Notes under the pieces: model-generated
The model's database searches: none
What the model was told of the DNA's origin: nothing
The model's input: the letters and a program-made list of their open reading frames with translations, nothing else
Part shown: piece by piece, positions 1-64,000 of the stretch
How the letters are laid out: each line of letters opens with the position of its first letter
How positions within the stretch are numbered: the stretch's first letter is position 1
Assembly: GCA_037200965.1 (NCBI GenBank)
Contig: JBBCGK010000001.1
Span: forward strand, 512,001 to 576,000
Source: a bacterium
GTDB lineage: Bacteria; Patescibacteriota; Minisyncoccia; Phycocordibacterales; Phycocordibacteraceae
Length of the DNA stretch: 64,000 nt
Direction of reading: 5' to 3'
Program-made: the position numbers and the translations under genes

Positions 1-106
1 CACATGTTCAACGATTTCATCAAGAAAACCCTCCACTACGACTGGGAAGCGGGCGGACTTAAGGTAAGTAAGCTCAGGAGCAACGCGGAAATCTTCTGAC
101 TACCCT

Positions 107-1000
107 ATGCGTATGAACCCCTCCGATATCACCTCTCTCACACGCGCGCTTGAACTTTCGATATCGACGGCTCCTCCCCAAAAGCAGCATGCGGTTACGG
201 CATCGGTCGCCTATTCCCGAAGCGGAGCTTCGTATCCGGCCGGAACCGTATCGTCGCAGACGCACATCCTCGACCTCCCTTCCGAACTCGCCGCGCTCGT
301 CCGCGCTACGCATCACGGGGACTATCCGATCACCGAGGTGCACACGATGGCAGTCGATCCTGCGACGCCCGTCTCGCCGCTTGCGCTCAAAGCCCTCGCC
401 GACCACACCGCGCGCACGGGTACCGCCATACGCTACGCGGTATTCGATATGGACGGAAACATTCTCTTCTCGGTCGACGACGCGCGCAATGCTCTCCCCT
501 TTTACCGGATGCCCGAGCACTTGCTCTCAGCCGCAACAGATCCTACGCGGATCGTTGCGCTTCCCCAGGCGCGCGAAGTCGCAGGAGAGAGCATCGAGTC
601 CCAGCTCCGCCGCTTGTCGCTTGCCGGAACCACGCTCAATTTCCCGACGCGAGACGGCGCGTCGGGCTATGGTGCCGCCGTGCGCACCAAGGACGGCACC
701 TTCTACTACGGCGGCCAGTACTCGAGCTTCGATAAACGCCTTGGCATACATGCGGAAGTCGCCGTGCTCGTAAACGCGCTTATGAGCGGCGCAAGCGACA
801 TCACGCACCTGGGCATCATCTCTTCGAAAGCAACCGATACGCCCTGTAACCCTTGCGGTTGCTGCCGCCAGTTCATCAGCGAATTAGCGCGGGCCCGCAC
901 GTTCGAGCCGCAAATATGGTGTTTCGCCTCCGCCACCGAACAGGCCAACTCTTATGCCATCGACGAGTTGCTTCCCTCCGTATGGACAAATCGCCGATGA
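107..1000 (+). CDS. cytidine/deoxycytidylate deaminase-family protein, tandem CDA fold (N-terminal degenerate copy, C-terminal catalytic copy)
   Basis: C-terminal half carries zinc-ligand motifs HAEVAVL...PCNPCGCCRQF typical of cytidine deaminases. N-terminal half is a diverged copy lacking them (SELAAL...PVSPLALKAL). Stop overlaps next start (ATGA). Confidence 0.6.
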   Translation: MRMNPSDITSLTRALELSISTAPPQKQHAVTASVAYSRSGASYPAGTVSSQTHILDLPSELAALVRATHHGDYPITEVHTMAVDPATPVSPLALKALADHTARTGTAIRYAVFDMDGNILFSVDDARNALPFYRMPEHLLSAATDPTRIVALPQAREVAGESIESQLRRLSLAGTTLNFPTRDGASGYGAAVRTKDGTFYYGGQYSSFDKRLGIHAEVAVLVNALMSGASDITHLGIISSKATDTPCNPCGCCRQFISELARARTFEPQIWCFASATEQANSYAIDELLPSVWTNRR

Positions 1001-3396
1001 CAAGCGCAAGACCGCAATTCCCCATCGTCGACGCGCTGCTTTTCGCGCCGCCCGAGTCGGCGAACGGCCGGATCGGCATCTGCACGAATACGAGCGCGCC
1101 GGGCCAGATCTATAACGACGTCGAGGAGAACAACCGCTTGGCGGTATCGATACTCGGGCCCCTGATCGTAAGCCGCGACGGGACGGAGCGCATGATCCTC
1201 AACTCGCTCGCGCACCCCACCCTTTCCTATCTCATACTTTTTTCCGAGGAGTCGCTTACGTTTTCGCCAAGCACCAACTTGCTGCTTGCGCTCATGCACG
1301 GCCTCGACGAGAGCCGCAGCGGCAACTACATCAGGGACGGACAGGCCGTATCCGCGCACTATCCCAATCTCTCAAAAGACATCCTCCGTCTCTTCGGGGA
1401 AACCATCGTCGTGCTCCCGCTCTATATGTCGCAGAACAAGGAGAGCGCCGCGGTCGTTGCCGAGTATCTTGCCTGGCTTGGTCCGCGCATTCCGGAAGAT
1501 GTCTCGTCGTTCCTTAGGGAAGCGAACGCGAAGGAGAAAAAGTATTTCGACGCGCTTAACAAGCTTATCGGGCTCCTGAGAAAGATTCCGGAAAAGGAAA
1601 AGCCTCCGGTCATGCTCGACCCGAAGGACTTCCAGCATCTTCAGCCTCCCACGGTCACGATCCCGAACGAGCGGATACGCGCTACGGTGCCGTTTCGCGT
1701 AACGCTCGAAGGCGGGCTGCTCCGGCTTGACCTACGGCTTGGCGAACGGACGTACTTCATCCGCGACGAAAACGATTTCCGCATCGAGTATTCGCTGATG
1801 AAGTACCTCGGCGAGAGAAAGTCGGAGTTTACGCCGCTTGAGCAGTTACTTATCGGCGCCGAACTGAACCGGGCGAACGTGGAACGCACGAGCGGCCTCG
1901 CCGCGGAACCGTTCACGGAACCGAACGACATACGGGGAACCGAGGAAATCCTGCTCGAACCGAACGTGGCGCTCATCCCCGACCAGGAGTACTACTACAA
2001 AATCGGCCTTAAGGGCGAGCAGGTTTCGGTGATGTGCATGGCGTTCGATATCTGCGAGGAAGTGTTCGAGCTCCGCTCGAAAGAAGCGGGCGGCATATTC
2101 AAGTGGCTGAGCGAAAAAGACCGGTTCCAGAAATACGAAATGGACATGCTCCATCGAATGGATGTCGGCGGCCAGATCGGACGTGCCGCGATCGCGGCGC
2201 GCTTCGGTTATTCGTTCATCCAGGACTTCTCGAGCATTTTCAAGCTCAATACCGAAACGCTTCCGCTTATCCTCGCCGAAGGCGACTCGTTCCTCGATGT
2301 ACACCGGTCGCTTCTTCTCAAGACCTATACCGAAGGCATTACGGAGCCGCACGGCGACGAACGGAAAGGGCTCTCCCGCACCGCCGTCGTACTTGCCGTC
2401 TACCGGGACGGCGCGACCGCGCTCGCGCAGATGCCGGGTATTTATAAGCAAGGCGACCAGTCGACGGAAGAGATGCGCGACGCGTACGCGAAGCAGCTGC
2501 TCCGGCTTGATCACGACGGCGACTATAGCTACGGGGAGCGCACGCGCGTACATTTCGGTTTCGACCAGCTGGAAACCGCGAAAAAAGCGCTCGCGGACAA
2601 CCCGGGACGCGCGACCATCGTGCAGCGCTTTGATCCGACCGAGGATATGGGCAGGTCGCGTAACCCGGATACGGGCCGGACCGAATACACGCACGATCCC
2701 TGCCTTACGCACGACATCTTTTTCGTCCAAAACGGAAAGCTGCATTCGTTCCACGTCGCCCGGGCCCATAACCTTCCGAACGCGTACCCGGAGAACATTT
2801 TCGGTCTTCATGATGCGTATGTCCGCCCCGTCCGCGACAGCCTTGCCCTCGCCTCCGGAGACCTGTACATGCTGTCGAGTCGGGGAAACATCCTCCTCCT
2901 TACCGAGGAGCAGCGCGTGCGGAAGATCATCGCGGAACCGTCGAAACCGATGGGCGCGGTCGATAGCGTAAGCGGCCCGTTTCTTATCGGACCGAACGTG
3001 CGTTCCCCGGCCGTTCCCCAAGGAGGAATTTCTTATACGACTATCAAGCTCGAAGAAAACACTTCCTGCTCCCATCCTTTCCTCGATCGCTTCGCTTCGT
3101 TTGAAGGCATCGATACCATCGAACGGGCTATTTCCTATCTCGAAACTAAGGGCGGGGCGCACAACAACCCCATCCTCACCACATACCAGGCCGGAAAGTC
3201 GGACCCGCAGGAGGACCATCTTGTCTTCTTCCAGGCGAACGTGTTCGGAAAGCGCCTGCAGGCGACCGCCGTATTCGCGAACCACGCGCCGGAACCCGTG
3301 GACCGTGCGCTTATTTTCGCGCTTGCCACGCGCTTCGCAGGCCGGCTCAAGGTCGGGCTCGGAAATGCCGCCATTTTCTATGTCAACGCAGGCTGA
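997..3396 (+). CDS. large (~799 aa) protein with C-terminal thymidylate synthase / dCMP-hydroxymethylase-like domain; N-terminal ~550 aa uncharacterized
   Basis: ORF 853..3396; ATG at 997 overlaps upstream stop. C-terminal motifs in ThyA order: FDQL..ADNPGR..R..DPCLTHDIFFVQNGKLHSFHVARAHN..PNAYPENIFGL (cf. DQL..NP.SRR..PPCH..QFYV..GKLSCQLYQRS..PFNIASYALL). No P-loop seen in N-terminal part. Confidence 0.5.
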   Translation: MTSARPQFPIVDALLFAPPESANGRIGICTNTSAPGQIYNDVEENNRLAVSILGPLIVSRDGTERMILNSLAHPTLSYLILFSEESLTFSPSTNLLLALMHGLDESRSGNYIRDGQAVSAHYPNLSKDILRLFGETIVVLPLYMSQNKESAAVVAEYLAWLGPRIPEDVSSFLREANAKEKKYFDALNKLIGLLRKIPEKEKPPVMLDPKDFQHLQPPTVTIPNERIRATVPFRVTLEGGLLRLDLRLGERTYFIRDENDFRIEYSLMKYLGERKSEFTPLEQLLIGAELNRANVERTSGLAAEPFTEPNDIRGTEEILLEPNVALIPDQEYYYKIGLKGEQVSVMCMAFDICEEVFELRSKEAGGIFKWLSEKDRFQKYEMDMLHRMDVGGQIGRAAIAARFGYSFIQDFSSIFKLNTETLPLILAEGDSFLDVHRSLLLKTYTEGITEPHGDERKGLSRTAVVLAVYRDGATALAQMPGIYKQGDQSTEEMRDAYAKQLLRLDHDGDYSYGERTRVHFGFDQLETAKKALADNPGRATIVQRFDPTEDMGRSRNPDTGRTEYTHDPCLTHDIFFVQNGKLHSFHVARAHNLPNAYPENIFGLHDAYVRPVRDSLALASGDLYMLSSRGNILLLTEEQRVRKIIAEPSKPMGAVDSVSGPFLIGPNVRSPAVPQGGISYTTIKLEENTSCSHPFLDRFASFEGIDTIERAISYLETKGGAHNNPILTTYQAGKSDPQEDHLVFFQANVFGKRLQATAVFANHAPEPVDRALIFALATRFAGRLKVGLGNAAIFYVNAG

Positions 3397-4057
3397 CCGA
3401 TTCAAAGACGTGCGCGTCGTCGGATTCGATCTCGACCAGACGCTGTATCCGAAATCGCCGGATATCGATACGATGATCCAAAAGTACCTGTATGAAAAGA
3501 TAGCCGAGCACCGCGGCATCGCCCTTATCGACGCAGAGCTGCTGTTTAAAGAGCTGTACCGGGACGGTTCGGGACTGTCGGGGCGGCAGACCCTCGAATC
3601 GCTCGGGCTTTCCGAGGCGTCGAACCTGGTGCAAGAGGCCCTCGAGCGCGCCGACATCGCCGCGGTGCTGCGTCCGGATCAGACAGTGAACCGATTCCTT
3701 GCCGAGCTGCGCGTTTCCTGTGATGGAATGGATCTGATTACCGGCTCGAACCTGTCTCAAACACAAAAGAAGCTCGCGGCTCTCGGGCTTTCTCCCGAAA
3801 GCTTCACCCACTGCCTTACCGAAGACCAGGCGAGCAAATCGGACGGTGCGGCATACCGGCTGTGGCTTTCCCTCTATCCGCACCTTCCGCCGCGGCACTT
3901 TCTCTATATCGGGGACCGGGTGCAAAGCGACCACGTGGTCCCGGCGGCGCTTGGCATACGCACCGCACTCGTTAATGTGCGAGCTGTCGACGCGCAAATC
4001 AGCGTCCCCCAGCTTCCGAGTTTGCTTGATCTGCGGGGCCTGCTCCCGGCACGATAG
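3380..4057 (+). CDS. HAD-superfamily hydrolase (phosphatase, subfamily IA-like)
   Basis: DxDxT motif VGFDLDQTLY, motif II ITGSN, C-terminal K...GDRVQSD. ATG at 3380 overlaps upstream gene end by 17 nt. Confidence 0.7.
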   Translation: MSTQADRFKDVRVVGFDLDQTLYPKSPDIDTMIQKYLYEKIAEHRGIALIDAELLFKELYRDGSGLSGRQTLESLGLSEASNLVQEALERADIAAVLRPDQTVNRFLAELRVSCDGMDLITGSNLSQTQKKLAALGLSPESFTHCLTEDQASKSDGAAYRLWLSLYPHLPPRHFLYIGDRVQSDHVVPAALGIRTALVNVRAVDAQISVPQLPSLLDLRGLLPAR

Positions 4058-4063
4058 CTATAA

Positions 4064-4097
4064 TAAAAACAGGCGCCGTTTAGGGCGCCTGTTTTTA
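4064..4097. terminator. bidirectional rho-independent terminator
   Basis: aaaacaggcgcc-gttta-ggcgcctgtttt hairpin flanked by A-run and T-run, right after the HAD stop. Confidence 0.7.
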
Positions 4098-4105
4098 TAT
4101 TCAAA

Positions 4106-5022
4106 GGGTAATCCCTAATTCCTGCCACCAAACCCAGTGCCCTGAACGAGCGTGAGCAGACGCTCCTCCTGCTCGGCAAGCGTCTTCGTGCGGCGGTTGA
4201 ACTTCCAGGCGATCTCTCCGACGAAGAGGTACAGATGCGTACGGCGCATGCCGCCGATGCATCCGAGACGACGCTTCAAGAGCCCCCAGAAGCCCTCGAT
4301 GTTGTTCGTATGCACGTCGCCGCGTACGAGCTCTCCGCCGTCATGATCCACGTACTCGTGACGGTACCCCCGCTTCTTGAGGCCGCGGTATGTTTTGAAG
4401 CCGTCGGTATACACGTACGCTCCCTCCGGCACCAGCCGCTCGATCGTGCTGAAGATGGTCCTCCAATCAAGCTTCTTGGGGAGTATGGCGACATATACCT
4501 GTCCGGAGGTCCGCGAAAAGAGCCCGAAGATGGGAAGCTTGTCGGTCCCGTGACCGCGCTTCGTTTCCAGACGCCGGATGTGGAGACGTTTGTTCTTGCG
4601 CTGGCCGCCGATGTACGTTTCGTCCATCTCGATTGGACCGGGAAGCACGGCTGGCTGGTCAGCCGTCATGACCGTACGGAGATGGAGTGCCATGCGCTCC
4701 ACGCGCGAATGCGGTATTCCCGTCTCCTCAACGATACGTTTGATCGTCCGCTCCCTGAGGAAGACACGTATGCACTTCCGCCACTCGGCTTCCGTGCTGC
4801 GGATGCCCTCAACTGGAGCTGCGTGCCCGCTCCACTCGCGTCTGCACCGCCTGCACTTCAGTTTGTTCCTGCGGAGTTTCCAGGCACGGCGGAAGGCGCA
4901 ATACGGACATACAGGAGCGGGCATATATGGTGGCACTATTAGGTATTGCACCACTGTGCCCGTCAGAGAGCCTCACGCAAGGATATTTCAAAGATATGTG
5001 GTGGCAGAGTTAGGGATTACCC
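4106..5022 (-). mobile_element. IS1595-family insertion sequence (~917 bp)
   Basis: Terminal inverted repeats GGGTAATCCCTAA (4106-4118) / TTAGGGATTACCC (5010-5022), extending imperfectly to ~22 bp. Flanked by 7-bp direct repeat ATTCAAA (4099-4105 and 5023-5029), consistent with a target-site duplication. Confidence 0.75.
4115..4954 (-). CDS. IS1595-family transposase (N-terminal zinc ribbon + DDE)
   Basis: 279 aa with CPYC...CRRC zinc ribbon and ISXO2/IS1595-type DDE core (DETYIGG...YVYTDGFKTY...NNIEGFWG). Confidence 0.8.
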   Translation of the reverse strand: MVQYLIVPPYMPAPVCPYCAFRRAWKLRRNKLKCRRCRREWSGHAAPVEGIRSTEAEWRKCIRVFLRERTIKRIVEETGIPHSRVERMALHLRTVMTADQPAVLPGPIEMDETYIGGQRKNKRLHIRRLETKRGHGTDKLPIFGLFSRTSGQVYVAILPKKLDWRTIFSTIERLVPEGAYVYTDGFKTYRGLKKRGYRHEYVDHDGGELVRGDVHTNNIEGFWGLLKRRLGCIGGMRRTHLYLFVGEIAWKFNRRTKTLAEQEERLLTLVQGTGFGGRN

Positions 5023-5032
5023 ATTCAAAAAC

Positions 5033-5452
5033 TTATTTGACCTCCACGCCCATCGAACGGGCAGTTCCCTCAACAAGGCGGTCGGCAGCTTCAAGCGAAC
5101 CGGCGTTGAGGTCCGGCATCTTCTCCTCGGAGATAGCGCGCACCTGGGCCTTCGAGAGCGTGCCTGCTTTCTCAAGCGGAGTCTTCCCGGAACCCTTCTC
5201 GATACCGAGCGCCTTGAGGATAAGGCGGGACGCGGGCGGGGTCTTTAGGATAAAGGTGAAGCTGCGGTCGTCGAAGACCGAGAGTTCGACCGGGATGATA
5301 ATACCCATCTTCTCGCGGGTAGCTTCGTTGAACTTCGAGACGAAGTCGCCGATGTTGACGCCCGCCGGGCCAAGCGCGGTACCGACCGGAGGAGCGGGCG
5401 TCGCCTTCCCGCCCGGGATCTGGAGCTTTATCTTCTTTACGAGCTTTGCCAT
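5033..5452 (-). CDS. rplK: 50S ribosomal protein L11
   Basis: [46 protein letters not shown] is a canonical L11 sequence. Confidence 0.9.
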
Positions 5453-5470
5453 ACGTATGGAGACTCTACG

Positions 5471-6043
5471 CTAGAGCTTCCTGATCTGCAAGAAATCGAG
5501 CTCGACCGGCGTCTCGCGGCCGAACATGGCGACCAGAACCTTGACCTTGCCGCGGTCCTCGTCGATCTCCCCCACCTTGCCCTCGAGGTCCTTGAACGGC
5601 CCGTCGTTTATGACGACCGGATCGTCTTTCACGAGGTCGATCTTGTGCTTCGCGACCTCAGCATTCATGCGCTTCATGAGGACGGCGACTTCCGCCTCGT
5701 CCATCGGGACAGGGGTTACGCCCGAGCCCACGAACCCGGTCACGCGAGGGGTGTTGCGCACCACGAACCACGAGTCATCGTCGACGAGCATCCGCACGAG
5801 AATATACCCCGGATAAATCTTTTCCTCTTCGGTCACGCGCTTCCCAGCTTTCACGCGGATCTTCTTCTCGGTCGGGACGACGACGTCGAATATCTTCTCC
5901 TCCATGCCGAGGGACTCAATGCGCTGCTTGAGGTTGCGCTCCACGGCGTTCTCGTATCCGGCGTACGTGTGGATCGCGTACCAGCGGGCGTCTTCCTTGC
6001 CGAGCCTGGTCTGGTCGGTGATATGGGTGCTGTTGGGTTCCAT
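5471..6043 (-). CDS. nusG: transcription termination/antitermination factor NusG
   Basis: NGN + KOW domains (WYAIHTYAGYENAV...GFVG...PVVINDGPFKDLEGKV). Confidence 0.9.
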   Translation of the reverse strand: MEPNSTHITDQTRLGKEDARWYAIHTYAGYENAVERNLKQRIESLGMEEKIFDVVVPTEKKIRVKAGKRVTEEEKIYPGYILVRMLVDDDSWFVVRNTPRVTGFVGSGVTPVPMDEAEVAVLMKRMNAEVAKHKIDLVKDDPVVINDGPFKDLEGKVGEIDEDRGKVKVLVAMFGRETPVELDFLQIRKL

Positions 6044-6054
6044 GGCCGGGGAAG

Positions 6055-6240
6055 TTATGCGCCGACGTAGTAGCTCACGACGGTCGTGAAGACGTAGTCG
6101 AGGGCGCCGATAAGAAGCGCGGTTATAAGCGAAATGAAGAGTACGAGGAGCGTGTGCTCAATCGCTTCCTTTCGTGAAGGCCAGGTAACGTGCGAGAGTT
6201 CTGCGCGCACGTGCGTGAGATACGAGAAAAGTGAAGTCAT
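6055..6240 (-). CDS. secE: preprotein translocase subunit SecE
   Basis: 61-aa single-TM protein immediately upstream of nusG-rplK (conserved secE-nusG-rplK order). Confidence 0.75.
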   Translation of the reverse strand: MTSLFSYLTHVRAELSHVTWPSRKEAIEHTLLVLFISLITALLIGALDYVFTTVVSYYVGA

Positions 6241-6327
6241 AGGGTGGTGGGTAAAAGCGGATTCGCCAATTAAAAAACCCCTGCGGGGTCGGTACGTTTC
6301 CCATGATAGTACGGGCCGGAAATCGAG

Positions 6328-7371
6328 TCAAGCAGCTGTACGCGTCCAGTACCTCTGGCACTCCTCGGCCGTTAATGAGGAGAGTATATACCGGAGCGGC
6401 GGCACCTGTCCCAGGGACTCGTGCGGACGCCGGGCGTTGTACCAGAGCAGCCAGTCGACCAGCTTCAGGTTGAATGCCGCGACGTCGTCCCGCAGGAGCG
6501 GCCGATTGAGCATGATGCAGTCCTCCGAGATCGTCCGGTTGAACCGCTCGACGAACGCGTTCATCTTCGGGCTGCGGGGAAACGTATTGAAGTGGGTGAG
6601 GCCGAGGGCGCGGCACCCCGCCTCGAAGTTCTTGGCGAACTCCGGGCCGTTGTCGGTCTGGAGCTCCGTGATGTCGAAGGGGCACACCGCGATGACGCGC
6701 GCGAGGAAATCGGCGGCGGACGCGGAGGAGTGGACGGTATACGCGCCGGCGAAGGCGAACTTCTTCTCGACATCGATGGCGGTCAGGACGTACCGCTTCA
6801 CGCCGTCGATGAAGCGGACGACGGTGTCGAGCTCCATGCCCCGCTTGTGCCGCCTGCGCAGCTTCGTGCGCTTCGATACGGGCTTCTCCCGATACGTGCC
6901 GCTTCGCGCATAGTATGAGAGCGGCTTGTGCGGGAGCAGCAGCCCTCTCCTCTTGAGGTCCGCGACGACCCTCCCGACATACGATTCGGATACCCGGTAC
7001 CCGTCCTCCCGCAGCAGGGCTGCGAGCTTCGCCTTGCCGAGCCTCGGATGCTCCGCGCGCTCCTTCAGGATGAACGTCTCGACCTCGGGGAGGACGATGC
7101 GTCTCCTCCGATTCTTCGGTGCCGTCGACTTGGGATCGAGCGCGTCGAGTCTCCCGTGCGCGCGGTCGAGCTTCGCCTGCCAACGGAAGAGCGTGCGGCG
7201 AGAGACGCTGAAGGCGTCCCTGGCCGCACGCTCCCCGTGCGTTTTCCAGAAGTCCAGCACCTTGACCCGATGCCGCACCTCGTCGTTGTTCCTCATATGC
7301 AGGAAGCGTATGCTCCGCTCGCGCATATACAACCAGCCCTCGGTATCCTTCAGTATGTTGAATTGACGCAT
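6328..7371 (-). CDS. IS481-family transposase (HTH + rve integrase core)
   Basis: 347 aa with DDE/rve motifs LQTDNGPEF...HFNTFPRSPKMNAFVERFNRT. Confidence 0.8.
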   Translation of the reverse strand: MRQFNILKDTEGWLYMRERSIRFLHMRNNDEVRHRVKVLDFWKTHGERAARDAFSVSRRTLFRWQAKLDRAHGRLDALDPKSTAPKNRRRRIVLPEVETFILKERAEHPRLGKAKLAALLREDGYRVSESYVGRVVADLKRRGLLLPHKPLSYYARSGTYREKPVSKRTKLRRRHKRGMELDTVVRFIDGVKRYVLTAIDVEKKFAFAGAYTVHSSASAADFLARVIAVCPFDITELQTDNGPEFAKNFEAGCRALGLTHFNTFPRSPKMNAFVERFNRTISEDCIMLNRPLLRDDVAAFNLKLVDWLLWYNARRPHESLGQVPPLRYILSSLTAEECQRYWTRTAA

Positions 7372-7425
7372 CGCTCCTCAGTTAGGAGGAGTGCCATATG
7401 TATCTGAACTTGTGCAGCGGTGTGC
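6333..7425 (-). mobile_element. IS481-family insertion sequence (copy 1)
   Basis: Long imperfect terminal IRs sharing an exact TGGCACTCCTC core (6356-6366 / rc 7388-7398) and weaker matches out to ~6333 and ~7425. Short flanking (T/G)CAAG repeat. Transposase stop codon lies at or just outside the IS end, as in IS481 relatives. Confidence 0.55.
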
Positions 7426-7430
7426 AAGTA

Positions 7431-7467
7431 TAAAAAAGACCTCCGCAACCTTAACGGTGCGGAGGTT
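7431..7467 (-). terminator. rho-independent terminator of the 7492..7884 gene
   Basis: cctccgca-accttaacgg-tgcggagg hairpin followed (on minus strand) by a T-run. Confidence 0.5.
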
Positions 7468-7491
7468 TGAAGTGTCGAGGAGTCGTGGCGA

Positions 7492-7884
7492 TCAGGCCGC
7501 GATGCGATCGCAAGTTCGCGCTTGGCGGAGTACTGCCGCCCGGCGCGCGATTTCTGCGTCGCTGAGTGAGCTGGGATGGCGTGCCACAGCGAGCTCGGCC
7601 CTGAAGCCCTCCAGCTCGTCGATGCCGGAAGCCTGCGCGTTCCTGAGCGCTTCGGCGACCGTATACGCACCGTCCCGAACCAGGGTCTTGAGGCGCGCTT
7701 TGATGCCATCCTTCACGGTGGCGAGATCGCGCTCGAGGTCGCGGACCAGGCCCACGAAACCGGCGGCGCGCGCCTGGCTGATGCCCTGTTCGAGGGTGAT
7801 TTCGCGGCCGCGCACGCGACGGCGGATGTCTCCTTCCGTTACGAGCTTCGCGCGCTGACGGAGGACTTTGGCGGTGATATCCAT
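7492..7884 (-). CDS. hypothetical protein (130 aa; possibly GatB/YqeY-like)
   Basis: ORF with its own sigma70-like promoter and terminator; no firm motif recognised. Confidence 0.4.
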   Translation of the reverse strand: MDITAKVLRQRAKLVTEGDIRRRVRGREITLEQGISQARAAGFVGLVRDLERDLATVKDGIKARLKTLVRDGAYTVAEALRNAQASGIDELEGFRAELAVARHPSSLSDAEIARRAAVLRQARTCDRIAA

Positions 7885-7933
7885 GGCATACCCCTTTTTG
7901 CATAGGAACGGCCCAATGCCGGTTCCTGACTAG

Positions 7934-7962
7934 AATGTAGCATAGTAGTATACGTCTGTCAA
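7934..7962 (-). promoter_or_regulatory. sigma70-like promoter (TTGACA-17 bp-TACATT) for the 7492..7884 gene
   Basis: On the minus strand, TTGACA (rc of 7957-7962) and TACATT (rc of 7934-7939) with a 17-bp spacer, ~45 nt upstream of the start. Confidence 0.45.
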
Positions 7963-7981
7963 GCGAGGTTTCTTAAAATAC

Positions 7982-8010
7982 GAGAAAACGCCGTATATAC
8001 GGCGTTTCTG
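7982..8010 (-). terminator. rho-independent terminator after the SIMPL-domain gene
   Basis: aaacgccgtatatacggcgttt hairpin with T-run on the minus strand. Confidence 0.45.
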
Positions 8011-8034
8011 TCCCTTACACCGGGATCAGTATGG

Positions 8035-8835
8035 CTATCTGATTTCGTAGGTGATGGAAACGGTCGAGGTAGTCTCATTCTCCCCTGTCGGAAGCGAAGG
8101 CGCTGCGGCCATATCCATGGCCTTGCCGCCAAACGCGCTTTGCGAGTACATAGGATACGGCTGGCCGCCGGTTTCTTCGTAGAAGTTCACGACGCGGCCG
8201 AGGCGGACCCCGAGTTCCTTGGCGAGCGCCTGCGCTTTTTCCTTCGCGTCCGCGATCGCTTCCGCGCGTGCCGCGGCCTTCACGCTGCCGTCCTCGTCGA
8301 CGGTGAAATTGGGGCCGCTGATGTTCTGAACGCCAAGGGTTCCGAGCTCCTGGAGCACGTCACCAGCCTTCGCGGTGTCGCGCACCGTCACTTGGATAGT
8401 CTGCGATACGTCATAGCCCGTGATCGTTGCCGTGTTGTTCGGACAGAAGACCCCCGGAGGACAGGTCGGATACGTGTATTGCGGGGATACGCTGTACGCA
8501 AGCGTCTTCACGTCCTTGTCCTCGATGCCGGAATCCTTAAGCGCAGCAAGCGCGTCGTTGCTCTTTTTGGTCGCGGCAGTCTGCGCGTCACCGACCGACT
8601 TCGCGGTCTCGGTCACGGTGTACGTGATCTTGGCCACGTCCGGCACCGCGTTCGCGGTTCCCTGTCCGCTTACGGTAATAGTGTCGGTTGCGGGCGCGCT
8701 CGGGTGGTTAAGGTCGCGGATCACCGAAAGCGATTCCACGAGAAGGAAGAGTGCGAGCATGGCGAGCGCAAACGCTCCCACCTGCACGATGCGGTGCGGC
8801 GGTTCGATGCGCAGGGTCTTTTCGTTTTCGTTCAT
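8035..8835 (-). CDS. SIMPL-domain (DUF541/BP26-like) secreted protein
   Basis: N-terminal TM/signal anchor plus the typical SIMPL architecture and composition (TVSGQGTA...ITGYDVSQTIQVTVRD...). Confidence 0.7.
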   Translation of the reverse strand: MNENEKTLRIEPPHRIVQVGAFALAMLALFLLVESLSVIRDLNHPSAPATDTITVSGQGTANAVPDVAKITYTVTETAKSVGDAQTAATKKSNDALAALKDSGIEDKDVKTLAYSVSPQYTYPTCPPGVFCPNNTATITGYDVSQTIQVTVRDTAKAGDVLQELGTLGVQNISGPNFTVDEDGSVKAAARAEAIADAKEKAQALAKELGVRLGRVVNFYEETGGQPYPMYSQSAFGGKAMDMAAAPSLPTGENETTSTVSITYEIR

Positions 8836-8882
8836 ATAGTAAATCGGTTAACGGGTAAGTGCGGACAGTATAGCAGAATCTC

Positions 8883-9578
8883 TCAGGCAAAGCGCCGCTT
8901 GCGTCCTTCCCCTTTTTGAAGGTTTACATACTTTCGGTATTCGCAGCCGATGCCTTCCCAATTTTCTGCCGAGAGGTGTACCGGCTTTCCGTTGAAACTA
9001 AGAAGCGGCATAGCCTCATGACCTTCCTGCGCAAGCGCCGCGGCCGTCTCCTCCGGCGGCCTATCCGGAGCGAGGCGAAGCATCGTGGGCCTTGACCCGG
9101 GACCTATGGGAAACGGCTTATACAGGTCGACGAGTTCGGGATGCTGGTATGCGATGTCGATCAGCACTTCGGTCCACAGGAACGAGTGATTGAATCCCCA
9201 TGCGGAAAGTATCTCCGGCAGAAGCTCCGCTACGCCGCGGTGTTCGCTCCTCCTCAGGATTTCTGCGCAGTCCCGGATACGGTTCGGCAGATAGGCACAG
9301 AGAAGCTTCTCGCGCGTCGGATACCTGCTGTTAAGAATAGTACTTATCGGAAACACGTACGGAACGCCGTACTTCGGGCGCGGATGCGCGAGCAATCGTT
9401 CATGCACTTCCTCGTTCTCTTTGACATCGAACGAAAGAAGCCCGGTCGAGCGAAGCGTCTCGGGCCGCGCGACAAGGCGCGCGAAGAACAGATTCATAAG
9501 CAAAAGAGAGAAATCCCCGGCAAGCGGGGCGAGCATACGATGATACTCGACGGTCTGCCGGTCGAGTTCGCGGTACAC
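8883..9578 (-). CDS. hypothetical protein (231 aa)
   Basis: Long ORF with protein-like composition and an AT-rich promoter region upstream; no recognised domain. Confidence 0.45.
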   Translation of the reverse strand: MYRELDRQTVEYHRMLAPLAGDFSLLLMNLFFARLVARPETLRSTGLLSFDVKENEEVHERLLAHPRPKYGVPYVFPISTILNSRYPTREKLLCAYLPNRIRDCAEILRRSEHRGVAELLPEILSAWGFNHSFLWTEVLIDIAYQHPELVDLYKPFPIGPGSRPTMLRLAPDRPPEETAAALAQEGHEAMPLLSFNGKPVHLSAENWEGIGCEYRKYVNLQKGEGRKRRFA

Positions 9579-9800
9579 GTTACAAAAGCGTTACGCCGCA
9601 AGAACCGGATCGTCGAGCTACGTTAAATTCCGTGTTGGTCAAAATACGCAAAAAAGCTTGAGGTATCGAGCCCTTTTGCCTGTTTTGAACGCGAATATAC
9701 AAACACTTGTTTAATTGGCGGGAAAAACGTATTTTTCAAGAACCTCTCCGGGAGCAACGGACCTGTTCCGGCTCGTATGTACGGGCTGGAATTTTCGCAT

Positions 9801-10061
9801 TTAAAGGAATACCGCTTTCTCCGGTACGGAAAGATACCAACACGAATGGTTACTTAACTCCGGATCGTCCGTGTACGGCGCGGCAAGACCGCGCGATTTC
9901 TTGTCCCAAATACGCATGCGCTCTCCCGCAAATGCGATGACGGGATCAAGAAGCGCCCGCGAAATGGAATCGTGCGAAACGGCTGGTTCAGGCCGCTTCG
10001 CATGATTCTCCCAATGCTTATACAAACCCTTGAGTTCTTCTGGAATTTCGTAGAGCTCCAT
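9801..10061 (-). CDS. hypothetical small protein (86 aa)
   Basis: ORF 11 nt downstream of the 10073..10753 gene, same strand. Confidence 0.3.
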   Translation of the reverse strand: MELYEIPEELKGLYKHWENHAKRPEPAVSHDSISRALLDPVIAFAGERMRIWDKKSRGLAAPYTDDPELSNHSCWYLSVPEKAVFL

Positions 10062-10072
10062 GAGCTCCTGCC

Positions 10073-10753
10073 CTATGGCTTCGATACCTGGAGCGTCGAG
10101 AGCATCTTGAGGAGCGCGGCATGCGCCGGAAGCTCCGAGACTACAAGCTTCGGGTCGGACCAGTCAAGCACCTCCTTATCAAGAGCCTCGAACCGGAGCA
10201 CGTCGGTTGCGCGCGGGAGATAGTAGAGGGTGTGCACGTACGCTTCGAAACGCTCGACCGTAACCGAATAAAACGTTTTCCCGCCTACGACGACCGGCTT
10301 GAATTCCTTCATCGACTCCGCCATGTTCCCGGAAGATTCGTATTGCGTGTTCGCGATCATCACATCCTCCGCGCTTTTCCCTTCCGGAACCGGATATTCC
10401 CGGATCACGATCGTCTCCGTGCTTGAGGCGACGAACGCGGCGCGAAGCGTCGGCTCCGCCCCGATCGCGTTCTCGTCCGCCGCAAAGCCCGCGGGAAGCG
10501 CGTACGCGATTCCCTCCTCGCCCATCTCAATATTCGGAAACGCGCAGGGGGCGAAGACGCACCCGGGACCCGAGCGCCCCACCGCCGTGCCATCGGGACA
10601 TATCTTCGCCTCAAGCGTACAGGCGGTCGCGCCGGGCGCCATAGGCTCTCCGCGATGCTCGACCGCGTTCCTGTAAAGGAATCCGGCGACGCCGATAAGG
10701 ACGAGGAGCGCGACGCACGCGAGAAGCTGTTTCATATCCTTCCAGTCTATCAT
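10073..10753 (-). CDS. hypothetical membrane-anchored/secreted protein
   Basis: N-terminal TM helix (LLACVALLVLIGVAGFL); 4-nt overlap with mscL stop. Confidence 0.5.
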   Translation of the reverse strand: MIDWKDMKQLLACVALLVLIGVAGFLYRNAVEHRGEPMAPGATACTLEAKICPDGTAVGRSGPGCVFAPCAFPNIEMGEEGIAYALPAGFAADENAIGAEPTLRAAFVASSTETIVIREYPVPEGKSAEDVMIANTQYESSGNMAESMKEFKPVVVGGKTFYSVTVERFEAYVHTLYYLPRATDVLRFEALDKEVLDWSDPKLVVSELPAHAALLKMLSTLQVSKP

Positions 10754-11142
10754 TTCGGCCGTTTGAGCTCGTCCCGTATCTCCCGCAGCAGGATTACCTG
10801 CTCGCTCTCAACCGGCTTCGCAGCCTGTTCCTCCTGCTTCTTCTTATACGTCAGGCGGTTCAGGAGCTTCACGACCAGGAAGAGCGCGAACGCGATCAGT
10901 ATGAAATTGAGCACGGCTTGCAGGAAGAGCCCGTACTGTATCTCGGCACTTCCGCCAAGCGGAAAAGAAAGCTTCGAGAAGTCGAAACCGCCGAGCAAGA
11001 GGCCGACGGGAGGCGTAAGGATGTTCGTCGCAAGCGTGGTCGTGATCTGGTTGAACGCCGCACCGATCACGACGCCAACCGCGAGATCAAGGGCGTTCCC
11101 CCGCACGGCAAAGGTTTCAAATTCCTTGAAGAAGGATTTCAT
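10750..11142 (-). CDS. mscL: large-conductance mechanosensitive channel
   Basis: MKSFFKEFETFAVRGNALDLAVGVVIGAAF...PPVGLLLGGFDFS matches the MscL signature. Start moved to the internal ATG at 11142. Confidence 0.85.
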   Translation of the reverse strand: MKSFFKEFETFAVRGNALDLAVGVVIGAAFNQITTTLATNILTPPVGLLLGGFDFSKLSFPLGGSAEIQYGLFLQAVLNFILIAFALFLVVKLLNRLTYKKKQEEQAAKPVESEQVILLREIRDELKRPK

Positions 11143-11221
11143 GCGGGTAGTATATTCTTTCGTGAGGCCAAACAAAAGCGGGGCCGCGGCGGCGTGTTAT
11201 TCCAAAGTGAGCCAGCGTTTA

Positions 11222-11851
11222 CTAGCTAAGCATTTTTTCCTGCCCATTGTCTATAATCAGAACTTCCCCGTCTCTCATAACCATCGATTCATAAGGGAGA
11301 TGTTTCATCCTTTCTAGAGCCTCTTTCTGTAAAGGAAGGTACTTCTCCATATCCCAGTGCGGCCATATAAAATAGGGTATAAGACCGAGGCCTTCCCACA
11401 CTATCTCCGGTGCTTTGCCCGGATCATCCATAAGCTCAATAAGACGCAGCGAAGGCCCGGCCACGACTGCTCCGGCACTCCAACCTCCATAGGCAATACC
11501 TTCTGCAAGAAGGGTCCTGATGATTTCGTCGAAGCCACTTGTCTTCATGGCATATCGTAATGAGAAAGAGTTTCCTCCGGCGCACCAGATAAGATTACAT
11601 GTTCTTAGTTTCGTAATCAGCTCTGCAGTTTTGCCTGTATACTCGCGTAAGTCGATGTTCACCGGCTCGAAATCCAATGAACTAAAAGTATCGTTCAGGG
11701 CACCAATCCGTTCCATTGCGAGGTCTTCAGGGTATGGATCCTGTGCATTATTAATAAGAGCAACCTTCGCCACTTCGCCAGGAGATACCGCAAGAAGTTC
11801 TCGGAGCTGGTCAGATCTTGGAACTCCTTCGGAGGACAGAAATAGTTTCAT
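11222..11851 (-). CDS. peptidase S51 family (dipeptidase E-like)
   Basis: CAGGNSFSL and nucleophile motif GWSAGAVVAG. Confidence 0.65.
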   Translation of the reverse strand: MKLFLSSEGVPRSDQLRELLAVSPGEVAKVALINNAQDPYPEDLAMERIGALNDTFSSLDFEPVNIDLREYTGKTAELITKLRTCNLIWCAGGNSFSLRYAMKTSGFDEIIRTLLAEGIAYGGWSAGAVVAGPSLRLIELMDDPGKAPEIVWEGLGLIPYFIWPHWDMEKYLPLQKEALERMKHLPYESMVMRDGEVLIIDNGQEKMLS

Positions 11852-11854
11852 ATC

Positions 11855-12955
11855 TTAACCGCATTCCTCCACAAACTTCTCAAGTACTTGTTGGAAAAGC
11901 GCGAGACTTTTTAGATCAACCCATTCGTCCGGCCCATGCGCTCCGTTACCTTCTGGTCTTGTCACGACGACTGGAATGCCCGTGTGTGCGAAAAATCGCG
12001 CATCACAGGTTGACGGATATACGCTCGTTTTTACTGATCGCCCCGTCTTCTCTTCGATTATCTTTAAAAGTTTCTGCGGTAGCGGGTGCGCAAGATTTGC
12101 CTGGTACGGCTCAATACTTCTTTTGATAATCACCTCGGACACGCCTTCAAGGCCCTCGGCGGTCTTCTTGAGCTCGTCAAAATCGAAATGCTCGGTGAAA
12201 CGAAGATTAAAGCTTGCAAACGCATGGTCTGGGATGACGTTCGAACTGGTGTTCTTTGTGCTGATCGATATCGGGACGAGCGTAGTCTCGTGCGTTTCTT
12301 TCTCCTGCATTCCAGGGTACTTCTTTTCCAGAGCGACGAGCAGCTTCGCCATAAGTTGTATGGCATTCTTGCCTTCCCATGGCCGCGATACGTGCCCGGC
12401 TTTAGTGTTTATCGTTACATCGAGCCATCCCACCCCCTTGCCGCCTTCCGCGACTTCAAACGCGTTGCCGCCATCGGGAACGATGGCGATCTCGGGCTTC
12501 AGAGGATGCTCGACCAGGATACGGCCTACGCCGTCTTTCCCGCCAACTTCCTCATCACTTGTTATGAGCACGCCGACGCTCGGCACAGAACCATCTGTAC
12601 GCGCGGTTTTCATAGCTTTTTGGAAAACAAGGAGAGAAGCGATGAGCGGACCTTTCATGTCGAAGGAGCCGCGACCGTACAAACGGCCGTTCGCTATTCG
12701 CGGCGCGAACTGTGGCTCCTCAGCCGGAACCACATCTATGTGGCCGACAAAAAGAATTCTCGGATTTGGTATTCCGCTTGGAGTTAAGAGGAGACTGGGC
12801 GCAGATGGATGTGGAAAACGCGTTACAGAAACGCTACTACCGAATTCCTTCTCGATCGAACCGATACACGCCTCGATTTCCTTTGCTTCCGTCTTTATGG
12901 TCTTGAACTTTAGCAAGCTGAGAGCGAGCTTTTCGAGTGCTGCAATCTCTTCCAT
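11855..12955 (-). CDS. M20 family metallopeptidase (ArgE/DapE-like)
   Basis: GHIDVV, GRGSFDMKG, SDEEVGG motifs. Confidence 0.8.
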   Translation of the reverse strand: MEEIAALEKLALSLLKFKTIKTEAKEIEACIGSIEKEFGSSVSVTRFPHPSAPSLLLTPSGIPNPRILFVGHIDVVPAEEPQFAPRIANGRLYGRGSFDMKGPLIASLLVFQKAMKTARTDGSVPSVGVLITSDEEVGGKDGVGRILVEHPLKPEIAIVPDGGNAFEVAEGGKGVGWLDVTINTKAGHVSRPWEGKNAIQLMAKLLVALEKKYPGMQEKETHETTLVPISISTKNTSSNVIPDHAFASFNLRFTEHFDFDELKKTAEGLEGVSEVIIKRSIEPYQANLAHPLPQKLLKIIEEKTGRSVKTSVYPSTCDARFFAHTGIPVVVTRPEGNGAHGPDEWVDLKSLALFQQVLEKFVEECG

Positions 12956-13026
12956 GTGCGCTCAGTATAGCCTGCTGCATAGGTAAAAAGAAAAGCCGCC
13001 TCCAACGGCTCCCCGTTGTGGCGGTC

Positions 13027-13413
13027 TTAAACCGCGATTGTTGGTGTACCCCAGATCTTGTCGAGCACCCATTCGGGCAGATATGCGGAGCGATTGAACG
13101 TCTTCGCCACCCAAGCGATGGCTTCGTAGCAACTGCCATCGACCTCGTCATGGCCATATCGGTACGCCACCTCAAATTGAGACGACTTGCAGTTCCGCCA
13201 TTCGCAACGATATCTGTCGCTGATATTGTGGTCTGAGAAACGAACTCGCATCACTTGGCTGCCGGGCTGCTCTTCATCCCAAATCTCCACGTATTCTGAC
13301 TCGGAAATCCGGGAAACATCCCATGCGGCAACGAGTCCGATGGTCTCACAAACGCTGAGCACTATCTTGGCGCGTTTGCATAGGTGCTCGGGACGTAGTC
13401 TCTCGAAGTACAT
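13027..13413 (-). CDS. hypothetical protein (128 aa) in a low-GC segment next to IS30
   Basis: Lower GC than surroundings; no domain recognised. Confidence 0.35.
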   Translation of the reverse strand: MYFERLRPEHLCKRAKIVLSVCETIGLVAAWDVSRISESEYVEIWDEEQPGSQVMRVRFSDHNISDRYRCEWRNCKSSQFEVAYRYGHDEVDGSCYEAIAWVAKTFNRSAYLPEWVLDKIWGTPTIAV

Positions 13414-13449
13414 TCGCGCCTCCTTTCAAGTCTGCGCAGCACGAACTAC

Positions 13450-14537
13450 CCTACCATACGTATACACTGATGTCAATCAATGCGTAAGCTACTCTCAACC
13501 TCTAACTGCCCGCATATGATACCACGTATGTATACCCACCTAACGTTCGAGGAACGAGAATGCATTGGTCTTATGCGTGCAGCCTACTTCTGGCCAGTCG
13601 AAATCGCACGCGAGCTCAATCGCGATCCTAAAACCATCAGACGAGAGCTCAGACGCTCGAAACCGTTGTTTGAAGGATACCGACCAAGCCGGGCACACAA
13701 AGATGCACGAAAGAAAAAGAAAATCCCGAGACGCGGGAAGAAGCTCAACTACGCGCCTCTTCAGCGTGTCGTGTATGCAAAGCTCCGGCTTCGCTGGAGC
13801 CCGGAGCAGATTGCGCAGTACTTGAAACAGCACTACGCTACAGATACTCGTATGCAAGTCTCCCACGAATCCATCTACACCTATATCTATGTGCTCCCGC
13901 GCGGGAGCCTCCGCAAGGAGCTTACGTCGTACCTGCGCCAGGGCGCCGAAGGGCGCAGGCGCAGGTATCGGGTGCACGACAGGCGAGGAAAGATACCCAA
14001 TATGGTGAGTATTCACGAGCGCCCCAAAGAAACGGAAGACCGCTCAGTACCTGGACACTGGGAGAGCGACCTCATTATCGGCAAAGGACATCAATCAGCC
14101 ATTGCGACCTTGGTGGAACGCACCACGCGCATGACCATTCTGGTGCCGCTCAGAGAAAAGACCGCTCCTGCGGTGCGCATGGCACTTACGAAAACCGTGA
14201 AGAGCTTGCCCCGCGAAGCCTTCCGATCAATCACCCATGATCGCGGCAGCGAGATGGCTGAGCACGAACTCTTCACCAAAGAGACCAGGGTGCAGGTGTA
14301 TTTCGCTGATCCACAAAGCCCGTGGCAGCGTGGTACAAACGAAAATACCAATGGCCTTATTCGTCAGTATTTCCCCAAGGGAACGGACTTCCGGCGGGTG
14401 CCAACTAAGTATTTGAAGCAAGCGCAGAAGCAGCTCAATACTCGGCCCAGAAAAGCTATCGGCTTCAAAACACCTGAAGAAGCATTTGCGCTATTATTAA
14501 AGAAGCGGGCATTTAGAGTTTGAATTCAAGTAATGGT
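13450..14537 (+). mobile_element. IS30-family element (ends approximate)
   Basis: Transposase above; left end resembles IS30-type IR (ATGTCAATCAATGCG). Right IR appears truncated or abutted by the next IS. No clean TSD found. Confidence 0.4.
13480..14523 (+). CDS. IS30-family transposase
   Basis: HTH (LTFEERECIG) plus DDE core (GHWESDLI...DRGSEM...YFADPQSPWQRGTNENTNGLIRQYFPKGTDF); real start probably at M17 (13528). Confidence 0.85.
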   Translation: MRKLLSTSNCPHMIPRMYTHLTFEERECIGLMRAAYFWPVEIARELNRDPKTIRRELRRSKPLFEGYRPSRAHKDARKKKKIPRRGKKLNYAPLQRVVYAKLRLRWSPEQIAQYLKQHYATDTRMQVSHESIYTYIYVLPRGSLRKELTSYLRQGAEGRRRRYRVHDRRGKIPNMVSIHERPKETEDRSVPGHWESDLIIGKGHQSAIATLVERTTRMTILVPLREKTAPAVRMALTKTVKSLPREAFRSITHDRGSEMAEHELFTKETRVQVYFADPQSPWQRGTNENTNGLIRQYFPKGTDFRRVPTKYLKQAQKQLNTRPRKAIGFKTPEEAFALLLKKRAFRV

Positions 14538-15450
14538 TCAATACCTTGGCACCACTAAGCCAAGTCGCATGCCATACACCACCAACCCCCGTATGCCCCG
14601 CATCCGCCGCGAAGCGGCGGATCTCTTCCGCCAAGGCTGGAGCGCGCGCAAGATCGGGCGGCATCTCGGGTACCATCACACCGCCGTCATGAAATGGGTG
14701 CGAAGGGCCGAACGCATCGGATACCACCCGATACCGACGCGCTCGTCGCGTCCGAAGCGCCATCCCCGGCAGCTCTCAGACGAACTCCGCTGGAAGATCT
14801 TCCATACCCGGCTCAAGTCGAAGCGAAGCGCGGAAGTCATTCAGCGCATACTGGAGGAGGAAGGGGTGGTGATTTCACTCTCCACCATCAAGCGAACGCT
14901 TGACCGCATGGGCCTCCTCAAGAAGAGGAGCCCGTACAAGCGATACCACCCACAGGTCGACCGCCCCCTGCCGGAGAAACCCGGTTCCCTCGTCCAGATC
15001 GACACCATTCACACCATGCTCGATTTGAAGAAGCGGATGTATACCTTCACCCTCATCGACGTGCATTCCCGCACCGCGTACGCGAAGACCTATGCGCGCA
15101 TGGATGCCGCGACCGCCGTGCGCTTCGTCGAGGAGGCGCAGCGGAGAGCGTCCTTCCGCTTCGAAATGCTCCAGAGCGACCATGGTCCCGAGTTCGGGGC
15201 GTGGTTCGTCGAGCGCATCCGGAGGAAGCACCGGTATTCCCGCATCGGGAAACCCAACGACAATGCGCATATCGAGCGATTCAACCGCACGCTTCAGGAG
15301 GAGTGCCTCGACCATGCGCGCAGAAGTCCGGAAGCGTTCAATGCGGCTCTGAAGAAATACATCCCCTGGTACAACCGGGAGCGGCACCATTTCGGCCTGA
15401 ATCTCCTGACCCCGGCACAAGTACTCAAGGAGGTGGTGCCAAGGTGTTGA
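14533..15450 (+). CDS. IS481-family transposase (HTH + rve integrase core)
   Basis: DHGPEF...KPNDNAHIERFNRTLQEE. The track start at 14533 precedes the IR; a real start at a downstream M (e.g. 14569) is likely. Confidence 0.8.
   Translation: MVQYLGTTKPSRMPYTTNPRMPRIRREAADLFRQGWSARKIGRHLGYHHTAVMKWVRRAERIGYHPIPTRSSRPKRHPRQLSDELRWKIFHTRLKSKRSAEVIQRILEEEGVVISLSTIKRTLDRMGLLKKRSPYKRYHPQVDRPLPEKPGSLVQIDTIHTMLDLKKRMYTFTLIDVHSRTAYAKTYARMDAATAVRFVEEAQRRASFRFEMLQSDHGPEFGAWFVERIRRKHRYSRIGKPNDNAHIERFNRTLQEECLDHARRSPEAFNAALKKYIPWYNRERHHFGLNLLTPAQVLKEVVPRC
14538..15450 (+). mobile_element. IS481-family insertion sequence (copy 2, different from copy 1)
   Basis: 18-bp terminal IRs TCAATACCTTGGCACCAC (14538-14555) and rc GTGGTGCCAAGGTGTTGA (15433-15450). 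Transposase stop TGA lies inside the right IR. No TSD; left end abuts the IS30 3' end. Confidence 0.6.
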
Positions 15451-15460
15451 TTAGAAGACG

Positions 15461-16606
15461 TCAATGCGGATGGAGGGAGGTTTGTGCAGGCCTTTCTTTC
15501 GGAGCGATGAGATACACCGCTATCAGCGTCGTGATCGGCACCGCAAGCACGAGGCCGATCGAGCCGATGAGGATGCGCACGATCTCGCTCGCAAATACTT
15601 CCCCGTTGAGGATATAACCTACCGACGCCTCCGCGTTCCGGAACAAGAGGAGGAGCGGGAGCGCCGCTCCCACGTACGCGATCGCGAGCGTATTCACCAG
15701 GGCCCCGATATGCTCGCGCCCGATGCGGATCGCCTTGCGGTATAGTTCGCGCTTCGTGAGATGGCGGCCCGCGCTCATGAGTTCCTCGACCGAAACCGCC
15801 TGCCCTATCGCAATATCGTAGAGGACGCCGAGAAGCCCGACCAGGATGCCGCCAAGAAGCACTCCCACGAGATCGATGGTGCCGTTGAACTGGAAATGGA
15901 GATAGGTGCTGTCTTCGCTGTTGTATCCCGAAAGCTGCGCCGCGTGTACGACATACGAGGCCGCGAGGCCCGTAATGATAACGGTCGCCACCATCCCGAG
16001 GACCGCCGCGGTCGTGGTACGGTTCCATCCGTGCGTTATGTACGAACCGACGATGATGATAAGGGAAGCGACGCCTATGGCGACAAGGACGGGAGAATAC
16101 CCCGCGATGATGCCGGGCAGGAGAAGATAGAAAATGAGCGCGAGGCTTCCCGCAAGGCTCAGGAGCCCCCGCACGCCCTGTATCCCGCCGAAGGCGAACA
16201 CGAGAAGGAGAAATATCGCGGCGAGCGCGAGAAGAATATCGAGCCGGTACGGATCGGCTACCGAATAAAAGTCGCTGCCTTCCGAGGTATGCGTATGCCG
16301 GAGATAGAAGACGTCGCCAACGGAAAGCTGCGCGAAGTCGTTGTCGAACGTATATACCGCGCCCTCATCGGGACCGCCGAGCACTGTCGCCGAGAGCGTT
16401 TGCACGTGCGACGGTGCGCTCGTGCCGGGCGGGGTGATAACGCGGGGATTCGAGATTTCGAGCACCACCGCTTTTTCGAGGACTTCGGTATCCGGCTGCG
16501 GGGTTTGTGCTCGCGTAAGAATCGGTATTGTGACTACACTAAACAGCAATAGTGCCCCACAGAACCAATATATGTTTCGCATAACCTGACTTTCGCGTGA
16601 TTCCAT
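15461..16606 (-). CDS. YibE/F-family membrane protein
   Basis: N-terminal extracytoplasmic segment followed by multiple Gly/Ala/Leu-rich TM helices typical of YibE/F. Stop is 10 bp from the IS481 copy-2 end. Confidence 0.6.
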   Translation of the reverse strand: MESRESQVMRNIYWFCGALLLFSVVTIPILTRAQTPQPDTEVLEKAVVLEISNPRVITPPGTSAPSHVQTLSATVLGGPDEGAVYTFDNDFAQLSVGDVFYLRHTHTSEGSDFYSVADPYRLDILLALAAIFLLLVFAFGGIQGVRGLLSLAGSLALIFYLLLPGIIAGYSPVLVAIGVASLIIIVGSYITHGWNRTTTAAVLGMVATVIITGLAASYVVHAAQLSGYNSEDSTYLHFQFNGTIDLVGVLLGGILVGLLGVLYDIAIGQAVSVEELMSAGRHLTKRELYRKAIRIGREHIGALVNTLAIAYVGAALPLLLLFRNAEASVGYILNGEVFASEIVRILIGSIGLVLAVPITTLIAVYLIAPKERPAQTSLHPH

Positions 16607-16623
16607 TTTTTTATTAAAAGCAG

Positions 16624-17508
16624 CTAGGAACCCTCGTGCGGCCACTGCCCTCGCGCAACCATATTAACTGAGGTGATATGGGATTGTGAGCATAAAATGC
16701 CAACGATTGCCTCCGCAACGGCAATAGGCGGCATGGCCGGAAGACCGGACTGAGAATAATCATAACCGTAACTTTTACCCATCATCGAAACAGTGTCTTG
16801 TACGACTTTCGAGTCGTACATTCCGGTATCGACGATTCCCGGACGGATATCGGTGATAAAGACTTTCTCCTTATCGAGTTCAATCATCGCCGCATTGGCG
16901 AAGCGGCTGATAGCTCCCTTGGCAGCCATATGCATACTCCCCGAAATGACCGAGCGGACGGCACTCATAGAAGAAACGATGCAGACGCGGGTTTCTTCCT
17001 GCTTTCTGAAACGCGGCAGAAGAAGGCGCATGAGAGTTACCGTTGCTTTCAATACCGAAAGCTCCGCCTCTACCAGTTCATCCGAGAGGTTACCGATAGC
17101 AAGATAGGGGTTGTCGTCCTTCAACTTGACTGTACCGGCTCCGAGTCCAACCGATTGCACCCAATACAGCGGCAAATCGTTAGGGATAGAATCGGCCAGA
17201 GTTTGAAGCGATCGCAGGTCGTTTAGATCAACCGAAGAATATTCCACTGACGCTCCGGGAACTTCTTGCTCAATCCATTCTTTAACTATTTTAAGATTGT
17301 TCTCCGTGCGGGCGATCATATGCACAACCGCTCCGGCTCTGACGCACTCAAGTGCGGCAGCCGCGCCGATATTCCCTTTATACTCTTGGCCGTCTGCCCA
17401 GATCGGCGTATGAGTCGGTTTGCCGGTAACGATATCTGTAAACACGGTCGCGAGCGGCTTAATACCTACGCCAGTTATCAGAACACGCTTCCCTCCTAAG
17501 CGATTCAT
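16624..17508 (-). CDS. SDR-family oxidoreductase (atypical)
   Basis: Rossmann glycine motif ITGVGIKPLA and SDR-like core; GC ~52%, lower than flanks. Confidence 0.6.
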   Translation of the reverse strand: MNRLGGKRVLITGVGIKPLATVFTDIVTGKPTHTPIWADGQEYKGNIGAAAALECVRAGAVVHMIARTENNLKIVKEWIEQEVPGASVEYSSVDLNDLRSLQTLADSIPNDLPLYWVQSVGLGAGTVKLKDDNPYLAIGNLSDELVEAELSVLKATVTLMRLLLPRFRKQEETRVCIVSSMSAVRSVISGSMHMAAKGAISRFANAAMIELDKEKVFITDIRPGIVDTGMYDSKVVQDTVSMMGKSYGYDYSQSGLPAMPPIAVAEAIVGILCSQSHITSVNMVARGQWPHEGS

Positions 17509-17577
17509 AAGAAAAGTATAGCCCGATTCTTGCCAGACGGCAGGCTGAGGCGGCTACCCTGCCGCCTCACGGAAGGC

Positions 17578-18324
17578 CTACACGCCCGCGAAGTGAATCG
17601 CCGCGAACATCACGAGCATCCCGAGCACCGTCATGAAACTCGTGAAGAGGCGCGGATGGCGGTGATGGCTTTCGGGAAGAAGCTCGCTCGCGCCGATATA
17701 GAGGAAGAAGCCCGAGAAAAGAGCGAGGATAAGCGCCAGGTACTGCTCCGGGACGCTAAAGAAGAGCGTCGAGCCGATACCCAGAAGAGGCGCGAGCGCG
17801 TCGGCGGTAAGCCAGCGACGGGCGATGTGATGCTTCCCCGTTCCCACCATGCTCAGGTTCACCGTATTAACGCCGTCGGAGAAGTCGTGGACGAGAACTG
17901 CAACCGCGACGATGGCGCCAAGTGCCGCGGATACCTGAAACGCAAGCCCGATCGCAACGCCGTCGAGGAAGCTATGCACTGTGAGACTCCCTGCGCCAAG
18001 GTGCCCCCGATGCCCGTGTCCGCCGTGCCCCTCCTCTTCCTTCACGCCGATCATAAAGATCCGGTCGAGGATCATAAAGGCCGCAAAGCCGAATACCGCA
18101 ACCGCAGTGATGGCACCGGTTTCGTAATACTGCCCGCCGAGCTCGAGGGCCTCAGGCAGAAGGTCGATGAGCGCGACCGCGATCACTGCCCCGGCGCTGA
18201 AACCGAGGATGAGATGTATTTTGTTTTGGAACCTGAGCGCGAGTGAGCCGCCGATGTAGGTAGCGAGCCCTGCTGCGATGCCGATGATGAGTAGGGTCAT
18301 AAAAAGAGGTAAGGTTAAGCGCAC
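17578..18324 (-). CDS. ZIP-family metal transporter (ZupT-like)
   Basis: His-rich loop HGGHGHRGH plus conserved HSFLDGVAIG and HDFSDGV motifs. Confidence 0.8.
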   Translation of the reverse strand: MRLTLPLFMTLLIIGIAAGLATYIGGSLALRFQNKIHLILGFSAGAVIAVALIDLLPEALELGGQYYETGAITAVAVFGFAAFMILDRIFMIGVKEEEGHGGHGHRGHLGAGSLTVHSFLDGVAIGLAFQVSAALGAIVAVAVLVHDFSDGVNTVNLSMVGTGKHHIARRWLTADALAPLLGIGSTLFFSVPEQYLALILALFSGFFLYIGASELLPESHHRHPRLFTSFMTVLGMLVMFAAIHFAGV

Positions 18325-18710
18325 GCGTTACAGGTCCCGAAAAGCTCGAACGCGTGGTCAGAGAGGCGCGCGAAGCCTTTGGCGCTCCTTGGCACCTTTC
18401 CTTCCACACCCGGCACGGGGCACGGGATCGCCTCAAGCACTCCGCATCCTTCGCAGACGAGATGGTGGTGATGCTCTCCGCTTCGGGCGAGCTCGTAGTC
18501 CTGATGCCCGTGCCGCAGATCCGCAAGCCGGATAAGACCGGCGGTGCGAAGCGCTTCGAGCGCGCGGTATATCGTCACCGTGTCCATTTGTTCCTTCGCC
18601 CCGAGCTTTTTTCGAAGCGCCGGAATACCGAGCGGCTCCTTCGCCGCACCGAGCGCTTTCAAAAGCGCCAATCTTCCTGGTGTTGCTTTAAGGTTCGCAC
18701 TTCGGAGCAT
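18315..18710 (-). CDS. Fur-family transcriptional regulator (probably Zur)
   Basis: HHHHLVCEGCG metal-site motif and winged-helix N-terminus; adjacent to the ZIP transporter. Start probably the internal M (18710). Confidence 0.7.
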   Translation of the reverse strand: MLRSANLKATPGRLALLKALGAAKEPLGIPALRKKLGAKEQMDTVTIYRALEALRTAGLIRLADLRHGHQDYELARSGEHHHHLVCEGCGVLEAIPCPVPGVEGKVPRSAKGFARLSDHAFELFGTCNACA

Positions 18711-18791
18711 TTCCGCGTATTCGTTCTCTTGTTTCTTTTGCACAAAACCAGCGTATAGCAAACGCAAGTATATTGCAAGTACAAACTCAGA

Positions 18792-19757
18792 TTAATAGAA
18801 AATCGTCAGGGTTTTATGGTGCGGTTTGGTGAACACGGTTGCCTGAGCTTTAACCCAGAAAATCCAGTCAAATTCCCGCGTGGTTATGGCGCGACCCATG
18901 CTCCGCATCGCCGCGACGATTTGCTCGCATGCCACGATCGTGTTCGCGCGTATCTCGATTTCCTTGAGCGATCCGGCGGGAATAAGACGTTCCTCAATTA
19001 TGTCACTTGCGAGCTCTTCGTCGTAGACGATTACCCCGAGCGCCTCCAGAAGCTGCGGAAGCTTATAGTCGGCAAAGATTGTAAGATTCTCAAGGTTCTT
19101 GAATTTGAACAAAGGATGTTCTACGCCCGAGAAATAGAGATCGGAAGGAAAAATCTGCGCGCGTTTAAGGAAAAGTACGGGTTTCCCATGACGTTCGGCA
19201 ACGTCCCGGAACGTCGGAAAATGTTCAAGGAGCAAAGTAACGAGCTTGTCGACATCCTGTCCGGCTTGTTCGAGAAGATTGAGGACGCTGCCGTCGAAAC
19301 GATCCCTGAGTATACCGAAGTTTTCACGGATTATCTTATGTCGTTCATCCATGAGAAGGAACTTGTTGCGTCCCGGGAACAGGGCTGCAAAGTCCTCTTT
19401 TGAGATATCGGCAAGAGAGGAGGCATCAAGGAGCCGCGGATTTTTCTTAAATGCGTCTTTCACCGCCCGGGAGAAGGCGTAATAACCGCCGCGCCATTCC
19501 CCGTCGATCAGGTACTCCCACCGCGTCTGCCCTTTCGGGCCCCAGAAGCATCCTTGAGCGCTGTCGAGGAAGAAATAATAGTAAGCAGTCTCTTCCGGGG
19601 TGCCAGAGAGCTGCAAATCGTTATTCCAGGGCGGCACCGGCTCATTGAGAAGCGCTTTCGCCGTATTTTCGACTTCGGAGGGAATGACGGATACGTGTTT
19701 GCTCGACTCGATGACGGGCCGTATGGATTCGAGGATCTTCGCGCGCGTCGTCTGCAT
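18792..19757 (-). CDS. hypothetical protein, DUF2419-like (possible queuosine-salvage Qng1 family)
   Basis: Size and composition (YYYFFLDSAQGCFWGP...) recall DUF2419; the assignment is from memory only. Confidence 0.35.
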   Translation of the reverse strand: MQTTRAKILESIRPVIESSKHVSVIPSEVENTAKALLNEPVPPWNNDLQLSGTPEETAYYYFFLDSAQGCFWGPKGQTRWEYLIDGEWRGGYYAFSRAVKDAFKKNPRLLDASSLADISKEDFAALFPGRNKFLLMDERHKIIRENFGILRDRFDGSVLNLLEQAGQDVDKLVTLLLEHFPTFRDVAERHGKPVLFLKRAQIFPSDLYFSGVEHPLFKFKNLENLTIFADYKLPQLLEALGVIVYDEELASDIIEERLIPAGSLKEIEIRANTIVACEQIVAAMRSMGRAITTREFDWIFWVKAQATVFTKPHHKTLTIFY

Positions 19758-19767
19758 ATCCCCTATC

Positions 19768-20394
19768 CTACCGCAGGATGAAAAGCCAGGAAATCATGTT
19801 TCCATATTCTTTTATCTTCGCCCCGGTCTGTCGTTGCTCGTCTCGCTCAACGCGGAAACCCGCACTTAGGATGAGGCGCTTCATTTCCTCAAGAGAAACG
19901 AGATTTATTTGTTCGTGCCAATCGTTTAAGAACACAATGTCACACGCCTCCTGGTCTTCGGGAGAAGCGATGGAAGTATCGAAAAGACAGATGTTGGTAA
20001 AGAGATAGAAAACGCCGCCGTCTTCAAGAAGTTGTTTGGCCGAAGAGAGTGCTGCCGGAAGCAGGCTCTTTGGCATGTGCGGGAACGCGTAGAAAGAGAA
20101 AATGGTGTCAAACTTCTGATCCGGCGCGTAGTCCGTGATGCTTGCACACTTGAAAACGATATCGCTTGGTTGCGCGGCGGCAAGCGCAATCTGATCGGCG
20201 GAATTGTCGATAGCTGTAATCGCGGCTTCTGGAAATTCTGCCGCGACACGTTTGGTGAGCTTCCCGTCCCCGCAACCGATATCGAGCATTCGGGACGGCT
20301 GAGCTTTGTACAGAAGAGTAACAAGAAGTGTCTCGTCCGCGTCGTTAAAATCTCCTTTTAAGTCTTTATAGGTGTTGGCGTCAAATTCCTTCAT
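19768..20394 (-). CDS. class I SAM-dependent methyltransferase
   Basis: Motif I LDIGCGDG; small-molecule MTase fold, no DNA-MTase motifs. Confidence 0.7.
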   Translation of the reverse strand: MKEFDANTYKDLKGDFNDADETLLVTLLYKAQPSRMLDIGCGDGKLTKRVAAEFPEAAITAIDNSADQIALAAAQPSDIVFKCASITDYAPDQKFDTIFSFYAFPHMPKSLLPAALSSAKQLLEDGGVFYLFTNICLFDTSIASPEDQEACDIVFLNDWHEQINLVSLEEMKRLILSAGFRVERDEQRQTGAKIKEYGNMISWLFILR

Positions 20395-20399
20395 AACTG

Positions 20400-20472
20400 G
20401 GCGGCTAGAGAGAATCGAACTCTCGACGCGGGTACCACAAACCCGAGTTTTACCACTAAACTATAGCCGCCA
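20400..20472 (-). tRNA. tRNA-His (anticodon GTG) with encoded G-1
   Basis: Cloverleaf GGCGGCTA...anticodon loop TTGTGGT...TTCGATTCTCTC, discriminator C; extra 5' G present. Confidence 0.8.
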
Positions 20473-20956
20473 TGAATTGCTCTCGCGGCTCTTCGTAATG
20501 ATGTACGAGGAAGTGGCAGTTATGGCACAGCCACGCGAGATTACTCAACTTATTGTTTTTCCGGTTCTTGTCAATGTGGTGCACAGCAAGCACCCGGATA
20601 TCTGTAGTTTTGCACAAACGGCATAATTTAGGAACCTTGTGACGACTGAGTACTGAACGGTAGGAATGCAGCCCTGTTGTAAAGTTTGAATGCTTGTTGC
20701 CGACATAAAGTTGATTGCGCCAGCGTGTTTGGCAACTTTTGCCACAGAAAAATAGTTTGCTCTTAGACCCTTTGAGTTGCTTTGGTTTCTTGTAGGAATC
20801 TTTCCCGCAGATAAAACATGGCATTTCCTTTCCTTTGCGCATTCCTGCGTACTGACAGGTCGGAGAGCAGTACTTGCCATAACCTTTTTTTATCCAATAA
20901 GGTTTTGCGTTGAAGTTTTTACCGCAGAATGTGCAAGTGACGAGTGCCATTCTCAT
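20456..20956 (-). CDS. HNH endonuclease with two N-terminal zinc ribbons
   Basis: CTFCGKNF...CSPTCQ, CFICGKD...CGKSCQ, then HNH motif VHHIDKNRKNNKLSNLAWLCHNCH. GC ~43%. The 3' end overlaps the tRNA-His 5' end. Confidence 0.7.
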   Translation of the reverse strand: MRMALVTCTFCGKNFNAKPYWIKKGYGKYCSPTCQYAGMRKGKEMPCFICGKDSYKKPKQLKGSKSKLFFCGKSCQTRWRNQLYVGNKHSNFTTGLHSYRSVLSRHKVPKLCRLCKTTDIRVLAVHHIDKNRKNNKLSNLAWLCHNCHFLVHHYEEPREQFMAAIV

Positions 20957-21010
20957 ATTTTATCGACCAAAACTGAAAGGTAAACAGGAGGAATTGTGGA
21001 TATTATAAAT

Positions 21011-21580
21011 TTAACGATAGCTCGGCGACTCTTCGGCTATGCCGGACTTGAAATTCGCAAGGCGCGCGAGCGCGAAGAGGAGCGAGGAGAGACGGTTGAG
21101 ATACGCGCGGGTGTTCGGGGAAAGCGCGCGGAGGCCCAGCTCGTGCACTCCGACCGCGCGGCGCTCCGCACGCCTTGCAAGGGTGCGCGCGACGTCAAGG
21201 AGCGCGGAAAGCTCGGTGCCGCCCGCAATCGAGAAACGCGTGATCGGAGGGATTTCTTTCTCGATCGTGTTGATGATGTTCTCGAGGCTCGTCACTTTCC
21301 CCTTCCCTGTTTTCTTCGGTGCCCCCGCCATTTCCGCCTGGATGATGAAGAGGGTCCCCTGTACGTCGCGGAGGATCGCGGAGATGGTGAGTTTCTTCTT
21401 CCCTATCGTTACGCCCGAATCCTGCACGCTCTTCGCGCGCACCTTGCAGAGCCCAAGGTATGAGTTGAGCTCGTCTAAAGTACCAAGCGCCTCCGGAAGC
21501 TCCGAAGACTTCGAAATACGCTGCTGGTCGCAGCCGAACGTCTTGGTGGTCCCACCATCCCCTTTGCCGGTATAGAGCAT
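21011..21580 (-). CDS. ATP:cob(I)alamin adenosyltransferase, PduO type
   Basis: MLYTGKGDGGTT...LDELNSYLG N-terminal signature of the PduO/MMAB family. Confidence 0.8.
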   Translation of the reverse strand: MLYTGKGDGGTTKTFGCDQQRISKSSELPEALGTLDELNSYLGLCKVRAKSVQDSGVTIGKKKLTISAILRDVQGTLFIIQAEMAGAPKKTGKGKVTSLENIINTIEKEIPPITRFSIAGGTELSALLDVARTLARRAERRAVGVHELGLRALSPNTRAYLNRLSSLLFALARLANFKSGIAEESPSYR

Positions 21581-21606
21581 AGAGTAAGTTATGGCATTAT
21601 ATCAGT

Positions 21607-22200
21607 ATGCGGACACGGGGATTCACCCTCATCGAGCTCCTGGTTGTCATTGCCATCATCGGCATCCTTTCTTCGGTCGTGGTCGTCTCTCTTAATGCCG
21701 CGCGAGCGAAGGCCCGCGATGCCAAGCGCATCTCTGACATCCATCAGATCCAGAAAGCGGTTGAGATATATAACGCGACCGTCGGCTTGCCTCCTGCCCC
21801 GGCGGCATACGGACGAGGCAATTCCTCACCGGGGAATTTCGACACCTGGTGGGACCTCTCGACGAACGATCCGTCCAACTTCATGAGCTTCCTCAAAAGC
21901 TCCGGCGTGATGCCGCAGGTCTCGGTCGACCCGGTGAACGATCCGGCGAGTTTCAACGGAGTCGCCGGAGCCGCAGGACACCGCTACTTCTATTTCTTCG
22001 TGCCCGCGAATTACCTATACCAGGGCGGGGCGTGCCGCAATAATGCCGCGACCTATATGCTCGGCATTACCGACCTTGAGACGGACGCTTCGCGCCCGTC
22101 GACGAAGTTCAGCGGAGGCGGGTGCTCCTGTCTCTGGAACAACGCGCAGAACTTCTTCGACGCGAGCTTTGATTACGTCGTGTGCGGGAGCGTGAGCTAG
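21607..22200 (+). CDS. type IV pilin-like protein (prepilin N-terminal cleavage/methylation domain)
   Basis: MRTRGFTLIELLVVIAIIGIL leader and hydrophobic N-terminal helix. Confidence 0.8.
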   Translation: MRTRGFTLIELLVVIAIIGILSSVVVVSLNAARAKARDAKRISDIHQIQKAVEIYNATVGLPPAPAAYGRGNSSPGNFDTWWDLSTNDPSNFMSFLKSSGVMPQVSVDPVNDPASFNGVAGAAGHRYFYFFVPANYLYQGGACRNNAATYMLGITDLETDASRPSTKFSGGGCSCLWNNAQNFFDASFDYVVCGSVS

Positions 22201-22210
22201 GGATACGAAC

Positions 22211-22246
22211 AAAATGAAAAACCGCCTTCGGGCGGTTTTTCATTTT
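22211..22246. terminator. bidirectional rho-independent terminator
   Basis: aaaatgaaaaaccgcc-ttcg-ggcggtttttcatttt. Confidence 0.6.
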
Positions 22247-22325
22247 AGTGCCCAGGTTGACCTCTTTTCCGAACTGCCTCAAATCTACAAGGCAGTACAG
22301 GAAAGCATGGTCGGAATAGAGCGTC

Positions 22326-22967
22326 TTAGGTTCTTGAAGTCCCTTTATCGAATAGCGACTGATACATCTTTAGGCGCTCCTGATAGAACTTCTCAAGTAT
22401 CTCCGGATGGAGCGGGAAATGCTGAGTAAGGTGATGATGCCCGCCGTCGCCTGAATCAAAGAAAATGTGCTGTTTGAGGTAATAGAGATAGAAGCCGTAG
22501 CCGAGCTTCTCCCAGTCATGCGCAGCGACCACCTTCTCGAATATGGAGGTAAGTTCTTCCTCGCGAGAGAAGACTGTCATCGCTCGGTCTGCTGGAGACA
22601 ATGTTTCGACTGCATGAACGTACTCTTGTGATGCTGCCTCAACTTCAGGCTTTGATGAGGCAATACTGTACTTCTTTACGAAGTGGTCGAGGAACTGCCA
22701 GTGGTCTCCCTTTGAGACGTAATCATCAAAAGTCATGTTGTCGGTCTCTAGTTCTCCACTGACCATCTCCATCATCCGACTGTCTTCAGGATAAAGTTCG
22801 ACACCGGCACGAAGGCTGCTGGCAAACTCTTTTGCAGTCGCAAGCGAGAGGAGAATGATGTCGCGCGGGTCAGCGTCCTGCCACGGAAGTCCGGCAATCT
22901 GCTTAACGAGTTCCTTGTGACGATAGACACCTTCAGGAGCTGGCATGGTTTCTGACATGAACACCAC
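22326..22967 (-). CDS. hypothetical protein (213 aa), possibly haem-oxygenase-like/PqqC-like helical enzyme
   Basis: His cluster DSGDGGHHHL; GC ~45%; no firm family call. Confidence 0.4.
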   Translation of the reverse strand: MVFMSETMPAPEGVYRHKELVKQIAGLPWQDADPRDIILLSLATAKEFASSLRAGVELYPEDSRMMEMVSGELETDNMTFDDYVSKGDHWQFLDHFVKKYSIASSKPEVEAASQEYVHAVETLSPADRAMTVFSREEELTSIFEKVVAAHDWEKLGYGFYLYYLKQHIFFDSGDGGHHHLTQHFPLHPEILEKFYQERLKMYQSLFDKGTSRT

Positions 22968-23080
22968 TATATCTTGAAGTCAACGAGTTCGGAACGGGTC
23001 AAAACGGTTTCGTTTTTTACGAACCTAAAAATCAGAAACGACTGGGTGTTTGCTCAGTCGTTTCTGTTATCTGTCCTATC

Positions 23081-23167
23081 TGGTGCCCAGGAGAGGACTC
23101 GAACCTCCAAGCCCTTGCGGGCGCTACCACCTCAAGGTAGTACGTCTACCAATTTCGCCACCTGGGC
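23081..23167 (-). tRNA. tRNA-Leu (anticodon GAG), CCA encoded
   Basis: Long variable arm; anticodon loop TTGAGGT; acceptor GCCCAGG/CCTGGGC + ACCA. Confidence 0.8.
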
Positions 23168-23195
23168 AGATGAGCACCTGAGGACTATATCGCAA

Positions 23196-23699
23196 TTACG
23201 ACGCGGCTTCCACCTTCTCTTCGGCAACTGCCTCCGCCGGTGCTTCAACAGGCGTCTCCGCTACTTCCGCAACAGGGCTCTCTTCAGGCTCGCTCGAGGT
23301 GGAAACGTTCATCATGCGGGCGTTTCTCAGCTGCCGCTTCACTTCGCGCGCGACCTTCTCGCGGATGAAGTAGAGCTTCGCGCGGCGCACCTTGGAGCGG
23401 CGCTTGATCTCGATCTTCTCGATATTCGGCGAGTAGAGCGGAAAGATCTTCTCGACGCCGATGCCCGAGAGCACGGCGCGGACCGTGAAACTCGCTCCGG
23501 CTTCGGTGCCGTGCTTCACCGCAAGCACGAGGCCCTCGAACGCCTGCTGGCGCGTGCTCTTGGTGGTCTTTTCTTTCTTGTCGGCGCCCTTGGCCTTCTT
23601 GATCTCGATGATGTTCTGCATGACGCGCACGGTGTCGCCCGGGCGTATCCCGAGACCCGCGCGGTCCTTTACGTTGACCGGAGAAATTACCTGCTGCAT
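23196..23699 (-). CDS. rplS: 50S ribosomal protein L19 with Ala/Glu-rich C-terminal extension
   Basis: GDTVRV...QAFEGLVLAVKHG...FTVRAVLSGIGVEKIFPLYSPNIEKIEI. Confidence 0.85.
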   Translation of the reverse strand: MQQVISPVNVKDRAGLGIRPGDTVRVMQNIIEIKKAKGADKKEKTTKSTRQQAFEGLVLAVKHGTEAGASFTVRAVLSGIGVEKIFPLYSPNIEKIEIKRRSKVRRAKLYFIREKVAREVKRQLRNARMMNVSTSSEPEESPVAEVAETPVEAPAEAVAEEKVEAAS

Positions 23700-23757
23700 A
23701 TGGGCGACACTGTACCACTCGGCCTATAAAAAAGCAAAACCGCGGCCTTGTATCTGC

Positions 23758-24486
23758 TTAAAACGGCCCGGCCGAGGGAAACGCAGCAAAGGCCGGCTTT
23801 AAGTCCTTAGGAATCGGCGCGACGACCTCCTTACGGCTGCCGGAAGGGAGCGGAAAGTCGAGGCTATAGGCATGGAGGGCAAGGCGCGAGGTGCCAAGAT
23901 CGCAGGGGTGATTTGGCGCGTAGAGGGGGTCGCAGACGACGGGATGGTGGATGGCCTTCAAATGCACGCGTATCTGGTGAGTACGTCCGGTCTCGGGGTT
24001 CACCTTAAGAAGCGAGTGCCCTTCGGCTTCCGCAAGCACTTCGTAGCGGGTGAGCGCTTCGCGCATGATGCCTTTCGCTTTCGGCTGCGCGGAGCGGAGC
24101 CGAAAGTCCTTCCTTGAGCGGCCGATGGCAAAATCGATGATCCCCTTCTTTTCTTTAGGCACGCCATAGACGAAGGCGAGATAGGTCTTTTTGATCTCCC
24201 GGTCCTGGAATGCCTTCTTAAGAAACGCGTGCGCCTCTTGCGTTTTTGCGAGAAGCAGCACTCCGGAGGTATCGGTATCGAGCCGGTGCACGATGCCGGG
24301 GCGCGCGAGCTCCGTACCGTCCGGCAGCCGCTGCGTCTCCCCCACCCCGGCCGATTCCGGATACCGCTTCGCGAACCAGTCCGCGACTGTTTCCTCGGCG
24401 GTTCTTCCGTCGCCATGCGTCATTATGCCCGCGGGCTTTGTTATCGCGACGAGGTCGCTGTCTTCGTAGAGGACCGGGAATTCCAT
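23758..24486 (-). CDS. RluA-family pseudouridine synthase
   Basis: Catalytic motif HRLDTDTSGVLLLAK. Confidence 0.85.
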   Translation of the reverse strand: MEFPVLYEDSDLVAITKPAGIMTHGDGRTAEETVADWFAKRYPESAGVGETQRLPDGTELARPGIVHRLDTDTSGVLLLAKTQEAHAFLKKAFQDREIKKTYLAFVYGVPKEKKGIIDFAIGRSRKDFRLRSAQPKAKGIMREALTRYEVLAEAEGHSLLKVNPETGRTHQIRVHLKAIHHPVVCDPLYAPNHPCDLGTSRLALHAYSLDFPLPSGSRKEVVAPIPKDLKPAFAAFPSAGPF

Positions 24487-24518
24487 ATATGCACCCTAGC
24501 CCGGATGCGCTACGCGCG

Positions 24519-25226
24519 CTAGCGCCCGTGCCTGCGCTCGCGGGAAGCAAAGTCCGCAAAAATCCGCTCGAGCTCCTTGCGCGAGAAGTCGGGCCAGAGC
24601 GTGTCGGTGAAGGCGAGCTCGGCATACGCCGACTCCCAAAGGAGGAAATTGGAAAGCCGCTTCTCTCCCCCGGTCCGGATGATAAGGTCGGGCTCGGGAA
24701 TGCCCCGCGTCCAGAGCGCATCTGTAAGGGCGACTTCGGTGATCTCCTTGGCGCCTCCCGCCATAAGGCCATTCGCCGCCTGGAGGATGTCGGGGCGGCC
24801 TCCGTAGGAAACCGCAAGCGCGATCGTACCCTCCGCACCTCCCGCCGTCTTGGCTTCAAGCTCGTTCATCATTTCCTGGAGCTTTCCGGAGAACCGGCCG
24901 CGTTCGCCAAGAAAGCGCATTCGTACCCCGTCTGAAAGGAGCTGCGGAAGGCGCTCTTCGATCTTCGAGAATGCATGCTCGAAAAGTCCGAGTAGGTCCG
25001 CGACTTCGGCCTCCGCGCGGTTCCGGTTCTCGGTCGAGAACGTATAGAAAATGTAGTGCGCAGCGCCCCACGCGTCGCGAAGCGGGCGGTAGTCGTCAAG
25101 AAGGCGAAGGAGCACCTCTTCGCCGGCTTGGTGGCCGCGGGCGCTCGACAACCCTTTCGCTTTCGCCCACCGGCGATTGCCATCCATGATGATGCCGATC
25201 GACTTCGGTCCCGCCTGCTCAATCAT
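24519..25226 (-). CDS. uppS: undecaprenyl-diphosphate synthase (cis-prenyltransferase)
   Basis: IIMDGNRRWA, ENRNR, RTGGEKRLSNFLLWESAYAEL. The track ORF starts at TTG 25337; the shorter ATG at 25226 is preferred. Confidence 0.8.
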   Translation of the reverse strand: MIEQAGPKSIGIIMDGNRRWAKAKGLSSARGHQAGEEVLLRLLDDYRPLRDAWGAAHYIFYTFSTENRNRAEAEVADLLGLFEHAFSKIEERLPQLLSDGVRMRFLGERGRFSGKLQEMMNELEAKTAGGAEGTIALAVSYGGRPDILQAANGLMAGGAKEITEVALTDALWTRGIPEPDLIIRTGGEKRLSNFLLWESAYAELAFTDTLWPDFSRKELERIFADFASRERRHGR

Positions 25227-25497
25227 ACGCAATCTCGAAGGAATCATACTGCCCCGACGGCGCGGTCTTCGAAACCTGTATGTCGCGCACGTCGGAAAGG
25301 AACGACCCGCGCCGCACGCGCGCGAGAAGCCCCGCAAGAGCGTCCGGCGGGCCCTCCGCGATAACGCGCACCGTACCGTCCGTGAGGTTCTTAACCTCTC
25401 CCGTAACGCCGATGCGGCGGGCGAAGCGCGCGACGAAGTCGCGATACATCACCATCTGCACGCGGCCGGAGACGATTGCTTCGAAACGTTCGTTCAT
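25219..25497 (-). CDS. acyP: acylphosphatase
   Basis: VSGRVQMVMYRDF...GEVKNLTDGTVRVIAEG. Confidence 0.8.
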   Translation of the reverse strand: MNERFEAIVSGRVQMVMYRDFVARFARRIGVTGEVKNLTDGTVRVIAEGPPDALAGLLARVRRGSFLSDVRDIQVSKTAPSGQYDSFEIAYD

Positions 25498-25539
25498 AAG
25501 GATGCTAACTATAGAAAGAAGCGTCGGGTTTCAAAGGAG

Positions 25540-25815
25540 TCAATCAAACTTCTTCTCCAGCCGCTTATAAAGCGAGCCGCAGACGAGCAGGATGCCGATC
25601 CCTATAAAGAGCGGAATCAGCGGATGCTCCCGCAACAAGGGCACCTCGTCGAGGATCTGCTCGAAGCCATAGAGCGTCGTGACGACGCCGAAGGTCCCGA
25701 GGAGCGAGAACGCAAGCGGATAGCGGCCAAATACGGTCCGGTTGTGCCGCCGCATATACTCGTCGAGCTTGCGCGTCGTCCGCTCGATTTCTTCAAGAGG
25801 GTCGGTAACGGCCAT
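25540..25815 (-). CDS. hypothetical small membrane protein (2 TM)
   Basis: Two hydrophobic helices; 91 aa. Confidence 0.4.
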   Translation of the reverse strand: MAVTDPLEEIERTTRKLDEYMRRHNRTVFGRYPLAFSLLGTFGVVTTLYGFEQILDEVPLLREHPLIPLFIGIGILLVCGSLYKRLEKKFD

Positions 25816-25891
25816 GCAGCAGGAAGTGTAGCACCCGGGGGCCCGCCTGAGTGGTTTGAAAACTCCCCGGTCTCGCGTATGCTCTTTGCAA

Positions 25892-25964
25892 GGGCGATTA
25901 GCTCAGTTGGTAGAGCAACTCATTTACACTGAGAAGGTCACAGGTTCGAGTCCTGTATCGCCCA
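25892..25964 (+). tRNA. tRNA-Val (anticodon TAC)
   Basis: GGGCGATTAGCTCAGTTGGTAGAGC...anticodon loop TTTACAC...TTCGAGTCCTGT. Confidence 0.85.
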
Positions 25965-25993
25965 CAATACGCATGCTGACGCGTTCTTAAAAG

Positions 25994-26076
25994 TGGGCAC
26001 GGAGAGATTTGAACTCTCAAGGGGTCGCCCCCATACGGTTCTGAGCCGTACGCGTATACCGTTCCGCCACGTGCCC
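25994..26076 (-). tRNA. tRNA-Leu (anticodon CAG)
   Basis: Long variable arm; anticodon loop CTCAGAA; acceptor GGGCACG/CGTGCCC. Confidence 0.75.
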
Positions 26077-26079
26077 GTG

Positions 26080-26151
26080 TGCCCCCGCCTGGAATCGAAC
26101 CAAGATCAAGAGCTTAGAAGTCTCCTGCACGATCCATTGTGCTACGGGGGC
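26080..26151 (-). tRNA. tRNA-Arg (anticodon TCT)
   Basis: GCCCCCGTAGCACAATGGAT...anticodon loop CTTCTAA...TTCGATTCCAGGCGGGGGCA; only 3 nt from the preceding tRNA. Confidence 0.75.
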
Positions 26152-26207
26152 GATGCTTAACACCTCTACCCTATCCCGCTCACTTGCGCGGGTCAACGAA
26201 CTCCGTC

Positions 26208-26534
26208 TTATTTCGCGCCCGTGCCAGGGGGCACGACGCGATCCGGCACCATGAACGCAAACGTTTCTTCCGTTCCGACGGCAAAGAGCATGCCGTTCGA
26301 TTCAAGCCCCTTGATGGTCCGGGGTTCGAGGTTCGTGACGAAGGCGAGCTGGCGGCCGACCAGAGCTTCCGGTTCCGGCACGTACGCCGAGATCCCGGAG
26401 ACGATCTGCCGCGGCACCGCTTCGCCAAGGTCGACCATGAGCCGCAGGAGCTTGTCGGTCTCGGGAACGCGTTCGGCGCTTCTGACCGTGCCTATCTTCA
26501 CCTCTATGTTCTTGAACTCGTCGATGGAAATCAT
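26208..26534 (-). CDS. tRNA-binding protein (CsaA/Trbp111/EMAP-like OB-fold)
   Basis: FKNIEVKIGTVRSAERVPETDKLLRLMVDLGE...RQIVSGI. Confidence 0.75.
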   Translation of the reverse strand: MISIDEFKNIEVKIGTVRSAERVPETDKLLRLMVDLGEAVPRQIVSGISAYVPEPEALVGRQLAFVTNLEPRTIKGLESNGMLFAVGTEETFAFMVPDRVVPPGTGAK

Positions 26535-26944
26535 GCGTGCTTCTCTTTAGAAAGGTAACTGGTAAGGATGAGGGCGGCGGCGGAAGAATCGATGTCGGGA
26601 TGCGCCGAAGGCGCGCGGGACTTTTGCATTTTCTCCGGGGCCCGGCGCGCCTCGGCGCTCGTAAGCCCTTCCCACTCATAGAATACCGGGAGGCCCGCGC
26701 GTTCGGAAAGCACTTCGCCAAGCGCGCGGGCGCCGACCGCCACGGCGTTATCCCTGCCGTGGTAATCCTTGGAGTCGCCGATCACGATCGCGCCGACGCC
26801 TTCTTTTGCGGCAAGCGCGAGCAGGTCGCCGACAAGCCTTGGCGTGTTCGGGAGTATGGAATGCGGGAATCCCATCGAGCCGTTCTCGTCAGAGAGAGCG
26901 AGTCCGATTTTCTTCGTACCGTAATCGATGCCGAGATAGCGCAT
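26531..26944 (-). CDS. ruvX: Holliday-junction resolvase-like / pre-16S rRNA nuclease YqgF (RuvX)
   Basis: MRYLGIDYGTKKIGLALSD N-terminal RNase H-like motif. Confidence 0.85.
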   Translation of the reverse strand: MRYLGIDYGTKKIGLALSDENGSMGFPHSILPNTPRLVGDLLALAAKEGVGAIVIGDSKDYHGRDNAVAVGARALGEVLSERAGLPVFYEWEGLTSAEARRAPEKMQKSRAPSAHPDIDSSAAALILTSYLSKEKHA

Positions 26945-26978
26945 ACCGCCATCCTACACCACGGCAAAACATGCTATA

Positions 26979-27263
26979 GTGCCGCGCATGTATCCCGCAT
27001 ACCACACCTTCGGCGCCATGCCCTTCTTCCACAGCCTCGCATTCCTCTTCCTGCTTCCGGTATTCGCCGTACTTGCGGCCTGGGTCGTCATTATAAAAGG
27101 CTTCGCGCTCTGGCATGCCGCCCGAAACAGTCAGAAGCTGTGGTTCGTGGAGCTTCTCGTCGTTAACACCCTCGGTATTCTCGAGGTGCTGTATCTCGTT
27201 TTCTGGCGAAAGGATAAGAACGCTTCCGCTGCTGTACCCTCATCAGCGGAGAAAGCAGAATAA
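26979..27263 (+). CDS. hypothetical small membrane protein
   Basis: Two TM helices; 94 aa. Confidence 0.4.
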   Translation: MPRMYPAYHTFGAMPFFHSLAFLFLLPVFAVLAAWVVIIKGFALWHAARNSQKLWFVELLVVNTLGILEVLYLVFWRKDKNASAAVPSSAEKAE

Positions 27264-27266
27264 CAG

Positions 27267-27354
27267 GGATGGGTGGCCGAGAGGTCTAAGGCATCGGTCT
27301 TGAAAACCGACACACCGCAAGGTGTCGTGAGTTCGAATCTCACCCCATCCGCCA
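27267..27354 (+). tRNA. tRNA-Ser (anticodon TGA), CCA encoded
   Basis: GGATGGGTGGCCGAGAGGTCTAAGGC...anticodon loop CTTGAAA...long variable arm...TTCGAATCTCACCCCATCCGCCA. Confidence 0.85.
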
Positions 27355-27360
27355 AACATG

Positions 27361-27385
27361 AAACCGCTCACTGGAGCGGTTTTAG
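27361..27385 (+). terminator. hairpin terminator immediately after tRNA-Ser
   Basis: aaaccgctc-actg-gagcggtttt. Confidence 0.45.
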
Positions 27386-27429
27386 TGTGTACCCAATATG
27401 CGGGTTCGGACCTTTGCTATACTTTGCCT

Positions 27430-27996
27430 GTGAAATGGCAAGATGCGATTCTGCATCAAAAATTTCATGACCGTAACCCCGCTGAAGTTGCCAAAGAGCT
27501 CATCGGTAAGCTTTTGGTGAGAAGAATCGATGGAGAATATCTCGTCGGAATGATTTCTGAAACCGAAGCCTATCTCCCATCAGGTGATGCCGCCGCTCAT
27601 AATTTCAAAGGCCAGACAAAGCGCAATGCAAGTCTATACAAGGAAGGTGGGCACGCCTACGTCCACAGCATGAGACAGTATTGCCTTCTCGATGCGGTGA
27701 CGCAGGGTCGAGACGTGCCCGGTTCCGTACTTATCCGCGCCATAGAACCGATTGAGGGCGTTCAAGGGCTTGTGAATGGTCCTGGAAAGGTATGTCGCGA
27801 ATTCAAGATAGCGAAAACTCTGGATGGAGTCGATATGACGAATCCAGAAAGCGAATTATTCATAGCTGAAGACGAAAAGGACGTTCTTCATAAAATCAAT
27901 ATCTCTTCGAGAGTCGGCATCTCGAAAGCAAAAGATATGCCGTTGAGGTTTTATGTCTCCGCGGTCTCTGCTAAGAGTTTGGGTACGAAGAAGTAA
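27430..27996 (+). CDS. mpg: DNA-3-methyladenine glycosylase (Mpg/AAG family)
   Basis: FHDRNPAEVAKELIGKLLVRR...ISETEAYLPSGDAAAHNFKGQTKRNASLYKEGGHAYVH. Start reassigned to in-frame GTG 27430 because the track ATG (27358) lies inside the tRNA-Ser terminator hairpin. Confidence 0.7.
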   Translation: MKWQDAILHQKFHDRNPAEVAKELIGKLLVRRIDGEYLVGMISETEAYLPSGDAAAHNFKGQTKRNASLYKEGGHAYVHSMRQYCLLDAVTQGRDVPGSVLIRAIEPIEGVQGLVNGPGKVCREFKIAKTLDGVDMTNPESELFIAEDEKDVLHKINISSRVGISKAKDMPLRFYVSAVSAKSLGTKK

Positions 27997-28045
27997 TTGG
28001 GAGAAACCGCCCAATAAGTTCTAATCTCGTCCACTATCCTCCGCA

Positions 28046-28738
28046 CTATCTTTTAAGCAGTTGCTTCGCGTGTTTGACTACAGCTTCTTTCCACGCGCGC
28101 TCATCGGTGGTATCGATTTCAGCAAAGACCGGAAATGACAGCTTCCTTCGGGTCCAAGTCCCGCCTCCCTCGTTTTTCCACGCGTAGTGGAGCGGCGTAC
28201 GCCGCCACATCTCGCGTATTTTCACTATCGCTCCTTTCGGCCGGTCGCTTCCCTTCCAGGAAGAGGAAGCGCCTCCGAAAAAGTCGTTCGGACTGCCGCT
28301 ATGCTGCGCAAGAATCATGCGGCCAAGCATCGTATCGATGTCTGCATACGTACGAACAAATACAAGGCGCGCGTCAACATCTTTTGCGTTCTTAATAAAG
28401 TTCGCGCGCTTCTCCATATCCAAAAAGTCGGAGTCGAGTATCGCATTCCCTCCCCGGCCCACGACTTCGAGCGCCGCGTTTTCGCCGATTACGCGCACGC
28501 GCCGGTACGATTCCTTTTGCTTGCGGAGCGCCACGCGTATCGCGTCGGCTTCGACGACGGTGCCGCCGATATGCCGCGCGAATTCGCGGGCGACCGAACT
28601 CTTGCCCGAGCCGACAAGGCCGACAAGCGCCACCATGACTGGCTTTTTCGTTTTACGTTTGGAAATCCGAAGCGACGAGATAAACGTGTCCTGCACCCCG
28701 CGTTCCTTTTTACCCAGGATTTCTTTTTGTTGTTTCAT
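28046..28738 (-). CDS. P-loop NTPase / AAA-domain kinase-like protein
   Basis: Walker A LVGLVGSGKSS; start taken at internal M (MKQQKEIL). Confidence 0.5.
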   Translation of the reverse strand: MKQQKEILGKKERGVQDTFISSLRISKRKTKKPVMVALVGLVGSGKSSVAREFARHIGGTVVEADAIRVALRKQKESYRRVRVIGENAALEVVGRGGNAILDSDFLDMEKRANFIKNAKDVDARLVFVRTYADIDTMLGRMILAQHSGSPNDFFGGASSSWKGSDRPKGAIVKIREMWRRTPLHYAWKNEGGGTWTRRKLSFPVFAEIDTTDERAWKEAVVKHAKQLLKR

Positions 28739-29007
28739 AAAGATAAGTATAGGGGATGGTGGGGCGTGGATTAACCGTTGACTTCCCCGCAGTGGCTGAT
28801 ACAGTGCCTCCCCATGGCCCCAAACGTACGGGCCTGTGTACATGCTTCATCACCAACCACCAACCTTTGGGGAATTGAATGGTTCAAATCACCACCGTCC
28901 TTAGCAGGAACACCGCCGATCCGCGGATTGTCTGCTGGACTCGCGCATCCACGATCGAACATTTCGCCGCGCTCTTGGTCAATGACCGGAGCGTTCGGGT
29001 CGAACCG

Positions 29008-29421
29008 ATGACTACTGTCAAGAAGGAGATGCTCGAGCTTCCTCTCTTGATCGACTCGGGCAAGGCTGTCAGGACCTTCGAGACAGGTCCGGGAGACATG
29101 CGTTCGTTCGTGCATCTCATCGAAATCCTCGCGCCGTATCGGCCCGAGCTTGTGCGCGACGGCCGCTGGCGCGCAGCCGCGACAAGGGCGGGCGTTCCCC
29201 CGCTCGAACTCGCCGACGCCGCGAAAGCGGCGCTCGAAAGCGTCGCGGACGATCATCTGAAGCTCGTCGCGGTCGCTCTCGGAATCGTCGAGACGGGCGA
29301 GCTGCATGACGCGAAGCTCCGGACCTACACGCTTCACGAATTCTTCGGCGCTCTGTGGAAGGCCGTCGCTGGCGACGGATCAATTGACCAGCACCTGCCG
29401 GCAGTGGCCGCGTCAGGATAA
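29008..29421 (+). CDS. hypothetical protein
   Basis: Plus-strand ORF preferred over the antisense 28771..29337 ORF because it is followed by a hairpin terminator (29449-29480). Confidence 0.35.
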   Translation: MTTVKKEMLELPLLIDSGKAVRTFETGPGDMRSFVHLIEILAPYRPELVRDGRWRAAATRAGVPPLELADAAKAALESVADDHLKLVAVALGIVETGELHDAKLRTYTLHEFFGALWKAVAGDGSIDQHLPAVAASG

Positions 29422-29448
29422 TCGGGTATTGGTGGTTATGGGCTCGGG

Positions 29449-29480
29449 GGCGCGGCTTCGGTCGCGCCTTTGGCTTTTTA
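29449..29480 (+). terminator. rho-independent terminator
   Basis: ggcgcggc-ttcg-gtcgcgcc followed by tttggcttttta. Confidence 0.5.
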
Positions 29481-29543
29481 TGCAGTTCACATCCGGGCCC
29501 GAGCGGCCGTATGCGGGGCCGGACCGGTGCTATAGTTACGCAT

Positions 29544-30017
29544 ATGGCGCAGAATTTTGCCTTCGAGTGGCAAGGCAAGGAGTACGAATACGACGAGAAG
29601 ACCGCCGACTGGTACTGGGCTCTTGGCATCCTCGCGACCGCGGCGGTGCTCGCCTGCATATTGCTTGGCGATTTTCTCCTTGCCGTCCTCATTATCGCGG
29701 CCGCGATCGCGATCGCGCTCCAGTCCGCAAAGCGCTCCGTGATACACCGCTTCAGGCTCGACGCGGAGGGCCTCTCCATCAACGGCGACCTCTATACGTT
29801 CCACAATATGCAGTCCTTTTCTATTCTTGAATATATCGACGAGACGCTTCCTCCTTCCCTTTCGATCAAGACTTCGAGCCTCCTCACGCCCCACCTCATC
29901 ATCCCGCTCGTCGGCGTCGATCCCGTGAGCGTCTACGAATACCTCAATATCCATGTCGAGCACGTGTACCACCCCGAGACCCTCATGGAACGCGTGGTGG
30001 AATTTTTGCGTCTCTAG
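29544..30017 (+). CDS. hypothetical membrane protein
   Basis: MAQNFAFEWQGKEYEYDEKTADWYW then two TM helices. Confidence 0.4.
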   Translation: MAQNFAFEWQGKEYEYDEKTADWYWALGILATAAVLACILLGDFLLAVLIIAAAIAIALQSAKRSVIHRFRLDAEGLSINGDLYTFHNMQSFSILEYIDETLPPSLSIKTSSLLTPHLIIPLVGVDPVSVYEYLNIHVEHVYHPETLMERVVEFLRL

Positions 30018-30048
30018 TGTACAGTCAAGCAGTTAGCGGTGCGGCATT

Positions 30049-30120
30049 GCTCCCGTCGTTCAATGGATAGGACGCAACCTTGCGGAGGTTGTGATGTAGG
30101 TTCGATTCCTACCGGGAGCA
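30049..30120 (+). tRNA. tRNA-Arg with anticodon GCG (unusual)
   Basis: GCTCCCGTCGTTCAATGGATAGGAC-G-CAACC-TTGCGGA-GGTTG...TTCGATTCCTACCGGGAGCA. Acceptor and D-arm nearly identical to the neighbouring tRNA-Arg(CCG). Confidence 0.6.
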
Positions 30121-30213
30121 CACATTCACGTTAACTCCAGCGGGCAAGCGCTTCTTTGATAAGCTTTTGCGTTGTATGGAAGGGGCGCGTATCATCGGTT
30201 TGTTCCGTCTTCC

Positions 30214-30285
30214 GCTCTCGTCGTTCAATGGATAGGACAGCTCCCTCCGAAGGAGCAGATATAGGTTCGATTCCTATCGAGAGCA
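30214..30285 (+). tRNA. tRNA-Arg (anticodon CCG)
   Basis: GCTCTCGTCGTTCAATGGATAGGAC-A-GCTCC-CTCCGAA-GGAGC...TTCGATTCCTATCGAGAGCA. Confidence 0.8.
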
Positions 30286-30388
30286 CAGCGGTTAGAGACC
30301 AAAACAATGTCCGTGAGGCGCCGCAAACGGTGCGATATCGCGCGGGATGTTTGCACGCAAAAAACGGAACGAGATTCCGGCTTTTGCG

Positions 30389-30631
30389 CTATCCGGCATA
30401 GAAGTGAGTCCGCAAGTCGTCCTCTGAAATGTAGTGCGATGCCTGTCGGAAGATTCCGACCACCGCTCCCGTCTTGAGCTCCTTGTGATCCGGGATGAGG
30501 AGCGCTTGCCGGTGCCCGTTTCGTTCGCGTACAAGCGTTATGTGGCTCCCGCGTTGACGCTCTATCTCGAACCCAAACTGCGCGAGTATCTTGACTACTT
30601 CCTGTCCCGAGAGACGCCTCGGCTTAGGCAT
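30389..30631 (-). CDS. hicA: HicA-family toxin (type II TA mRNA interferase)
   Basis: MPKPRRLSGQEVVKILAQFGFEIERQRGSHITL...; 8-nt overlap with upstream hicB. Confidence 0.8.
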   Translation of the reverse strand: MPKPRRLSGQEVVKILAQFGFEIERQRGSHITLVRERNGHRQALLIPDHKELKTGAVVGIFRQASHYISEDDLRTHFYAG

Positions 30632-30851
30632 GCGCGAGCGCCGGAAGCTCGAAATTCACGAGCACCGAAGGAGTAGCGGCAAAGCCGAGCTCGGAAAGGT
30701 CCTCACCCTCCAAGAACAGGCCGACTGCTTCGCGGATATTGGCCATAAGCTCGTCAAGGGTGTCACCTTGAGTAACAATAGGCACGGACACGCCTTCGGC
30801 GACGTAGCCCCCATCGCTCTCGGACACCTGAAATTGCAGGATGTTTTTCAT
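30624..30851 (-). CDS. hicB: HicB-family antitoxin
   Basis: 75 aa; ...GGYVAEGVSVPIVTQGDTLDELMANIREAVGLFLEGED... Confidence 0.75.
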   Translation of the reverse strand: MKNILQFQVSESDGGYVAEGVSVPIVTQGDTLDELMANIREAVGLFLEGEDLSELGFAATPSVLVNFELPALAHA

Positions 30852-31038
30852 AGGAGTATTATACCACCCGCCTGATTTTCGAGTGAGATTTGCCCATCTG
30901 TCATAACAAGCCTGTTACGCCAGTGCTCCGGCGGCGAAACTCGCCAAAAGACTTCTGTCACGACAACATTCACGGCCGAGTTGGAGCACAAAAAACACAA
31001 AGCCTGCATGCGCGGGCCTTTTGTTGTTTGTGAAAAAC

Positions 31039-31305
31039 TTACTTCCCTATCCTCCGGATCGCCTTCACGAGACGGCTCTTCTTGCGGGATGCGGCATTGG
31101 CCTTGATGACGCCGCTCTTGGCCGCCTTGTCGATCGCCTCCTGCGCCTTTGCGAGGAGTTTTTCCGCGTCGACTGCCTTGCCCGCGGCGATGAGCTTCTT
31201 CACTTCCTTGGTCGCGTCGCCAAGCGCGCGCTTGCGGCGCACGTTGAACAGATGCCGCTTTTTGGAAACGCGCTGCGCTTTCTTCGCCGATTTGGTGATT
31301 GCCAT
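31039..31305 (-). CDS. rpsT: 30S ribosomal protein S20
   Basis: MAITKSAKKAQRVSKKRHLFNVRRKRALGDATKEVKK. Confidence 0.85.
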   Translation of the reverse strand: MAITKSAKKAQRVSKKRHLFNVRRKRALGDATKEVKKLIAAGKAVDAEKLLAKAQEAIDKAAKSGVIKANAASRKKSRLVKAIRRIGK

Positions 31306-31360
31306 TGCCCGATACTATGCCACCCGCCTTGTTTTAGCAAGCAAATGGTACGATACGGGC

Positions 31361-31915
31361 ATGATTCGCCAGATACGCGGCACGGTGCTCTCGATCGAGC
31401 AGGAAGGGGTGGTGGTCGAGGTGGGAGGGGGGTTCGGCGTGTTCGTCCGCACCGCTTCGCCCGAAGTTTTCTCGACTGGCGCCGAAGCGGCGCTTTCAAC
31501 CCACCTTGCCGTGAAGCAGGACGGGCTCGAACTCTACGGATTCCCCGATCCGGCCGACCTCGCGTTCTTCGAGCTTCTCCTGCAGGTCTCGGGAGTCGGC
31601 CCGAAAACCGCGCTTTCGATCCTGAAGCGCGCGCCGAGAGAAGCGCTTGAAAACGCGATCGCCAAGCGCGATATTCCGTATCTCACGAGAGTCGTCGGTC
31701 TCGGGAAAAAGGCGGCGGAAAAGCTTGCCGTGGAGCTATCAGAGAAAATGAAAAGGGGGGCGGGCGAAGCGGGGGCGGACGCCGAAGTGTTCGACATGCT
31801 GGTGGCACTCGGCTACACCGAGCGAGAAGCCCGCAAAGCGCTTACGGGAGTCCCCGCGGAAGTGCTCGGTACCGACGCCCGCTTCAAAGCGGCGCTCGCC
31901 TCTAATACCCGCTAG
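31361..31915 (+). CDS. ruvA: Holliday junction branch-migration protein RuvA
   Basis: MIRQIRGTVLSIEQEGVVVEVGGGFGVFV...LLQVSGVGPKTALSIL. Confidence 0.85.
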   Translation: MIRQIRGTVLSIEQEGVVVEVGGGFGVFVRTASPEVFSTGAEAALSTHLAVKQDGLELYGFPDPADLAFFELLLQVSGVGPKTALSILKRAPREALENAIAKRDIPYLTRVVGLGKKAAEKLAVELSEKMKRGAGEAGADAEVFDMLVALGYTEREARKALTGVPAEVLGTDARFKAALASNTR

Positions 31916-31917
31916 CG

Positions 31918-33177
31918 ATGAAGAATTTTCTCTCCTCGCTTCTCCCCCGCTCCGCGTACCGGGAACTCGTAAAGCCCTACCACTACGCCTTCGCGCTCGG
32001 AAGCGCACTCTGGTACGGATTCCCCGCGAGAAAACTCGTCGTTATCGGAGTCACCGGCACCAAGGGAAAATCCTCGGTCACGGAAATGCTCGCGGCCATC
32101 CTCACCGAGGCCGGGTATAAGACGGCGCTCGCCGGGACCATCCGTTTCGCGTGGGGAGACGAGTCGCGGCCGAACCTTCATAAGATGACAATGCTCGGCC
32201 GCGGCTTTCTCCAGAAGTTCCTTTCGAAGGCCGTTGAGAAAGGCTGTACGCATGCGGTGCTTGAGATGACGTCCGAAGGCACGATCTTGTACCGCCATCT
32301 TTTCCTCGAACTCGACGCGCTCGTATTCACGAACCTCCAGAAGGAGCACATCGAGTCGCACGGCTCGTTCGCGAATTATTTCCGCGCGAAGCTCCGGATC
32401 GCGGAAGCGCTTGCCGCCTCGAAAAAGCGGCCGCGCGCGATCGTGGCGAACGCCGACTCGACCGGAGCGGACGCGTTCCTTGCGACTCCGGTCGAGGACC
32501 GGATTCCCTTTTCCCTCAAGGACGCGAAGGATATCGAACTTGGCGACGGGAGTGTCGCGTTCACCTATCGGAATATCCGGTTCTCGCTTCCGCATCCCGG
32601 ACACTTCAGCGTACTGAACGCGCTTGCCGCTACGAAGGCCGCGGGGTTCCTTGGCGTACCGGTCGAAATTTCCGCAAAGGCGCTTGCCGCGCTCGCGCGC
32701 ATACCGGGCCGGGCCGAGCGGATAGAAAAAGGGCAGGATTTTACGGTCGTCGTCGACTACGCGCATACGCCGGATTCGCTTAAGGCCCTCTATGCGGCAT
32801 ACCCGGGACGCAAGATTTGCGTTCTCGGAAACACCGGCGGCGGGCGCGACGGCTGGAAGCGCCCCGAGATGGGCAGGATCGCGGACGAGTCGTGCGATGC
32901 GGTATTCCTCACCGACGAGGACCCGTACGACGAGGACCCGGAGACAATCGTGCGCGCGATGGCGGAAGGCATGAAACGCGAGCCTTCGATCATCATGGAT
33001 CGCCGGAAAGCCATACGGGCAGCGCTTGCGGCCGCGCGCCCTGGAGACGCCGTTCTTATAACCGGAAAAGGCACCGATCCTTTCATCATGGGCCGAAACG
33101 GTATGAAGACTCCCTGGAGCGATTCGCGGGTCGCGGGCGAAGAGCTTGAGAAACTCCTTGCCGAAGCCGGAGCCTGA
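31918..33177 (+). CDS. Mur ligase family protein (MurE-like, lacking the usual N-terminal domain)
   Basis: VIGVTGTKGKSS P-loop, VLEMTSEG, DYAHTPDSL. Confidence 0.75.
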   Translation: MKNFLSSLLPRSAYRELVKPYHYAFALGSALWYGFPARKLVVIGVTGTKGKSSVTEMLAAILTEAGYKTALAGTIRFAWGDESRPNLHKMTMLGRGFLQKFLSKAVEKGCTHAVLEMTSEGTILYRHLFLELDALVFTNLQKEHIESHGSFANYFRAKLRIAEALAASKKRPRAIVANADSTGADAFLATPVEDRIPFSLKDAKDIELGDGSVAFTYRNIRFSLPHPGHFSVLNALAATKAAGFLGVPVEISAKALAALARIPGRAERIEKGQDFTVVVDYAHTPDSLKALYAAYPGRKICVLGNTGGGRDGWKRPEMGRIADESCDAVFLTDEDPYDEDPETIVRAMAEGMKREPSIIMDRRKAIRAALAAARPGDAVLITGKGTDPFIMGRNGMKTPWSDSRVAGEELEKLLAEAGA

Positions 33178-33189
33178 TATCATAGGAGC

Positions 33190-34173
33190 ATGCAGCACGA
33201 TGCGCTCTTCTTCATCGGCATCTTCATATTCATTTTCCTCGTATGGGTGGCGACCGGCGGACCTTCACGCCCGATCTCGTTCGCGGGTCCTTTTCTTTCT
33301 TCGCCGACAACCGCCGGGAACGTCACGACCTATTATCTTCCCCAGGCTTCGTTCGGCATCGGGGACAGCAATGAACAACTGTCACTCTACGGCGGCGGCA
33401 CGACGAGAACGTCCCTTTCAAACATCCAAAGCGAAGCGGACCGGCTCGCCGAACAAGTGAAGGACGCGGCGGCGTTTGGCACTCCGTCGCCATACCGGGG
33501 ACTCGTGAGCATAAGCAAGAGCACGGCGGGACCCGCGAACGCCGATTACGAACAGGAATATGTCGAGATCGATATGTCGCGCCAGGCGAAAGAAGGCGTC
33601 GACATCACCGGATGGAAGCTTATAAGCACCGCGAGCGATCGCGTCGGAGTCATACGCGAGGGCGCTACCGTACCGCGGACGGGAAGCGTTAACCCGACCG
33701 AGCATATCGTGCTTCAGCCGGGCGATCGCGCCATCGTCTCGACCGAGCGCTCCCCTATCGGCGTCTCCTTCCGCGAGAACATGTGCACCGGATACCTGGG
33801 CCAGTATCAGAATTTCTCCCCGCACCTTTCCCTGAGCTGCCCCGATCCGCTCTCGGAATTCGACCGCTACTACGCAGGCAATCCTCTTAAGGACGACGCC
33901 TGCTATGATCTGATGCGCGACACGCGGCGGTGCGAGATTCCTTCGGATAAGAGCCGGAGGCTCTCGAGCTCCTGTTTCGACATGATCGACAACCGCCTCA
34001 ATTATAACGGCTGCGTCGAAACACACCGGAACGACCCGGATTTCGCGAGAAACACGACCTGGCGCATCTATCTCAACCGCGACGAGGATGACGGCGAAAT
34101 TTGGAAAGCCGACCGCGAAGGCATCAAGCTCGTCGATGCCGAGGGAAAGACCGTGGACCTATTCACGTATTAG
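33190..34173 (+). CDS. membrane-anchored secreted protein with lamin-tail-domain-like segments
   Basis: N-terminal TM; EYVEIDMS...VDITGWKL and DGEIWKADREGIKLVDAEGKTVDLFTY resemble LTD repeats. Confidence 0.45.
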   Translation: MQHDALFFIGIFIFIFLVWVATGGPSRPISFAGPFLSSPTTAGNVTTYYLPQASFGIGDSNEQLSLYGGGTTRTSLSNIQSEADRLAEQVKDAAAFGTPSPYRGLVSISKSTAGPANADYEQEYVEIDMSRQAKEGVDITGWKLISTASDRVGVIREGATVPRTGSVNPTEHIVLQPGDRAIVSTERSPIGVSFRENMCTGYLGQYQNFSPHLSLSCPDPLSEFDRYYAGNPLKDDACYDLMRDTRRCEIPSDKSRRLSSSCFDMIDNRLNYNGCVETHRNDPDFARNTTWRIYLNRDEDDGEIWKADREGIKLVDAEGKTVDLFTY

Positions 34174-34196
34174 CGGTATAAAAAGCTGGTTCGCAC

Positions 34197-34269
34197 GCGC
34201 CCGTAGCTCAGTCGGTAGAGCAGCTCCCTTTTAAGGAGACGGTCCCTGGTTCGAGCCCAGGCGGGCGCA
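34197..34269 (+). tRNA. tRNA-Lys (anticodon TTT)
   Basis: GCGCCCGTAGCTCAGTCGGTAGAGC...anticodon loop CTTTTAA...TTCGAGCCCAGGCGGGCGCA. Confidence 0.85.
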
Positions 34270-34270
34270 C

Positions 34271-34307
34271 AAAATGAAAAGCCTCCTTATTGGAGGCTTT
34301 TCATTTT
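34271..34307 (+). terminator. rho-independent terminator after tRNA-Lys
   Basis: aaaatgaaaagcctcc-ttat-tggaggcttttcatttt. Confidence 0.6.
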
Positions 34308-34353
34308 ATACGGGCAGTGTTACAAGTAGCGGGAAGTTCTAGAGGATAATGCC

Positions 34354-34698
34354 ATGATTTATATCTTTGGCCTGGTGCTCATGGCCAATTTGTACCTGAA
34401 GCAAAAAGCTCCGGTTTTATGGCCCGTAAGCGCAGGCGCGCCGGAGCCGGAATTCACCGAGTACTCGCGGGCATTTCACGCCATGATCGCCTTCGAGAAA
34501 CGGCTGTTTCCGTTGGCAAACAGGATCGCGCTTGTGGGACTTCTCGGAATCGCAACAGTTGCGCGGTTCGATTACGCTGCCGCAACAGATGTTCTGTTCG
34601 CCCTTGTCTGCTTGAGCTATATCGGGCTCAATTATCTCCCGCAGTACTGCCCTTACGCCCTGCGCGACTCGAAACTTCTCGAACGCATCGTGGGCTAG
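34354..34698 (+). CDS. hypothetical small membrane protein
   Basis: 114 aa with hydrophobic helices, followed by a long-stem terminator. Confidence 0.4.
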   Translation: MIYIFGLVLMANLYLKQKAPVLWPVSAGAPEPEFTEYSRAFHAMIAFEKRLFPLANRIALVGLLGIATVARFDYAAATDVLFALVCLSYIGLNYLPQYCPYALRDSKLLERIVG

Positions 34699-34750
34699 TG
34701 CCGCCTCACCAGAGACCCCTCATCGGCTCTCGGTGAGGCGGTTTCTGTTT
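34699..34750 (+). terminator. rho-independent terminator (long stem)
   Basis: gccgcctcaccagag...ctctcggtgaggcgg followed by tttctgttt. Confidence 0.55.
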
Positions 34751-34863
34751 AGAATTCACAAATTGCAGTGCCAGTATTCTCTTTTTTCAAAGCCGTACGA
34801 TGGTACACGGCCGAAATAGATTCGAAATTTCTGCGAAACGCTAAATATGCTATACTGGCAGCA

Positions 34864-35094
34864 ATGAAACACATTATCCAGTACCGGATTTTCAAAGGCG
34901 ACACGCACTACGTCGCCGAGGGTTTGGACTTGCCGGTGGTGACCCAGGGCGAGACGCTCGACGAACTCGCAAAAAATATCCAAGAAGCCACGGAACTCTG
35001 CCTCGAAGGAGAAGACCCCGCGGACTTCGGCCTTTCTCCGGCTTCTCCCGTGCTGGTAAACTTCGAGCTTCCGCGCGCTCTGGCGCATGCCTAA
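34864..35094 (+). CDS. hicB: HicB-family antitoxin (paralog 2)
   Basis: MKHIIQYRIFKGDTHYVAEGLDLPVVTQGETLDELAKNIQEATELCLEGED...; ~60% identical to the 30624..30851 product. The track ORF starts earlier (34768). Confidence 0.7.
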   Translation: MKHIIQYRIFKGDTHYVAEGLDLPVVTQGETLDELAKNIQEATELCLEGEDPADFGLSPASPVLVNFELPRALAHA

Positions 35095-35332
35095 GACAAA
35101 AACCTTAAGCGGGCAGGAAGTCGTGCGAATCTTCGGGGGCTTCGGGTTTTCCACAGCGGACCAGCGAGGAAGTCATATCAAGCTGCGTCGTATTGCCAAG
35201 GACGGCACCCGCGAGACCCTCACCGTTCCCAACCACAGGGAGCTTGATCGCGGCACGGTCGTATCGCTTTTCAAGCAAGGAACACGGTATATTTCGGAGT
35301 CCGAACTCAAGCCGCATTTCTATACGCCTTAA
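35087..35332 (+). CDS. hicA: HicA-family toxin (paralog 2)
   Basis: MPKTKTLSGQEVVRIFGGFGFSTADQRGSHIKL...; ~60% identical to the 30389..30631 product. Confidence 0.8.
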   Translation: MPKTKTLSGQEVVRIFGGFGFSTADQRGSHIKLRRIAKDGTRETLTVPNHRELDRGTVVSLFKQGTRYISESELKPHFYTP

Positions 35333-35365
35333 TATGCGGAGTTTGATTCTTGTCTCCTGCGCGCG

Positions 35366-35968
35366 TCAAGCGTGCTCGAGCGCCTTATACCCGTATCCGC
35401 TCCCGCTGTCGGTCTTGATGATCCTGTAAAACCAGTACTCCATCTCTCCGTCGGAGCGCTTCGCTCCAATGCCGAAGACATACGGTTTGTGGGACGCGAC
35501 ATCCCCCGACTCATACATGCGGATAACTGATTGCAAGTCGGTAAGGGACGGTTTTGGGATTCCGGACGCGGGATGCGTATGGACATCACCAATTAAATGG
35601 AAATCCCTGTACTCGGCGTGCCTTTCTTGTATTTCCTCGATGCGCCTCCTCATCAATCCGAGATCGACCGAAACCGTCTCGACGCCCTCTTTATACGAGC
35701 CGTATTTTGTCAGCTCTTCCTCCGTCTCCTGATAGACGCCTTTAATCTGGAGATTGACTTGGCCCGCACTGTCAATCGCATATGACCCGAGCAGAGCACC
35801 GTACCGCTCGGTTCCGGTCGCAGCATCCGCACCGGAAACTTTCGGCAAATGATCGACCACATCGGGCGCAAGTTCGAAAGAAACTTTTAGATTCTCATCT
35901 AGAAAATCGATACTGGGGATCTGTTCTTGATGAGGCTTTCTTTCAGGAATGTGAGGACCTTCACTCAT
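35366..35968 (-). CDS. JAB/MPN (JAMM) metalloprotease-domain protein
   Basis: JAMM motif HLIGDVHTHPASGIPKPSLTDLQS plus an upstream Glu. Confidence 0.65.
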   Translation of the reverse strand: MSEGPHIPERKPHQEQIPSIDFLDENLKVSFELAPDVVDHLPKVSGADAATGTERYGALLGSYAIDSAGQVNLQIKGVYQETEEELTKYGSYKEGVETVSVDLGLMRRRIEEIQERHAEYRDFHLIGDVHTHPASGIPKPSLTDLQSVIRMYESGDVASHKPYVFGIGAKRSDGEMEYWFYRIIKTDSGSGYGYKALEHA

Positions 35969-36006
35969 ACTTTAATCATATCATTCCTTAATAATTGCGA
36001 CGTAAA

Positions 36007-36705
36007 TCAAAGCGACAGCGCGAAACGCTCGAGCGCAAGCGTAAGATCGCTTCCGGTACGGCGGGAATCCTGGAGCAAGGAAATGAGTTTGAGCGAGAGT
36101 TCGCGCGCAGCACGCGGCGGATACGCCCTCCCGCCTCCTTTCGCGAGAATGTCGCGCGCCTTCCAGTGGAGGAGGCCGTGGAGCATCTCGGGAGCGTCGC
36201 CCTGGCGAAGCGCCCGCTCGATCTCAAGCCACAATTTCTCGCCGTCGCGGGCGGCAAGCGCGTTCGTAAGGTTGATGTTGAACCCGCGGGCGGGAGGGGC
36301 CTTCGGAAGGTCGAACGCATAATCTTTCGCGGCCCTGGCGATGATCTTCTTCGCCTTCGCCGCAAGAAGTTTCGGCGCCACTATCACGATCGCATTATCA
36401 GACGCGGCGAGCATGTCGAGCGCGGATGCGAACACATCCTTATCCTCCTCCTCTTCCTCGTCTTCCTCTTCGTCTTCCACCGCTTTCCTTTTTGTTTTCG
36501 CGAACGGATCGTCAAACAGCACGAGAAGTCGTTTTATAAAGAGCCCCCCGGACTGCGCGGCATCCTCAAGCACGCTTTCCGTGATGTCCTCCTTGGCGAT
36601 GCGCGCATACGCGAGCCCCGGTTCCTTCGCGCGCGCGGCCGCGACCCAGGCGAACGCCTTCTCGCGCACCTTGTCCGTATCTGAGCCGTGGAAAAGATAG
36701 ATCAT
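36007..36705 (-). CDS. holA: DNA polymerase III delta subunit-like (HolA) with acidic low-complexity insert
   Basis: MIYLFHGSDTDKVREKAF N-terminus typical of compact HolA; sits immediately downstream of polA with a 4-nt overlap; contains DEEEDEEEEEDKD. Confidence 0.5.
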   Translation of the reverse strand: MIYLFHGSDTDKVREKAFAWVAAARAKEPGLAYARIAKEDITESVLEDAAQSGGLFIKRLLVLFDDPFAKTKRKAVEDEEEDEEEEEDKDVFASALDMLAASDNAIVIVAPKLLAAKAKKIIARAAKDYAFDLPKAPPARGFNINLTNALAARDGEKLWLEIERALRQGDAPEMLHGLLHWKARDILAKGGGRAYPPRAARELSLKLISLLQDSRRTGSDLTLALERFALSL

Positions 36706-39122
36706 GATGGTTCCATCTCGCCCCAGTTTTTGCCGAACTTGGTGTCGACCGAAAGCGGCACGCCGTTCGTCTCCTTGCTCGTGAGGACGGACTCCATGAT
36801 GCGGCAGATCTTCGCGCCGACCTCCCTGGCGTGCTCCTCCCGTATCTCATACACGAGTTCGTCGTGTACCTGAAGCAGGAGATATGCCTGCTCCGCCATC
36901 CCTTCCGCCCGTATCATCTCGTCTGCTTCGACCATCGCCCGCTTGATGATGTCCGCGGACGTTCCCTGTATCGGCGCGTTTATGGCCATGCGTTCCGCCT
37001 GCGCGCGTACGTACGGAAGCGTCGACTTCATGCCCGAAAACTGCCGGCGGCGGCCGAAATACGTCTCGGTGTATCCGTGCTTTCTCGCAAACCCTCTTGT
37101 GCGCTCGAGATACTCGGCAAGGCCCGTGAACTGGGCGAAATAGTCGTCATAGAAGCGGTGCGCCTCGGCACTTGAAGTACCGAGCTGGGTCTTAAGCGCG
37201 TTCACGCCCATACCGTAGAGGATGCCGAAGTTGATGATCTTCGCGCGGCGGCGCATCTCGCGATCGACCGCGCCGGCTTCGACGCCGAAAACACGTGCGG
37301 CCACTTCCGTGTGCACGTCTCGCCCGTTCCTGAAGATCCCGCAGAGTTTCTCGTCGCCCGACAGAAACGCCGCGATGCGAAGCTCGATCTGCGAATAGTC
37401 GAGCGCGACGAGCGAGAAGCCTGGCGTCGCGAGAAAAGCTTTCCGCACGTTCCTGCCCCTTTCGGTGCGTATCGGAATGTTCTGCAGGTTCGGGTTCTGG
37501 GACGCCATGCGCCCGGTCGTCGTTCCGGTCTGGAGGAAGTCCGCATGGAGGCGGTCTTCCGTATCAAGCAAAGGCGGGAGCGCTTCGATGTACGTCGACA
37601 GAAGCTTCCCCACTTCCCGATACTCGAGGATATCCGCGATGATCGGGTGTTCCCCGGCGAGCTTCTCGAGCTCGCTCTCGCGCGTCGAGCGCTGACCGCC
37701 TGCCGTGAGTTTCTGGCGCTTGCCGCCGCCTTGGGTGAGCTTGAGCTCGTCGAAGAGCACGTCGCCGAGCTGCTTGGGCGAGCTGATATTGAATTCGTGT
37801 CCCGCATGCTGGTATATCTTCGCTTTAATGGCATCAAGTTCGCTTTGATAGCGGCTTCGGAGGTCCTCAAGCACTTCGCGCGAGATAAGGACGCCGCGCG
37901 TTTCCATATTCCGTATGACGGCGGTCAGCGGCCTTTCTATCTTCTCGTACACTTCCTTTAGTTTTTCTTCTTCCGCAAGGCGGCTCTCAAGCGCCGCGTA
38001 TGCCTCGTCGAACGTATCCTTCTTTGTATACGCATACATGTCCTCGAGCGTCGGGTTCGTCGAGTCGGAGGCGAGAAGCCAGAGCATGACCTGCGCGCGT
38101 TCGAAACTGGCCGGATCTACCTCTTCCGCGGGCTTCTCGCGTTCTTCCGGCGGAGCTTCGCCAGCTTCTTCCTTCGAAACCGCCTGCCCGGCAAACAGCG
38201 CCTTCACCCGCTCGCGAAGCGTCCGGAAGCCGAGCTCGTCGAAAAGCTTGGTGAGGTCTTCGATCTTCGCTTCCCCGGGCCAGGCACAGTCGGAGAGAGA
38301 AAATTCGCACGGCGCATCGAGCCGTATGGTCGCGAGCATCTTCGAAAAAATCGCGTCTTCCTCATGTTCCCTGAGAAGCTCGACCGTCCGCGCTTTCACG
38401 CCCTTCTCGAGAAACGGCGCTCCCCCGCTTTTCTTAAGCAGCTTGTACATGTTCTCGATCGTGCCGAAGTTGATGATGAGTTCGGTCGCGGTCTTCTCGC
38501 CCACCCCCGGGATGCCGATGATGTTGTCCGAGGGATCGCCCCGGAGCCCCTTGAAATCGGGAATGAGCGCGGGCGGAAAGCCGAAGCGCTCCCCGACCGC
38601 CTTCTCGTCATAGAGAATGGTGTCGTTTAATCCTTTCTTGAGCGTATAGACCTGGACCCGCTTCCCTTCGACAAGCTGCAGCGTATCCATGTCGCCCGAG
38701 GCGATAACAACGTCGACGTCGTTATTCTTTTTGAGGAGATGGCTGATGGTGCCGAGAAGGTCGTCGGCTTCGAATCCTTCTTTCTCATATATGGGAATAT
38801 CGAATGCCTTGAACAGGTCGCGCGAGCGCTGCAGCTGAAGTATCAGGTTCTGGTCTATCTCCGCGCGCTTTCCTTTGTACTGCTCATACGCCTCGTGGCG
38901 GTGGGTGGGCTTCGGGAGGTCGTAGCAGGCGGCGATATAGTCGGGCTTCAAGTCCGCGACGATCTTGAGGAGCATGGTGACGACGCCATAGAGCGCGCCG
39001 GTCGGCTCGCCCGAGGGGCCTGTGAACTCGGGAAGCGCATGGTACGCGCGGTGAATAATCGCATGCGCATCAAGGAGAACGAGGCGCTTCTTGCCGCTTC
39101 CCGGTTGTTTCGCGTTAGCCAT
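36702..39122 (-). CDS. polA: DNA polymerase I
   Basis: 5'-3' exonuclease N-terminus; polymerase motifs DYSQIELRI, KIINFGILYGMG, QVHDELVYE. Confidence 0.9.
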   Translation of the reverse strand: MANAKQPGSGKKRLVLLDAHAIIHRAYHALPEFTGPSGEPTGALYGVVTMLLKIVADLKPDYIAACYDLPKPTHRHEAYEQYKGKRAEIDQNLILQLQRSRDLFKAFDIPIYEKEGFEADDLLGTISHLLKKNNDVDVVIASGDMDTLQLVEGKRVQVYTLKKGLNDTILYDEKAVGERFGFPPALIPDFKGLRGDPSDNIIGIPGVGEKTATELIINFGTIENMYKLLKKSGGAPFLEKGVKARTVELLREHEEDAIFSKMLATIRLDAPCEFSLSDCAWPGEAKIEDLTKLFDELGFRTLRERVKALFAGQAVSKEEAGEAPPEEREKPAEEVDPASFERAQVMLWLLASDSTNPTLEDMYAYTKKDTFDEAYAALESRLAEEEKLKEVYEKIERPLTAVIRNMETRGVLISREVLEDLRSRYQSELDAIKAKIYQHAGHEFNISSPKQLGDVLFDELKLTQGGGKRQKLTAGGQRSTRESELEKLAGEHPIIADILEYREVGKLLSTYIEALPPLLDTEDRLHADFLQTGTTTGRMASQNPNLQNIPIRTERGRNVRKAFLATPGFSLVALDYSQIELRIAAFLSGDEKLCGIFRNGRDVHTEVAARVFGVEAGAVDREMRRRAKIINFGILYGMGVNALKTQLGTSSAEAHRFYDDYFAQFTGLAEYLERTRGFARKHGYTETYFGRRRQFSGMKSTLPYVRAQAERMAINAPIQGTSADIIKRAMVEADEMIRAEGMAEQAYLLLQVHDELVYEIREEHAREVGAKICRIMESVLTSKETNGVPLSVDTKFGKNWGEMEPS

Positions 39123-39549
39123 ACGTCAGTTTGCGTGCGCCGCTCTGAAGCGCTTCGAGCCGTATCGAGACCGTCGCGGGAGGCAGCGCGTCCGCGACCT
39201 TTTCCGGCCACTCAAGCACGACAAGGTTACCGGAGTCCCGCATAACCGCGTCGAACCCGAGAGGACCGAGCTCTGCGCCGCCTTCAAGACGGTACGCATC
39301 GATATGCACCAGGCGCTTGAACACCTGGTTCCCGGGTTCGTATATTTTTTCAAGCACGAACGTGGGGCTCGTAACCGATTCCTCGACTCCGAGCGCTTTG
39401 GCGAGCGCTTTCGTGAAGGCGGTCTTCCCCGCCCCGAGCTCTCCCGAGAGCGTGACGAGGGTCGCCCTATCCGCAAGCGGCCGGAGTTTCGCCCCGAGTT
39501 CCCAGGCTTCCCGTTCAAGGTCTTCGAGGGTCGCGAGAAGCTTCTCCAT
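39115..39549 (-). CDS. tsaE: tRNA t6A biosynthesis ATPase TsaE (YjeE)
   Basis: LSGELGAGKTAFTKALAKALG...SPTFVL. Confidence 0.8.
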   Translation of the reverse strand: MEKLLATLEDLEREAWELGAKLRPLADRATLVTLSGELGAGKTAFTKALAKALGVEESVTSPTFVLEKIYEPGNQVFKRLVHIDAYRLEGGAELGPLGFDAVMRDSGNLVVLEWPEKVADALPPATVSIRLEALQSGARKLTYG

Positions 39550-39599
39550 GGACTGATTGTACCAAGAGCGGCCTAAACGCGTTATCATGTGCCTACTCT

Positions 39600-41276
39600 A
39601 TGGCCGGACACTTCGATACCGGGGCGGAAGACGCGAAGCTCGCGGAGATACGCGAGCGCGAGGAGGAAGACCTTGCCCAGATACTCTCGGGGAAATACGG
39701 TCTCCGGTATGCCGACCTCTCGGCGCTCCCGATAGACAACGACGCGCTGCGGCTCATCCCGGAAGCCGACGCACGGGGCGCCGAAACGGCAGCCTTCCAG
39801 AAAGCCGGAAGGAAACTTTCGGTCGCGGTCAGGAACCCCCAGAATCCGGCGCTTGCGGGAGTGCTCGAGGAACTCGGAAAGCGCGGGTTTATCGTGGAAA
39901 GGTTTCTGGTCTCTACGAAAAGCCTCGAAAAGGCGCTTTCGCGCTATGCCGAACTCTCGCTTGCGGTCGCGAGCTCCGCAGGCATTTTTGATATCGGAGG
40001 CGACGCGCTCAAAACGCTTTCGGCCGAACTTACGACACTCGGGGCCCTGAAATTCTTCCTCGCGACCGCACTCCTTGAAAAGCGCTCGAGCAGGGTTTCG
40101 AAACTTCTTGAAGGAATGCTTGCCGGGGCATTCGCACTTAAGGCTTCGGATATCCACGTCGAGCCCGAAGACGGAAAGACCAGGCTCAGGCTCCGGCTCG
40201 ATGGCGTCCTCACCGATACGCTCGAATTCGATCCCGAGACGTACCGCTCGCTCGCGTCGCGCGTCAAGCTTCTTGCGGGTCTTAAGTTGAACGTCGACAA
40301 CCGCGCGCAGGACGGGCGCTTTAGCGTCACGATGCAGGGTTCCGAGATCGAGATCCGCGTTTCGCTCATTCCCGGCAACTACGGCGAGTCAATCGTGATG
40401 CGCATTCTCGATCCGGCCTCGATCCAGGCGTCGTCGTTCGACACGCTCGGCATCCATCCGAAGCTTCTCGCGCGCCTTGAGACGGAGATCACGCGCCCGA
40501 ACGGCATGCTCCTTACGACCGGACCGACAGGCTCCGGAAAGACGACGACGCTCTATTCGTGCCTCCGGAAGCTCCATACGCCGGACGTGAAGATCGTCAC
40601 GATCGAGGACCCGATCGAATACCATCTCGAGGGCATCGTGCAGACCCAGACCGAAGGAGATAAGTACACGTTCGCTTCGGGGCTCCGCTCCATTCTCCGC
40701 CAGGACCCGGACATCATCATGGTCGGCGAAATCCGCGACGCGGAAGTCGCGGAAGTCGCCATCCAGGCCGCGCTCACGGGCCACTTCGTCTTCTCCACGC
40801 TCCACACCAACAATGCCGCGGGCACGTTCCCGCGTCTCGTGGATCTTGGCATTGATCCGAAGACGTTCGCCTCGGCTATCACCGTCGCGATGGCGCAGCG
40901 CCTCGTGCGGAAACTCGACCCGCAGCAGAGAAAACAGGCGCCGATCGAAGGCGAACAAAAGAGACTCGTCGAGAAGATACTCTCGACCGTTGAGGACAAG
41001 TCGCTCCTTCCCGCTTCGACAGACACCGCGTGGGTGCCCGATCCCAAGGGACCGGACGAGACCGGCTATCACGGGCGCCTCGGCCTCTACGAAGCGATAT
41101 TCATGGACACGAAGATGGGCGAATTCGTGCGCACCAACCCGAGCGAAAGTGAAATCACCAGGGAGGCCGCGCACCAGGGATATCTCACCATGGCGCAGGA
41201 CGGGATATTGAAAGCCATCGCCGGAGAGACATCGCTTGAAGAGGTGTTCCGCGTCGTTGATCTGCCGAGGGATTAG
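39600..41276 (+). CDS. pilB: GspE/PilB-family type II/IV secretion ATPase
   Basis: N1/N2 domains and Walker A GPTGSGKTTTLYS, Asp box, His box. Confidence 0.85.
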   Translation: MAGHFDTGAEDAKLAEIREREEEDLAQILSGKYGLRYADLSALPIDNDALRLIPEADARGAETAAFQKAGRKLSVAVRNPQNPALAGVLEELGKRGFIVERFLVSTKSLEKALSRYAELSLAVASSAGIFDIGGDALKTLSAELTTLGALKFFLATALLEKRSSRVSKLLEGMLAGAFALKASDIHVEPEDGKTRLRLRLDGVLTDTLEFDPETYRSLASRVKLLAGLKLNVDNRAQDGRFSVTMQGSEIEIRVSLIPGNYGESIVMRILDPASIQASSFDTLGIHPKLLARLETEITRPNGMLLTTGPTGSGKTTTLYSCLRKLHTPDVKIVTIEDPIEYHLEGIVQTQTEGDKYTFASGLRSILRQDPDIIMVGEIRDAEVAEVAIQAALTGHFVFSTLHTNNAAGTFPRLVDLGIDPKTFASAITVAMAQRLVRKLDPQQRKQAPIEGEQKRLVEKILSTVEDKSLLPASTDTAWVPDPKGPDETGYHGRLGLYEAIFMDTKMGEFVRTNPSESEITREAAHQGYLTMAQDGILKAIAGETSLEEVFRVVDLPRD

Positions 41277-41818
41277 GTTAAGGAATCTTGCTTTGCCTGC
41301 GTAGGCGCGGCTCCATAAATTTTGTTGAAAAACTCGTACTTCTTCCGCATATACTCTCTCCGCTTCATTCCCTCAGCCCCGAGCTTCAGTTGCTCGTATT
41401 CTTTAGCGAGTGCCGGTGATTGGAGAAGAACTTCGTGCGTCTTTATTTGTTCGGCTAAAAGCGGGCTGAGGGTGCCGTTTAAATAAAGCTCGACGGGAAA
41501 GCCGTTCCGCTTGAATTTCCACTCTGCCCAGTTTCTCTGCGGTTTGAAGCTGGTTGGCTCGCCGTATAATCTTTTCAGTGATTCCAGTTCGTCGTCAAAC
41601 GATCCCGAGCTCACGATACTAATATCAATGTCGTTCTCTCCCGCGATACCAAGCCGACTTGAGCCTATATAATGAAGAGACGACCGGGATAATATTTTCC
41701 CGACTTCTTCGCAAATCTTGAAACCCTCCTCCCGTGCGCGCGGGTCAAAGAGCTTAATACGGACGATCTCCTCGTCGGATAAGGTCCCGAGATATTTTTC
41801 TTGGGCGGGAGTAATCAT
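41273..41818 (-). CDS. GrpB-like nucleotidyltransferase-fold protein
   Basis: GSSRLGIAGENDIDISIV NTase motif; GC ~47%. Confidence 0.5.
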   Translation of the reverse strand: MITPAQEKYLGTLSDEEIVRIKLFDPRAREEGFKICEEVGKILSRSSLHYIGSSRLGIAGENDIDISIVSSGSFDDELESLKRLYGEPTSFKPQRNWAEWKFKRNGFPVELYLNGTLSPLLAEQIKTHEVLLQSPALAKEYEQLKLGAEGMKRREYMRKKYEFFNKIYGAAPTQAKQDSLT

Positions 41819-41877
41819 TCTGCTGAGTATAGAATACAAAAATCCCGCGCATAATCCTCCAGGCACGCATTCTATAA

Positions 41878-41996
41878 ATAGAATGTGGACGAGACACCTG
41901 AGGATGCAACCAGCGCACCGCGAGCAAGCGCGGTACCAGTCAGTCCTTGGGGAAACGCCCTAAGCCGTCAAGCCTTGCCTAGAGGATTATATGCGG
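41878..41996. repeat. 119-bp element bounded by 18-bp inverted repeats (MITE-like or structured RNA/operator)
   Basis: ATCCCGCGCATAATCCTC (41878-41895) vs rc GAGGATTATATGCGGGAT (41979-41996), 16/18 match. Internal perfect palindrome cattctat-aa-atagaatg and a small hairpin accgcg-agcaag-cgcggt. Confidence 0.35.
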
Positions 41997-42054
41997 GATT
42001 AAAAGAAACGGGCCCTCGGGCCTGTGTGATACAATGCTAGCATAGTGCAATTTT

Positions 42055-43047
42055 ATGTCAAGTACCCCCGATCTTAAGGCCGCTTCTCTTCCGCCGCTTG
42101 ATCAGGCGCTTGACGCGGCGCTCCGGCCTTCCGCCTGGGACGACTACGTGGGTCAGGGGCACGTAAAAGCGAACGTGAAAGTGGTTTTGGAAGCCGCGAA
42201 GAAGCGCGGCGACATGCCCGAGCACATTCTTTTCTACGGACCGCCGGGAGTCGGCAAGACGACGCTCGCGCACCTCGTCGCAAACACGCTCGGAGCGCCC
42301 CTGAAGTCGACGAGCGGCGTCGCGATCGAGCGCGCGGCCGATCTCGCAGCCATTCTCACGAATCTTGAGCCCGGCACGGTGCTCTTTATCGACGAGATAC
42401 ATCAGTTGGGAAACAAAATAGAAGAACTCCTCTATCCCGCGCTCGAATCCGGGACTCTCGATATCGTGCTCGGGAAAGGACCTTCGGCGCGCACGGTCGA
42501 GCTCGCGCTTCCCCGCTTTACGCTTGTGGGCGCGACGACGCGCGTCGCGCAGATCTCCTCGCCGCTGCGCTCCCGCTTTGGCGGCGGCGTATACCAGCTC
42601 GATTTTTATAACGACGACGACCTGCGCGCGATCATCAAGCGTTCCGCGAAGGTGCTCGGGCTCGACGCCCCCGCGGAAGTCGTCGAGCGGGTCGCGGCGA
42701 GAAGCCGCGCAACCCCGAGAATCGCGAACGCGCTTCTGAAACGCGTCCGGGACTTCTCCGAAGTCGAGGAAAAGAAACTCTCGGCCGAGCTCTGCGACGA
42801 AGCCTGCGAGCTGTTCGGCATCGATACCCTCGGACTTACCAAAGACGACCGCCGCTATCTTGAGACACTTGAAAAGGGCTTCAAAGGAGGGCCCGCGGGC
42901 ATTCGCGCCCTGGCTTCCGCGCTTCATGAGGATCCTGATACGGTCGAGAACGTGTATGAACCTTATCTTCTTCGCCTTGGTATGATCGAGCGGTCGCCGC
43001 GCGGGCGAATGCTTACACAAAAAGGCCGAACATATCTGAAAGGTTAG
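42055..43047 (+). CDS. ruvB: Holliday junction DNA helicase RuvB
   Basis: HILFYGPPGVGKTTLAHLVANTLG, sensor motifs, winged-helix C-terminus. Confidence 0.9.
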   Translation: MSSTPDLKAASLPPLDQALDAALRPSAWDDYVGQGHVKANVKVVLEAAKKRGDMPEHILFYGPPGVGKTTLAHLVANTLGAPLKSTSGVAIERAADLAAILTNLEPGTVLFIDEIHQLGNKIEELLYPALESGTLDIVLGKGPSARTVELALPRFTLVGATTRVAQISSPLRSRFGGGVYQLDFYNDDDLRAIIKRSAKVLGLDAPAEVVERVAARSRATPRIANALLKRVRDFSEVEEKKLSAELCDEACELFGIDTLGLTKDDRRYLETLEKGFKGGPAGIRALASALHEDPDTVENVYEPYLLRLGMIERSPRGRMLTQKGRTYLKG

Positions 43048-43142
43048 TACTGCGCGTGCTGAATTAGCCCCGGGCTCATTACCAAACGACAAGGACAGGG
43101 CCGGGGACATCGGTAGTTCGAAACAGTTCAGGCTTGGCCGAT

Positions 43143-44570
43143 TTACATAAGCAGGAAGTAGTCGAGTGGAAGCTTCACTACATTCTCTTCCCTTGAGAGC
43201 AACAGGCTTGTAGTGCAGACAACGACTCCGAAATCGGTCTTGAAGTTTACCATCGTCGCTTTCACTTGTTCGTAGTTCTTTCGTCCGAGACCGACCTCAA
43301 AGGCAAGCTGCTTCTTGTCGGCGATCTGTACCAGGAAGTCGGCGCTACTCTTGGACGGGTCGTGCGTTAATCCTCCCGTCCTGGTTGCCACGAACTCCCG
43401 ATAGAAGTGGAGGCCTGCTATGTCTTCAAGATACTTGCCTTTTCTCGCAAGATACGTGCCTTCAATGCCGCTGACACTGAGAAGCGCCGAGCGAATTGCC
43501 GGACTCATGAACAGATACTTGGCTGGCTTACGCGCTTGCGCCGTTTTAGAGCCTTGGGCGGGTACTTTGATTATAAGTTCGGCTCGTTCAAGCACGTCCA
43601 GTACGGCCATGACCGTGTTATAGCTTAGCTGGACAACATTTTTTACATTGTTGACGCTTACAATGTCGCTATCGGCCATGATAAAGAGGAGGCGCTTGAT
43701 CGCGCTGAGCGTCGGCGCATCAAACTGCCCGAGGTCCTTTATATCTTTATCAATGATTCGATCCAGGAGAATGTTGATGTTGTCGTAAGCATTCGGGGTT
43801 ATCGCGCGGAGAGTAAAGGGCAGGGTGCCGTTCAAAAGGTATTCGTCGATTTCGGCTCGGTCAAAACGGGCCCACTGCGCCGCGACGTTTTGTTCAAGTT
43901 TCTTAAGCCGGTCGAAAGCGTCTCCGGCATTAGAAGCCCCATATAGCGCATCCTTAATCTTCTCCTTGAGTCCCGCCTGAGGGAAGATATTATGCTTGAT
44001 CATCTGGTACTCACCGAAACTAAGGGGATAAAGCTTCTCGAACTGCGCCCGACGAGCGACGTCCGGGTTTGACTGGAGCGACACCGCTGATGAACCGGTG
44101 CAGAACAGGAATACATTTCTCGCTCGGTCATGGAGAGACTTCAGGACCGCTGCCCAGTTTTTATCCTGCTGCACTTCATCAATGAAGAGCAGCACCGGAG
44201 TATCGAGGCTCTCGAACGGTTTCCCGAGAATGGATTCATAAGCGTCTAAAGCATCGTTCAGGGTCATGCCCCGGGTGACGAGATCGTCGACCGACATATA
44301 AAGGAAGCTGGTCGGGGCTTTGGAGACACGCCTCGTAGAGAGAAAGACCTGAGCCATTGCAGTAGTCTTTCCAACACCGCGCAGCCCAGGGACAATTATC
44401 CAGCGTACCGTTCGGGCACCTTCAAGGAAATCATTCACATACTTTTTTATACGGATAACGATATGTCTTTCCGGAAAGGTGAACGTGGCCGTTTGAAACA
44501 CGTACGGGCGGAGGCGGTCCTCGCTACGGTTTAGCTGATTTTGAATATACTCAAGGGCTTCGGTATTCAT
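43143..44570 (-). CDS. AAA+ ATPase with DUF4143-like C-terminal domain
   Basis: Walker A PGLRGVGKTT, Walker B LLFIDEVQ; GC ~47%. Confidence 0.65.
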   Translation of the reverse strand: MNTEALEYIQNQLNRSEDRLRPYVFQTATFTFPERHIVIRIKKYVNDFLEGARTVRWIIVPGLRGVGKTTAMAQVFLSTRRVSKAPTSFLYMSVDDLVTRGMTLNDALDAYESILGKPFESLDTPVLLFIDEVQQDKNWAAVLKSLHDRARNVFLFCTGSSAVSLQSNPDVARRAQFEKLYPLSFGEYQMIKHNIFPQAGLKEKIKDALYGASNAGDAFDRLKKLEQNVAAQWARFDRAEIDEYLLNGTLPFTLRAITPNAYDNINILLDRIIDKDIKDLGQFDAPTLSAIKRLLFIMADSDIVSVNNVKNVVQLSYNTVMAVLDVLERAELIIKVPAQGSKTAQARKPAKYLFMSPAIRSALLSVSGIEGTYLARKGKYLEDIAGLHFYREFVATRTGGLTHDPSKSSADFLVQIADKKQLAFEVGLGRKNYEQVKATMVNFKTDFGVVVCTTSLLLSREENVVKLPLDYFLLM

Positions 44571-44686
44571 AGGACTTATTCACTAGGATAATGAAGTGTT
44601 GTCGACTACTTATTCAGTCTATTGGATAAGTAACTTTTGTCAACAGGGAAATCATAGAATATGGGCTCTTTTGTCGAATTTACTTT

Positions 44687-44704
44687 TTATCCACATAATC
44701 CACG
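44687..44704 (+). promoter_or_regulatory. two tandem DnaA-box-like sites (TTATCCACA perfect consensus + TAATCCACG)
   Basis: Read directly in a 380-bp AT-rich divergent intergenic region between the DUF4143 ATPase and yebC. Confidence 0.4.
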
Positions 44705-44949
44705 GATTGGGGATAAATATAACTGAGAAAAGGTTCTTTGCTAAGTTGTGCTTTTTGGAACAACTTTTTAAGGACATCTGTCGAGGGGTCTTCAACTCTT
44801 TCGACGAACGGCGATACGACAAAAGAAAGGGGGGCGTCCACTCCTGGGACACCCCTTTCGTCGATCATTATACATGCGGCGGATGAGGCTTCAAAGAAAC
44901 CTCATCAGTCACATGTATATATCTCTTTTTTTATACTAGTATTCATACC

Positions 44950-45507
44950 GTGGCCGGACACTCCAAATGGGCGCAGATAAAGCGGGCGAAGGCGGTGACG
45001 GACAGCGCGCGGGCGCGGGTCTTCGCACGATTCGCCAAGCAGATCACACTCGAATCGAAGCGTGCGGGAGGAAGCCTTTCGGACCCGGGACTCGTGGCGG
45101 TGATAACGCGCGCGAAGGCGGCGAATATGCCTAAGGACAATATCGAGCGTGCGGTCGCGAAAGGCCTCTCAAAGGATTCCGGAGCCCTGGAGCGCGTCGT
45201 ATACGAATTCTATGGGCCAAGCGGTGCCGCGATCATCGTCGACGCTCTCACGGACAGCCGGAACCGGACGACCCAGGAGATAAAGCACCTGCTCTCGAAG
45301 AACGGCTTCGAGCTCGGAGCCCCGGGCTCTGCGGCCTGGGCATTCACGAAATCCCGCGAAGGCGGATTTTCTCCGAATGAGCCTTTGACGGAACTTTCGG
45401 AAACCGACGGCGAATCGCTCTCCTCCCTCCTCACGCTCCTCGACGACTACGAAGACACCCAGGCGGTCTATACGAACGCCAGAGGCTATGAAAGCACGGA
45501 AGAATAA
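44950..45507 (+). CDS. yebC: YebC/PmpR-family transcriptional regulator (short form)
   Basis: MAGHSKWAQIKRAKAVTDSARARVFARFAKQI. Confidence 0.85.
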   Translation: MAGHSKWAQIKRAKAVTDSARARVFARFAKQITLESKRAGGSLSDPGLVAVITRAKAANMPKDNIERAVAKGLSKDSGALERVVYEFYGPSGAAIIVDALTDSRNRTTQEIKHLLSKNGFELGAPGSAAWAFTKSREGGFSPNEPLTELSETDGESLSSLLTLLDDYEDTQAVYTNARGYESTEE

Positions 45508-45988
45508 CGTGCGCCGCGTTCTTGCGATCGATCCCGGCTTCGACCGCATGGGGCTTGCGGTACTTGAAGGCGACCCGAGTCGCCCTACGCTCGTCTGGAG
45601 CGATTGCGTGCTTCCCGCGAAAGGACGCAAGGAGGAGCGGCTTGCGGAAGTCTTCAGGGCGGTCGTGGCGGCGATAAAAAAACACCGGCCGGACACCTTC
45701 GCGCTTGAGACCCTGTTCTTCAGCGTCAACAAGAAGACGGCGCTCGGGGTCGCGGAGGCCCGTGGCGCCGTGCTTGCCGCGGCAGGCGCTGCCCTGCTCC
45801 CCGTCCGGGAATACTCCCCGCAACAGGTGAAGCTCGCCGTTACGGGGCACGGAGGGGCAGATAAAAAGGCGGTGGCGCTCATGATTCCCCGGCTCCTTTC
45901 GCTCTCCAAAAAGCCACGGCTTGACGACGAGCTCGATGCGATAGCGGTCGGTATCGCGGCGCTTTCCGACCGCTATCCACAGGCCTGA
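45488..45988 (+). CDS. ruvC: crossover junction endodeoxyribonuclease RuvC
   Basis: VLAIDPGFDRMGLAVLEGD...DELDAIAVGIAAL. Confidence 0.85.
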   Translation: MKARKNNVRRVLAIDPGFDRMGLAVLEGDPSRPTLVWSDCVLPAKGRKEERLAEVFRAVVAAIKKHRPDTFALETLFFSVNKKTALGVAEARGAVLAAAGAALLPVREYSPQQVKLAVTGHGGADKKAVALMIPRLLSLSKKPRLDDELDAIAVGIAALSDRYPQA

Positions 45989-46090
45989 TCCGGACGGCTT
46001 GCAAAGGAAACGTCTTTACGGCACTCTGGTGGCGACGCGCGGGCACTTGCAAAAGGAAGCAAGCGCAAATTGATGAATTAACTGCTCTAC

Positions 46091-46225
46091 ATGTCGGACG
46101 AACAAGAGGACGTGCTCGGTGAGGAAACGGAAGCACCGAAAGAACTCGACGGCGACGAAGGCGAGGATCTCGGACTCGACGAAGTCGAGACGGTCGGCGA
46201 AGAGGACGAGGAGGAATCTTTCTAA
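46091..46225 (+). CDS. possible 44-aa hyperacidic small protein (not in ORF track)
   Basis: ATG...TAA ORF encoding MSDEQEDVLGEETEAPKELDGDEGEDLGLDEVETVGEEDEEESF, followed immediately by a strong hairpin. Confidence 0.3.
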   Translation: MSDEQEDVLGEETEAPKELDGDEGEDLGLDEVETVGEEDEEESF

Positions 46226-46230
46226 AGAAA

Positions 46231-46270
46231 GCAAAGCGGGCGCGGACCCCTAAGTCCGCGCCCGCTTTGC
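46231..46270 (+). terminator. GC-rich hairpin (terminator/attenuator) upstream of PBP1A
   Basis: gcaaagcgggcgcggac-ccctaa-gtccgcgcccgctttgc; weak T-run. Confidence 0.45.
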
Positions 46271-46284
46271 TATACTGACGGGCA

Positions 46285-48372
46285 ATGACCAAGCGAGCGC
46301 GCGTCCGCCCGAAGCGGCACCACTTCATCCTTACGCTCGCGCTTTTCGCGGCGGGCCTCGTGCTTATCCTCGTCGGCGTCGGCGCGGTATGGATAGCCCT
46401 CGCGCCCACCCCCGACATCGATTCCTTCGCAACCCGGGAGATAAGCCAGTCGACGAAGATATACGACCGTACCGGCACCATCCTCCTCTATGACCTCAAT
46501 ACCGATACCCGGCGCGATATCGTAAGCCTCGCGAGCACGTCGCCCTATGTCCAGAAGGCGACGGTCGCGATCGAGGACGCGGATTTCTATCAGCACTCGG
46601 GCATCCGCATCACCTCGATCTTCCGCGCCATCCTCGCCGACCTCACGCCGGGCGGCCTCACCCAGGGCGGCTCGACCATCACGCAGCAGGTGGTGAAGAA
46701 ATCCATCCTCACGGACGAGAAGAGCATCACCCGCAAGGTGCACGAATGGATACTCGCCATAAAGCTCGAACAGAAATACTCCAAGGATCAGATTCTCGAA
46801 ACGTATCTCAACGAAGTCCCGTACGGCGGCAGCCTCTACGGCATCGAATCGGCAAGCGAGGCGTATTTCGGCACGAATGCGGGAGGGCTCTCGCTCGCCG
46901 AGTCCGCGTATCTCGCCGCAATCCCCCAGGCTCCCACGTACTATTCCCCGTACGGAAGCCACCGCGCCTCGCTTGATGCCCGCCAGGCCCTGGTGCTCGA
47001 GCGCATGAAGGAACTCGGGTTCATAACCGACGAGGAATACGCGGCGGCGAAGGCGGAGGTGGTGACGTTCAACCCGCAGCAGCCTTCCTCGATCATCGCC
47101 CCGCACTTCGTCTTCTATATACGGGAATACCTCGAGAACAAGTACGGCCCGCAGGAACTCGCTTCAGGAGGGCTTAAAGTAGTGACGACGCTCGACGCGG
47201 ATCTTGAGCACGACGCGGAGTCTCTCGTAAACAAGTATGCGCTTGAGAACGTGAAGAAATTCAACGCGAGCAACGCTTCCCTCGTCGCGATCGACCCCAA
47301 GACCGGGCAGATACTCGCGATGGTGGGCTCGAGGGACTATTTCGACAAGGACATCCAGGGGAACTTCAACGCCGCGACCTCACACCGCCAGCCAGGCTCG
47401 ACCTTCAAGCCCTTCGTCTATGCGGCGGCGCTCAGGAAAGGCTTTACGCCCGACACCGCGATATTTGACGTGCCGACCCAGTTCTCCACTTCCTGCAGCC
47501 CCTCGGATATTTATAACGACACCCCTCCCTGCTACGCTCCGAGCGACTATGACGACAAGTTCCGCGGCCCCATGACCTTCACGACGGCGCTCGCGCAGTC
47601 GATCAACGTGCCGGCGGTGAAGACGCTCTATCTCGCGGGAATACAGAACGTGCTCGATGTCGCAAGCGCGATGGGCATCACCTCGCTTGGCGACCGCAAG
47701 CAATACGGACTCTCGCTTGCGCTTGGCGCGGGCGAAGTTTCGCTCCTTGAGCTCACGAGTGCGTACAGCGCCTTCGCCGCCGACGGGGTACGGAATCCTC
47801 CGGTCGGGATACTCTCGGTCACCGACAGCGCCGGAAACACGCTTGAGGAATACACGCCCGCCCCCGAGCAGGCGCTCGATCCGAACGTGGCCCGGGAGAT
47901 GTCCGCCATGCTCTCGAACAACCCGGCCCGGTTCCCCGAATACCCGCCCCAGAATCCGCTCAATATCCCCGGATATGATGTGGCGGTCAAAACGGGAACG
48001 ACGAACGACTATAAGGACGCATGGACGGTCGGCTATACGCCGTCGATCGCGATCGGCGTGTGGGCCGGGAACAACGACAACAGCCAGATGGTGAAGGAGA
48101 TCGCGGGCTATATCGTCGCCCCGATGTGGAACGCGGTGATGGTCAAGGCGCTCGCCAAGTATCCGAAGGAATACTTTGGAGAGCCGATACCACCGCCCGA
48201 GATTTCGCCGATACTTCAGGGCATCTGGAATCCCGAAGGGCAGGTACACAGCGAGCTCTACTGGCTTGATAAAGATAATCCGCAGGGAGGGGCGCCGGGG
48301 AATCCGGGGAACGATCCGCAGTATCGGTACTGGGAGTATGCGGTGCAGTCGTGGTTTGGGAGGTCTATTTGA
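46285..48372 (+). CDS. mrcA: class A penicillin-binding protein 1A (transglycosylase + transpeptidase)
   Basis: GT51 motifs EDADFYQHSGI...GGSTITQQ; transpeptidase SGSTFKP, SxN, KTG(T). Confidence 0.9.
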   Translation: MTKRARVRPKRHHFILTLALFAAGLVLILVGVGAVWIALAPTPDIDSFATREISQSTKIYDRTGTILLYDLNTDTRRDIVSLASTSPYVQKATVAIEDADFYQHSGIRITSIFRAILADLTPGGLTQGGSTITQQVVKKSILTDEKSITRKVHEWILAIKLEQKYSKDQILETYLNEVPYGGSLYGIESASEAYFGTNAGGLSLAESAYLAAIPQAPTYYSPYGSHRASLDARQALVLERMKELGFITDEEYAAAKAEVVTFNPQQPSSIIAPHFVFYIREYLENKYGPQELASGGLKVVTTLDADLEHDAESLVNKYALENVKKFNASNASLVAIDPKTGQILAMVGSRDYFDKDIQGNFNAATSHRQPGSTFKPFVYAAALRKGFTPDTAIFDVPTQFSTSCSPSDIYNDTPPCYAPSDYDDKFRGPMTFTTALAQSINVPAVKTLYLAGIQNVLDVASAMGITSLGDRKQYGLSLALGAGEVSLLELTSAYSAFAADGVRNPPVGILSVTDSAGNTLEEYTPAPEQALDPNVAREMSAMLSNNPARFPEYPPQNPLNIPGYDVAVKTGTTNDYKDAWTVGYTPSIAIGVWAGNNDNSQMVKEIAGYIVAPMWNAVMVKALAKYPKEYFGEPIPPPEISPILQGIWNPEGQVHSELYWLDKDNPQGGAPGNPGNDPQYRYWEYAVQSWFGRSI

Positions 48373-48384
48373 GAAGGAATAACC

Positions 48385-48465
48385 TTGCGCGAGTTGGTCG
48401 TCTAAGACGATTTTGGAACATGCCCTGGCACAGCGAGGTTCGAACCCCGACAACGGAGCACGACA
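48385..48465 (+). repeat. intergenic repeat family, copy A (degenerate, partially duplicated)
   Basis: ccttgcgcgagttggtcg...ccctggcacagcgaggttcgaacc resembles copies B/C. Confidence 0.45.
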
Positions 48466-48554
48466 TTGACAGTAGTAACATAGTTTAGTACAAGGATTAT
48501 AGGGTCTAGATTCTTCCGGCAGTTCCAATCTTCTGTCGCGCTCAGGAGGGCATC

Positions 48555-48806
48555 ATGTATTACTCTGAATCTTTGAGCCGCCTCGGCTTCAAGAAAGTTA
48601 CCGGGCCTGTGCCCTGTCTGCACCGGACGCATCGCGGCGTTTATACCACCGGAGAATATTTTGGCACGGTGTGGACCTGCGCCAGCGACGAAGACTATGC
48701 TCTGTGGATCAAGAAAGGAAATGGTGAGATTGGTCAGTATGGCTTTACGAAGGTCTCCAACCTTTCCGTGGATATAACAGGGCTTGAACCGGTTCCCTTG
48801 GAGTAA
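48555..48806 (+). CDS. hypothetical small protein (83 aa)
   Basis: Low-GC ORF ending inside a strong terminator hairpin. Confidence 0.35.
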   Translation: MYYSESLSRLGFKKVTGPVPCLHRTHRGVYTTGEYFGTVWTCASDEDYALWIKKGNGEIGQYGFTKVSNLSVDITGLEPVPLE

Positions 48807-48822
48807 GGGAGCCGGTTTTTTG
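48789..48822 (+). terminator. rho-independent terminator
   Basis: ccggttccctt-ggagt-aagggagccgg followed by tttttt. Confidence 0.6.
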
Positions 48823-48949
48823 AACGTCTTCCACCAACCTGATTTGAATATTCTTCGTGAAAATGTCAGCTAGCCGTCCGGCACGAAGTTGGAGCCTTAG
48901 CTCAAGAAAAAACGTATATTTATTTTAACCCATAGCGACTCATGAAAGT

Positions 48950-48987
48950 TATGGGCCGACCGTCTCGAGCGCGCAAGGGAAACTGTC
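48950..48987 (-). repeat. intergenic repeat family, partial copy D (inverted orientation)
   Basis: gggccgaccgtctcgagcgcgcaaggg resembles ..tggccgcctcgag / caagcgcg of copies B/C. Confidence 0.35.
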
Positions 48988-50343
48988 TTACTCAACCCTT
49001 ATTAGCGGCGTTGCCCCGAAAGTAACCTTCTGTGGTATTCCGTCCTTTATATCGCTAAATGTAGCTATTTCCCCTCTCGAACTAAATCCGCTCCCTCCTT
49101 TTAATAGGAACTTACTTTCATCTATCGACTGAAGAATCGTTTTATTGCTACCAAATAGTGGAGAGCTTGTATTCATATCAAAAGAAACTAGCGTATCTTT
49201 TATCTTAACTACTACCTTGTCTTCTCCAGAATTCCGATAAATACCTTCGTATTTTATACCATCAACTTTATTTTCCGACGTGTAATCAGAATTATTTTCA
49301 GTAAGACTGTATATTGCTTGAAAAATGCTCTGGGCATATGCCCATACCGGAGCTTTTGAGGTATTTGCGAGCACAACAACACCAAGTTCATTCCCGTAAT
49401 CAATGGCAACCTTTGATACAAAACCTTTGAAGCCTCCGCCATGGCCATATACTTTTTTAGAACTAACGTCATACATTTCAATCCCTAAACAGTATTTATC
49501 CGTACTCCTGGTATAGAAATCAGGCTCTGTAACCATACTTTGTTTAGATTCATTCTTTAAAAGAATCTCTGGTGCCTTAAACGGGAAGGTGGCTATATAT
49601 CTTGCAAGATCAATAGCATTTGAAATAAAGCCAGTCGCTGGCGCATAGGCATTAGCAGAGTAATGCCCGTACTTTTCCCTTTCCTGACCTGGTATTTCTC
49701 GTCCAAGGCCATTAGCAAGACCTCCTATATCTTTTTTATAATCAGTGAAGGTTGAGACCATGTCTAGCCTATCTAAGATATTTGCTTGAATATATTCCTC
49801 ATAAGACAGGCCGCTTACAGCAGCAATAAGTTCGCCTAAAACCGCGAAGCCGTAATTGGAGTATTTGAACTGAGAAGATGGTTTAAAAACCAAAGCTTCG
49901 TCTAAAAGAAGCTGAAGCGTCGTGGGGAATTCACCTGTAAACCAATGGGGTGTAGTACCTTCGCTCCAAATACCAGACGTGTGAGACAGTAATTCGTTAA
50001 TTGTAATATCTTCTAATTTGCCGTTTTCATTCTCTCCTTTGAACCATGGGAGATACTTTGAGACTGAATCTGTGAGTTTGATCTTTTCTTCTTCTACGAG
50101 TTGAAAAACTGCAACCGATGTAAACATCTTTGAAACAGAACCAATGTGATATAGGGTGTTTTCACTAACTTCAATCTTTTTTTCTAGGTCAGCATATCCA
50201 AAACCCTTCTTATACAAAACTTCTCCTTTATAAATAATTGCAATTGAAACACCAAGCACTTTATCGTATTGCAGTCTTAAAGGAAGCCATACCTCCAATA
50301 GATGCGCGACTTCTTTGATTGCTGATTTAATGTCGATCTCCAC
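48988..50343 (-). CDS. serine hydrolase, beta-lactamase/PBP-like (class C/AmpC-type fold)
   Basis: SxxK motif GSVSKMFTSVAV; YxN and KTG-like regions; GC ~38%. Start set at GVG (GTG, ~50343); the track ORF runs to 50406 through repeat copy B. Confidence 0.7.
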   Translation of the reverse strand: MEIDIKSAIKEVAHLLEVWLPLRLQYDKVLGVSIAIIYKGEVLYKKGFGYADLEKKIEVSENTLYHIGSVSKMFTSVAVFQLVEEEKIKLTDSVSKYLPWFKGENENGKLEDITINELLSHTSGIWSEGTTPHWFTGEFPTTLQLLLDEALVFKPSSQFKYSNYGFAVLGELIAAVSGLSYEEYIQANILDRLDMVSTFTDYKKDIGGLANGLGREIPGQEREKYGHYSANAYAPATGFISNAIDLARYIATFPFKAPEILLKNESKQSMVTEPDFYTRSTDKYCLGIEMYDVSSKKVYGHGGGFKGFVSKVAIDYGNELGVVVLANTSKAPVWAYAQSIFQAIYSLTENNSDYTSENKVDGIKYEGIYRNSGEDKVVVKIKDTLVSFDMNTSSPLFGSNKTILQSIDESKFLLKGGSGFSSRGEIATFSDIKDGIPQKVTFGATPLIRVE

Positions 50344-50395
50344 AACTATAATTGTAGTACAAAAAATGAAGTACCACGAGCAGTACGATTGTTCT

Positions 50396-50455
50396 GCGCC
50401 TCTCAAGCGCGAAACCCTGGCACGAGTTGGCTGGCCGCCTCGAGTTCGAACCGTA
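50396..50455 (+). repeat. intergenic repeat family, copy B
   Basis: caagcgcgaaaccctggcacgagttggctggccgcctcgagttcgaacc. Confidence 0.55.
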
Positions 50456-50528
50456 TAGAGACAAGTCCGGGTTAGTACGTTTGATGAGTTTCGAGAATAT
50501 AAAACGATGCGTCTCGTGCGGCGAGGAC

Positions 50529-50903
50529 TTAGTTACCAAATACTACTTCTACATTATTTCCATCTGGATCTAGTACAAATGCTCCGTAGTAGTTTTCGTG
50601 ATATTCAGACCTAATACCTGGTGTTCCGTTATCTCTTCCTCCCGCATCAAGAGCTAATTTATGGAACTCATCCACCTCCTGTCTTGATTGAGCTTTCCAA
50701 GCGATGTGTGCTGGACCACTTATGGGTGCTTCACCGGCAAAGAACGTATTTGTCTTACCATCCTTTCCGAAGCCAATAACACGAACATGATCTTCATATG
50801 TTTGATCAAAGTTCAGTGAATATCCAAGGGGAGAAAGCGCAGCAGAATAGAATCGAGCTGTAGCTGCAATGTCACTTACTTTAAAAGTTATATGGTCGAG
50901 CAT
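50529..50903 (-). CDS. VOC-family protein (glyoxalase/bleomycin-resistance fold)
   Basis: MLDHITFKVSDIAATARFY...HIAW...GAFVLDPDGNNVEVV. Confidence 0.75.
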   Translation of the reverse strand: MLDHITFKVSDIAATARFYSAALSPLGYSLNFDQTYEDHVRVIGFGKDGKTNTFFAGEAPISGPAHIAWKAQSRQEVDEFHKLALDAGGRDNGTPGIRSEYHENYYGAFVLDPDGNNVEVVFGN

Positions 50904-50915
50904 ATATGAATTATA

Positions 50916-51566
50916 TCAGCGCGGTTCTTCTTCGGTTGCTGTAGGCTCATCTTGTACAGACGCCTGTTTAGCTGCAGGAAGTGCTCGGGCTCGACGGAAT
51001 TTATAAAATCCCTCCAGTGCTGAAATGACTGCATCGATTACTTCGTTTGCATCCTCTTTGGTTACTGGCGCCGCTAAATCATCTGGGTGCATAACGTCAT
51101 TACGGCCGAGTCGAGCAACTGTGCTATCTGCAAATTGATCTGCATCGATCGCATCTCCATTCTTTAGCAACTCCAATCTCTTTTTTAGGCTCTTTCCCGC
51201 ATCTGAAGGTGACTTTAAGAATGCATTTACAAGTGCATCAAGCATAATTCCCGCTAAGGCAACTGAACTTCTGTAATTGCCATTATTGAACTCGACATAC
51301 ATTTCACCGCAGATCTCGCGGTAATTCTCTGGGAGCCAAGATGGTACTTGATGAGTTGAAATTACTGGATAAACGAATTTTACTCTGTTTTTAAATCCTG
51401 GCTCATGTTCGACGACAAAAGCATGCCCTCCCGGACATTCAACTACGCAGACGGTTTGTCCTTCACGGAACTGGTGTTGCCAAACTTCTGCAAAATAGGA
51501 GTGCAGCCCACACCTAGGACAATTGCCACTCCATCTATTTCCGTCTGTCCATGTCATTTGAATCAT
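50916..51566 (-). CDS. hypothetical protein with N-terminal zinc ribbon and DUF4145-like C-terminus
   Basis: CPRCG...C..C then helical C-terminal region with RNDVMHPD motif. Confidence 0.4.
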   Translation of the reverse strand: MIQMTWTDGNRWSGNCPRCGLHSYFAEVWQHQFREGQTVCVVECPGGHAFVVEHEPGFKNRVKFVYPVISTHQVPSWLPENYREICGEMYVEFNNGNYRSSVALAGIMLDALVNAFLKSPSDAGKSLKKRLELLKNGDAIDADQFADSTVARLGRNDVMHPDDLAAPVTKEDANEVIDAVISALEGFYKFRRARALPAAKQASVQDEPTATEEEPR

Positions 51567-51604
51567 ATTTTCATTATATCGCTTCTTGCGATTTTGCTAA
51601 GCGA

Positions 51605-51660
51605 CGCCTCCCAAGCGCGAAACCCTAGCACGAGTTGGGTGGCCGTCTCAGACTCGAATA
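51605..51660 (+). repeat. intergenic repeat family, copy C
   Basis: ccaagcgcgaaaccctagcacgagttgggtggccgtctcagactcgaata, ~88% identical to copy B. Confidence 0.55.
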
Positions 51661-51931
51661 CTAAGCTTGTTATCGAATCCCCTTCACCGCCACCCCCGCC
51701 CCCCGGAGCGCATCCGTTATGGCCGCCTCTCGCAGATGCATTTCGGACTTAATCACAGGGGATACTTTAAGCGACACGGTCTCGTCCTCATAAGACACCT
51801 GGCTCGCCTTTATCGTAAGGCCAAGGACGCTGCTTATGGTCTCCGCGCACACCCTCCGCCTCTCGGACTGCCGGAGGCCCGGTACCGGGTGCTTGAGCAA
51901 TATGTCCGAGAGGGATTTCATGGAGAGTCAG

Positions 51932-53032
51932 CTACTGATTCATCGGCATCACAAGATACAGGAACGACGCATCGCCGACACCCTTTATAACGAGCGGCCT
52001 TCCGACTCCCCCGGCAGAAAGCGTGACACTCTCCGCGCCTGAAAGCGCCACCGCAGCCTGAAGATAACGATGGTTGAAGGAAAGCTCGATATTCTCTCCT
52101 GTAAGACTCCCAGAAATGGTCTCGGAAGATTCTCCGACATCCGCATTCCTGGCCTGGAGCGAAATCTGCTTCTTCTCCTTATCAAACGCCATACGCACCT
52201 TCTGGAACGAGTCGGAGAAGATCGTGGTGCGCTTGAGCGCGGCATCAAGATCCCTCCGGAGCACGGTCGCTTCCGCCGAAAACGTCTTCGGGATGATCTG
52301 GCGATAGTCGGGATAGTTTCCGCTCACAAGCCTCGTGGTCACGAGACTCCCGCCCCACCCGATGGCGCACTGGTGCTCGTCGATCGAGAGCGTCACCGCC
52401 TCGTCCGGAAGCGTCTGTACGATATCCAGAGCATTCTTTGCGGGGATAAGGAGCGAGAATGAGGGGACGGAGCCTGGAAGCGAGGTGTGCTTCTCGGCAA
52501 GACGGAAGGAGTCCGTAGCGGCGGTAACGAGCGACCCTCCCTCGCTTGCGACAAGCACGCTCGCGAGCTCCGGGCGTATGGTCGAAGTGGAGGCGCAGGA
52601 AACGACCGAGTTGAGCGCTGTGCGAAGGAGGGTGCCCGGAATCTGGAACGTGCTCTTTGGGGACTCGGGAAACGGTATCGTCGGGAAATCCTCGTACGGC
52701 ACGGTCTTAAGGACGCCGCGGGACGTGCCGGAAGAAAGCACGACGGTATCCCCGGTCCGCTCGAGCGTCACGGACCCGTTCCCCTGAAGCGCACTCGCGA
52801 CTTGCTGGAGGAGGTTCGCGGGGAGCGCGACCACGCCCGGAGTCTTTATCTCCCCGTCCGCCTTGAGATCGACGCCGACTTCGAGATTTGTGGCACGGAA
52901 TTTGATGCCGTCATCCCCCGCAACAATCAGGATCGAAGAGAGCGCGGGAAGCGTCGCGGAGCCCCGCTGTGCGAATCGCGCCGCCGTATGCACTACTTCC
53001 GCGAGTCCTTTCTTTTCTAAAATAATAAGCAT
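51932..53032 (-). CDS. dnaN: DNA polymerase III beta sliding clamp
   Basis: Three-domain clamp, ~366 aa, immediately downstream of dnaA. Confidence 0.9.
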   Translation of the reverse strand: MLIILEKKGLAEVVHTAARFAQRGSATLPALSSILIVAGDDGIKFRATNLEVGVDLKADGEIKTPGVVALPANLLQQVASALQGNGSVTLERTGDTVVLSSGTSRGVLKTVPYEDFPTIPFPESPKSTFQIPGTLLRTALNSVVSCASTSTIRPELASVLVASEGGSLVTAATDSFRLAEKHTSLPGSVPSFSLLIPAKNALDIVQTLPDEAVTLSIDEHQCAIGWGGSLVTTRLVSGNYPDYRQIIPKTFSAEATVLRRDLDAALKRTTIFSDSFQKVRMAFDKEKKQISLQARNADVGESSETISGSLTGENIELSFNHRYLQAAVALSGAESVTLSAGGVGRPLVIKGVGDASFLYLVMPMNQ

Positions 53033-53247
53033 AAATACTAATACTATTAGCTCTGTGGATATCGGGAAAACTCCCGCAAGCCCCGCATGTACGGGGCCGT
53101 TTCGGAAACCCCCGGCTGCATAACTCCGCTTTTATCTCCAGAAACCGGCGCGGAAGAAAACCGACCGGGAGCGGAGAACGGTTCCATCCGGAGTTTTCCC
53201 GCCGATGTCCCTGTTTTTGTACGGAGGTTATACATACGTAATCCCCA
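53033..53247. promoter_or_regulatory. candidate oriC (dnaA-dnaN spacer with DnaA-box-like sites)
   Basis: TGTGGATAT (53054-53062; rc ATATCCACA, 8/9 to consensus), TTATCTCCA (53132-53140), and an AT-rich 3' part. Confidence 0.4.
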
Positions 53248-54597
53248 TTATACCAACATGGTACGGATGTCCTGGATCTCCTTCGCGAGGTCGCTGTTGT
53301 CGATGATTTCACGCTTCACCTTCTCGCAGGAGTGGATGACGGTGGTATGGTCGCGCCCCCCGAGCTTCGAGCCGATGGTCGGATACGAGATGCTGAAGTC
53401 CTCGCGAAGGAGGTACATGATCACCTGCCGCGGCCGCACCACTTCCCTCCTGCGGGTCTTCTCATAGATGCTTTCCTCGCCGATGCCGTAGAATTCGGCG
53501 ACCTTCGAGACGATATGCTTCACCGAGACCGTCTTTGACGGTCTCGCGAAGGACCGGAGCGACTGCCGTATCTCGGCGATGTCCGGCGGCACCCCTTTCA
53601 CCTGCGTGTGGCAGACGACGCTGTTCACGACTCCTTCGAGCTCCCTGATAGACCCCGGGACCGAGAGCGCGATATACTCCGCGACCTCGTCCGCGAGCGT
53701 AACCCCGTGGGACGCGGCCTTGCGCCGGATGATCGCAACCCTCGACTCGGTGTCGGGTTCCCCGATATCGACCGCCATGCCGCTTGAGAAGCGGCTCCTG
53801 AGCCGCTCCGCGATGTCGGGGATAGCCGCGGGAGCGCGGTCCGAGGAGAAGATGATCTGCTTGTTGTTGTCGTGGAGGGTATTGAAGAGGTGGAAGAGTT
53901 CCTCCTGATATTTTTCCTTCTTCGCAAGGAACTGTACGTCGTCCATGATGAGGAGATCGTACTGGCGGTACTTGTCCTTGAAACGGTTCGGATTGCCCGC
54001 CTGGAGCGAGTCGCTGTATTCGACGCAGAACTTCTCCGAAGTGAGATAGAAGACCTTGCGGGTCGGATAGAGCTTCTTGAATTGGTTGCCGATCGACTGG
54101 ATGAGGTGGGTCTTCCCCCGCCCGGTGTCGCCATAGATGAAGAGCGGGTTGTACATGATCCCCGGGCGCTGTATCACCGCCTGCGCGGCGCTATAGGCAA
54201 GCTCGTTGAAGGAGCCGATGACGAACGAATCGAAGGTGTAGCGGGGGTTCAGGTTGTCGCTTTTGTTGATATAGAAGTCGTCAAGCGGCATCGAGACGGT
54301 CTGGCGGTCGGTTTTCTGCTCCCTGGCGGGCTTCCGGCGCTCGTCTTTCACGATCGCGTACTCGATATTGCGGAACTCGTAGGAGACGCCCCGGATGATC
54401 TTGAGGAGAAGGGCGTTGAAATGCTTCAGATACCAGTCGCGGAAGAAGGGGCTCGGGACGCCTACCTGCACGATCCCGTCCTCTATCTTCACGATATGGC
54501 TCGCGCCGAACCAGGTCTTGAAATTAGCCGGGGAAACGGAGAGCTCTACCTGCGTCAGCACGTGTTCCCAGAGCTCTCTCGGATCGGTACGGTTCAT
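53248..54597 (-). CDS. dnaA: chromosomal replication initiator DnaA
   Basis: AAA+ motif IYGDTGRGKTHL...; C-terminal DNA-binding domain. Confidence 0.9.
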   Translation of the reverse strand: MNRTDPRELWEHVLTQVELSVSPANFKTWFGASHIVKIEDGIVQVGVPSPFFRDWYLKHFNALLLKIIRGVSYEFRNIEYAIVKDERRKPAREQKTDRQTVSMPLDDFYINKSDNLNPRYTFDSFVIGSFNELAYSAAQAVIQRPGIMYNPLFIYGDTGRGKTHLIQSIGNQFKKLYPTRKVFYLTSEKFCVEYSDSLQAGNPNRFKDKYRQYDLLIMDDVQFLAKKEKYQEELFHLFNTLHDNNKQIIFSSDRAPAAIPDIAERLRSRFSSGMAVDIGEPDTESRVAIIRRKAASHGVTLADEVAEYIALSVPGSIRELEGVVNSVVCHTQVKGVPPDIAEIRQSLRSFARPSKTVSVKHIVSKVAEFYGIGEESIYEKTRRREVVRPRQVIMYLLREDFSISYPTIGSKLGGRDHTTVIHSCEKVKREIIDNSDLAKEIQDIRTMLV

Positions 54598-54706
54598 CGT
54601 CGCGTCATTATACGCGTCCGGTCCGGAATGGGTAGCGGGCGGTTTCGTTGCTTCTCCGGGGAGAAGCTGTTAATATCCTGTGTATAGTCGAATTCATACC
54701 TGACGC

Positions 54707-54865
54707 ATGTCCACCAAGCGAACCTATCAGCCGAAAAAGCGAAAGCGCGCCCGCGCGCACGGATACCGCGCCCGCGCGAAGACCCCGGGCGGCCGCCGCG
54801 TCCTCAAGCGCCGCATGCAGAAGGGCCGCAAGAAGCTCACGGTCTCGAAGCCGCGCCTCGTCTAG
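54707..54865 (+). CDS. rpmH: 50S ribosomal protein L34 (not in ORF track)
   Basis: [52 protein letters not shown]. Confidence 0.85.
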
Positions 54866-54874
54866 CCAAAAGCC

Positions 54875-55186
54875 ATGTTTCCGCGCGAAAAGCGCGTTTC
54901 CCGCGAGGATTTCCCGAAGCTTCTTGCTTCGCGCACGAGGCTTTTCTCCCCCCACTTCTCCGCTACCCTCTCCGAAACCTCCGCAGGGGTCGCGGCCGTG
55001 GTGTCGAAGAAGGTTGAGAAGACGTCGGTCGGAAGACACAGGCTAAAACGCCGGATTCTGGGCGTTTTAGCGTCGTATAACACGCTTCCGGCGCTCGGGA
55101 TCATCGTATTTGCGAAAGCCGGAGCCGCAGCCCTTAGCTCAAAAGAGCTTCGGGAAGAGCTCCGGGAGCTTTTCAGAAAAGTGTAG
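54875..55186 (+). CDS. rnpA: ribonuclease P protein component
   Basis: VSKKVEKTSVGRHRLKRRI motif; follows rpmH. Confidence 0.8.
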   Translation: MFPREKRVSREDFPKLLASRTRLFSPHFSATLSETSAGVAAVVSKKVEKTSVGRHRLKRRILGVLASYNTLPALGIIVFAKAGAAALSSKELREELRELFRKV

Positions 55187-55226
55187 CCCAAATAAAGCCG
55201 CAGACCTTATCTGCTACCATTACCCT

Positions 55227-55652
55227 ATGGCAACAATAAATCCCTGGATTAACTTCAACGGCAATGCCGAAGAAGCCTTTATGTTTTACAAATCAGTATT
55301 TGGCGGTGAGTTTACAAAGATTATCCGTTTGAAAGATCTTGCGAGTTCCGAGTTTCCCGTAGCGGACGCGGATGCGGAGAAAATCATGCTCATCGCCCTG
55401 CCGATTGGCAAGAACAGCGTATTGATGGCAAATGACGTACCCTCATTTATGGGTAGGGTGAGTGAAAATGAAAACCGAAGTAAAATCTCGGTCAGTACAG
55501 AGAGCAAGGAGGAAGCGGAGGCTATATTTGAAGGCCTCTCGGCAGGAGGGCAAGTCGAAGCGCCGCTCGGTGAGAGTGCGTGGGGAACCTATTTTGGCAT
55601 GTTCAGGGACAAATATGGCATCGAGTGGATAGTGGAGTTTCGATTTGAATAA
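55227..55652 (+). CDS. VOC-family protein (PhnB/glyoxalase-like)
   Basis: MATINPWINFNGNAEEAFMFYKSVFGGEF...GMFRDKYGIEWIV; lower GC. Confidence 0.65.
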   Translation: MATINPWINFNGNAEEAFMFYKSVFGGEFTKIIRLKDLASSEFPVADADAEKIMLIALPIGKNSVLMANDVPSFMGRVSENENRSKISVSTESKEEAEAIFEGLSAGGQVEAPLGESAWGTYFGMFRDKYGIEWIVEFRFE

Positions 55653-55697
55653 GTTTTTAATCAAAAGGCGCACAATCTTAACCCCGCTTAGACTCTC

Positions 55698-56630
55698 ATG
55701 CTTCCCAAGCTTACAGACGACCAAATTAAAAGTGTTTTTACTAACGTTGGCCTCGGCACTCCGAACACCATCAAAAAACTCAGTGTCGGCTTCTCAAACG
55801 ATGTGTATTCCGTAGACGATAAATACATTTTTAAGGCCATTAGGAACGAAGAAGACACGTCGTATCTAAAGAAGGAAATCCACCTTTGCAATTTGTTTAA
55901 GGAGAGGCTGCCCGCACCAGTAGTCGTGCATTCCGATACCGCTAAAGCCGCCCTTGATAGGGCGTATGTCATATACGAGAAGATTCAAGGAGATAACCTT
56001 TATATGCGGTGGCACGAATATTCCACCGAGGAGCGAAAGGCGATAGTCGAACAGATTTGCTCCTATCTTAAAGTCATTAACACTGAGCCTTTTAAAGATT
56101 TTACTGACGCTTTCAATATTGATACCAAAACTTCATGGCACGAACGGATAGCTACGAAAATACAAGAACATAAACTGAAAGCCCTTTCTGTTAATGCTAT
56201 TTCGTCTGAACAGGCGGAGCGAGTAGATGAGTATGTGAGGACTAGTTTAGTAGCACTCGATGAGTCCGTTATGGCACTGACTTACTTTGATGTTCACTTC
56301 GATAATTTTATCGTTCGAGACAAAAAGATAGTCGGAATGCTCGATTTTGAGAGGACGGATTTTTACTCGATAGATTTCGTATTGGATATCGTGCGACGCA
56401 TGGTCAACGAGCCGACTAAATACGCTTCCGAAGAAGCCGAACCGCTCATCAAGGCAGAGGATTATGCGAGTTTGATGGAACAGTACAAAGAGTATTATCC
56501 TCAACTCTTTGACTTTGAAAATCTTGAAGCGCGCCTCAAGCTATACTCAATAGACCACGACCTAGACCAACTCCATACGTGGCCTGAATCAGCGAGCCTT
56601 AAAGAGAGCTTGGCGAGGAATACTCAGTAG
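55698..56630 (+). CDS. phosphotransferase-enzyme-family (APH/choline-kinase-like) protein
   Basis: Kinase-like catalytic loop VHFDNFIV and DFE motif GMLDFERT; GC ~42%. Confidence 0.6.
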   Translation: MLPKLTDDQIKSVFTNVGLGTPNTIKKLSVGFSNDVYSVDDKYIFKAIRNEEDTSYLKKEIHLCNLFKERLPAPVVVHSDTAKAALDRAYVIYEKIQGDNLYMRWHEYSTEERKAIVEQICSYLKVINTEPFKDFTDAFNIDTKTSWHERIATKIQEHKLKALSVNAISSEQAERVDEYVRTSLVALDESVMALTYFDVHFDNFIVRDKKIVGMLDFERTDFYSIDFVLDIVRRMVNEPTKYASEEAEPLIKAEDYASLMEQYKEYYPQLFDFENLEARLKLYSIDHDLDQLHTWPESASLKESLARNTQ

Positions 56631-56773
56631 GCAAAATGTTCCGTTTCATCAGCCGCATCAAACACCCGTTGGCCCATCTGATTCATATACTCTCGGTTGA
56701 ATAGCAGGGGTGTATTTAGGTGACGCTCTGAGGGAGAACGGAATCGATAAATGAGGTATTATACGAAGCACGC

Positions 56774-57514
56774 ATGATCTCAAGCCTTTTCCACACGTTC
56801 TTCTACGACCCGATCTACAACCTCCTGGTATTTCTCGTATCCGTCGTCCCGCACGGGGACGTCGGTCTCGCGGTCATCGGCGTTACCATACTCGTCCGAC
56901 TCGTACTCCTTCCCTTCTCGCTTTCCGCCTCGAGAACCCAGCGCGCGATGAAGGTGCTTGAGCCGAAACTCAAGGAAATCAAGGAACAATACAAGGACGA
57001 CAAGCAGGAGCAGGCCGCGAAGACGATGGAACTTTATAAGACCGAGCGGGTAAACCCGTTCGCGAGCATCGTGACACTCCTTATACAAATGCCGGTCCTC
57101 TTCGCGCTCTATTTCGTTTTCCTCCACGAGCCGTTTCCGCAGCTAAATGCGCACCTTCTCTATACGGCGACTCCCGTTCCGGAAACGATCTCGCTTCTTT
57201 TTCTTGGGATCGTAAGCGTCCTGGGGCATAGCATCGTGCTCGCGGTTATCGCCGCCGCCGCCCAGTACTATCAGGTCATCCTTGCGGTGCCGAAGCCCAC
57301 TCCCAAGATAAAGGGTGAAGTTCTCAGTACCCAGGAGGAATTCACCCGGATGATGGGCCTCTATATGCGCGTCATCATTCCCGTGCTCATCGGCGTCGTG
57401 GCATACACGACCTCAGGCGCAGTCGCCCTCTATTTCATCACCGGCGCGGTCGTAAGTATTCTCCAGGAGCTGTATATAAAGCGCCAGTTCGACGCGAAGC
57501 CGGTCGCCCTATAA
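56774..57514 (+). CDS. yidC: membrane protein insertase YidC (short form)
   Basis: LLPFSLSASRTQRAMKVLEPKLKEIKEQYKDDKQEQAAKTMELYKTERVNPFAS. Confidence 0.85.
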   Translation: MISSLFHTFFYDPIYNLLVFLVSVVPHGDVGLAVIGVTILVRLVLLPFSLSASRTQRAMKVLEPKLKEIKEQYKDDKQEQAAKTMELYKTERVNPFASIVTLLIQMPVLFALYFVFLHEPFPQLNAHLLYTATPVPETISLLFLGIVSVLGHSIVLAVIAAAAQYYQVILAVPKPTPKIKGEVLSTQEEFTRMMGLYMRVIIPVLIGVVAYTTSGAVALYFITGAVVSILQELYIKRQFDAKPVAL

Positions 57515-58774
57515 ATCGTACGCCCAGAGCGAGCCGTCGCGTTTGTTGAGGAACACGAGCACGTCCTTCCGGGGATCGACCGTAAGCGCGGTCGCGTCAA
57601 GCGGCCCGTCCGTCGCTCCCGAGAAATCGAGCGCCAGCTCGGCAAAGCGCCCGCCGACATCTATCTTCCAAATCCGGTCCGTGAACGAAACGGCCCCCTG
57701 ATACCAGTCGTCAGGATAGGTCGCGGTCGCAAGAGATCCCGGAACCGGCACGCCGCAATAGACGGCGCTTTCGTCAGACGTCCACGCGCATTTGTCCGCG
57801 ATCGTCGCGACCGGAAGCGCTATCAGCTCCCGGGTCCTGATGTTCAGAAGCGAAGTCTTCAGATTGCCCTGCTCGGTATAGCTTAAGAGCGCCCAGGTTC
57901 CCAAAGGACTCGGAAGCGCCACGAGTCCCGGCACGGGGCCGAACAGCCGGTTCATGGCGCCCGCGGTGTCGATGAGAAAGGCGTAGCCGCCCGAAAGTCC
58001 GGTCGCTTTCGTATACGCGACGAACTGGCCGCTTCCCGCAGGGCGTGCCGAAAGGCTTCCGAGGGGGGAAGAAAATGCGGTGCGCGAAGCGCTGCCGTCG
58101 GCCTTGGAGACGGTGCCGATGGAGCCGTTGCCGCCGCTTGAAAGCGAAAATACCGAAGATGAGCCGACGGTCGCGATACCCGCGATGTTTACGGGAAGGA
58201 AAAAGCCCTCCGTACCGTCAGCCGGGAGCGCGTAGGTGTCGATCTCCGGGTTTTCCGCGGTGCCGCCGGCGTAGCGAAGATATGCGAGCGACCCGTCGGG
58301 GAGCCACGTCGCTTCCTGAGTTCCCGGGATCGTTTTGTTGACCAGGCGCTTCGCCGCGCGCGCATGGAAGAGATAGGAGAAAAGATTTCCGCTCTCGCGA
58401 AGCGCGTAGCGGACTTCGGTATCGGGGACCGGGAGGCTCACGGTGCTTGTGCCGCTCGCTTCGCCCGCGGGAAGCGGCGCCGTACTGCTTGAAATAAACG
58501 CGACGGCGCCCGGCACCACCGGGCCTTTCGTTATCTCAATGAGCCGTTGCGTAACTACGGTTCCGGCGGCCGCGCCGCCCGTGTCCGGGTCTACGGTATC
58601 GCTTTCGCCTCCCGCAGCGTCCCCTGCGGGGTTTCCGAACGGGTTCGTGCCGGTATCGACGACGAGGGTCGGCGTTCCGGCGAAGATAAAGAAATATGCG
58701 GCGGCGCCGAGGCCTCCAAGGACGATGAGTATCGCGAGGATGATAAGTACGCGCCGCATAATCAGGAATCGCAC
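57509..58774 (-). CDS. membrane-anchored secreted hypothetical protein (421 aa, beta-rich)
   Basis: N-terminal TM; last gene of the minus-strand pilus/T4SS-like operon; overlaps the upstream gene by 13 nt. Confidence 0.5.
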   Translation of the reverse strand: MRFLIMRRVLIILAILIVLGGLGAAAYFFIFAGTPTLVVDTGTNPFGNPAGDAAGGESDTVDPDTGGAAAGTVVTQRLIEITKGPVVPGAVAFISSSTAPLPAGEASGTSTVSLPVPDTEVRYALRESGNLFSYLFHARAAKRLVNKTIPGTQEATWLPDGSLAYLRYAGGTAENPEIDTYALPADGTEGFFLPVNIAGIATVGSSSVFSLSSGGNGSIGTVSKADGSASRTAFSSPLGSLSARPAGSGQFVAYTKATGLSGGYAFLIDTAGAMNRLFGPVPGLVALPSPLGTWALLSYTEQGNLKTSLLNIRTRELIALPVATIADKCAWTSDESAVYCGVPVPGSLATATYPDDWYQGAVSFTDRIWKIDVGGRFAELALDFSGATDGPLDATALTVDPRKDVLVFLNKRDGSLWAYDL

Positions 58775-60039
58775 ACCTTGCCTGGTGCCGCGGACGCAGG
58801 GACGATCTCATCGACATCCGCGCTCGTGAAATCGCATTTGAGGTCGTACACGTTCGCCTTGTATCCAGGATAAGCGGAAACATTCTTAGCCGCGGACTGC
58901 TGCGCCTCCTGAAGACGTTTCGCGCAAAAGGATTTTGTGTCAACCGGGGTACGAGGAGATTCCTCGGTGGTGTCGGGTGTTTTTATCCAGTTGGCGCTCG
59001 CACCGAGGTGGGTTCCGCCGCCGTACACCCAGCAGCTCATTAAGGCCCTCGACTTATCGTTTGAAACGATTGCCTCATCGTCATACCAGTGCCACCAGGT
59101 GAAAACGTAGTATCCTGCCGCGCCGATTTTGACCGATACGGCGTTCGACGCCGACGAACTTACGCCGGAAGCATCTCGCGCTTTGACGGTAAAGGAATGG
59201 TCCGAACCGGCCGCGAGTTTGGAGACGGTGGCGGTCGTGCCTGCCACGGATTGCGCGAGGGTGCCATTGTCATACACGTCGTATGCAGCAGGAGCCGTGC
59301 CGCTCGGGGGGGCTTTCCAGGTAAGGGTCACGCTGGTAAGAGTCTGTGCCGTGACGGTGAGACTTTGCGGTGCCGTATCTCCCACCGTTCCGGTCCCGTC
59401 GCCGTCCCCTCCCGTATTGCCTCCTCCAACCTGGGTACCGTCCGGACTTCCCGTGCCTCCTCCTGTGTTTGAAGAATTGGTCGGCTGCAACTCATACGTA
59501 TTTATTTTAAGGCTCAGAATATCCGGATTTATAATGCTAAATACGAGAAACGGAGCAAGGACGAGCACGAGCCCGATGATCGCTCCGCCGATCTGATCCC
59601 GGCCTTCCGAGTGCGCCGTAATACTGTCGCCGCTCATCACCTTAAAACCGCCAAGCGTGATCATGAGGATGGCGAGAACCGCTGCGGCGCCGATGCAGAA
59701 CTTGTAGAGGCCGTTGAAGAATTCGGCAAGGTTATTCGGGTTTACGTCCGTAAGCCCCGGAACCGCCGCAAGCGGTACGAAAGAGCTTCCTTTTGCTGAA
59801 GATGGGGGTGTAGGTGTTGGGGAGGGAGCCGGAGTCTGTGTCGTTACCGGAACAGTACATTGATACGAATCAGCCGTTTTCCCGGGAAGACCCTTGATGA
59901 GAGCGCAGTTCTCCTCCTTGCCGCCGCATGCGCTGACGCAGGACTTGAGATCCGGATAGGTCGCATAGCTTTCCGCAGCGGCTACGTTCGGGGAAAAGAA
60001 TGCTATGACAATAAAAGCGAGGATAGGAAGATATTTCAT
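58762..60039 (-). CDS. multi-domain secreted protein: signal peptide + Cys-rich module + VirB2/TrbC-like pilin hydrophobic hairpin + Gly-rich linker + FN3 domain + Cys/Trp-rich C-terminal domain
   Basis: NLAEFFNGLYKFCIGAAAVLAILMITLGGFKVMSGDS...GGAIIGLVLVLAPFLVFSII is a two-helix pilin-like hairpin. LTVTAQTLTSVTLTWKAPPSG...YDVYDNG...HSFTVKARD is FN3-like. Confidence 0.45.
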   Translation of the reverse strand: MKYLPILAFIVIAFFSPNVAAAESYATYPDLKSCVSACGGKEENCALIKGLPGKTADSYQCTVPVTTQTPAPSPTPTPPSSAKGSSFVPLAAVPGLTDVNPNNLAEFFNGLYKFCIGAAAVLAILMITLGGFKVMSGDSITAHSEGRDQIGGAIIGLVLVLAPFLVFSIINPDILSLKINTYELQPTNSSNTGGGTGSPDGTQVGGGNTGGDGDGTGTVGDTAPQSLTVTAQTLTSVTLTWKAPPSGTAPAAYDVYDNGTLAQSVAGTTATVSKLAAGSDHSFTVKARDASGVSSSASNAVSVKIGAAGYYVFTWWHWYDDEAIVSNDKSRALMSCWVYGGGTHLGASANWIKTPDTTEESPRTPVDTKSFCAKRLQEAQQSAAKNVSAYPGYKANVYDLKCDFTSADVDEIVPASAAPGKVCDS

Positions 60040-61025
60040 AGTCCAAATATACCAGTACCCCCGCTCGTCTCCCCGAAGCTTATGCGCAGCGCACGCGTCG
60101 CCGTTTCAAACAATTGAGGGAGGGTCGCCGTGACGGAAACCGCCGCACTCCCCTTCCCGCCCGTGGAGCGCAGCGTGATAGCGGGGTTGCTGCCGCTTGC
60201 GCCGCTGTTGACGGTCCAGACGATCGCGGGCGTTCGTGCGAATCCATACGGCACCGCGACGAACGTCGCTTCGGCGCCCGGCATGGCGAACTCGTCGCCA
60301 AGCGCGCGGTCGTAGCGGATTCCAAGGAGCGGATCGCTCTCATACACCCGTACGGAAGGGTCTGATGGAGAGATTCGAAGAACGCTATCAGCCACCAATG
60401 ATTGGTCGGGACTCAAGACTGTTACCTCGATCGTTGCGTCGCGGTAGCGGACGGGTGCCGTCATAGAAACAACTGAGCGGCCGATGCCCGAAAGATCCGC
60501 GAGTTCCTGCCCGTTCAGTTTCCATTTATACACGAGCGTACCATCGGTGAATCTTTTCCCGCCGGTTGCTCGCAAGTCGGGAAGGGCGACGAGGCGTACT
60601 TGCCCTTGCGACGGAATACCGAAGCCTCCCGGGTAGAACGGATGGCTTGTTGCCGCAGGCTCTGCAATAAGCGCGACTTCGGCAGGACGCACGGTCTGGC
60701 TTGCGCTGTATGCTTGGCCGCCGATGGTTGCGATCGCTTTCACCACTGTCGCGCTTCCGGCCGCGCCAAGCGTGACCCGCGCCCGCCCGTTCGTCATTGG
60801 AATTTCTTTCCCGTCGGCAAGAATCGTTATGATTGCGGCCGCCAAGTCAATGGAGTTGCTCGACAGGCTTGCCGTTATCGTGTCATAGGGCCGTGGGTAG
60901 TCTGGTGAAATGGCGAGCGTAAGCGCCGGCCCCCCCGTTCCAAAGACGCCCTGCGCGAATACTGTCGCGGGCAACAGAATACCAAGGAGTGCATAAGCGA
61001 AGAAACGCATGTCTTCAGTATACAA
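60036..61025 (-). CDS. secreted hypothetical protein (329 aa, signal peptide)
   Basis: MRFFAYALLGILLPATVFAQG signal peptide; 4-nt overlap with downstream gene. Confidence 0.5.
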   Translation of the reverse strand: MYTEDMRFFAYALLGILLPATVFAQGVFGTGGPALTLAISPDYPRPYDTITASLSSNSIDLAAAIITILADGKEIPMTNGRARVTLGAAGSATVVKAIATIGGQAYSASQTVRPAEVALIAEPAATSHPFYPGGFGIPSQGQVRLVALPDLRATGGKRFTDGTLVYKWKLNGQELADLSGIGRSVVSMTAPVRYRDATIEVTVLSPDQSLVADSVLRISPSDPSVRVYESDPLLGIRYDRALGDEFAMPGAEATFVAVPYGFARTPAIVWTVNSGASGSNPAITLRSTGGKGSAAVSVTATLPQLFETATRALRISFGETSGGTGIFGL

Positions 61026-61039
61026 GCTTTTCGGTATCT

Positions 61040-61531
61040 TCAGGCAGCCTCCTGTGCACTTTCCGTGGTCTCCTCGTTATCGTTTGCCGCCGCCGCTCGC
61101 ATCTCGGCAGCTCCTCGAGCGTATGCATCCGCGCGCCGCCGCTCGGCTTCCTTCGCCTTTATCTCCGCCGCATGGGCCGCATTATATGCGGCGTCCTCAG
61201 TTCGGCTGATGATGATAGTGCTTATAACCCCATAGGTAACGCCGGGCAAGGAATTAAGCAAAGGAGTCGCTTCAAGCACGGCGCTTCCGAGCAGGTTGAG
61301 CAGCTTCGCCGACTTGCCTTTCGTCATCTTTATGCCAAGCAGCGGAAACCACACCAGATAGAAAACGATACCGGCAAAGATCGCCACAAACCAGCTTCCG
61401 ATAAACGCGACGGCATTCCCCACGACCGGAATTGAGTTAAGAAAAAACAGAAAGAATTGAATCAGATCGAAAAGCGCCGCAAGCCCGCACATAAGCGCCG
61501 CCACGAACACTCCGACACGTTTTTGCTTCAT
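61040..61531 (-). CDS. small polytopic membrane protein (VirB3-like candidate)
   Basis: 3-4 TM helices, Ala/Glu-rich tail; directly downstream of VirB4 with a 4-nt overlap. Confidence 0.45.
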   Translation of the reverse strand: MKQKRVGVFVAALMCGLAALFDLIQFFLFFLNSIPVVGNAVAFIGSWFVAIFAGIVFYLVWFPLLGIKMTKGKSAKLLNLLGSAVLEATPLLNSLPGVTYGVISTIIISRTEDAAYNAAHAAEIKAKEAERRRADAYARGAAEMRAAAANDNEETTESAQEAA

Positions 61532-63348
61532 GACGCCCTCCCTCCCTCAAGCCGGTCCTTCTCGCGCTTGATCGAAAGGAGCTGCGAGGGGTCGGACGTG
61601 ATGATCTGATCTTCGGTATACGACGCGACGACCTTTATCGCGACGTGCTTGAGGCCCGCGAAGAAAAGCCCCTCCCCCACTCCCGACTCGAGAAGCAGGT
61701 ATTTCTCCTCGTCCGTGAGGTTGAAGGTTTCCTTGAGAACGTCGATCGAAGTCGGCGATTGCTTGAGGAGCAGCTGGATCGAGGAGTTGTTGAGGATAGG
61801 GCGGCCGTAGGGGGAACGGAGGAAGTCTTCCACGTCCTGCGTGATGGTCGCGACGCCGAGATAGTATTTGCGTCCGCGCTTGGCGAGGGAGTAGAGGAAG
61901 GAGGCCGTATCCTCGGACTTCATCATCCACCACGCCTCGTCGATCACGAGGAGGCGCTTCCGGAGTTCGTGCCGGATCGCGTTCCAGATGAAGTGCGTGA
62001 TGATATACATCGCGATCGGCTTGAGTTCGTCCTCCATGTCGCGGACCGAGAACACGATGAATTGCTTCTTGATGTCGACGTTCGTCGGCTGGTTGAGAAA
62101 CCCCGCCCACGTGCCGTGCGTGTACTTCGAAAGCCGCTGCACGAGGGATTCGCTGCCCTCAAGGCCCGACAGTACCTGCTCGAAGTCGGTGAGAAGCGGC
62201 GGCTCCTGGCCGGTGAAGTCGCTGTCGCCCGTGATGTCTTTGAGGGCGTACGTCTCCCCGATCGCCCGGTCGATAAGCGCGTCTTCCTCGGGCGTGAGGC
62301 CGCCGAGCATGATGCGGAAGAGACCGACGAGCGTAATCGTGTTCGAACGCAGGATATCCCGCGGGTTTTCGTCCTCCTTTACCGGCGGCAGGTCGAACGG
62401 ATTGATGTGATGCTCGCTCGAGAGCGAGATGTTGAACGACCTGCCGTCCGTCGCTTCCGCGAGCTGCTCGTATTCCCGCTCCGGGTCGATCACGATCACG
62501 TCGGTGTCGAACATGAGGGAACGAAGTATCTCGAGCTTGGTGGCATAGGATTTCCCCGAGCCCGACTTCGCGAAGACGACCGAGTTGTAATTCTCAAGCG
62601 AGAAACGGTCGAAAAGGATGAGCGAGGAATTGTGGCGGTTGATGCCGAAGAGTATGCCCCGGTCGCTCGTAAGGTCGAAGGAGACGAACGGGAAAAAACT
62701 CGAAAGCGGCGGCGTATCGAGCTTGGTATTGACGAGCAGCTCGTCGGTGCCAAGGGGAAGCGCGCTGCGGAACCCCTGCTCCTGCTGGAAGAGCGCGGGC
62801 TTGGTGTAGACCAATACCGAATTGAGCCGTCCGGTCACCTCGTTTTCGGTCTTATCAAGCTCGTCCTTCGAGTCGGCGTAGAGCGTCATGTAGAGGCCGA
62901 CTTCGAACAGCTTCTCCTCCGCCCGCTGCAGGCTGTCGCGGAGAGTCTCAAGGTTCTGGTATGACGTATCGAGGAGCGGATCGCGCACCAGTCCCTTGTC
63001 TTCGCGCTCCGATATCTGGCTTTGTATTTCCGCCACCTTTTTCTGGAACTGCCTGAGCGCCGCTTCGGTCTCGACCGGGTGTATGTAGAGCGCGATGTCG
63101 AAAGGTTTGTCGAGGTTCACGATCGGCGAAAGCCAGGAATCCGAAAGCGTGCTCGGATAGCTTATGGTATAGAACGATCGCGCGAATTTCTCGCCAAGCT
63201 CGAGTTCCCGCGCGCTGATCTTAAGCGCCGCGGGCGCGATGGTGTCGACGAGATCGAGCGCGCCCTTCCGGTAAATGTCTTTCGGCAGCACCGGGATCAC
63301 CTCCGGGGTCTGCTGCTGTTTTTTGTTTAAGAAGTCGAGAAGTGCCAT
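61528..63348 (-). CDS. virB4: VirB4/TrbE/TraC-family type IV secretion ATPase, C-terminal 606-aa portion
   Basis: Walker A VVFAKSGSGKSYATKLEI, Walker B VIDEAWWMM, conjugative-ATPase C-terminal motifs. Confidence 0.8.
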   Translation of the reverse strand: MALLDFLNKKQQQTPEVIPVLPKDIYRKGALDLVDTIAPAALKISARELELGEKFARSFYTISYPSTLSDSWLSPIVNLDKPFDIALYIHPVETEAALRQFQKKVAEIQSQISEREDKGLVRDPLLDTSYQNLETLRDSLQRAEEKLFEVGLYMTLYADSKDELDKTENEVTGRLNSVLVYTKPALFQQEQGFRSALPLGTDELLVNTKLDTPPLSSFFPFVSFDLTSDRGILFGINRHNSSLILFDRFSLENYNSVVFAKSGSGKSYATKLEILRSLMFDTDVIVIDPEREYEQLAEATDGRSFNISLSSEHHINPFDLPPVKEDENPRDILRSNTITLVGLFRIMLGGLTPEEDALIDRAIGETYALKDITGDSDFTGQEPPLLTDFEQVLSGLEGSESLVQRLSKYTHGTWAGFLNQPTNVDIKKQFIVFSVRDMEDELKPIAMYIITHFIWNAIRHELRKRLLVIDEAWWMMKSEDTASFLYSLAKRGRKYYLGVATITQDVEDFLRSPYGRPILNNSSIQLLLKQSPTSIDVLKETFNLTDEEKYLLLESGVGEGLFFAGLKHVAIKVVASYTEDQIITSDPSQLLSIKREKDRLEGGRAS

Positions 63349-63366
63349 GCGTAGTCGTACTATAGC

Positions 63367-64000
63367 CTATGCTTCGAGCCTGATCGGGTTTTCGATCTCG
63401 CCGGGATTGAAGGAACGGTACAGGAGTTCGATCACCTCCTCGGTCCCGAGCGGTATCGCCCGGAGCCCGGTCGCCGAAAGTCCGCTTGAAACGAGCGCCA
63501 TGCGCTGCTCGAGCTGCGCGCGGTCTTCTTCGAACGCTCCCGGCGCCTTCGTTGCGGCGGACGAGGCTTTTGTTCCGCCGAAGATGCCGCCGATCGCGCT
63601 TGCGACCTGTACCCCGGCCCCGGAAGCGTACGGCACGACGATATAGAAGGTTTTCGTCATTATGTTCGCGCGCTCCGTGAAATCGCGTACGAACTCTACG
63701 TACTCGCGAAGCTGTAGCCGCATGAGGTCGGTTTTCTGGGAAGACTCTTTTGTCTCAAGAAGAGCGAGGTACGGGCGGATGTCCATCTTGCGCGAATGGA
63801 CGACGATCTCGACCGAGAAATCGAGCGTGTTGAGAAAATTCTGGAAACCCTCGAGAATGGCGCGCTGCTCGTCGTTTGACTTGAGCGCGAAGTTAAGTGA
63901 CGAGCACATAAGGACTCCCCGGTACCCTCCGTCTTTGAGGGTTATGATGCCGTTCCGGATTTCCTTGACCGGAACGAACTGCTGCGTCGCCTGGCTTTTC
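63367..64000 (-). pseudogene. virB4: VirB4 N-terminal portion (continues past window edge), same frame as 61528..63348 but separated from it by a single in-frame TAG
   Basis: Translation upstream of the track M (63909) stays open to the window edge (...KEIRNGIITLKDGGYRGVLMCSSLNFALKSNDEQRAILEGFQNFLN...), typical of a VirB4 N-terminus. TAG at 63367-63369 read directly. Confidence 0.55.

Follow-up and report, generated by a model that had tools for sequence, protein, structure and literature searches.

Near one end of the window, by which we mean the whole stretch of 64,000 nucleotides that was analysed, two open reading frames follow one another on the minus strand. The upstream one ends with ...NPIRLEA at a TAG (63369-63367), an 18-nt spacer follows, and the downstream one begins at an ATG (63348-63346) with MALLDF; a single frame runs throughout. 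Written in codons of the minus strand, the junction reads GAA AAC CCG ATC AGG CTC GAA GCA TAG, then GCT ATA GTA CGA CTA CGC (63366-63349), then ATG GCA CTT CTC GAC TTC. All six codons of the spacer are sense codons, and a continuous translation of 61528-63999 contains just one stop, between ...NPIRLEA and AIVRLR-MALLDF. On this geometry the initial annotation was right: the NPIRLEA segment and the 606-aa MALLDF segment share a frame and are parted by the TAG, and the sequence and the continuous translation agree on it. Other adjacent gene pairs within the window are also parted by one in-frame TGA or TAA (stops at 14521, 11855, 18792 and 50916). The features of the locus are collected in Table 1, together with insertions that occupy the same junction in other species.

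Table 1. Features of the trsD-like/virB4 junction and of the operon around it. Coordinates are those of the window unless a locus is named.
Feature	Position	Strand	Basis
trsD-like / "TraC-like" (PF26593) gene, 215 aa; start 5 codons past the window end	63367..64000	-	Identity to P0001; NCBIfam matches; conserved C-terminus
TAG, genuine stop codon of the trsD-like gene	63367..63369	-	Orthologues have TAA, TGA or TAG at the same position; TAA at this codon in the closest relative
Non-coding intergenic spacer, 18 nt, GCTATAGTACGACTACGC	63349..63366	-	Homologous spacers vary in length; no Shine-Dalgarno sequence; no conserved hairpin
virB4, VirB4-like conjugal-transfer ATPase, CD1110/TrsE type, 606 aa	61528..63348	-	NF045971; Pfam; alignment with pSK41 TrsE
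Next operon gene, 163 aa, hydrophobic, apparently a membrane protein	61040..61531	-	189-aa gene at the same place in L081; no Pfam match
Operon gene, 329 aa, without family assignment	60036..61025	-	330-aa gene at the same place in L081
Operon gene, 425 aa, weak T4SS-pilin-like segment and fibronectin type III	58762..60039	-	fn3 E 2.2e-8; PF18895 E 1e-4
Last operon gene, 421 aa, unassigned	57509..58774	-	406-aa gene at the same place in L081
Cassettes at the junction in six other species	L016:4622-5426, L021:4640-5533, L034:4628-5346, L049:613-1164, L061:4634-5512, L071:1899-2876		

The upstream reading frame leaves the window at position 64000. An identical protein (P0001; 100% identity, 215 aa) encoded on a 960-kb contig of an NCBI metagenome-assembled genome indicates that just five codons are missing. 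A search with this N-terminal piece gave 4,494 homologues. The best 120 of these 4,494 are all 209-232 aa long, share 66-100% identity with the query, all belong to PF26593 and terminate at the same residue; they come from NCBI, JGI, ENA and Logan assemblies of Kaiserbacteria, Paceibacterota and Minisyncoccia. When 20 of the homologues are aligned, mean column identity is 70% with many invariant residues, and the C-terminus ...FNPGE[L/I]ENPIRL[E/D]x-stop is kept in 18 of them. The assignment of the window's reading frame to PF26593 comes from precomputed Pfam tables for P0001 and the homologues; a local Pfam scan of the N-terminal piece gave no significant family, PF26593 included.

What this small protein is can be read from two NCBIfam models of VirB4 ATPases. 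It matches VirB4_plasma over positions 101-233 (E 2.9e-11) and the CD1110 VirB4 model, conju_CD1110, over positions 1-120 (E 1.8e-7), and it is homologous to the first ~120-190 residues of VirB4 proteins made as a single chain. The similarity to TrsD itself is far fainter. The match to the TrsD/TraD family NF041427 (E 1.2e-3) has 18.7 bits, below the cut-off of 200, and an hhalign comparison with TrsD of pSK41 is marginal (E 5e-3, probability 7%). The context is of the TrsD/TraD type: the order in relatives is PrgI, TraC-like, VirB4, and a VirB4 without its N-terminal segment lies directly downstream. The "TrsD" label that we use is thus a matter of synteny, of a published CONJscan-profile result and of common homology to the VirB4 N-terminus, and the relationship to TrsD is a remote one. 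A PDB sequence search with the profile of the TrsD-like protein returned a chance-level match only, and the AlphaFold2 model built from the 20-sequence alignment is poor (mean pLDDT 58).

The product of the downstream gene (MALLDFLNKK...) closes at TGA 61530-61528. It scores 385.5 bits against the CD1110 model NF045971 (cut-off 325, E 4.7e-115) over model positions 179-733 of 752, and Pfam adds P-loop_TraG (E 3.5e-26), AAA_10 and DUF87. Both nucleotide-binding motifs are intact: Walker A as SGSGKS at residues 262-267 (62548-62565), Walker B as LLVIDE at residues 466-471 (61936-61953). Positions 1 to ~180 of the CD1110 model are absent from this polypeptide, and positions 1-120 are those matched by the separate upstream protein. 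Taken together, the trsD-like protein and the 606-aa VirB4 correspond to one CD1110-type single-chain VirB4, and it is for this reason that the locus looked like a split virB4. On the same alignments we class the window's VirB4 as the split version, TrsD plus a TrsE-type ATPase, and not as a single-chain CD1110 member.

Undivided versions of the pair do seem to occur. An exhaustive search of 50%-identity representatives gave 2,501 matches; among the 150 nearest, 149 are small proteins and one, the Patescibacteria-like P0209 (797 aa), is fused and colinear with both window pieces at 48% identity. Compared with the window, P0209 lacks ~26 residues, which are the N-terminus of the separate VirB4 (LLDFLNKKQQQTPEVIPVLPKDIYRK). 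With P0209 taken as gene-called, and so as a candidate fusion, fused TrsD-VirB4 forms would exist and be rare among these 150 nearest representatives.

The genes that follow virB4 are tightly packed. The ATG of the 163-aa gene overlaps the virB4 stop (ATGA, 61528-61531), a second ATGA overlap lies at 60036-60039, and the 421-aa and 425-aa genes overlap by 13 nt at 58762-58774. The 425-aa protein has a signal-peptide-like N-terminus, a weak T4SS-pilin/TrbC-like hydrophobic segment, whose T4SS_pilin match falls below the Pfam cut-off, and a fibronectin type III domain; it is unusually large for something "pilin-like". The DNA past the window end, upstream of the trsD-like gene, has to be read from relatives, where the operon consists of PrgI (VirB3), TraC-like, VirB4 and four further genes, with YidC adjoining. 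Next to the window's operon there was no sign of a relaxase or a coupling protein.

The junction was also compared in other species. We fetched 80 loci from the genomes of different GTDB species; two had no downstream VirB4 match, which leaves 78 informative ones. At every one of the 78 a stop closes the small gene and virB4 is found downstream of it, and the VirB4 alignments start at residue 1 of the window's 606-aa protein. The stop stands at the same codon even in relatives that are just 65-70% identical. The comparison with orthologous virB4 genes, which the initial annotation had proposed, therefore finds the orthologues naturally split at the same point, a result that the annotation itself had named as one that would refute its reading. 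Its phrase that a TAG "splits the virB4 gene" holds in the sense that the two pieces jointly make up one VirB4; it misleads in that trsD-like and virB4 have long been genes of their own.

The stop position, the VirB4 start and the two-gene layout are thus conserved across many species, while the frame, the spacer and the identity of the stop codon are not. TAA closes the trsD-like gene at 47 of the 78 loci, TGA at 21 and TAG at 10. At the 72 loci with short junctions virB4 starts as ATG-[A/S]LLDF within -14 to +39 nt of the upstream stop, and spacers of 1-3 nt are the commonest. The relative frames 0, 1 and 2 are represented 24, 29 and 19 times. Since frame 0 occurs at only 24 of 72 junctions and all three frames are found, the common frame of the two genes in the window is a one-in-three coincidence. 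One locus (L024:4641-4653) has a trsD-like reading frame that runs 14 nt beyond the virB4 ATG, so that the genes overlap; the junction tolerates overlap as well as spacers.

The closest relatives, known from independent assemblies, are L081 (85% identity) and L082/L083 (78%). They have the same operon with PrgI upstream, and the GCA TAG of the window is replaced in them, codon for codon, by GCA TAA. The spacer measures 17 nt in L081 and 11 nt in L082/L083, which amounts to indels of 1 nt and 7 nt relative to the window, and virB4 is out of frame in both. Because these indels are not multiples of three, the spacer evolves as non-coding DNA. The spacer of the window (GCTATAGTACGACTACGC) is homologous to that of L081 (L081:7652-7668, GCTATAGTATCTAGAAT). 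The taxonomic labels of some records are odd. A 2-kb contig labelled "Candidatus Woesearchaeota archaeon" (L080, DAHXMN010000149.1) carries the same bacterial trsD-like/virB4 junction at ~65% identity, and many TPA records of "uncultured Candidatus Saccharibacteria" contain Kaiserbacteria/Paceibacteria-like copies of it. Both probably reflect problems of binning or labelling.

Other species show two further kinds of junction. In six of them a cassette of 552-978 nt sits exactly between the trsD-like stop, which is then always TAG, and the virB4 ATG; the window has no such insertion. The ends of the cassettes are CTAG-rich imperfect inverted repeats, for example TAGGCTCTAGGCGCTAG / CTAGCGCCTAGAGCCTA, and in L061 the arms of the repeat are up to 49 nt long and reach into both flanking genes. 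The GC content of the cassettes equals that of their flanks or falls short of it by as much as 10 points. A complete gene of ~120 aa for a 23S-rRNA-intervening-sequence (IVS) protein (PF05635, E 4.5e-36) is present in five of the six, and in the sixth (L049) just the C-terminal part of the IVS protein is left, fused to the second reading frame. This second reading frame varies: it has a SET domain in L071 and DUF5680 in L021 and L061, and is of unknown type in L016 and L049. A search of all 83 loci found the repeat motif GCCTAGNGCCTAG at the ends of these cassettes only. The element resembles an rRNA-IVS-like or mobile cassette, placed here within a protein-coding operon. Neither the CTAG-rich repeat nor an IVS-protein gene was found in the window. 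Its spacer and that of L081 share the initial letters GCTATAG, similar to those at the left end of the IVS-protein cassette (GCT[T/C]TAGGC...), and, as a pure speculation, the window spacer might be a remnant of such a cassette.

The other kind of junction is seen in seven species (L023, L031, L042, L052, L056, L070 and L080), which have in common a conserved AT-rich spacer of 31-39 nt (consensus ~TTTTTAAACTTTTACATATTTAAATATTTCACC) where most species have 1-4 nt. It could be a putative internal promoter or regulatory site.

Signals that might tell how virB4 is translated were also looked for in the window. No Shine-Dalgarno sequence was found upstream of the virB4 ATG, just as the initial annotation had remarked. 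The remark is correct and uninformative, because SD-like matches upstream of the window's reading frames, taken from crude first-start gene models, are no commoner than at random positions. This suggests that initiation in the genome to which the window belongs is largely SD-independent. Folding across the junction gave no sign of conserved RNA structure, with a mean z of +0.4 over 63 orthologous junctions and -0.38 in the window; if anything, these 63 junction regions are less structured than shuffled controls. The 49-nt inverted repeat of L061 had given rise to the idea of a hairpin that sequesters the start codon and provides a basis for coupling, and the folding of the 63 junctions led us to reject it. 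Nine tRNA genes are clustered at 20.4-34.3 kb of the window, and none of the nine has a CUA anticodon or is a suppressor tRNA. TAG closes ~22 of the 74 long reading frames in the window (~30%), at sensible gene ends.

Similar arrangements have been described. Among the T4SS components detected in Patescibacteria, TrsD is the most abundant according to PMC12102498 (Microb Genom 2025): it has 2,272 homologues there, 1,664 of which are associated with virB4. TrsD was assigned there by CONJscan TrsD profiles; it is remotely homologous to the VirB4 N-terminus, PrgI/VirB3 is encoded nearby, and the systems are described as chromosomal (PMC12102498). Outside Patescibacteria, the pGO1 subclass of MPF-FATA systems is the only known source of TrsD (PMC12102498). 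The window shares both genes, their order and their adjacency with this description and belongs to the same phylum, and its operon and those of its relatives match. We see no substantive difference; the in-frame 18-nt spacer and the TAG are lineage-specific details. The arrangement is therefore already known, the adjacency of TrsD and VirB4 across Patescibacteria having been reported in PMC12102498, and the window is a further example of it.

The staphylococcal plasmid pSK41 of S. aureus (Staphylococcus aureus) offers the same layout: the small gene trsC, then trsD (227 aa) and, 14 nt further on, trsE (672 aa), which encodes a shortened VirB4-type ATPase. An alignment of the window's VirB4 with TrsE runs from residue 3 of the former and residue 2 of the latter onward (E 1e-40), and since the alignment begins with the first residues the split point is homologous in the two systems. 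The two-gene layout and the VirB4 start point are common to both, and the layout is ancient. pSK41 and pGO1, of the pGO1 subclass of MPF-FATA, are plasmid-borne, conjugative and from a Firmicute, whereas the system of the window belongs to a 960-kb contig. The single-chain VirB4-like ATPases CD1110 (NF045971) and Mbov_0397 (NF045975) differ in another way: the two window pieces map colinearly onto both models, but in the window the N-terminal ~200 residues are a separate polypeptide.

Several other accounts of the TAG can be offered, and some of them were put forward when the locus was initially annotated. If the TAG were a recent nonsense mutation in a formerly contiguous virB4 of ~830 aa, we would be dealing with a fresh pseudogene. 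Two reading frames in one frame that jointly match one full-length VirB4 model could be understood in this way, and a contiguous relative, P0209, exists. However, a fresh mutation does not explain why this very codon is a stop in all 78 informative species genomes and in the best 120 of 4,494 protein matches, nor why the closest relatives have TAA followed by out-of-frame spacers. Conservation is high in both genes, VirB4 retains intact Walker A and Walker B motifs, and the downstream ATG and the N-terminus that it begins are conserved as far as TrsE of pSK41. It is hardly conceivable that the gene is a pseudogene. A false stop created by sequencing or assembly is a natural suspicion where the source is a metagenome-assembled genome (P0001 is annotated "MAG"), yet independent JGI, ENA, NCBI and Logan assemblies all end the protein at the same residue, those of the closest relatives included, and hundreds of assemblies would have to repeat the error at this one codon. 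We consider an artefact of this kind extremely improbable. Reassignment of TAG to a sense codon in an alternative genetic code would also make one protein of the two. Some Patescibacteria lineages do use alternative codes; the known case concerns UGA, not UAG. TAG closes some three tenths of the long reading frames in the window where genes should end, none of its nine tRNAs could read UAG through a CUA anticodon, and orthologues have TAA or TGA at this very position. Such a reassignment can be discounted almost entirely.

The remaining alternative accepts that the TAG is a stop and supposes that it is read through by a programmed recoding event, which would give a fused TrsD-VirB4 beside the two separate proteins. 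A two-polypeptide VirB4 with possible readthrough had been considered in the initial annotation, and its two halves fare differently. That there are two polypeptides is borne out, the N- and C-terminal pieces matching successive parts of the same models and P0209 being colinear with both. The readthrough half can point to the shared frame, to six spacer codons free of stops and to the fused relative. Against it, the frame is not conserved (24/29/19), most species have spacers of 1-4 nt or even an overlap, and the nearest relative, L081, uses TAA and has been put out of frame by a 1-nt indel in the spacer. The identity of the stop codon varies, the junctions lack conserved RNA structure, the window encodes no suppressor tRNA, and TAG serves as an ordinary terminator in it. 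Programmed readthrough is therefore very unlikely. A weaker version can be imagined, because trsD and virB4 are in frame here and the 18-nt spacer has no stop: slight spontaneous readthrough of the TAG could give a covalently fused full-length VirB4 resembling P0209, and the genome would be a possible snapshot of a transition between fusion and fission of VirB4. We give this idea little chance of being correct.

We are left, with high confidence, with the simplest account: the TAG is the normal stop of a separate, conserved 215-aa TrsD homologue that lies directly upstream of virB4 in a chromosomal, monoderm-type (MPF-FATA-like) T4SS operon. The order of this operon would be PrgI/VirB3, TrsD-like, VirB4 and four more genes, and the N-terminal segment of VirB4 is made as a polypeptide of its own, the TrsD-like protein. 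Contacts with VirB3 and with the membrane complex are an established property of the N-terminal domain of VirB4. Because of these known contacts, we infer that the truncated VirB4, and PrgI/VirB3 as well, are probable binding partners of the TrsD-like protein, so that the N-terminal module would be rebuilt non-covalently. As for virB4, in such a packed and SD-poor operon it may be translated either by its own initiation or by coupling of termination and reinitiation.

For annotation, this means that an in-frame stop "inside virB4" at this place should not be taken for the mark of a pseudogene, of an error in assembly or of recoding. The window adds nothing new on how TrsD works with VirB4, and TrsD is a protein without assigned function (PMC12102498). 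What the locus does illustrate is that Patescibacteria, like the staphylococcal plasmids pSK41 and pGO1, devote a separate gene to the N-terminal segment of VirB4, whose product is the TrsD/TraC-like protein. In the sole species tested, Ca. Southlakia epibionticum, this TrsD-like protein is reported to be essential for epibiotic growth (PMC12102498).
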